Part shown: positions 1 to 64,000 of the stretch, one piece after another
How the letters are laid out: the number at the start of each line of letters is the position of its first letter
Position numbering within the stretch: position 1 is the stretch's first letter
Assembly: GCA_910578525.1 (NCBI GenBank)
Contig: CAJTRF010000003.1
Coordinates: forward strand, 6,442 to 70,441
From: an uncultured Mycoplasmatales bacterium
GTDB taxonomy: Bacteria > Bacillota_I > Bacilli_A > Mycoplasmatales > Mycoplasmoidaceae
DNA: 64,000 bases
Direction of reading: 5' to 3'
Translations under genes and position numbers: made by a program
Notes under the pieces: model-generated
Told to the model about the DNA's origin: nothing
Seen by the model: the letters and a program-made list of their open reading frames with translations, nothing else
The model's database searches: none

Positions 1-1108
1 AAGTGATATAGTCACTAAAGAATTTTATGATTTTAAAGACAAAGGTGATAGACACATTGTATTAAGACCAGAAGGTACAGCAGGTGTAATCAGAGCATTA
101 ATTGAAGAAAAATTAATTTATTCTAAACAATTACCAATTAAAGTTTATTACACTGGTCCAATGTTTCGTTATGAACGTCCACAAAGCGGACGTCTAAGAC
201 AATTTAATCAAATTGGAATTGAGTGTGTTGGTACGAATAATTGTTATGATGATGCTGATATTTTAATATTAGCAAATAACTTTTTAAGAATTTTAGGATT
301 AAAGAATTATTCTATTTCTATTAATAATATTGGTAATTTTGAAACTCGTTCAAAATGAATTGCTGAGTTAAAAAAATATTTTAAAAAATATGAAAAAGAT
401 TTAACCCAAGATTCAATAAAAAGAATCAACACAAATCCATTAAGAATCTTGGATGATAAAGTTGATGGCAAAAAAGATTTTGTTAAAAATGCTCCAAAAA
501 TCGATAATTTTTTATCAAAAGAAGAAAAAGAATATTTTGAAGAATTGGTTAAATTATTAAAGATGGCTCAAGTTAATTTTACTATTGATCCAACTTTAGT
601 TAGAGGTTTAGATTATTACACAAATTTCGTTTTTGAAATCACTTCAAATGAAAAAATCCTAGATGGTCAGCCAACATTAATTGGTGGCGGTAGATATTCT
701 TGTTTAGTTAAAGAATTAGGTGGTACAGATTTATCTTGCTGTGGTTTTGCAATCGGTATGGAAAGAATCCTAATTCAATTAGAAGCAGAAAAACAAGAAT
801 TATGTAAACCATTCTCTGCAGATACATGCATAGCATGTATTTCGGATAAAGCTGAAATTAAAAGAGTTGCTTTATTAGCTGCTAATTTAATTAAAACTAC
901 TGGTTTTAGTTGTGTTACAAATTTTGATTCAGTTAAATTAGAAAAACATTTTAAATATGCAAAAGAAAATAATGCAAAATTTGTAATCATCTTAGGTGAA
1001 AAAGAATATGAAAAAGCACAATTTGTTGTAAAAGATCAAACAAATATGACACAAGAAAATGTTAGTGCTGATAATTTAATAGATTATTTAAAATCTAAAA
1101 TAAAATAA
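1..1108 (+). CDS. hisS: histidine--tRNA ligase, 5' end cut by window edge
   Basis: Frame 2 is open from the window start. HisRS motifs LRPEGTAGVIR and MFRYERPQSGRLRQFNQ are present. In-frame UGA at 356-358 joins track ORFs 161-358 and 449-1108. Confidence 0.95.
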
Positions 1109-1116
1109 TTAAGGTT

Positions 1117-2853
1117 ATGATAAATTGACGTTATTGTGGAATGGTGGATAAAACAGCTGTAGGCCAAAATATTACTATTCAAGGATGAGTAAGAAAAAAT
1201 AGAAAATTAGGAAGTTTAATTTTCTTAGATATTTATGATCGTTATGGATTAGTTCAAGTCGTTGTTGAAGAAAACAACAAGTATTTTGAACAAATTTATT
1301 CAACACCAAAAGAATCAGTTGTTAAAATATTTGGTCAAGTAAATTTAAGAAAGTCTCCTAACACAAAAATCAAAAATGGTGATGTTGAAATTTTACTTAA
1401 AGAATTTACTTTAATTTCAAAATCTGAAACTACACCAATCATTGTTGAAGAAACAACTGATGCTTTAGAAGACACTCGTCTAAAATATCGTTATTTAGAT
1501 TTAAGAAGAAGTCCTGTTCAAAAAAACATTATTTTACGTAGTAAAATAATTAATTCATTAAGAAACTATTTAGTTAAACAAGATTTTATTGAAATCGAAA
1601 CTCCTTATTTATCTAAACCAACCCCTGAAGGTGCACGTGATTATTTAGTTCCAACTAGAAATAATCCAAATTCTTTTTATGCTCTTCCACAATCCCCTCA
1701 AATTTACAAACAACTTTTAATGGTTGCTGGATTTTTAAAATACTTTCAAGTTGCACGTTGTTTTAGAGATGAAGATTTAAGAGCGGATCGTCAACCAGAA
1801 TTTACTCAATTAGACATTGAAATGTCTTTTGTTGATGAAAAGATCATCATGGAAAACACTGAAAAAATGTTTTCATCAATGATGAAAGAAGTGTTTGGAA
1901 TAACTATTAAAACTCCTTTTGAAATTATTGCTTATACTGATGCAATAAATAATTATGGTAGTGATAAACCTGATTTAAGATTTGATTTAAAACTTAATAA
2001 TGCAAATGAATATTTTAAGTCATCAACTTGCAAAATATTTTCTTCAAACCTTGAAAAGAATAATGTAATTAAATACATTATTGTTGATCAAATAATTGAT
2101 AAAAAAGAAATAGAAGTATTAAGAAAATTAGCTAAAGATAATAAAGCTTTTGATTTAATCTTTTTAACACTTAAAAACAATGAAATATCAGGCTCAATTA
2201 AAAATATTGTAGAACACGATATTATTAAAAATATTTTCTCTAATCACAATATTTCTAATGGAACAATGTTTATTGTTGCTGATAAATTATCTGTTGCTAA
2301 TCAAGCTTTAGGTTCAGTAAGAAATGAATTAGCTTCATTCTTAAAATTTAAAGATCCAAAAGATTATAAATTCTGCTGGATAACTGATTGACCACTATAT
2401 GAATATAGTGAAGAAGAAAACAGATATGTAGCAGCTCACCATCCATTTACTTCTCCTACACCTGATTGCATTAACACTTTTGATGTTGATCAAAAGAATG
2501 CAAAAGCCCGTGCATATGATATTGTTTTAAATGGTTATGAAATTGGTGGAGGAAGTATTAGAATTACTTCAACTGATGTTCAACAAAGAATGTTTAAAGC
2601 ATTAGGCTTAGAAAAAGAACAAATCCAAAATAAATTTGGATTTATGTTGGACGCTTTCAAATATGGTGTTCCTCCACATGGCGGAATCGCTTTAGGGTTA
2701 GATCGTTTAGTGATGTTATTAACTGGTAGCGAAAGTATTAGAGATGTGATTGCTTTCCCTAAAAACAGTCATGGTAATGATTTGATGATGGAATCTCCTG
2801 GAGAAGTAGATGAATCATCATTAGATGAATTACATTTAAGTATTAAAAAATAA
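1117..2853 (+). CDS. aspS: aspartate--tRNA ligase
   Basis: ATG at 1117 (alternative ATG 1141). Same frame as track ORFs 1720-2391 and 2590-2853, joined through UGA codons. Class II motifs [24 protein letters not shown] and [10 protein letters not shown]. Confidence 0.95.
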
Positions 2854-2901
2854 TTTTCATCTATATAAATACTAATTATTTATAATATCAAAATATATAT
2901 T

Positions 2902-3726
2902 ATGCCTAATAAAGCTATTGAGTTTTCTAATATCACTTTTGGATATACAAAAGACATGATTAACTTAGATGATGTTTCATTCACTATTTTTGAAAATGAA
3001 TATGTTTGCATTATTGGGCATAATGGTTCAGGAAAATCTACATTATCTAAAGTATTAACAGGATTGTTAAAACCTCAAAAAGGAACAATTAAATTATTTG
3101 ATCAAGTTATTAATCAACAAAATTTAAAACACTTACGTGATAATGTAGGTATTGTTTTCCAGAATCCAGATAACCAATTTATTGGTTTGACTCCAGAAGA
3201 TGATATTGCTTTTGGATTAGAAAATCGTAAAGTAAATCCAAAGCAAATGAAGAAAATCATTTGACAAGTGGCTAGAGCAATAAATATTGTTGATTTGCTA
3301 AAACTTGATGCTCAAACATTATCTGGTGGACAAAAACAAAGAGTAGCAATTGCTTCTGTATTGGCTATTAATCCAAAAATTATTATTTTTGATGAATCTA
3401 CATCTATGTTAGATCCACGTGGAAAAGCTGAATTAAAACAATTAATGCTGCTACTTAAAAATAAATATCATAAAACTGTTGTAAGTATTACTCATGATAT
3501 GGAAGAAGTAGTTAATGCTGATAAAGTAGTAATTTTAAAAGGTGGAAAATTACAAAAAGTTGGTTCACCTGCTGAAGTGTTTGAAAATGAAAAATTCTTA
3601 AAAGAAATTCAATTAGATATTCCTTTTAATTTAGATTTGTCTAAACAATTAAGTACTAAAATGAAAAATATTAAACCTAGTTTAAAATTAGAAAATTTAA
3701 TTAGTCAACTATATGATGCAAAATAA
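2902..3726 (+). CDS. ecfA1: ECF transporter ATPase component 1 (ABC ATPase)
   Basis: Walker A GHNGSGKST, signature LSGGQKQR, Walker B IIIFDEST. UGA at 3262-3264 joins two track ORFs. First of two tandem ATPases ahead of ecfT. Confidence 0.9.
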
Positions 3727-4615
3727 TCAAATTAAAATTAAAGATTTAAAGGTAGTTTTTGATGAAGGCACACCAAATCAAAAAGTAGTTTTTGATAAAT
3801 TTTCTAAAACATTTGATTCTGATAAAATTCATTTTATCATTGGTAATTCAGGAAGTGGTAAAACTACATTATTGTCTCACTTTAATGGGTTATTAAAATC
3901 AAAATATGGTGATATTTTTATTAGTGATTTATCCATCTTAGGTAAAAAGAAAAAAATCAAAAAAATTAAAAACTTGAGAAAGAAAGTTGGAATGGTATTT
4001 CAATTTCCTGAATATCAATTATTTAAAGATACAATCGAAAAAGATATTATGTTTGGTCCTGTTAATTTAGGTGTTTCAAAGGAAACTGCTAAAAAACGTG
4101 CTAAGAAATATCTTAACATGCTAGGATTAGATTCTTCTTTTTTACAACGTTCTCCATTTAATTTGTCTGGTGGACAAAAACGTAGAGTTGCATTGGCTGG
4201 CATTTTAGCAATTGAACCTGACATCATTATCTTTGATGAACCAACAGCCGGGTTAGATCCTGCAGGCGAAAAAGATATGATGAATATCATATTGAATCTT
4301 AAGAAGCTTGGTAAAACAATTTATGTTATTACTCATGTAATGGATCAAGTTTTATGAATTGGTGATCAGGTAACTGTTGTCGGTAATAAAAAAATATTAG
4401 CTTCTGGTGTACCATATGATATTTTCACGAACAATAAGTTGATTTATGAAAATTTCTTAGATAAGCCAAAGGTAATTAAAGTCATTGAAGAACTTGTCAA
4501 GATTGACAAGAAATTTAATGAATTGTATAAAATGAGACCAAAAAATGTTGACCAATTAGCTGATTGTATTTATGAAATAGTTAAAAATTCTCCTAAGAAA
4601 GGAGGTAAGAAATAA
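3713..4615 (+). CDS. ecfA2: ECF transporter ATPase component 2 (ABC ATPase)
   Basis: GNSGSGKTT, LSGGQKRR and IIIFDEPT motifs. Reads through UGA 4355-4357 to TAA 4613-4615. Overlaps ecfA1 3' end by 14 nt. Confidence 0.9.
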
Positions 4616-5721
4616 TGAATAATTTTTCTAACTTTATCCATAGTAAAACGTTCATGCACAAAATGAATCCATCATTAAAATTAATGATCACTATTTTTTT
4701 AATAGTAATGATTTTTTTACCTATTGGTTTTTTTGGTCAGTTAATATGTTTATTAATTATTCTTCCTTTATGATTTTCTTCTAAACTTCCTTGAAAGAGA
4801 ATGAAAGCAATTTTGATTTCATGCGGTGTAATGTTCTTATTATTATTTGTAATTAACTGAATTGCTTTTAAATCGCCTTCATTACTTTATTTGAATAATA
4901 ATATTCATTGACTTTTCTTTTATGGTAACTATGGAATGTTTGGAAATAACGTCATTATAAATGTTGGAACATCTTCTGGAATAGTTCCTACAGATTTTCA
5001 TTTCTTATCTGGGTTTTTATGGGGTGGCAATGTTGGTACAACTTGTTTGTATACTATGAAACCAACTGATAGTTCTGTTTCATATATTTCAATTGTATCT
5101 AACGATTTTGCTGGCATTCCTGGTATATCAAAAAACACCTTATATCTATATTACACTAAGAATTGATATTGTTTGTCTTCTGATGTAATTACTAACACAA
5201 CATATATTACAATTAAGATTTTTATGATGGTAACAATTGTCTCATTGTTAGTATCAACAACATCAAGTGTTCAGTTAACATTTGCTATTGAAGATATCTT
5301 AAGTCCATTAAAATATTTAAAAGTTCCAGTAAATGAATGATCAATGACAATTTCGATTGCAATCAGATTCGTTCCATCTCTTCTTGAAGAATCTCAAAAG
5401 ATTCTTAAAGCTCAAGCTTCAAGAGGTGTTGATTTCTCAAATGGTAATTTTAAAGATAAGGTTAAAGCTATTGTATCTTTAGTAGTTCCAATGTTTAGTG
5501 TTGCTTTCCATAAAGCTGATGATCTAGCAAATGCTATGGAAGCTCGTTCATATAATCCAAGATATTCAAGAACAAGATATCGTAGTTATTCTATTCAATG
5601 ATACGAATGATGCTTCTTCTTATTTATTACTACATTATTAGGTTTTATGATTACCTTCACAGCATTTGGTTGTGTATTTGCTCCATTCTCATGAATTGAA
5701 GCAATAACCGTTTTAGGTTAA
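4615..5721 (+). CDS. ecfT: ECF transporter transmembrane (T) component, unusually long
   Basis: ATG at 4615 overlaps the ecfA2 stop (TAATG). Frame 1 joins track ORFs 4936-5166 and 5344-5601 through several UGAs. Hydrophobic segments plus the EcfT-like region AQASRGVDF...AMEARSY. Confidence 0.85.
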
Positions 5722-5722
5722 T

Positions 5723-6445
5723 ATGAATTACAAAGTAACATTAGCATATGATGGAAGTAAATTCCATGGATGAGCTATCCAACCAAATGTAATAACTGTT
5801 CAACAAACTGTTATTAATGCGTTAAATAAAATTTTAAAACATGAAGTTAAAATTATTGGAGCTGGACGAACCGATGCATATGTGCATGCTATAAATCAAG
5901 TTTTTAGTTTTAAAATTAAACAAGATTTAATAAATATGGATTTTAAAAAAGCAATGAATGATCAATTGCCAAATTCTATAAGAATTAAATCTATTCAAGT
6001 AGTTGATGACAAATTTAATGCCCAACACTACGCCTTAAATAAAACATATAAATATGTTATTAAAACAGGTTCATATGATTTGTTTAATAATGACTATTTA
6101 TATAACTACAACAAAAAAATTAATGTTTCATTATTAAGAAAGGTTTCAAAAGTATTGTTAGGTAAACATGATTTTTTATCATTTAGTACTAGCGAATTAA
6201 AGGATACTGTTAGAACAGTTAATTCTATAACTTTTACTAAAAATAAAGATTTGTTAATTATCAGAATTAACGGGAACGGTTTCTTAAGAAACCAAGTGAG
6301 AATGATAGTTGGATCTTTTTTAGATATTAATGAAAATAAAAAAGATATAAACTCATTAAGAGGATTGCTATCTAATCCAAAAAAAGGAAGTTGTATTAGA
6401 AAGGCGCCAGGTTGTGGTTTATATCTTGAAAAAATTAATTATTAA
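5723..6445 (+). CDS. truA: tRNA pseudouridine(38-40) synthase
   Basis: N-terminus MNYKVTLAYDGSKFHGW and catalytic GAGRTDAYVHA. UGA joins the upstream part to track ORF 5882-6445. Confidence 0.9.
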
Positions 6446-6469
6446 AAAAACTCACATGAGTCTGTGAGT

Positions 6470-7183
6470 TTATTCTGGATCGTAATTACTTACAACTGAT
6501 TGAATGTCATCATCATCTTCACAAGAAGCGATAAAACGATCATATTTTTCTTTAATATTATCAGGTAATGAAGTAATCATGTTTTGACTGATCATTTTAA
6601 TGTCTGCTTCAAAAACATTAAATCCTGCAGATTTTAAAGCGTCTTTTGCTTTATAAAAATCATCTGGTTCAGTCAACACTTGAAATGCATCTTCATATTC
6701 TACAATATCAACTATTTGATATTCCATAGTAGTTTCCATAATGCTATCCATATTTACTTTGTCATCTTTAACAATAGTAATTACTCCGTATTTATTAAAG
6801 AAACTTTTAACACTATTTGCTTTGGCAATTTTAGCATCAAATTTTGATAAATAGCCTCTTAAGTTACTAGCGACCCTATTAGGATTATCAGTTAATGCAT
6901 CAACAATAATTTGAATGCCATTAGGACCATAGCATTCATATTCTAAATTAACTAATTCTGATTCATCTTTTTGAGAACCATTGATATTCTTTTCAATTGA
7001 TTCTCTTGATAAATTTTTACTTAAAGCTTTTTCAATAGCAGCTTTTAATCTTGGATTGGCTTCAGGATTTGGTCCACCAACCTTTACTGCGGCTTTAATT
7101 TCTCTGGCAAGTTTTTGTCAGATCTTTGCATTTTGTTGTTGTTTGCTATTTGTTTGACTAGCAACCAAGTGTTTACGAGGCAT
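6470..7183 (-). CDS. yebC: YebC/PmpR family DNA-binding regulatory protein
   Basis: Minus-strand ATG at 7183. N-terminus MPRKHLVASQTNSKQQQNAKIWQKLAREIKAAVKVGGPNPEANPRLKAAIEKA. 714 nt, in frame with track ORF 6470-6751. Confidence 0.88.
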
Positions 7184-7199
7184 ATTTTTAATTATTAAA

Positions 7200-7285
7200 T
7201 GGTGCTCAGAAAGGGACTTGAACCCTTAAGATATTGCTATCGGTAGATTTTGAGTCTACTGCGTCTGCCATTCCGCCACCTGAGC
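7200..7285 (-). tRNA. tRNA-Leu (anticodon CAA), encoded CCA end
   Basis: The reverse complement folds as a cloverleaf. Acceptor GCTCAGG/TCTGAGC, anticodon stem GTAGA/TCTAC with loop CTCAAAA, long variable arm, T arm AAGGG-TTCAAGT-CCCTT. Confidence 0.9.
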
Positions 7286-7349
7286 ATTTAAATAAATTAT
7301 ATATGTGTAATGAATAGATGAATATATAATTTATATAAATAAATTATTT

Positions 7350-7904
7350 ATGGAAAAATTAACATTAGATGTGGTTATTGAAATCCCTAAAAATTCAAAA
7401 GTTAAATACGAGTACAATAGAAAAACTGGAAAGATAAGTGTTGATAGAATTCTATATGGTCCTTCTAGTTATCCACAAAACTATGGATTTATTCCTGAAG
7501 CATTAGACTGAGATGGTGATGAATTAGATGTTTTAGTTATTGCTGATCAAGAATTTATGCCAGGTGTTGTAGTTCCTACAAGAATCTTGGGAGCTATGGA
7601 AATGATTGATGGTGGTGAAACTGATACTAAGTTAATTGGTGTAATTGATTGTGATCCAAGATTCAAAGGATACAACAACTTAGCAAGTCTTCCTGAACAT
7701 CTATTATTAGAAATTAAAGATTTCTTTGAAACTTATAAGAGATTACAAAAGAAACAAGTAATCGTTAAAGGTTTCCAAGAAGTTGAATGAGCAACTAAAG
7801 AATATCATGAATGCGTTGAACTTATGAATAAGTATGGCAAAATTGATAAGGATGCATTTGTTGAACAAATGAAAAAAGAACATCCAGAAAAATATTGCGC
7901 TTAA
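7350..7904 (+). CDS. ppa: inorganic pyrophosphatase (family I)
   Basis: VVIEIPKNSKVKYEYNRKTG...[23 protein letters not shown] motifs. UGAs at 7509-7511 and 7788-7790 are read through to TAA 7902-7904. Confidence 0.92.
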
Positions 7905-8791
7905 TTTAATTCATTAGTTATTTTGAAATGTAGCTTTGCAAATTTAGGTAATTTACTACCAAGTTTACGAGCTACTTTTTTTACAGTTGGATCAACACTA
8001 CCAAATGGAATTTTAACTTTTGCTTTAGCAGATAATTCTTGCATTTGATTTTCAAATAAAACCCTTGAAATAATAGAAGCTAATGCAACTGCTAAATATT
8101 TACTTTCAGCCTTTGTTGTTAAAATATCAATTTTTTGCGCTTTAACTTTTGCCTTTTTTAAATATTCATAATATTTTTTTTCATTAACAAATTGATCTAA
8201 AACAATTTTGATGCTTTTGTTTTTATCAACTTTTTCTAAAAGTCTATTAATAGCTGCATTATGACAATATGCCTTAATAGCATTAGCGTTTTTTAATTTA
8301 TTAAATAAATTATTGTATTGTTCAGGGTTTAAGGTTGCAGAGTCAAATTTAATACTAACTTTTTTAAATTTTAATAAATTTATAAGTTCATCATAAATTT
8401 GATGCATTTTAATTGAAGTTAATTTTTTTGAATCATTAACTCCTAATTTAGCAATTGTTTGTTCATCTTCTACCGGAATATAACAAGCTGTGCAAACTAT
8501 TCCGCCAAAATAATCACCGGTTCCTACTTCGTCACAGCCGATAAATGAACAATTAATAGGTAATTTAGTAGTTGATTGTTTAGTGACACTAATATTTAAA
8601 AATTTTAAAATTTTATCAACACTTTTTCCTTGAATTAACAATTTTTTAGATTTATATAAATAAACTTTTGTTTTGTCATATTCATATGCATGTGCAACAT
8701 ACATGTTAGTAACACCAATTTCATATTTTGACATTCTTTTTGAAATATATTCAAATTGTTTATCAGTTAATTGTTTAGAAAAAGAAACCAT
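7901..8791 (-). CDS. rnhC: ribonuclease HIII
   Basis: Track ORF 7901-8824. GCDEVGTGDYFGG catalytic motif and an N-terminal HIII-type domain. I prefer the internal ATG at 8791 (MVSFSKQL), because the longer form would overlap the divergent neighbour. Confidence 0.85.
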   Translation of the reverse strand: MVSFSKQLTDKQFEYISKRMSKYEIGVTNMYVAHAYEYDKTKVYLYKSKKLLIQGKSVDKILKFLNISVTKQSTTKLPINCSFIGCDEVGTGDYFGGIVCTACYIPVEDEQTIAKLGVNDSKKLTSIKMHQIYDELINLLKFKKVSIKFDSATLNPEQYNNLFNKLKNANAIKAYCHNAAINRLLEKVDKNKSIKIVLDQFVNEKKYYEYLKKAKVKAQKIDILTTKAESKYLAVALASIISRVLFENQMQELSAKAKVKIPFGSVDPTVKKVARKLGSKLPKFAKLHFKITNELN

Positions 8792-8817
8792 ATTTATATA
8801 ATTATATATGTACAAAT

Positions 8818-9168
8818 ATGACAAATAAATTAGATCAAATGATGCATGAAATATTGAACAAGAAGTTCAATAAAAAGATCCATTCAGGATATGATCCTGA
8901 AGATGTTGATGCATTTTTTGATTATGTAAATAATTACTTAAGAGAAATCAACACTCAAGCTAATAGTTTATTAGCTTCCTTACAAAATGCTCAAAAAGAG
9001 AGAGATGCATTAAACATAGCTGTTAATGAAAAAAATAAAACTATTGAACGTTTGCAAAACGAAATTGATGAATTAAAGGCTGAAGGTTACAACAATCAAA
9101 GATTAAGTAGCGAACTTTCTGAATTAAAAAAGAAAATTGGTAAAATTGAAGAAAAAGGAAATAAATAA
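8818..9168 (+). CDS. DivIVA-domain / GpsB-like coiled-coil protein
   Basis: N-terminal FNKKIHSGYDPEDVDAFFDYV DivIVA signature followed by a coiled coil. Confidence 0.75.
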   Translation: MTNKLDQMMHEILNKKFNKKIHSGYDPEDVDAFFDYVNNYLREINTQANSLLASLQNAQKERDALNIAVNEKNKTIERLQNEIDELKAEGYNNQRLSSELSELKKKIGKIEEKGNK

Positions 9169-9173
9169 TTTTA

Positions 9174-10277
9174 ATGATTCTTATCATTGCTTTAATTTTT
9201 ATCTTAGTTTTGTGAGGTGTTAAAACAAATCCAGAACCACAAAACAACTTTTCAAAACACGAGTGTGATAGTTTTAGAGGTGCTGGGTGTATTTTTGTGT
9301 TTATTGCACACACATTAGGTCGTGTATTATCAGAGAACGGGTTAACTACCATTGATAAACCATATGGTTGTGAATTCTTTTCTTATGACTTTTTTAATAT
9401 TCTTTTAAATTCATTTGGAGCATTAGCAGTAGGAATGTTCTTTATGTTAAGTGGTTATGGGTTAGCACTTCAATTTAAAAAGAACAATAACGGTTATTTA
9501 AAAAAGATGTATTTTTTTAAAATGCCTAAAATTTATTTAATTTTAATATTAACAAATATTCTATTTTACCTTGTTAATTTTTTAAAATCAGATTTACCAG
9601 CTGTTGAAGTAGCGTTGAGAATTTTTGGTTTTGAATGAATTGATAGATTAAATGGTGCTTCTTGATATTTAAATACATTATTAGTTTTGTATCTGTCGTT
9701 TTCAACAATTAATTTAATTTGTTATAAAGTTAAAAATAAAGATTTAGTTTTATGTTTATCAGCCGCTATTCCAGTAGTTGTTATGAGTGTAATAATTTTC
9801 ACTTATAACCGATATGGTTTTAATGTTGGGATCCACATGAGAGGAATTTTCTGCTTCATGTTAGGAACAATATATTTTATTTTTAAACCAAAAATTGATT
9901 CATTACTATTAAAATATGGAAAATATTTTGTATTATTTTCTATTCTTCCAATTATTATTTTCCAAGAGCCGCTTGAAGTAATGCAAGAGAATATTTCGTG
10001 TTTCTTGTTTTGTGTTGATTTAATTTATTTTTCATTACTATTTACAAACAAGAATAAAGTTTTAAAATGATTTAGTTCTATAAGTCTATATTTCTATATT
10101 TTTAATTTCTTATTTATTGATGTGTTGCTTCCTTTAATTAAAATAAATTGATTCTTATATTTCCTTGTTATGTGTGTTACTACAATACTAGTAGCAGTTA
10201 TTTGAACTTATGCTGACAAATACACTACTATTGGTATTAAGAAACTATTTACTAGAAATAAATTGTCAAAAAAATAG
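9174..10277 (+). CDS. acyltransferase-3 family integral membrane protein
   Basis: ATG at 9174. Frame 0 joins track ORFs 9297-9638 and 9687-10070 through UGAs to TAG 10275-10277. About 10 hydrophobic segments. N-terminal region FRGAGCIFVFIAH resembles acyltransferase-3. Confidence 0.6.
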
Positions 10278-10286
10278 ACAAAATTA

Positions 10287-10320
10287 AAAGCTGCACAGAC
10301 AACAAGATTGCAGCTTTTTA
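10287..10320 (+). terminator. rho-independent terminator after the acyltransferase gene
   Basis: Stem AAAGCTGCA / TGCAGCTTT followed by a T run. Confidence 0.7.
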
Positions 10321-10534
10321 AATATGTGCTGAGAATGAGACACATTTATGTGTGAAAGCAGTTGCACGTAGTATCGTACACAATCAAATATAGAAGTAGG
10401 ACACGATTGCATTATGATTATGATGTTATATGTAACACAAAAAACACAAAGAGCAATAGTTGAAAAACATTACTCATCTCACTTCAACCAGTGTTATATG
10501 GAAATTTTATTTTTTAGATATTTTGTTTTTCCTA

Positions 10535-10624
10535 TATAATAAAGGGACATTTAACCAACGAATATTAGTTAAATGATTTCTTTGCCTAATAATTAGGCAT
10601 GCCCATAAAGGAGGATTTATAACT
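10535..10624 (+). promoter_or_regulatory. rpsF promoter (-10 TATAAT at 10535-10540) and two-hairpin leader
   Basis: Hairpin 1 CATTTAAC/GTTAAATG (10548-10575). Hairpin 2 TGCCTAA/TTAGGCA (10583-10599). The SD AAAGGAGG follows directly. Confidence 0.45.
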
Positions 10625-11080
10625 ATGGCAAAATATGAAATAATGCTTTTAGTTGATGGAAACCTTGAAGAATCTAAAGCTTTAGATTCGATTAAGAGTT
10701 TAACAAAACTATTTAGCAAAGAAAAAGACTATAAAGAAACATCTTTAGGTCTTAGAGATCTAGCATACAAGATCAACGGTAATGCAAGAGCTTGATATAT
10801 TCAACTTAATTTTTCACTATCTGATACAGCAAAAATTGCTGAATTCAGACGTTTAGCTTTATTGGATAAGGCAATAATTAGAAACTTAATCATTAACTTA
10901 GATAAAGATTATGGTGCTACTGCTTTAAACAACCCTAAGAAAGTAAAACGTAGTGAAAATAAAGCTAAAAAATATAAAGAAAGAATGGCTAAGATTGCAG
11001 CTGAAAAAGAAGCTAGAGAAAAACAAATGAAAGAATTAACTGAAATTAATTCTATAGTTGACAACAAGAAAGAGCAATAA
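10625..11080 (+). CDS. rpsF: 30S ribosomal protein S6
   Basis: MAKYEIMLLVDGNL N-terminus behind a strong SD. UGA joins it to track ORF 10862-11080. Lysine-rich C-terminal tail. Confidence 0.92.
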
Positions 11081-11082
11081 TT

Positions 11083-11568
11083 ATGAATAAAGTATTTTTA
11101 GTTGGAAGACTAGTTGCTGACCCAGTGGCGTCAGTTACTTCAAGAGGTACTCAACAATCTAAAATCACTATTGCTGTTAATAGCAATAAAATGAAAGATG
11201 AAACATATTTCTTTCCTTGCATTGCTTGAGCAAATCCAGCAAACTTCATTAATAGTTTTTTAAAGAAAGGTGATTTAGTAGCTATTGATGGCGAACTAAC
11301 AAGACGTAGTTACATCTCAAAACAGTCTAACCAAACAGTTTATAATACTGAAATTGTTGTTAATACAATAAATTCAATTGGTTCTAGGAAACAAAATAAT
11401 GAATTTGCAAACGCAATTGAAAATGATCAACCAAAGAAATCTATTGATGATGCATTCAAAACAAATATAGTCACTAGTAATGAAATGAGTGATCAAAAAA
11501 CAACATCAACTCCATCAACAAATGATGAAATTGAATGATATGATGAATTAAATGAAGGAGATAAATAA
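11083..11568 (+). CDS. ssb: single-stranded DNA-binding protein
   Basis: [16 protein letters not shown]-fold N-terminus. Sits between rpsF and rpsR. In-frame UGAs. Acidic C-terminus. Confidence 0.9.
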
Positions 11569-11569
11569 T

Positions 11570-42540: not shown

Positions 42541-44394
42541 ATGGATTTACAAGATATAAAAAATAAGACTATAGAAATGATAAAAGATTTAAGCAATAGA
42601 GGTCTGTTGATTGAAAAACAAACTGAAGTTGCTACAAATGGTCTAAACTTAATTGATATATATATATATATAGTCAATCAAGCAAGAAACGAACAAGAAG
42701 TTAATGTAATAGCTAATTTAATTAAAGGATTACAAGAAGGTTTTAATTTTCAAAGAGTACCAACAATTACAACAAATACTTTAACAATATTAGAACCTTC
42801 AAAATATCAAAAAGGTGAAATCTCTCCTACTCATAATAAAGTTATCATTTGCGATAATACCATTGAAAAAGAAAATTGAGAAAAAATTAACAATAAAATA
42901 GATAGGTTAAACAAAGAAAAACCGTTTGATTATAAAAAAGAAATTGAAACGTTAAAAAAAGAACAATTTATCCTGGCGCCTGATAATTTAGATGTTTTAA
43001 ATAATTTACTTTGTGATAAAACAATACAAGACAACGGCGGCATTGACATAATATACATTGACCCTCCATATAATACAGGAAACAGCTCTCTTGGTTATAG
43101 AGATTTAAGAGAACAAAATGAATGATTAAATTTTATGAAAGCAAGGCTGGAGGTAGCCTCTGATTTATTATCTAATGATGGAATAATTTTTATTTCAATA
43201 GATGACAATATGCATTCTTATTTAAAAATAATTTGTGATGAAGTATTTGGAAAGAAACAATTTGTCGGTAATATTATTTGAGATAAAATGAATTTTCAAC
43301 AAGGAGCTCATAATATACAAAAAAATCACGAATATGTTTTAGTATATTCAAAAAATGATTTATCTAATAAGAAGGTACTATTCAATGTAGATTCACAAAA
43401 TTTAAAATTTTATACAGATGATTTTGGTACATATTATAGGGAGTATCCGTTTGATACATCCTTTGGTAATGATAAACTAGTAGATAGACCGAGCATGGGG
43501 TACATTTTTTACTATAACCCTAAAACAAATGAAAAAATTCTCTCTAATAATTATGTAAAAGACAAAGATATTATTAAAGAAAATAATATAGATAAAGTCT
43601 ATTCATTTGACAAAGCTTTAATTTCAAAAGGTTTTGTTCCTATTTATCCTCCATTAAGAAAAGGAAATGTTTTAGGGTGTTGATCAAGAGGGATGGTTGA
43701 TGCCAAAAATTTATTAGAAAAAAACTTATTGGATTTTGTAAAAACAAAAAGTGAATCATATAAAATTTATCCTAAAAAATACATAGAAGATGGTTTTTCT
43801 AAAACAAACGATCACCCTATTCAATCAATAATTAAATATTCTTCTAGTGATGGTACAAAAGTATTAGGGGAAATTTTAAATAATAAAAAATTTGGGAATC
43901 CTAAGAATGTTGATATGATTAAATTTTTAATCTCTTCATACAAAGCAAAAAAGGATCCATTAATTTTAGATTTTTTTGCCGGATCAGGAACAACTGCTCA
44001 ATCTATACTAGAATTAAATAACGAAGATAAACAAAAAAGAAAAATTATACTTGCTACTAAAAAATTTGATTTTATACCGTCACTTAATAGTTGGGAAAAC
44101 ATTGGTGAAAATGTATTAATTGAGCGTATTTTTAGAATTTCATATGGAACAAATAAGGATGGAAAAAAACTCTCAAAAAAAGAATGTCCTTGATTATCAC
44201 ATAATACCCCTTTTAATATTGATTTTGATTATTTAGAAACAAAACAATATGATATTTCTTTAGAAAGTCAATTAAATCCTTATGAAATAATTGATTTATC
44301 CGTTTATGGATATATAGATATTCTTTCTCTTGATGAAAGAAAAAAAATAATAAATGCAAAATTCAATATCTTATTAAATCATTTAAATAAATAA
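42541..44394 (+). CDS. mod: Type III restriction-modification DNA methyltransferase (Mod, N6-adenine, beta class)
   Basis: Three track ORFs in frame 1 are joined by UGAs (617 aa). Motif IV IYIDPPYNTG precedes motif I DFFAGSGTT, with a variable region between them. res starts 5 nt downstream. Confidence 0.85.
42656..42672 (+). repeat. (TA)8 dinucleotide tract inside the mod 5' coding region
   Basis: ATATATATATATATATA at 42656-42672, encoding DIYIYIV, about 38 codons into mod. Confidence 0.9.
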
Positions 44395-44399
44395 TTTTT

Positions 44400-46787
44400 A
44401 TGTTGCTAGAAATTCAAGAAAAAAAGATTAATGAAGTAGTTTCGCTACTTTCAACTGAACAGTTTGACAAAAATCATCCTTTATATTTTCAATCCCCAAC
44501 AGGAAGCGGTAAAACTTTAATGTTAGCAAGAATAATTGAAGAGTTTAAAAAAAATAATCCAAATGAAAACTTCTTATTTTTAGTTGCTTCAATTTCAACT
44601 GGTGGAATTGAAAAACAAAATTATGAATCTTTATATAATTCTCAATTAAAAGGTAGTAATTTTAATGTAGAGCATATACCTAGTGGTTTGACAACACCGT
44701 TGCGTCCAAGATATCATACTGATGTGTTAACGATTGGAGAAGCATCATTTAAAAATGGGTCGAATTTATTTAAATTAAAATTATTAGAATCTTATCTTGA
44801 AAAAGTTAGTGAAAACAAAAGAATAATTTTTATAAGGGATGAAGCCCACATTGGAACAAAGATAAATACTAATGACACATCACAAAATCTTTCAAAATTA
44901 AATAGATATTTTTATAAACAATTATGATTATCTGCAACATTAGAAAACGGAAAAGAGCAAATGATTCCTCATGTTTGCATGACTTTATCTGAAGCTCAAG
45001 ATGCCGGATTAATTAAAAATAACATTAGTCTCTTTGATGGAGATATTGAAGACAATGAAAATGAGGAACATCTTTTTGAGCTAGCTTGTAAGAAGCTAAA
45101 AAAATTATGGGGTTCTAATGAGCATCCAGGAATATATAGAAAAATAAGTGATATCAAGGGCCAGATAATCAAACCAGCCCTTTTGGTTCAAATCTCTTCT
45201 AAAACAAAAGGTGAAGAAGAAATTAAACAAATTATTAATATTTGTAAAAAACACAATTTAAACTACGCTTATACCTTGTCCAAAAACAAAGAAGCATTTC
45301 AAGCATCCGGTTTACTAAAGTCTAGAAAAATAACTAGAAATGAATTACAAAAAAACGATTCTGATATTGATGTTATTATCTTTAAATTTGCAATAGCTAC
45401 TGGTTGGAATATTCCTAGAGCTTGTATTTTAAGTCAATATAGAAATATTGACTCCGACAATTTGAGAATACAAACATTGGGTAGAGTTCTTAGAAATATA
45501 TTTGTAGGTGATATAGAGAATTTTAATAAATTCGATGATGATGAGCAAAAAGAAATATTAACTTGTTATTTATATTCAGCCCATCAATCGGCAAAACAAT
45601 ATGAAACTTCAATTTTAAAATTAAAAGATAGTTTTATAAACGAAAAAGTTAAAAAAACATATCTCTCACAAACTTCAAAAGATGTTGAAGGAAGAGGTTA
45701 TCTAGCAAAACACAATAATGACCTTGTAAGAGACTACATAAGTTTGTTTAACAAAGACATTAAAGGCACCAATATTGTTTCTTTGTTAAACAAGAACAAA
45801 ACACTTGATATTAAAATACCAAAAAAAATTTTTTCTGGTAATCTAAGTGTTAAAAAAATTGATCAATCTCTTGATAAACAGGGGAAAATAGGTAAACACA
45901 CAATTAATTGATTAGAAAAAACAATCTCTAATAAATTTCAATTAGAAAAAGAATTTAATAATTGATTACGTAGAAATTCTCCATATCTAAAAAAAATTTT
46001 TAATCAAGTCTTTAAACAAATAGGTTATATGAATTCTGTTTTATTCAAATGTAAAATTTTACAAGACATATCGTTTTCTAAGAAAATTATTGCTCAAAAA
46101 CGTCATTATCAAACCGATTCTGAAAAAGAATCAAAATATGATTTAAAAATTAAAGAAATTAATTTACCTCGTATACAATTTTCTAATAATCCAAAAGAAA
46201 ATATGTTGAATGCAGAGATTAGACATTTATCTCAAATTTTAACAACAACAATAAATGGTGAAAACAAACTTTTTTATAACTCTGATCCGAACTCGTCTAA
46301 CAATAATTCTCCTGAACGTCATTTTCTTCAAGATTTAGATAGTTTTGTAAAATACAACAAAGATTTTTTATACTTTATTCACAGGAATGAGCGTTCTAAA
46401 GAAAGTGTCTCTTATATTTATCGTGATGAAAACGGTAATAAACACGAACAGTATCCGGATTATATATTGCGAACAAAAAATGGCACGACAATTATTTGTG
46501 AGATTAAAACCATTTGTGGTGGAATTGAATATATCAATTCTATAAAACACATTGAAAAAGGTTATTTAAGAAACTCTGAAAAAATTACTGATTATTTTTT
46601 TGGAATAATTAAACACGCTGATTACAGATATCAACTAGTGTATTATAAAGAAGGTAAAAGAGTGCCGATGGAATTTTTAGATTTAAAAGAGAAATTTAAA
46701 GATTTTGATTTTGACGGATTAACTGAATTAGATGTACTTTTCGACATAATTAAATGCTATGAAAATAATCGGATTAGCATAAAATAA
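44400..46787 (+). CDS. res: Type III restriction enzyme Res subunit (SF2 helicase plus C-terminal PD-ExK nuclease)
   Basis: Three track ORFs in frame 0 are joined by UGAs (795 aa). Motif I SPTGSGKT, motif II RDEAH, SAT, motif VI QTLGRVLR. C-terminal YPDYIL...IICEIK nuclease motif. Confidence 0.8.
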
Positions 46788-47424
46788 TTTTTTCAAAATT
46801 TAAAAAATTTGCATTTTCTTTAACATAATTAATAAAATTTCAAATATTCGTTCCTCTATATTCTTTTAACGGTTTAAATTTCACTTTAGTTTTGTTGTCA
46901 TTAGAAATAATATAAGCTAGATTAAAAAAGATAGCTTTTATTTCAGATATATCTTTTTTTAATTCATCTTCAATTTCAGTTTGATATTTTTTTAAAATTT
47001 TGTTTGAGTGATTCTCACCAAAAGACAAAGTACTTCAATTATGAATAAAAAACGAAAGTTCTTCATAAACATCATTATTCAATATTTTCTTTAAAAAAGT
47101 AGTTTTCTCAAAAAACTCATTAATAGCAACATTCAGTTCATCGTTTCTACTTTTTATTGCATCAATACAATCAACAAAATCTCTTAACAAAACAACAAAA
47201 TGCATCCAATTTAAATATGTAATTTCACTTGTTGTCTTTTCAATTAACTCTTTTTCTTGTAATGAAAGAATCTTTAGTGATGGCTTAGAATATTGAAACA
47301 AATATGCTTTTGATAAATTAATACATACAATAGCATTTATTAAACCATTAATTAGTAAAAATGTCCATTGAATTAAATCTTCATACTTTATTTTATTTGT
47401 TTTGTATCTGTTATTCTTTCTCAC
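46774..47424 (-). CDS. hypothetical protein B (216 aa) flanking the Type III R-M locus
   Basis: GTG start at 47424. Two track ORFs (47035-47424 and 46840-47028) share one frame. UGAs are read through to TAA 46774-46776. Overlaps the res 3' end by 14 nt, convergently. Confidence 0.5.
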
Positions 47425-47610
47425 AATTATTCTTAATTTATTTTTTGTTTAAAAGAGCAATAATTACTTATTAATTTAGTTATTGCTTTTAAATCACTAT
47501 AAACTATGATAATATTATATATTTATAAAAATATAAATTTTGCTAGTTAAGATTTTAATCAACAAATAAATATTTTTACATTTTTATCAGATTTATGGTA
47601 TTATATATAT

Positions 47611-47687
47611 ACGCTTTCTATTGAGATTGCTGATACACCAAAGTGTGTTGTCAAGTATTAGGGAACTCAATAAGTGTAAAAAAGCGT
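47611..47687 (+). promoter_or_regulatory. structured leader upstream of rpsJ (S10 operon)
   Basis: Nested helices ACGCTTT(47611-17)/AAAGCGT(47681-87), TATTGAG(47619-25)/CTCAATA(47666-72) and ACAC-CAAA-GTGT (47635-46). Preceded by an AT-rich -10 region. Confidence 0.45.
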
Positions 47688-47720
47688 TGAAAATAAATAT
47701 CAGAAAGGCAACAAAAAAGT

Positions 47721-48026
47721 ATGAATCAAGAATTAAGAATTAAATTATTTTCTTATGATCACGAACTATTAGACAAATCAGTTAAGAAAATAATTGAAAT
47801 CGCGGTTAATACAAGCTGTGAAGTTAAAGGTCCAATTCCTCTTCCAACAAAGAAGGAAATTTTTACGGTTTGTAGATCACCACACGTATACAAACCAGCA
47901 ATGGAACAATTTGAACGTAGAACCCACAAACGTTTAATTGTTCTTAAGAAAGCATCTATTCAAACAATTGATGCTCTTAAGAGATTAGTTATCCCATCAG
48001 GAGTTGAAATTCAAATTACTTTATAG
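47721..48026 (+). CDS. rpsJ: 30S ribosomal protein S10
   Basis: [14 protein letters not shown]...GPIPLPT...RSPHVYK.AMEQFE.RTHKRLI signature. Confidence 0.96.
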
Positions 48027-48049
48027 TAATTTAGAAGATAGGAGAAGTT

Positions 48050-48910
48050 ATGAAAAACATAATCGGAACTAAAGTGGGAATGATGCAAGTATTTGATGTT
48101 AATGGTAAACAATTAGCAGCAACAGTTGTAAGTTGTGAACCAAACCAAGTACTTGAAGTTAAAAAGAATGGCAACATCAAAGTGGGATATTTAGATGTTG
48201 AAAAAGCTCAAAGAAAATCAAAAGCTTATATTGGTATTTTTAAGAAAAATGGATACACTCCAAAAGAATTCATTAAAGAATTTAAAAATACTGAAAATTA
48301 TAAAGTTGGAGATTTTATTACAGTTGATGCTTTTGAAAAAGGTCAATATGTTGATGTTCAAGGAACTACAAAAGGACATGGATTTACAGGTGCAATTAAA
48401 CGTTGAAACTTTAAAGTTGGTCCTTTAGCACATGGTGCTGGATATCCTCATAGATATCAAGGTTCTGTTGCATTTGGTCGTGGTGGTAGTCAAGCTCAAA
48501 GAGTACCTAAAGGTAAAAAGATGTCAGGACACTACGGACACGAAACAGTTACTATTCAAAACTTAATTGTTTTAGAAGTAATGAAAGCACGTAATTTAAT
48601 TTTATTATTAGGTGCTATTCCAGGACCAGCAGGAAGTGTAGTAACAATTAAAACTTCAGTTAAATTCCCAACAAAGAAAACTGAATACAAAATTATTACT
48701 AAGGAAATCAAGGAAGAAATTTTAAAAGAAAATGAAAACCTTGAAGACAAAGAAGCATTACACAAAGCAAACGAACAAGCAGAAGCTGCAGCTGCAGAAG
48801 CTGCTAAAAAAGAAGCTGCTGCTAAACAAGCAGAAGCAGCTGCTCGTGCTAAAGAAAAAGAAGCTGCTGAAAAAGCTGCTGCTAGCGAAGCTAAAACAGC
48901 TAACAAATAG
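48050..48910 (+). CDS. rplC: 50S ribosomal protein L3 with Ala/Glu/Lys-rich C-terminal extension
   Basis: UGA 48404-48406 joins track ORFs 48050-48406 and 48521-48910. [15 protein letters not shown] and MSGHYG motifs. Confidence 0.95.
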
Positions 48911-48918
48911 GAGGAAAT

Positions 48919-49551
48919 ATGGAAAAGATCAAGTTATATGATATTACTGGTAAATCAGTTAAAGAAATTGAATTTAGTCTTCCTAACACAACTAAAGTTT
49001 ACGAACAAGCAATGTTCGATCAAGTTTTAGCTGAAAACGCAGGCAAAAGACAAGGTACTCACTCAACTTTAACTAAAGGTGAAGTTAGAGGTGGTGGTAA
49101 AAAGCCTTTACAACAAAAACATTCAGGTAATGCAAGACAAGGTTCTATTCGTAACCCTCACTGAGTAGGTGGCGGTGTTGTTTTTGGACCAAAACCAAAC
49201 AGAAACTACAAACTTGCTGTTAATAAACAAGTTTCAAGAAAAGCATTTGATTCTGCTTTATTGTTAAAAATTCAATCTAACAACATATTTATCATTGATG
49301 ATTTAAAAGAAGCAAAACCTTCTACAAAGAAAGCTGTTGCTTTATTTAAAGCATTAAAAATTAATGATCAAAAGAATTTATTTGTTGCTGCTGATTCTAA
49401 AAACGCAATTAATGCAATTAAAACATTTAGCAACATTAAAAAAACTGTAGCTAAGAAAGTTAACCAAATCTCTACTAGAGATATTTTAAATGCTAAGAAT
49501 TTAGTGATTGAACTTTCAGCTGCTAATAAATTAGGAAAGGTTGGTGCATAA
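48919..49551 (+). CDS. rplD: 50S ribosomal protein L4
   Basis: [43 protein letters not shown] joins two track ORFs. Confidence 0.95.
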
Positions 49552-49552
49552 T

Positions 49553-49945
49553 ATGGAATTCTCAAGAATTATTATTAAACCAGTTCATACTGAAAAATCA
49601 TACGCTCAACAATCTGCTGAACCAAAGAAACATGCTTTTATGGTTGATTTAAATGCTACTAAGAACGATATTAAATTAGCTTTTGAATCAATTTATGGAT
49701 TTGCTCCTGCAAAAGTAGCAACTCAAATTAGAAAGCCTGTTAAGTTCCGTACTGGAACTGCTAATCCAGGTTACACAAAGAAATTTAAAATTGCTTATGT
49801 AACTTTACCAGTTGGTAAATCAATCTCTGCTGAAGAACAACAAGTTGAAAATAAAGAAGCTAAAAATGTAACAGTTTCTGAAAAACCAATAGTTGATTCT
49901 TCATTAAAAGAAGTTGAACCAACTTCTAAGGAAGAAAAGAAGTAA
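49553..49945 (+). CDS. rplW: 50S ribosomal protein L23 with C-terminal extension
   Basis: I prefer internal ATG 49553 of track ORF 49541-49945. IIKPVHTEKSY signature. Confidence 0.92.
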   Translation: MEFSRIIIKPVHTEKSYAQQSAEPKKHAFMVDLNATKNDIKLAFESIYGFAPAKVATQIRKPVKFRTGTANPGYTKKFKIAYVTLPVGKSISAEEQQVENKEAKNVTVSEKPIVDSSLKEVEPTSKEEKK

Positions 49946-49955
49946 GGAGTAATTT

Positions 49956-50804
49956 ATGGCAATAAAATCAATTAAAACTCGTTCAAAAGGTAAACGTACA
50001 TCAATTCTTATTGATTACAAGAAGGTATTATCTTCTAATACTAATAAACCTCATAAAGCATTAACTAAATCAATTCAAAACCAATCTGGTAGAAACAACC
50101 GTGGTATTATTACAACTAGACACCAAGGTGGTGGACACAAGAGAAAATTCCGTGAAATTGATTTCAAAAGAAATAAAGACGGTATTAAAGCAACTGTTCA
50201 AACAATTGAATATGATCCAAACAGAACAGCGTTTATTTCTTTAGTTTGCTATGAAGATGGAACTAAGAAATATATCTTAGCTCCAAGAGATATCAAAGTA
50301 GGAGATAAAATTGTTTCTGGAAACAAATGCGATATCAAAACAGGTAACTGTATGTTATTAGCTAACATTCCTGATGGTGCTTTTGTTCACAACGTTGAAT
50401 TAGTTCCAGGACATGGTGGTCAAATTGCAAGAAGTGCTGGTAGTTTTGCTCAAGTCTCAGGTAAAGATGAAACTGGTGAATACAAAATCTTAAGATTATC
50501 TTCTGGTGAATTTAGAAAGATTCCAAATGAATGCCGTGCAACAATTGGTATTGTATCTAATGAAGATCACAACTTAGTTAACTTAGGAAAAGCAGGACGT
50601 AGTCGTCATATGGGTATCAGACCTACAGTTCGTGGTACAGTTATGAACCCTAATGATCACCCACACGGTGGTGGTGAAGGTAGACAATCTATCGGATACG
50701 ATGCACCACGTACACCATGAGGTAAACGTCACATGGGTGTTAAGACTAGAAGACAAAAGAAAGCTTCTAGTGCATTAATAATTAGACGTAGAAATGATAA
50801 ATAG
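49956..50804 (+). CDS. rplB: 50S ribosomal protein L2
   Basis: [21 protein letters not shown] and [13 protein letters not shown] motifs. UGA 50718-50720 is read through to TAG 50802-50804. Confidence 0.96.
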
Positions 50805-50815
50805 GAGAAACAAAC

Positions 50816-51121
50816 ATGAGTAGAAGTAATAAAAAAGGTGCATTTGTTGACACTAGCTTACTTAAAAAAGTACAAGCTGCTAAAGCAGATCCAAAACACA
50901 AAGCAATTAAAACTTGATCAAGAAGAAGTACAATCTTCCCTGAATTTGTAGGTCTAAACTTCCAAGTTCATAATGGTAAAAGTTTTATCAATGTCTTTGT
51001 TACAGAAGATATGGTTGGACACAAATTAGGTGAATTTGTTCCTACAAGAACATTCAAACAACACTCTTCTAACAATAAGGCAGAAGACGCTAAAGCGGCA
51101 GCAGCCACAGGAGCTAAATAG
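50816..51121 (+). CDS. rpsS: 30S ribosomal protein S19
   Basis: [12 protein letters not shown]...[26 protein letters not shown]. Internal UGA. Not in the track as one ORF. Confidence 0.93.
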
Positions 51122-51132
51122 GAGAATAAAAT

Positions 51133-51546
51133 ATGAAAGCAACTGCAATTCAAAGAAATATACGTATTTCATCATCTAAAGCAAAATTAGTGTGTGACTT
51201 AATTAGAAATAAAAAAGTTACTGAAGCTTTAGTAATTCTTGATAACACTGAAAAGAAAATCGCTCCAATTATCGAGAAATTATTAAACTCAGCAATCGCT
51301 AATGCTACAAATACTAAAGGTTTTTCTTCTTTAGAAAACTTGTATGTTTATCAAATCTATGCTAACCAAGGACCTACAATGAAACGTGCTTTACCACGTG
51401 CTAAAGGTTCTTCTAATATGATTAGAAAACGTTCTTCTCATATTGAAATTGTTTTGAGTGATGACCCAAAACAAAAATCTAAAGATTTATTAGCTATCAA
51501 AGCTAAACAAGCTAAGAAAGTTAATAAAAAAGGAGGTAAGAAATAA
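51133..51546 (+). CDS. rplV: 50S ribosomal protein L22
   Basis: RISSSKAKLVCDLIRNKKV...GPTMKR..PRAKG signature. Confidence 0.95.
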   Translation: MKATAIQRNIRISSSKAKLVCDLIRNKKVTEALVILDNTEKKIAPIIEKLLNSAIANATNTKGFSSLENLYVYQIYANQGPTMKRALPRAKGSSNMIRKRSSHIEIVLSDDPKQKSKDLLAIKAKQAKKVNKKGGKK

Positions 51547-52331
51547 TGGCTCAAAAAATTAATCCAAATGGTCTTCGTTATGGTATCAACAAGAATTGAA
51601 ATTCTCGTTGAATCACTTCTGACCCAGAACTAACTGCTAAATGAATTGTTGAAGACGAAAAGATTCGTAAATTCTTTGCTAAGAACTATAAACAAGCTCA
51701 ATTAGTAAATATTGAAATTGAACGTACATTAAAAAATGTTGATGTATTTGTTAACTGTGGTCAACCAGGTATCATCATTGGTAAAGAAGGTGCTAACATT
51801 CCATTAGTTACAAAAGAAATCAACAAGATTGTTGGTCGTAAAATTAAAGTTAACGTAAACGTTATTGCTCACCAAAATCCAGCGACATGTGCAAGAGTTA
51901 TTGCTCGTGAAATCGCAGATGCTATTGAAAACCGTGTACCATTTAGAATGGCTCAAAAGAACGGAATTAAAAAAGCATTAGGAGCAGGTGCTATTGGAAT
52001 TAAAACAACAGTATCTGGTAGATTGGGTGGAGCTGAAATGGCTAGAGAAGAAGGTTACTCTAAAGGTGTTATTCCATTAACAACATTAAGAGCTGATATT
52101 GATTATGCTATTGAACAAGCTTTAACAACTTATGGAATCATTGGTGTTAAAGTATGAATCAACCGTGGTGAAATTTTTGCTAAAGGTTTAAACAACCAAG
52201 TTGTTATTAAACAAAAAGAACGTTCAAATGATTTTGGTAAAAAGAAACCTTTCAAAAGAAATAATAACTTCAAACCAAAAACTCAACAAGCTAAACCACA
52301 ACAAAACACTCAAGTAAAGGAGGCTAAATAA
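51546..52331 (+). CDS. rpsC: 30S ribosomal protein S3
   Basis: ATG at 51546 overlaps the rplV stop (TAATG). [18 protein letters not shown] and KH domain GKEGANI. UGAs read through. Confidence 0.95.
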
Positions 52332-52333
52332 TT

Positions 52334-52756
52334 ATGATGCAACCTAAGAGAACAAAATATCGTAAACCACATCGTACAAGATACGATGGAAAAGCTAAAG
52401 GAAACAAATATGTTGCTTTTGGTGAATATGGTTTAATGGCAACAACTGGTAATTGAATTACAGACAAGCAAATCGAAGCTGCCCGTGTTGTTTTATCTAA
52501 ATCTTTAGGTAAAACTGGAAAAATGTGAATTCGTATTTTCCCTCAATTATCTCTTACTAAGAAACCATTAGAAGTACGTATGGGTTCAGGAAAAGGTAAT
52601 CCTGAACAATGAGTAGCAGTTGTTAAAAAAGGAACAGTAATGTTTGAATTAGCTGGTATTCCTGAAGACTTAATGAAAGATACATTAAGAAAAGCTGGAA
52701 ACAAACTAAATGTTTTAACAAAAGTTGTTAAGAAAGGAGAATTAAAGAATGATTAA
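52334..52756 (+). CDS. rplP: 50S ribosomal protein L16
   Basis: [14 protein letters not shown]...[12 protein letters not shown]. Internal UGAs. Not in the track as one ORF. Confidence 0.95.
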
Positions 52757-53237
52757 GGAACTAAATCAAAAAACAAATGAAGAATTATGTAATTTAATCG
52801 TTAGATTAAAATTACAACTTCTTGAATCAAGATTCAAGATGGCTTCTGGTGAATTAGAAAAAACTCACAAAATTAGAGAAATAAGACGTACAATTGCTCA
52901 AGCTTTTACAGTTCTTAATTCTCGTGGTATTGATTTAACAGTAGGTACTCATGGTATTACTATGTATGATCGCAAGAACAACACAGTTAAATCAATTAAT
53001 GATGTAGTTTCAGATTCTCTTGATGCTAAAGATGAAACAGCAAAATCTAAAAAATCAACAAAAACAGTTGGTCAAGGTGTTGCTGAGTCAACTGTGGCTG
53101 CAAGCAAGTTAGATAAAGCTAACGATTCTGCCCAAGCCACAAACTTTGCAAAAGCAAATGCTAATGTATCAAACCAAAAGTTAGTTCAAAAAAAGAAAAC
53201 TAACGTTGAAACAAAGAGAAAGGTAATTGGAGCTTAA
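52749..53237 (+). CDS. rpmC: 50S ribosomal protein L29 with ~100-aa C-terminal extension
   Basis: N-terminal 65 aa are L29-like (LNQKTNEEL...LRLKLQL...IREIRRTIAQ). Total 162 aa. Confidence 0.88.
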   Translation: MIKELNQKTNEELCNLIVRLKLQLLESRFKMASGELEKTHKIREIRRTIAQAFTVLNSRGIDLTVGTHGITMYDRKNNTVKSINDVVSDSLDAKDETAKSKKSTKTVGQGVAESTVAASKLDKANDSAQATNFAKANANVSNQKLVQKKKTNVETKRKVIGA

Positions 53238-53238
53238 T

Positions 53239-53493
53239 ATGGAAAGAAACACACGTAAAGTATTTAGTGGAATTGTAGTTTCTACAAAAATGAACAAGAC
53301 AATCGTTGTTAATGTAGAAAGAAAATACTTACACCCTTTATACAAGAAACAAGTTATTTCTCACAAGAAATACCATGTTCACGATGAAAAACAAGAAGCT
53401 AAAGTAGGCGATTTCGTAAGAATTATTGAAACTCGTCCAATTAGTAAAACAAAGTTTTACCGTTTACAAAAAATTGTAACTAAGGCAAAATAA
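53239..53493 (+). CDS. rpsQ: 30S ribosomal protein S17
   Basis: I prefer internal ATG 53239. [14 protein letters not shown]...HPLYKK...KYHVHDE signature. Confidence 0.93.
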
Positions 53494-53503
53494 GGAGGCA
53501 AAT

Positions 53504-53872
53504 ATGATTCAAGTAATGACAAGAATGAATGTTGCAGACAACTCAGGTGCAAGAAAAGTAGGAGTTATTAAAATCTTAGGTAACTCAAGACAAAGATATG
53601 CATCTGTTGGTGATATAGTAAAAGTATCAGTTAAAGACTGCATCCCAGAATCTGGTGTTAAAAAAGGTCAAATGTTTAAAGCTGTTATCGTTCGTACTAA
53701 AAAAGGTGTTAAACGTGAAAACGGCAACAAAGTAGCATTTGATGACAATGCATGTGTCATCATCAAGGATGATAATACTCCAAGAGGTACACGTATCTTT
53801 GGACCAGTTGCAAAGGAATTAAGAGATAAAGGGTTTAACAAGATCATCTCTTTAGCTCCAGAGGTGTTATAG
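53504..53872 (+). CDS. rplN: 50S ribosomal protein L14
   Basis: [19 protein letters not shown] signature. Confidence 0.97.
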
Positions 53873-53880
53873 GAGGTAAT

Positions 53881-54204
53881 ATGAACAGAATTAAAAAAGG
53901 TGATAAAGTTAGAGTAATATCTGGAAAGAATTCAACAAAAGAAGGAATCGTACTTCAAGTTTTTCCTAAGAAAAACTTAGCGATCGTTGAAGGTATTAAT
54001 GTAGCTAAAAGACATAATAAACCTTCTGCTAACCAAGACAAAGGTGGAATCTTAGATAAAGAACTTCCAATTCATTTATCTAAGTTAGCATTAGTTGCAC
54101 CTAAGTCTCCACGTGGTGTTTCAAAAATTTCTTATTCAAAAGACAAAGAAGGCAAGAAAGTAAGAATTGCTAAAAAAACAAATAGTGTAATTGGAGGTAA
54201 ATAA
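53881..54204 (+). CDS. rplX: 50S ribosomal protein L24
   Basis: [16 protein letters not shown] motif. Confidence 0.95.
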
Positions 54205-54206
54205 TT

Positions 54207-54764
54207 ATGGAAAAAACATTAAGTAAAAAATACCAAGAACAAGTTAAAAACACTTTAATGACTGATGGTGCATATAAATCAATTATGCAATTACCTCGTC
54301 TTGAAAAGATTGTCATCAATTCAGGTGTAGGAGATGCTACTACTGATGCTAAATTATTGGAATCTGTTGTTCAAGAATTAACAGCTATTACAGGTCAAAA
54401 ACCAGTAATTACACGTTCAAAGAAAGCGATCGCTACTTTCAAATTACGTGAAAACCAAGGAATTGGTGCTAAGGTAACTCTTCGTGGTGAAAAAATGTGA
54501 AACTTCATTGAAAATTTAATTAACATTGCTTTACCACGTGTTAGAGACTTTAAAGGAATTCCAAACAGCTCATTTGATGGGCACGGTAATTACACACTTG
54601 GTATCAAGGAACAAATTATCTTTACAGAAATTAACTATGACCAAGTAAAGAAAATCCGTGGGTTTGATGTTACCTTTGTAACTTCATCAAAAGATGATGA
54701 ACAAGCAAGAAAACTATTAGAAGCAATTGGTTTACCATTTGCTAAATCAAAAAGAAATAAATAA
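54207..54764 (+). CDS. rplE: 50S ribosomal protein L5
   Basis: UGA 54498-54500 is read through. [24 protein letters not shown] and [14 protein letters not shown] motifs. Confidence 0.95.
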
Positions 54765-54773
54765 GGGGAAAAC

Positions 54774-54959
54774 ATGGCAAAAAAATCATTAATAGCAAAA
54801 CAAAAAAGAGCACCAAAATACTCAACAAGAAAATATACTCGTTGTGTAAGATGTGGTCGTGTACATGGTGTGTACAAAAAATTTGGCTTATGCCGTATTT
54901 GTATTAGAGAACTAGCTCATAAGGGTGAATTACCTGGAGTAAAGAAGGCATCTTGATAG
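54774..54959 (+). CDS. rpsN: 30S ribosomal protein S14, zinc-binding type Z
   Basis: CVRCGR...CRIC zinc ribbon. Ends KKASW with a UGA Trp, then TAG 54957-54959. Confidence 0.95.
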
Positions 54960-54969
54960 GAGAATAAAT

Positions 54970-55368
54970 ATGTATATAGATCCAATTTCAGATTTAATAA
55001 CTAAAATTAATAATGCTAGAAAAGCAAAGTTACAAACTGTAACTATTCAAACTTCAAATTTAACTACATCAATTCTTGATGTATTAAAAGCAGAAGGTTA
55101 TATTGCAGATTTTTCTATAGCTAAAGCTAACAAAAGTTCTAATAAAGTAACTAACATTACTTTAAAATACAAAAACCACACATCAAGTATTACAGGTATG
55201 AAACAAATCTCTAAACCAGGATTAAGAGTTTACCAAGAATCTAAAAAGATTCCTAAGGTATTAAACGGTTTAGGAATTGCTATCATTTCAACAAGCCAAG
55301 GAGTTGTTACGGACAAAGTTGCCCGTAAGAACAACTTAGGTGGTGAAATTATTGCTTATGTTTGATAG
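54970..55368 (+). CDS. rpsH: 30S ribosomal protein S8
   Basis: DPISDLITKINNA signature. Ends YVW with a UGA Trp, then TAG 55366-55368. Confidence 0.95.
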
Positions 55369-55376
55369 GAGAGATT

Positions 55377-55931
55377 ATGAGTAGAAAAGGAAATAAATTA
55401 ATTGCTATCCCCCAAGGTGTTAATGTAAACGTTGCACCAAACAATGTTACAGTTTCTGGTCAAACTGGAACATTAGTTGTTGATTATCCAGCAAATTTAA
55501 TTACAGTTGAAATTGTTGAAAACAACAAAATTAAAGTATCACGTAAGAATGATGAAAAACAAGCTAGAATCTTCCATGGTACTATAAATTCAAATATCGC
55601 TAATGCTGTATTTGGTATTGCAAATGGATACACAAAGAAATTAAAAATTGTTGGTGTTGGTTACAAAGCATCAGTTAGTGGAAACAAACTAACACTTGCT
55701 ATTGGATTTAGCCACCCTGTAGTTTTTGATATTCCAGAAGGTCTTAAAGTAGTTTGTCCAACTCCAACTGAAATTCACATTTCAGGAATTAATAAATTCC
55801 TAGTTGGTGAGTTAGCAGCAAACGTTCGTGCAACTCGTAAACCAGAACCATACAATGGTAAAGGTATTATGTATTTTGATGAACACATTATTCGTAAGGT
55901 TGGTAAAACAGCTGAAGGAGCTAAGAAATAG
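55377..55931 (+). CDS. rplF: 50S ribosomal protein L6
   Basis: I prefer internal ATG 55377 (MSRKGNKLIAIP). VGVGYKA and EPYNGKGI motifs. Confidence 0.94.
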   Translation: MSRKGNKLIAIPQGVNVNVAPNNVTVSGQTGTLVVDYPANLITVEIVENNKIKVSRKNDEKQARIFHGTINSNIANAVFGIANGYTKKLKIVGVGYKASVSGNKLTLAIGFSHPVVFDIPEGLKVVCPTPTEIHISGINKFLVGELAANVRATRKPEPYNGKGIMYFDEHIIRKVGKTAEGAKK

Positions 55932-55940
55932 GAGTAGAAT

Positions 55941-56300
55941 ATGAAACAACAAAATTTTAATCGTAAAGCTCAAAGAGCACTTCGTCACAAAAGAACTACT
56001 AATTATCTAAAGGCTAATAGTAATAAAAAGCCTAGATTAGTAGTCACTAAAACTAACACAAACATCATTGCTCAAATTATTGATGATCAAACAGGTAAAA
56101 CATTATTTAGTTCATCAATTAGCCAATTAAAATTAAAAGGCTGTAATATTAAAAACGCTACTTTAGTAGGTGAAGATATTGCAAAAAAAGCAGTAGCTAA
56201 CAACACTACAATAGTAGTGTTTGATCGTGGTGGAAACAAATACCACGGTAAAGTAAAAGCGGTAGCAGAAGCTGCACGTGCAAATGGACTTAAATTCTAA
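55941..56300 (+). CDS. rplR: 50S ribosomal protein L18
   Basis: PRLVVTKTNTNIIAQIID...FDRGGNKYHGKVKAVAEAAR signature. Confidence 0.95.
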   Translation: MKQQNFNRKAQRALRHKRTTNYLKANSNKKPRLVVTKTNTNIIAQIIDDQTGKTLFSSSISQLKLKGCNIKNATLVGEDIAKKAVANNTTIVVFDRGGNKYHGKVKAVAEAARANGLKF

Positions 56301-56302
56301 TT

Positions 56303-56971
56303 ATGGAGGCAAACATGGAAAAAGAAGTAATACAACAAGAAGTTAAACAAGAAGCAAAAGCTGAACAAAAACCAGTAGTAGTTGCATCTGAACAAAAACC
56401 TACACCTAAAGCAACTGAGCACAAAGGTGAAAAAAACGGAAAGAAGAAAGAATCTTCTAAACATTTCTCTAAGAAATCATTTGGAAAATTCAACAACAGT
56501 GGTTTTGATTCACAAACTGTAGAAATTAAAAGAATTTCTAAAACAACAAAAGGTGGACGTAGAATGCGTTTTTCTGCATTAGTTGTTATTGGTGATAAAA
56601 ATGGTAAAGTAGGTTATGGAATTGGTAAAGCTACTGAAGTTCCAAATGCAATTAAAAAAGCAACTAAAAATGCTAGAAACTCAGTGCGTAAAGTAATTAT
56701 TAACAAGAAAGGTACATTGTACCACGAAGTTATTGGTTATGCAGCAGCTAGTAAAGTATTAATTAAACCTGCTAAACCAGGTACAGGTATTGTTGCAGGT
56801 GGTGCTATCCGTTCGGTTATTGAATATGCTGGATTTAAAGATGTTTACACAAAGAATTTAGGATCAAATACAAAGACTAACATGGTTCAAGCTACTCTTA
56901 ATGCTTTATTAAACCAAAAACATCCATCAACAATTGCAAACTTACGTGATAAAAACGTAAAGGAATTGTAA
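56303..56971 (+). CDS. rpsE: 30S ribosomal protein S5 with ~65-aa N-terminal extension
   Basis: Core IKRISKTTKGGRRMRFSALVV.GD.NG.VGYG.GKA. Start is 56303 or 56315. Confidence 0.93.
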   Translation: MEANMEKEVIQQEVKQEAKAEQKPVVVASEQKPTPKATEHKGEKNGKKKESSKHFSKKSFGKFNNSGFDSQTVEIKRISKTTKGGRRMRFSALVVIGDKNGKVGYGIGKATEVPNAIKKATKNARNSVRKVIINKKGTLYHEVIGYAAASKVLIKPAKPGTGIVAGGAIRSVIEYAGFKDVYTKNLGSNTKTNMVQATLNALLNQKHPSTIANLRDKNVKEL

Positions 56972-56986
56972 TCATAGGAGGAAAAC

Positions 56987-57439
56987 ATGGAATTAAATAA
57001 CTTAAAATATACAAAAGGTTCAAGAAATCACAAAACTAAGACTTACGGTCGTGGTTTTGGTAGTGGTATCGGTAAAACTTCAGGTAAAGGTACTAAAGGT
57101 CAAAAATCTCGTAAATCTGGTAAAGTAAGATTAGGTTTCGAAGGTGGACAAACTCCTTTATACCGTAAGATCCCAAAAGTTGGTTTCAATAACTACAACT
57201 TCCAAGAAAATTACGAAATAGTTACTTTAACACAAGTGGCTAAATTAGGTGAAGAAGTTAATAAAGAAACTTTAGTAAAAGCTGGATTGATTTCTTCTAC
57301 AAAAGCAAAAGTCAAATTAATTGGTGGTAAAAAATCAATCACTTTATCTAAACCATTAAACATTACAGTAGACAAAGTTTCTGCTAATGTAGAAAAAGCT
57401 ATCTCAACAGCTGGAGGGAAAGTAAACTACTCTAAATAA
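56987..57439 (+). CDS. rplO: 50S ribosomal protein L15
   Basis: GRGFGSGIGKTSGKGTKGQKSR...GFEGGQTPLYRKIPK signature. Confidence 0.95.
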   Translation: MELNNLKYTKGSRNHKTKTYGRGFGSGIGKTSGKGTKGQKSRKSGKVRLGFEGGQTPLYRKIPKVGFNNYNFQENYEIVTLTQVAKLGEEVNKETLVKAGLISSTKAKVKLIGGKKSITLSKPLNITVDKVSANVEKAISTAGGKVNYSK

Positions 57440-58857
57440 TGGAAAATAAAAAGAATAAAAGTTACTGAGTAACTTTCAAAGAAATTTTTACTAATATTAA
57501 TGTAATCTCAGCGCTTGCGATTACTGCTTTATTATTAGTTTTCTTTCATTTTATTAGTACATTAACATTACCTTTCATTAAATTACCAAGTAACTACCGT
57601 TCAAGTGGTTCATTTGCAGACATGATGAACTTGCTAGCGGGTGGTGGTTTAGCAAAGATGTCATGATTTGCAGTAGGAGTTGGTCCTTATATTACTGCAC
57701 AAATTCTTGTACAATTGTTATCAAGCGATCTAATTCCTCCAATGTCAAGAATGGCTAAACAAGGTGAACGTGGAAGAAGAAAATTAGAAATTATTACTAG
57801 AATTGCCACTCTTCCTTTTTGTTTATTACAAGCATATGCTGTAATTGCAATGATTTTACAATCTGGTTCTTCATCAGGAACAAGCGAAGGAATTACTATT
57901 TTTGGACATTCTTCAATTAGTGAATTTTCAGCTGGTGAAATCGTTTCACTATTATTGATTTTTACTGGTGGAACATATGTTTGTGTTTTTATTGGAGACA
58001 TTATTACAAAACGTGGTGTAGGTAACGGGGTTACCTTGTTAATCTTAAGCGGTATCGTTGGTTCAATTATTCCTGATTTTACATACGCATTCCATTTTAT
58101 TCAATCAAAGATTAATATGTCTGCAGCTACTTATCAATTAACAGTTGCTTTATCTTATATCTTATATTTAGCATTCTTTGTTATAGTTTTAATGTTTGCT
58201 ATTTTCATTAATGGTGTTACAAGAAAAATTCCGGTTCAACAAGTTGGACAAGGTTTAAGTTTTAAAACCAAAGATTTAGCTTATTTACCAATTAAACTTA
58301 ACCCTGCAGGTGTTATCCCGGTTATTTTTGCTTCATCAATTATTACGATTCCTGGTACTATTGCTCAATTCTTACCAGAAGACAATGCAAAGTGAATATT
58401 ACAAGATTATTTTACATTGAATTCATGAGTAGGAATGGCTTTATACTTTGTATTTATTATTCTTTTCTCATTCTTTTATTCGTATGTTCAAATTAATCCA
58501 GCTCAGTTAGCTGAGAATTTTGAAAAATCAGGCAAGTTTATTCCTGGTGTTAAAAATGGAGAGGATACCGAAAAACAAATCACTAAAGTATTAGCAAGAA
58601 TTAATTGAATAGGTGCACCATTCTTAGCAATTATTGCTATTTCTCCATATTTACTATCAAAAGTAACTGGTATTCCTTCTGGTTTATCATTAGGAGGAAC
58701 AGGTATCATTATTATTGTTTCTGGTACATTAGAATTATGAAACTCAATTAAATCTGCTTCTACAACAAGTGGATATAACGTTACAAGAACAAAAATCATT
58801 AGTACTTTTGAACAAGAACCAAATTCAACAAAAGGAGGTACAACAAGATTATGATAA
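57439..58857 (+). CDS. secY: preprotein translocase subunit SecY
   Basis: ATG at 57439 overlaps the rplO stop (TAATG). Frame 1 includes track ORF 57715-58395. [22 protein letters not shown] and GNGVTLLI motifs. UGAs read through to TAA 58855-58857. Confidence 0.94.
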
Positions 58858-59468
58858 TTGTATTATTAGGAGCACCCGGAAGTGGCAAAGGAACATTATC
58901 TTCTAGATTAAAAAATGAACTAGGTTATGTTCATTTATCAACTGGTGATATGTTTAGAAAAATTCTAAAATCAAGTACTGAATTAGGTAATAAAATTAAT
59001 GCTATTATTCAATCAGGAAAATTAGTATCTGATGACTTAACTAATGAATTAGTTAAACAAGAATTATCAAATGTTCATGCTGATAAAATTGTTTTAGATG
59101 GTTATCCTAGAACTGTAGAACAAGCTCAATTTTTAGACTCAATTGCAAAAGTAGACAAGGTTGTTCTAATTGATATTGAAAATGATGTTGTAATTAAACG
59201 TATTTCAGGACGTAGAATGTGTCCTAAGTGTAATTCAATTTATAACATTTATTTCAACCAACCAAAAGTAGAAAATAAATGTGATCTAGATGGTGAAACA
59301 TTAATCACTAGAAAAGATGATAATGAAGAATCAGTAATCAAAAGATTAGCGGTTTATGATTCACAAACTAAACCATTAATTGATTACTATGATCGCCGTC
59401 ATATCTTGGTCAAATATGACGGTAACAAATCAATCGACCCAATTTTTGAGGCAATAAAAAAATTCTAA
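58851..59468 (+). CDS. adk: adenylate kinase (zinc-lid type)
   Basis: GAPGSGKGT and GYPRT motifs, CPKC...C.LDG lid. Confidence 0.95.
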   Translation: MIIVLLGAPGSGKGTLSSRLKNELGYVHLSTGDMFRKILKSSTELGNKINAIIQSGKLVSDDLTNELVKQELSNVHADKIVLDGYPRTVEQAQFLDSIAKVDKVVLIDIENDVVIKRISGRRMCPKCNSIYNIYFNQPKVENKCDLDGETLITRKDDNEESVIKRLAVYDSQTKPLIDYYDRRHILVKYDGNKSIDPIFEAIKKF

Positions 59469-60217
59469 TGATTTATTTAAAATCACAAGAAGATATTGCC
59501 AAGATTAAGCAAGCTGCTGAGATTTGAAAAAAAACTAGAGCAGTGTTAATTGAAGCCACTAAACCCGGAGTCAGCTTAATCACCCTTGATAGATTAGCAG
59601 ACGAAACTATTCGTTCATATAATGCGACTTGTAGTTTCTACCAATATGAAAAATTTCCCAAACACATTTGTATTTCGGTAAATGAACAGCTAATCCATGG
59701 TATTCCTGGTAAATATATTATTAAACCAAATGATTTAATAACATTTGATATTGGGGTTACCTATCAAGGCCATGTTTGCGATGCAGCATTTAGTTTGGTA
59801 GTTGCTCCTTCAAATAATGAAGAAGCTAATAGAATTAACAAAGTTACTTTGTTAGCTCTAGATGAATCTTTAAAACTAATAAAACCAGGCAATACAATTG
59901 GTGATATTGGTGCCAAAATTAGCGAAATCGCCACAACCCATGGTTATGAAGTGATAAAGGATTTTACTGGTCACGGATGTGGAAACCACGTCCACGAAGA
60001 CCCTCTTATCCCTTGTTATGGAAAACCTCATTCTGGTCTTACAATCAGAAAAAACATGGTGTTGTGCATAGAACCAATGTTATTGACAGACACCGATCAA
60101 TATGTTATTGATCCAAAAAATGGTTGAACAGTAATTTCAAAAAACAAGAAACTTACCTGTCATTGAGAACATATGGTTCTAGTAACTGAAGAAGGATGTG
60201 AAATCCTTACAAAATAA
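59468..60217 (+). CDS. map: methionine aminopeptidase type I
   Basis: ATG at 59468 overlaps the adk stop (TAATG). UGAs join it to track ORF 59543-60127 and onward. FTGHGCG, IEPM and HWEH (W = UGA) metal-site motifs. Confidence 0.93.
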
Positions 60218-60240
60218 AAGAAAGGAAAATAATTAAATTA

Positions 60241-60453
60241 ATGGCAAATGATGCAATAAAAATGGATGGAACTGTTAAGGAAGTAGTGAATGCTAATTCC
60301 TATAAAGTTCTATTACAAAATGGAATTGAAGTAATGGCTAGCGTGTCGGGTAAAATGAGGATGCACAAAATTCAGATTTTACCAGGCGATATTGTCCAAG
60401 TTGAGTTAAGTCCATATGATTTAACACGCGGAAGAATTACTTACCGCCGTTAA
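60241..60453 (+). CDS. infA: translation initiation factor IF-1
   Basis: S1-like fold ending [32 protein letters not shown]. Confidence 0.95.
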
Positions 60454-60475
60454 TTTTATATATAATATATAAACT

Positions 60476-60589
60476 ATGAAAGTTAGAGCATCTGTAAAAC
60501 CAATCTGCAAAGATTGTAAAGTTATAAAAAGAAAAGGTCGTGTGATGGTAATTTGCAAAAATCCAAAGCACAAACAAAGACAAGGATAA
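60476..60589 (+). CDS. rpmJ: 50S ribosomal protein L36 (37 aa, below the track cutoff)
   Basis: [37 protein letters not shown]. Confidence 0.93.
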
Positions 60590-60608
60590 AAAGGAGAATT
60601 AATAATAA

Positions 60609-60983
60609 ATGGCACGTATATTAGGTGTAGATATTCCTAACAATAAAAAAGTTCCTTATGCCCTTGCTAGTATCTATGGTATTGGCATCTCATTAGGAAA
60701 GAAAATTTGTGCTGAGGCACAAATCGATCCAGAAAAAAGAGTTAGCGAATTATCTGAAAAAGAAATAGCTGCTATCCGTGAAGTTGCTTTAAAATTAACA
60801 ATTGAAGGTGACTTAAGAAGAGAAGTAGCAATGAACATCAAGAGATTGATGGAAATTAATTGTTATCGTGGTATTAGACACCGTAGAGGTTTACCAACTC
60901 GTGGTCAACGTACAAAGACTAATGCTCGTACTCGTAAGGGTCCACGTAAAACAATTGCTAACAAGAAAGTGGAAACTAAATAA
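60609..60983 (+). CDS. rpsM: 30S ribosomal protein S13
   Basis: [13 protein letters not shown]...[23 protein letters not shown] signature. Confidence 0.96.
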
Positions 60984-60995
60984 TAAAGGAGAGTT

Positions 60996-61409
60996 ATGGC
61001 AACAGTTAAACAAACAAACAAAAAAACTGCTACTAAAGCAAAAGCTAAGAAGAAAAGAAAACTTCCTAGCGTTAATGGAATTGCTCATATTCATTCAACA
61101 GTTAACAATACAATTGTTACTATTACAGATGAACAAGGAAATGCAATTTCGTGATCATCAAGTGGAGTAATTGGTTACAAAGGTTCTAAAAAATCTACTC
61201 CATATGCAGCAGGTATTGCTGCTACAGCTGCTGCAAAAGCAGCAATGGCTATGGGTTTAAAATCTATTAAAGTTGTAGTCAACGGAACAGGTCAAGGTAA
61301 GGATACTGCAATTAGAAGCCTTGCAGCAACAGGACTAGTAATTACAGAATTATCTGATGCAACACCATTACCACATAATGGTTGCAGACCACCTAAAAAA
61401 CCACGTTAA
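60996..61409 (+). CDS. rpsK: 30S ribosomal protein S11
   Basis: [24 protein letters not shown] (UGA) SS.G...[11 protein letters not shown]. Ends [12 protein letters not shown]. Confidence 0.95.
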
Positions 61410-61426
61410 TTAAAAGGAGAATCACA

Positions 61427-62410
61427 ATGGAAAAATTTTTAAAATACACAATTAAACCAATTATCAATAATAAAGACTCTAAAGAAACTTCATTTGTTTT
61501 ACAACCATTAGAAAAAGGTTTTGGAACAACAATTGGAAACGCTTTAAGAAGAACATTATTATCAAACATCCCAGGAGCATCAATCTTTGCAATTAAAATC
61601 CCTGGAATTACTCATGAATTCCAAGCAATTAAAGGCATTAAAGAAGATGTTACTCAAATCGTTCTAAATTTAAAGAATTTAGTTCTTAAAATTTCTGAAT
61701 CTGCATTCAGTGATGAAGAATTAGCTTCAACTAAACTTGAACAATGACCAACTCTTCACATTTCTAAGAAAAAAGCTGGTGTAGTAACAGCAGCTGACAT
61801 TGAAGTTCCAGTAGGAATGGAAGTTGTAAACAAAAACTTATACATCTGTACTATTACAGATGATAAAGCTTCACTTGATATGGAAATTTATGCAACAAGA
61901 GGAAGAGGTTTCAGAACATTTGCTGAAAACCGTGAAATTGTTAACTCACTTTCAGTAATTGCAACTGATTCAAACTTCTCTCCAATTATCCAAGTTGGAT
62001 ACCATGTTGAAGATTACAAGATTTCAAAAACTGTAACTGGTGATTCATTAACTATGAATGTAGTAACTAACGGTTCTATTGAAGCTACAAATGCAGTAGC
62101 ACTTGCTGCTAAAATCTTATCTGAACACTTCATTCCATTAATTGACTTAGACGCTAAAGTTAAAGAAGTTGAAATTATTAACCAACAAATTGAAGAACAA
62201 AAAGCAAACACTTTATCTATTGCTATTGAAGAACTTGATTTATCAGTTAGAAGTTACAATTGTTTAAAAAACTACGGTATTCACACAATCCAAGAATTAA
62301 CTAACATGACTAAATCTCAAGTTGCTAAAATTAACAATTTAGGTAATAAGTCACTTCGTGAAATCCAAAAGAAATTAACAGATTACGGATTAACATTCAA
62401 AACTGAATAG
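61427..62410 (+). CDS. rpoA: DNA-directed RNA polymerase alpha subunit
   Basis: UGA 61745-61747 joins two track ORFs. [20 protein letters not shown]-terminal domain [12 protein letters not shown]. Confidence 0.95.
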
Positions 62411-62429
62411 GCACAAATAAGGAGTAAAT

Positions 62430-62789
62430 ATGTCTTTTATAAATAAAAAAGGAAAAACTTCTGCTTGAAGACAAATGGTAATTAGACAACAAGTAAGTGA
62501 TGTATTCGCTTATGGTCAAATTACTACTACAATCACTAAAGCAAAAGAAACTCAAAAACATGTTGACCGTTGTGTCACATTAGGCAAGAAAAACACATTA
62601 GCATCAAAACGTGAGTTAAGAAGTATCTTACTTCCTAACAAAGAAAAGTCTGTTGATCAATTAGTTAAAATTATCGAAGACTACGCTAAGAAACAAGCTA
62701 ATCGTAATGGTGGATACACTCGTGTTCTTAAATTAGGTAAAAGAGCAGGAGACAACACTGAAGAAGCAATTCTTGCTTTGGTAAAATAG
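62430..62789 (+). CDS. rplQ: 50S ribosomal protein L17
   Basis: ATG at 62430 behind AAGGAG. A UGA joins it to track ORF 62475-62789. GGYTRVLKLG.R.GD signature. Confidence 0.93.
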
Positions 62790-62807
62790 TTTACAAACTA
62801 AAAAAAG

Positions 62808-62836
62808 AAAGTTCATAGGGATCTATGAACTTTTTT
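62808..62836. terminator. bidirectional terminator between rplQ and the convergent surface-protein gene
   Basis: Stem AAAGTTCATAG / CTATGAACTTT, with A-rich 5' and T-rich 3' flanks. Confidence 0.75.
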
Positions 62837-64000
62837 AATAAGAACTACGTTTCATACTATCTTTGCGGTAGTAATATAAACCTAAGAATAAAATTAAGAC
62901 ACCTATGCCTACAATGGTTAATAATCAATATTTATTTAATGATTCCGATGAATTGAATTTGTATTCAAAGTTAAGTGCAACATCTTGTTTTGAGAAATGA
63001 TCAGTATAGTAAATTTGAGCCTTTAATATATTTTTTGAATCATTAGGAGTTAGTTTAATATCTAATTTATTGAGACTAGTAAAGTCTATAGAAGTATTTA
63101 TAAAATTATTAATGAATATATCTTTAGTAATACTACTTGGTTTATATTTACTTAATGATTTAGATAGTTTATTATTTTGTTTAATATAGTATGGTTCTAA
63201 ATTTTTTATTTCAAAATTAATATCTTTTAATGAATCATAAAAATCAGGATTATCACTTTTGCACAATTTAATATTAGCAATTCCTTTTTCTTCATTTTCG
63301 TAATCAATTGAGAAATTTGAGCAATTCACAATGTTAGGATCGAAGTTATTAGCATCAAGAATATGCTTTATTTTGCTTTCATCTAGTTGAGGAGTATAAA
63401 TCATTGACTCAAACAAATTCGCGTCAAATTGAGCGTGTTTAATGTCAGGTTTTTTCATACCACCATAAATAATTTCTTTATTGTTATCATTAATATTTAA
63501 ATCAATCATGATCCTTCCGTTTATCTCATCACGCGTAATCTTATACATGGATGAATCTAAAACACTTCCCTTTAATTTATCATTGTAATTGTCAGTGACA
63601 TTTACAAATTTGTCCAAGACTTCATTGTCAGTTAGATCATATGGATAGTCTTTTGCTAACTCTTCTGGATAATAAGAAATAAACGAAGCATCTTTAATGA
63701 ATGGTTTTGACAATATATAAGAGTTATTTTTATTTTCAATAAAATTACTACAAACACTAATAGTGTCTTTTTGGTCTGGACCTACATAATTGTTAACATC
63801 TGAATATTCATTTTCAATTAGTTTATCTAATTTGAATTCATAATTTCCATCAATATTTTTTGTTAAATTAATTTTCTTTCCTTCTTTTAATTCTTTGTTT
63901 GAAATATTTGTTATTTCTTTTTTATATTTTTGTGGATTTTCTTTGGTAGGAATTTCATATTCTAATTTAATAGAAGTAAAGTCTTGCAAATACTTGCAAG
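62835..64000 (-). CDS. large Asn/Lys/Asp-rich protein with C-terminal membrane anchor, 5' end beyond the window
   Basis: Track ORF 62925-63989 continues through UGA 62925-62927 into WLLTIVGIGVLILFLGLYYYRKDSMKRSSY, then TAA 62835-62837. The frame is still open at the window edge. Confidence 0.6.

What the first reader, a model, noticed from the sequence alone, without database searches (positions are those of the whole stretch)
42656..42672. (TA)8 tract inside the mod reading frame: candidate phase-variable methyltransferase (phasevarion)
Seen: a perfect ATATATATATATATATA run lies about 38 codons into mod and encodes DIYIYIV. There is no in-frame ATG between the tract and the catalytic DPPY motif, so a frameshift could not be rescued by re-initiation. 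Gain or loss of one TA unit shifts the frame by 2 nt and would truncate Mod. Established: Type III mod genes carrying simple sequence repeats switch ON/OFF by slipped-strand mispairing, and this changes genome-wide methylation. Inference: this mod may do the same. If Mod is OFF while Res is still made, Res should be inactive, because Type III Res needs Mod for target recognition. The caveat is that AT-rich genomes generate short TA runs by chance.
Basis: partly seen in the sequence, partly recalled or inferred. Interest (0 to 1): 0.62.

Follow-up and report, generated by a model that had tools for sequence, protein, structure and literature searches.

The report
Length-variable TA repeat switching a methyltransferase
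A run of eight TA units near the start of a DNA-methyltransferase gene in an uncultured mouse-gut mycoplasma-like bacterium changes length between, and apparently within, samples; this turns the gene on or off, and it is a well-supported new example of a known kind of genetic switch.

Summary
A 17-nt ATATATATATATATATA run (42656-42672) forms codons 39-44 (DIYIYI) of a 617-aa Type III mod gene (42541-44394). An intact res gene follows (44400-46787). The genome is a 28% GC mollicute that reads TGA as Trp. The run is not a by-product of AT-richness: about 1.7e-4 such runs are expected per 64 kb, and this window otherwise avoids slippery tracts.

Public data show that the tract varies in length. 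In contigs otherwise identical to the window it has 8 units in 15 runs, 9 in 5 runs and 7 in 2 runs. Two biological samples each gave 8 units in one run and 9 in another. The same tract sits at the same codon in at least four diverged alleles, with 5 to 10 units. In 8 of 9 near-identical pairs it is the only indel. Every out-of-frame copy becomes a full 617-652-aa ORF once the tract is set in frame, and the upstream 38-codon leader evolves like coding sequence. Two alleles carry a different target-recognition domain.

This is therefore a slipped-strand ON/OFF switch of a Type III Mod. Known mollicute examples use GA/AG repeats, and a TA repeat is known in an M. hominis Type II methylase. Still untested: read-level switching rate, the methylation motif, and any effect on gene expression (the "phasevarion" claim).

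The parts
42524..42529 (+). TATAAT, candidate -10 promoter element 11 nt upstream of the mod ATG. It implies a very short 5' leader on the mRNA.
   Evidence: Read directly from the sequence. The upstream 25 nt are nearly identical in lineage-2 loci L001, L005 and L012. The consensus promoter scan did not list it because there is no -35 match. Function is inferred.
42541..44394 (+). mod: Type III N6-adenine DNA methyltransferase, 617 aa under code 4, beta-class motif order (DPPY, then TRD, then FxGxG).
   Evidence: Pfam N6_N4_Mtase 2e-36. PADLOC MTase_III 2.5e-59. Best PDB hits are three Type III Mods: 7dsu Mbo45V 4e-38, 6k0w, and 4zcf EcoP15I Mod. Motif positions.
42541..42655 (+). Leader: 38 codons (plus the G of codon 39) between the ATG and the tract. 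It is conserved as coding sequence in all alleles, including copies that are currently out of frame.
   Evidence: Variable sites by codon position 1/2/3 = 13/2/23, with no stops in 7 alleles. Alignment.
42653..42655 (+). TTG directly 5' of the tract, preceded by an in-frame TAA. It comes into frame with the Mod body when n = 4, 7 or 10. Possible alternative start for a Mod lacking its N-terminus; unproven.
   Evidence: Gene callers used it for P0124, P0002, P0005, P0130 and P0131. It is absent from L006, L007 and L008, which have ATCG or ATAG there.
42656..42672 (+). (AT)8A simple sequence repeat: the hypermutable switch. n = 5, 8 or 11 reads through to full-length Mod. Other lengths shift the frame.
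   Evidence: Length variants seen.
42671..42673 (+). TAG made from the last TA of the tract plus the following G. It is the stop codon read when n = 6, 9 or 12, giving a 42-46-aa peptide.
   Evidence: Lineage 2 has an equivalent immediate stop (TAA).
42702..42704 (+). TAA, the stop codon read when n = 4, 7 or 10, giving a 51-55-aa peptide ending ...SQSSKKRTRS.
43060..43071 (+). DPPY catalytic motif IV, residues 174-177.
43258..43974 (+). Approximate target-recognition domain (about residues 240-478) between DPPY and FxGxG. Replaced by unrelated sequence in alleles L003 and L007.
   Evidence: Binned identity to the window Mod is 13-44% in this region and 82-100% in the flanks. Boundaries are approximate.
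43975..43989 (+). FAGSG, the AdoMet-binding motif I, residues 479-483.
44400..46787 (+). res: Type III restriction subunit, 795 aa, intact, starting 5 nt after the mod stop. Contains GSGKT (residue 35), DEAH (147), SAT (178), QTLGRVLR (358) and PD...EIK (686-703).
   Evidence: Pfam ResIII 3e-15. PADLOC REase_III 2.8e-36 over residues 22-697. Motifs conserved in L001 and L007. Junction sequence.

Best explanation
The (TA)8 tract is a slipped-strand-mispairing contingency switch inside the 5' coding region of a Type III mod gene. Gain or loss of TA units during replication moves the ribosome among three frames. With n = 5, 8 or 11 the full 617-aa Mod is made (ON). With n = 6, 9 or 12 translation stops at a TAG formed at the end of the tract (44 aa when n = 9). 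With n = 4, 7 or 10 it stops about 10 codons after the tract (53 aa when n = 7). The switch is reversible, and a gut population of this mollicute holds a mixture of ON and OFF cells. Shown here: the tract's length polymorphism, its recurrence in several alleles, the integrity of OFF copies and the coding constraint on the leader. Inferred from other Type III systems: ON cells methylate one adenine motif genome-wide and assemble an active Res-Mod restriction complex, while OFF cells lose both methylation and restriction because Res needs Mod to find its target. Whether the benefit is variable phage or DNA-uptake barriers, altered gene expression (a phasevarion), or both is not resolved.
For: 1. 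Type III identity.
2. The tract is far longer than chance allows. It is also the only long SSR in a window that otherwise avoids slippery runs: no homopolymer of 9 nt or more is seen where about 25 are expected.
3. In contigs otherwise identical over 451 nt, n = 8 in 15 runs, n = 9 in 5 runs and n = 7 in 2 runs. Three of six studies hold two lengths.
4. Two biological samples gave different lengths in different runs: S23 has n = 8 at depth 84.9 (X29) and n = 9 at depth 84.8 (X34); S8 has n = 8 (X8) and n = 9 (X37).
5. Independent assemblies, including two NCBI MAGs, carry n = 9 with 99.8-99.9% identity over 3.5-4.3 kb.
6. Four diverged alleles (59-80% aa identity to this Mod) carry the tract at the same codon, each with several lengths. 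Lineage 2 has 8, 9 and 10 at the DNA level, plus 7 inferred from protein P0130. Lineage 3 has 9 and 10. Allele 5 has 7 and 9 at the DNA level, plus 8 inferred from proteins P0139 and P0140.
7. The tract is the only indel in 8 of 9 near-identical pairs of 3-7.7 kb.
8. Every OFF copy restores to 617-652 aa when the tract is set in frame.
9. The leader shows a coding substitution pattern, 13/2/23 by codon position, with no stops, in OFF copies too.
10. Precedents: AG10/AG12 switching of MmyCI Mod in M. mycoides (PMC3498834); GA[n] mod genes across Mycoplasmataceae (PMC5909438); and a (TA)6-12 tract encoding IY repeats that varies within strains of M. hominis (PMC10305163).
Against: No raw reads of this organism were available, so neither the switching rate nor minority subpopulations were measured. 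The within-sample evidence rests on majority contigs from different runs of one BioSample, and those runs could come from different aliquots or time points. n = 8 dominates (15 of 22 runs) and one allele (L007/P0141) has an interrupted tract, so switching is not indispensable. No methylation, expression or restriction data exist for this organism. Metatranscriptome contigs cover the locus, but DNA carry-over cannot be excluded.
Confidence: 0.85

Rival explanations
1. Phasevarion proper: the main selected role of the switch is epigenetic. Mod ON or OFF changes methylation at promoters and so switches a set of genes, while restriction is secondary.
For: There are several mod alleles with conserved N- and C-terminal regions but unrelated central TRDs (L003, L007), which is the pattern Atack et al. 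regard as typical of phasevarion mods (PMC5909438). In lineage 3, res carries the same frameshifts in two independent samples (L004, L013), while mod keeps its tract and a restorable 618-aa ORF. This resembles Haemophilus, where res is often inactive (PMC1976455).
Against: In the window and in lineages 2 and L007, Res is intact with all helicase and nuclease motifs, so restriction is probably still in use. No expression or methylome data exist. Both lineage-3 copies seen are OFF.
Confidence: 0.35
2. Phase-variable defence: the switch exists to vary the restriction barrier. This could be bet-hedging between phage resistance and uptake of foreign DNA, or relief from self-restriction, with no regulatory role for the methylation.
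For: Res is intact and sits immediately downstream (5-nt gap), with conserved GSGKT, DEAH, SAT, QxxGRxxR and PD...ExK motifs. PADLOC classes both genes as Type III R-M. Homology between alleles begins at the mod ATG, with unrelated upstream flanks, as expected for a mobile defence cassette.
Against: Lineage 3 keeps the tract and an intact mod body although res is broken. TRD diversification fits either role.
Confidence: 0.4
3. Three-state switch: besides full-length ON and null OFF, the n = 4/7/10 frame yields a Mod lacking its N-terminus (579 aa at n = 7), initiated at TTG 42653, with altered activity or level.
For: In that frame a TAA is followed directly by TTG and then the tract, and the body is open from there. 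The TTG is present in alleles 1, 2, 3 and 5. Automatic gene callers chose it.
Against: No ribosome-binding sequence precedes it. The mRNA appears to have a very short 5' leader, which favours the first ATG. The TTG is absent in L006, L007 and L008. A gene-caller choice is not evidence of use.
Confidence: 0.1
4. Neutral decay or artefact: the length differences are assembly or sequencing errors at a low-complexity run, or the first step of pseudogenisation of a dispensable R-M system, and are not a maintained switch.
For: Dinucleotide runs are error-prone in PCR-based libraries. L006 shows a lineage in which mod and res are both broken. R-M systems are often lost.
Against: The variant lengths are the majority allele at depths of 16-85 in independent assemblers and studies. 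All changes are multiples of 2 nt. A (TA)5 tract 5 kb away has the same length in lineages 1 and 2. OFF copies have no other lesion. The leader stays under coding constraint. The tract persists across alleles only about 75-82% identical in DNA, in a genome that purges slippery runs.
Confidence: 0.05

Closest known systems
MmyCI Type III R-M of Mycoplasma mycoides subsp. capri (Algire et al. 2012, PMC3498834), and the GA/AG[n]-bearing mod genes of Mycoplasmataceae surveyed by Atack et al. 2018 (PMC5909438)
   Same: A mollicute Type III mod-res operon. A dinucleotide repeat lies inside the 5' part of mod. Stop codons are read directly after the repeat in the shifted frames. Repeat number differs between clones or strains. 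There are several alleles with different TRDs.
   Different: The repeat unit is TA rather than AG/GA. It begins at nt 116 of mod rather than nt 320. This Mod is only distantly related to the solved M. bovis Mod (7dsu, E 4e-38, no alignment before residue 139). The host is an uncultured mouse-gut Mycoplasmatota lineage, not a cultured pathogen. No activity data exist.
DCM8/DAM3 (MhoVII) fused Type II methyltransferase of Metamycoplasma hominis (PMC10305163)
   Same: A (TA)n tract inside a mollicute DNA methyltransferase ORF that encodes IY repeats. Frameshifts there truncate the protein. Intra-strain variation of 6-12 units was shown by sequencing cloned PCR products.
   Different: That enzyme is a Type II fusion with the tract inside the TRD of the alpha-class half. 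Here the gene is a Type III mod with a partner res, and the tract lies in the N-terminal leader upstream of the catalytic domain.
modA/modB/modD/modH/modM phasevarions of Haemophilus, Neisseria, Helicobacter and Moraxella (PMC1976455, PMC5909438)
   Same: An SSR in the 5' region of a Type III mod gives ON/OFF expression. Alleles differ in the central TRD. In some lineages res is inactivated.
   Different: Those systems use tetra- or pentanucleotide or homopolymer repeats, and regulon control has been shown experimentally. Here no regulon, motif or phenotype is known.

Membership tests
Type III restriction-modification system | Mod subunit: a beta-class N6-adenine methyltransferase with motif IV (DPPY) N-terminal to motif I (FxGxG) and a TRD between them | tested here: met
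   DPPY at 174-177 and FAGSG at 479-483. Pfam PF01555 2e-36. PADLOC MTase_III 2.5e-59. Top PDB hits are Type III Mods 7dsu, 6k0w and 4zcf.
Type III restriction-modification system | Res subunit: an SF2 helicase-like ATPase with a C-terminal PD-(D/E)xK nuclease, encoded directly downstream of mod on the same strand | tested here: met
   res starts 5 nt after the mod stop. Pfam ResIII 3e-15. PADLOC REase_III 2.8e-36. GSGKT, DEAH, SAT, QxxGRxxR and PD...EIK are conserved in three diverged copies. No sequence-level hit to a solved Res.
Type III restriction-modification system | Enzymatic behaviour: single-strand m6A methylation of an asymmetric site, and ATP-dependent cleavage that requires a Res-Mod complex | not testable with these tools
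   No methylome or biochemical data. Inferred from family membership.
Phase-variable mod gene (criteria of Atack et al. 2018) | A dinucleotide repeat of at least 5 units within the mod ORF | tested here: met
   8 units at codons 39-44. Criterion quoted from PMC5909438.
Phase-variable mod gene (criteria of Atack et al. 2018) | Repeat number differs between strains or isolates carrying the same gene | tested here: met
   n = 7, 8 and 9 in otherwise identical sequence. Lineage 2 shows 8, 9 and 10 in DNA (7 inferred from protein P0130), lineage 3 shows 9 and 10, and allele 5 shows 7 and 9 in DNA (8 inferred from proteins P0139/P0140).
Phase-variable mod gene (criteria of Atack et al. 2018) | Length change switches the reading frame between full-length and truncated protein | tested here: met
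   In silico: 617 aa for n = 8, 44 aa for n = 9, 53 aa for n = 7. OFF copies restore to full length.
Phase-variable mod gene (criteria of Atack et al. 2018) | High-frequency, reversible switching within a clonal population | tested here: inconclusive
   Two BioSamples gave n = 8 and n = 9 in different runs, which suggests mixed populations. No raw reads or clonal cultures were available.
Phasevarion (phase-variable regulon) | Mod ON/OFF changes genome-wide methylation and the expression of multiple genes | not testable with these tools
   No methylome, transcriptome or proteome of defined ON/OFF populations. Only indirect hints: TRD alleles and a res pseudogene alongside an intact mod in lineage 3.

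The most novel reading that the evidence does not exclude
The switch has three states rather than two, and it operates in a gut commensal rather than a pathogen. n = 5/8/11 gives full-length Mod, n = 6/9/12 gives none, and n = 4/7/10 gives a Mod without its N-terminus, started at the TTG that abuts the tract. Populations of an uncultured mouse-gut mollicute would then carry three epigenetic or restriction states, across several TRD alleles that move as a cassette between genomic contexts.
Probability: 0.1. Interest if true: 0.6.

Novelty: new member of a known kind. Interest (0 to 1): 0.42.

Why it matters
Phase-variable Type III methyltransferases are known mainly from cultured, host-adapted pathogens. 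This example comes from an uncultured Mycoplasmatota lineage that recurs in mouse gut metagenomes, and it uses a TA repeat rather than the GA/AG repeat reported for mollicute mod genes. Public assemblies alone show the tract in both OFF frames and in the ON frame, in several alleles with different target-recognition domains. This matters in three practical ways. First, gene callers split or truncate this gene in MAGs (419-, 464-, 538-, 579- and 583-aa 'proteins' plus 44-46-aa leader ORFs), and those calls should be read as phase states, not pseudogenes. Second, methylation-based binning or strain typing of this organism will be unstable. Third, the laboratory mouse offers a tractable setting to ask whether methyltransferase phase variation matters for a commensal.

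Tried and rejected
- **Table-11 ORF calls:** these fragment mod and res at TGA, so I switched to code 4.
- **JGI metagenome scans:** a leader DNA pattern and the protein itself both found nothing.
- **GTDB species genomes:** the scan gave only one relative, L005.
- **Raw-read runs X20-X22:** they share a species label with holders of the sequence but contain no reads of this organism, so no read-level repeat counts were possible. A search restricted to METAGENOMIC libraries listed nothing.
- **Runs X14-X16 and X23 (sample S8):** no usable contig on the region, although the index lists its words.
- **Runs X19, X25 and X26:** contigs break at or around the tract at depth 4-6. This could be heterogeneity or low coverage, so I did not count them.
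- **Res against solved structures:** no sequence hit.
- **NCBIfam:** nothing above cut-off for Mod or Res.
- **Supplementary table of Atack et al. 2018:** not held, so I could not check whether any TA[n] Type III mod is already listed in REBASE.
- **Rescue of OFF frames by compensatory frameshifting at the upstream A6T run (42558), as reported for M. bovis mod1:** rejected, because both alternative frames have stop codons between that run and the tract.
- **Paralogy of the two flanking unknown genes:** rejected (BLASTP E 0.022).
- **Tract in a 5' UTR or promoter rather than coding sequence:** rejected, because of the codon-position pattern of the leader.

Full report
**What is in the sequence.** Positions 42656-42672 read ATATATATATATATATA, with a G on each side. 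The window is 28% GC, and its long ORFs only appear under genetic code 4. Under table 11 the region falls apart at TGA codons. Under code 4 there is a 617-aa ORF at 42541-44394 and a 795-aa ORF at 44400-46787. Five TGA codons lie in the first ORF. Those at codons 195 (NEWLNF) and 381 align with Trp in the solved M. bovis Mod, Mbo45V. The closest genome in the GTDB species set is labelled 'uncultured Mycoplasmatota bacterium', and the sequence recurs in mouse gut metagenomes.

**Gene identity.** The first ORF is a Type III Mod:
- Pfam N6_N4_Mtase, 2e-36.
- PADLOC MTase_III, 2.5e-59.
- The three best solved-structure matches are all Type III Mods: 7dsu Mbo45V, 6k0w and 4zcf EcoP15I Mod.
- DPPY at 174-177 precedes FAGSG at 479-483.

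The second ORF is a Type III Res:
- Pfam ResIII, 3e-15.
- PADLOC REase_III, 2.8e-36.
- GSGKT, DEAH, SAT, QxxGRxxR and a C-terminal PD...EIK motif are all conserved in diverged copies.
- It starts 5 nt after the mod stop.

**Is the tract more than chance?** Yes. A first-order Markov model of the window expects 1.7e-4 alternating A/T runs of 17 nt or more per 64 kb. In 300 simulated windows the longest run never exceeded 14 nt. The window also avoids slippery sequence. About 25 A or T homopolymers of 9 nt or more are expected and none is present. The only other dinucleotide repeat of 5 or more units is an intergenic (TA)5 at 47602-47611.

**Consequences of length change.** Computed for n = 4-13:

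| Repeat units (n) | Outcome |
|---|---|
| 5, 8, 11 | Full-length Mod (615, 617 and 619 aa) |
| 6, 9, 12 | Stop at the TAG formed by the tract end plus G (42-46 aa) |
| 4, 7, 10 | Stop at TAA 42702 (51-55 aa) |

There is no in-frame ATG, GTG or TTG between the tract and DPPY; the next Met is residue 199. There is one exception. In the n = 4/7/10 frame, the TTG at 42653 directly before the tract is in frame with the body. An A6T run at 42558 resembles the (A)5T site that rescues +1 frames of M. bovis mod1. Here both alternative frames contain stops between it and the tract, so that route is closed.

**Does the tract vary in the same strain?** I laid Logan contigs of public runs on 42450-42900.

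| Units | Runs (study) |
|---|---|
| 8 (15 runs) | X1, X18 (P1); X2, X3, X17 (P2); X4-X7, X27-X29 (P3); X8 (P4); X10, X13 (P6) |
| 9 (5 runs) | X9 (P5); X33-X35 (P3); X37 (P4) |
| 7 (2 runs) | X11, X12 (P6) |

These contigs show no other difference over the 451 nt. Three of the six studies hold two lengths. Two BioSamples gave different lengths in different runs. S23 has n = 8 at depth 84.9 (X29) and n = 9 at depth 84.8 (X34). S8 has n = 8 (X8) and n = 9 (X37). This points to mixed populations within a sample, but it is contig-level evidence. Independent assemblies agree: two NCBI MAGs and one Logan contig (L009-L011) carry n = 9 at 99.8-99.9% identity over 3.5-4.3 kb.

**Does it recur in relatives?** The protein search found a small family of close relatives. 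Their DNA shows the same tract at the same codon.

| Allele | Identity to window Mod | Tract lengths seen |
|---|---|---|
| Lineage 2 | 80% aa | n = 8 (L005), 9 (L012), 10 (L001, L002); 7 inferred from protein P0130 |
| Lineage 3 | 70% aa | n = 9 (L004), 10 (L013) |
| L008 | 70% aa | n = 7 |
| Allele 5 | 59% aa, different TRD | n = 7 (L003), 9 (L014, L015); 8 inferred from proteins P0139 and P0140 |
| L006 | 79% aa (over the 348-aa fragment) | n = 5, in a copy whose mod and res are both broken |
| L007 / P0141 | 65% aa over half the query, different TRD | Tract interrupted (DTYIHIV / DTYIYIV); Mod and Res intact |

In nine near-identical pairs (99.4-99.9% over 3-7.7 kb), the tract is the only indel in eight. 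The ninth has one extra in-frame 15-nt indel in res. The intergenic (TA)5 has the same length in lineages 1 and 2.

**Is OFF a reversible state or decay?** Setting the tract to an in-frame length restores a 617-652-aa ORF in every OFF copy. The 38-codon leader has 13, 2 and 23 variable sites at codon positions 1, 2 and 3. It has no stop in any allele, including the OFF copies. So these genes are translated from the upstream ATG often enough to remain under purifying selection. The tract has persisted across alleles that are only about 75-82% identical in DNA.

**Allele structure.** L003 and L007 are 82-100% identical to the window Mod at the N-terminus (about the first 240 residues) and similar again at the C-terminus. 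They are only 13-44% identical in the central region between DPPY and FxGxG, so they carry different TRDs. Homology between alleles starts at the mod ATG, and the upstream genes differ, so the mod-res pair behaves as a cassette. In lineage 3, res has the same two frameshifts in two independent samples, while the mod body is intact.

**Mechanism, and what is inferred.** Shown: a hypermutable TA tract that toggles the mod reading frame, is maintained in several alleles, and occurs in both OFF frames and the ON frame in natural populations. Inferred from established Type III biology (EcoP1I/EcoP15I, MmyCI; PMC3498834): ON cells methylate one adenine motif and can restrict, while OFF cells do neither because Res needs Mod for recognition. 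Not resolved: whether selection acts on the restriction barrier, on gene regulation, or on both. The intact Res here favours a working R-M system. The TRD alleles and the res pseudogene in lineage 3 fit the path toward a regulatory Mod described for Haemophilus (PMC1976455).

**Comparison with known systems.** Mollicute Type III mod genes with GA/AG[n] tracts are well documented (PMC5909438, PMC3498834). A (TA)6-12 tract encoding IY repeats varies within strains in an M. hominis Type II methylase (PMC10305163). This locus combines the two: a TA tract in a Type III mod, at nt 116 of the gene, in an uncultured gut lineage. I rate it a new member of a known kind. I could not check whether REBASE already lists a TA[n] Type III mod.

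**Limits.**
- No raw reads of the organism were available.
- Contigs show only majority alleles.
- Run and sample identities are coded, so 'same sample' means same BioSample label.
- Metatranscriptome contigs cover the locus but may include DNA.

Noticed in passing
window 1-64000: Strong avoidance of long homopolymers. About 19 A-runs and 6 T-runs of 9 nt or more are expected from nearest-neighbour composition, and none is present; the longest is 8 nt. Apart from the mod tract, the only SSRs found are (TA)5 at 47602-47611 and (CTT)4 at 34784-34795.
   Followed up: partly
window 41745-42413 (-) and 46774-47424 (-): Two ORFs of 222 and 216 aa flank the mod-res pair on the opposite strand. Neither has a Pfam or PADLOC match, and they are not detectably related to each other (BLASTP E 0.022). 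Lineage 2 has ORFs of similar size at the same positions (226 and 216 aa in L001).
   Followed up: partly
L004 3560-5957 and L013 2118-3615: In lineage 3, res is split into the same three ORFs (305, 105 and 392 aa, in three different frames) in two independent samples. The mod body is intact but out of frame at the tract (n = 9 and n = 10). I did not examine the sequence at the res frameshift sites.
   Followed up: partly
L003 / L010 (both from SRR28237131); run X12: Allele 1 (window type) and allele 5 (different TRD, different upstream gene directly abutting the leader) occur in the same sample. In X12 a minor contig (depth 3, against 48) carries the allele-5 upstream sequence. This could be two strains or two mod loci in one genome; not resolved.
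   Followed up: no
L003, L004, L006, L008 against window 42540; L007 against window 42532: DNA homology between diverged alleles begins at or within a few bases of the mod ATG, and the upstream sequence is unrelated. This suggests the mod-res unit has been placed in different genomic contexts.
   Followed up: no
L014 about 3450 (res), against L003 3644: An in-frame 15-nt insertion (CACAGACTTCAAAAG) in res is the only non-tract indel among nine near-identical pairs.
   Followed up: no
runs X14, X15, X16, X23 (sample S8): The run index reports 95-99% of the region's sampled words in these runs. Even so, no contig could be laid on 42450-42900 apart from a spurious 18-nt TA match. The cause is unknown.
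   Followed up: no
window 41028-41630 (+): A 200-aa ORF lies just upstream of the R-M locus. Its counterpart in the lineage-2 loci L001 and L012 is ribosomal protein S4 (Pfam Ribosomal_S4/S4), so the cassette sits next to core genes.
   Followed up: no
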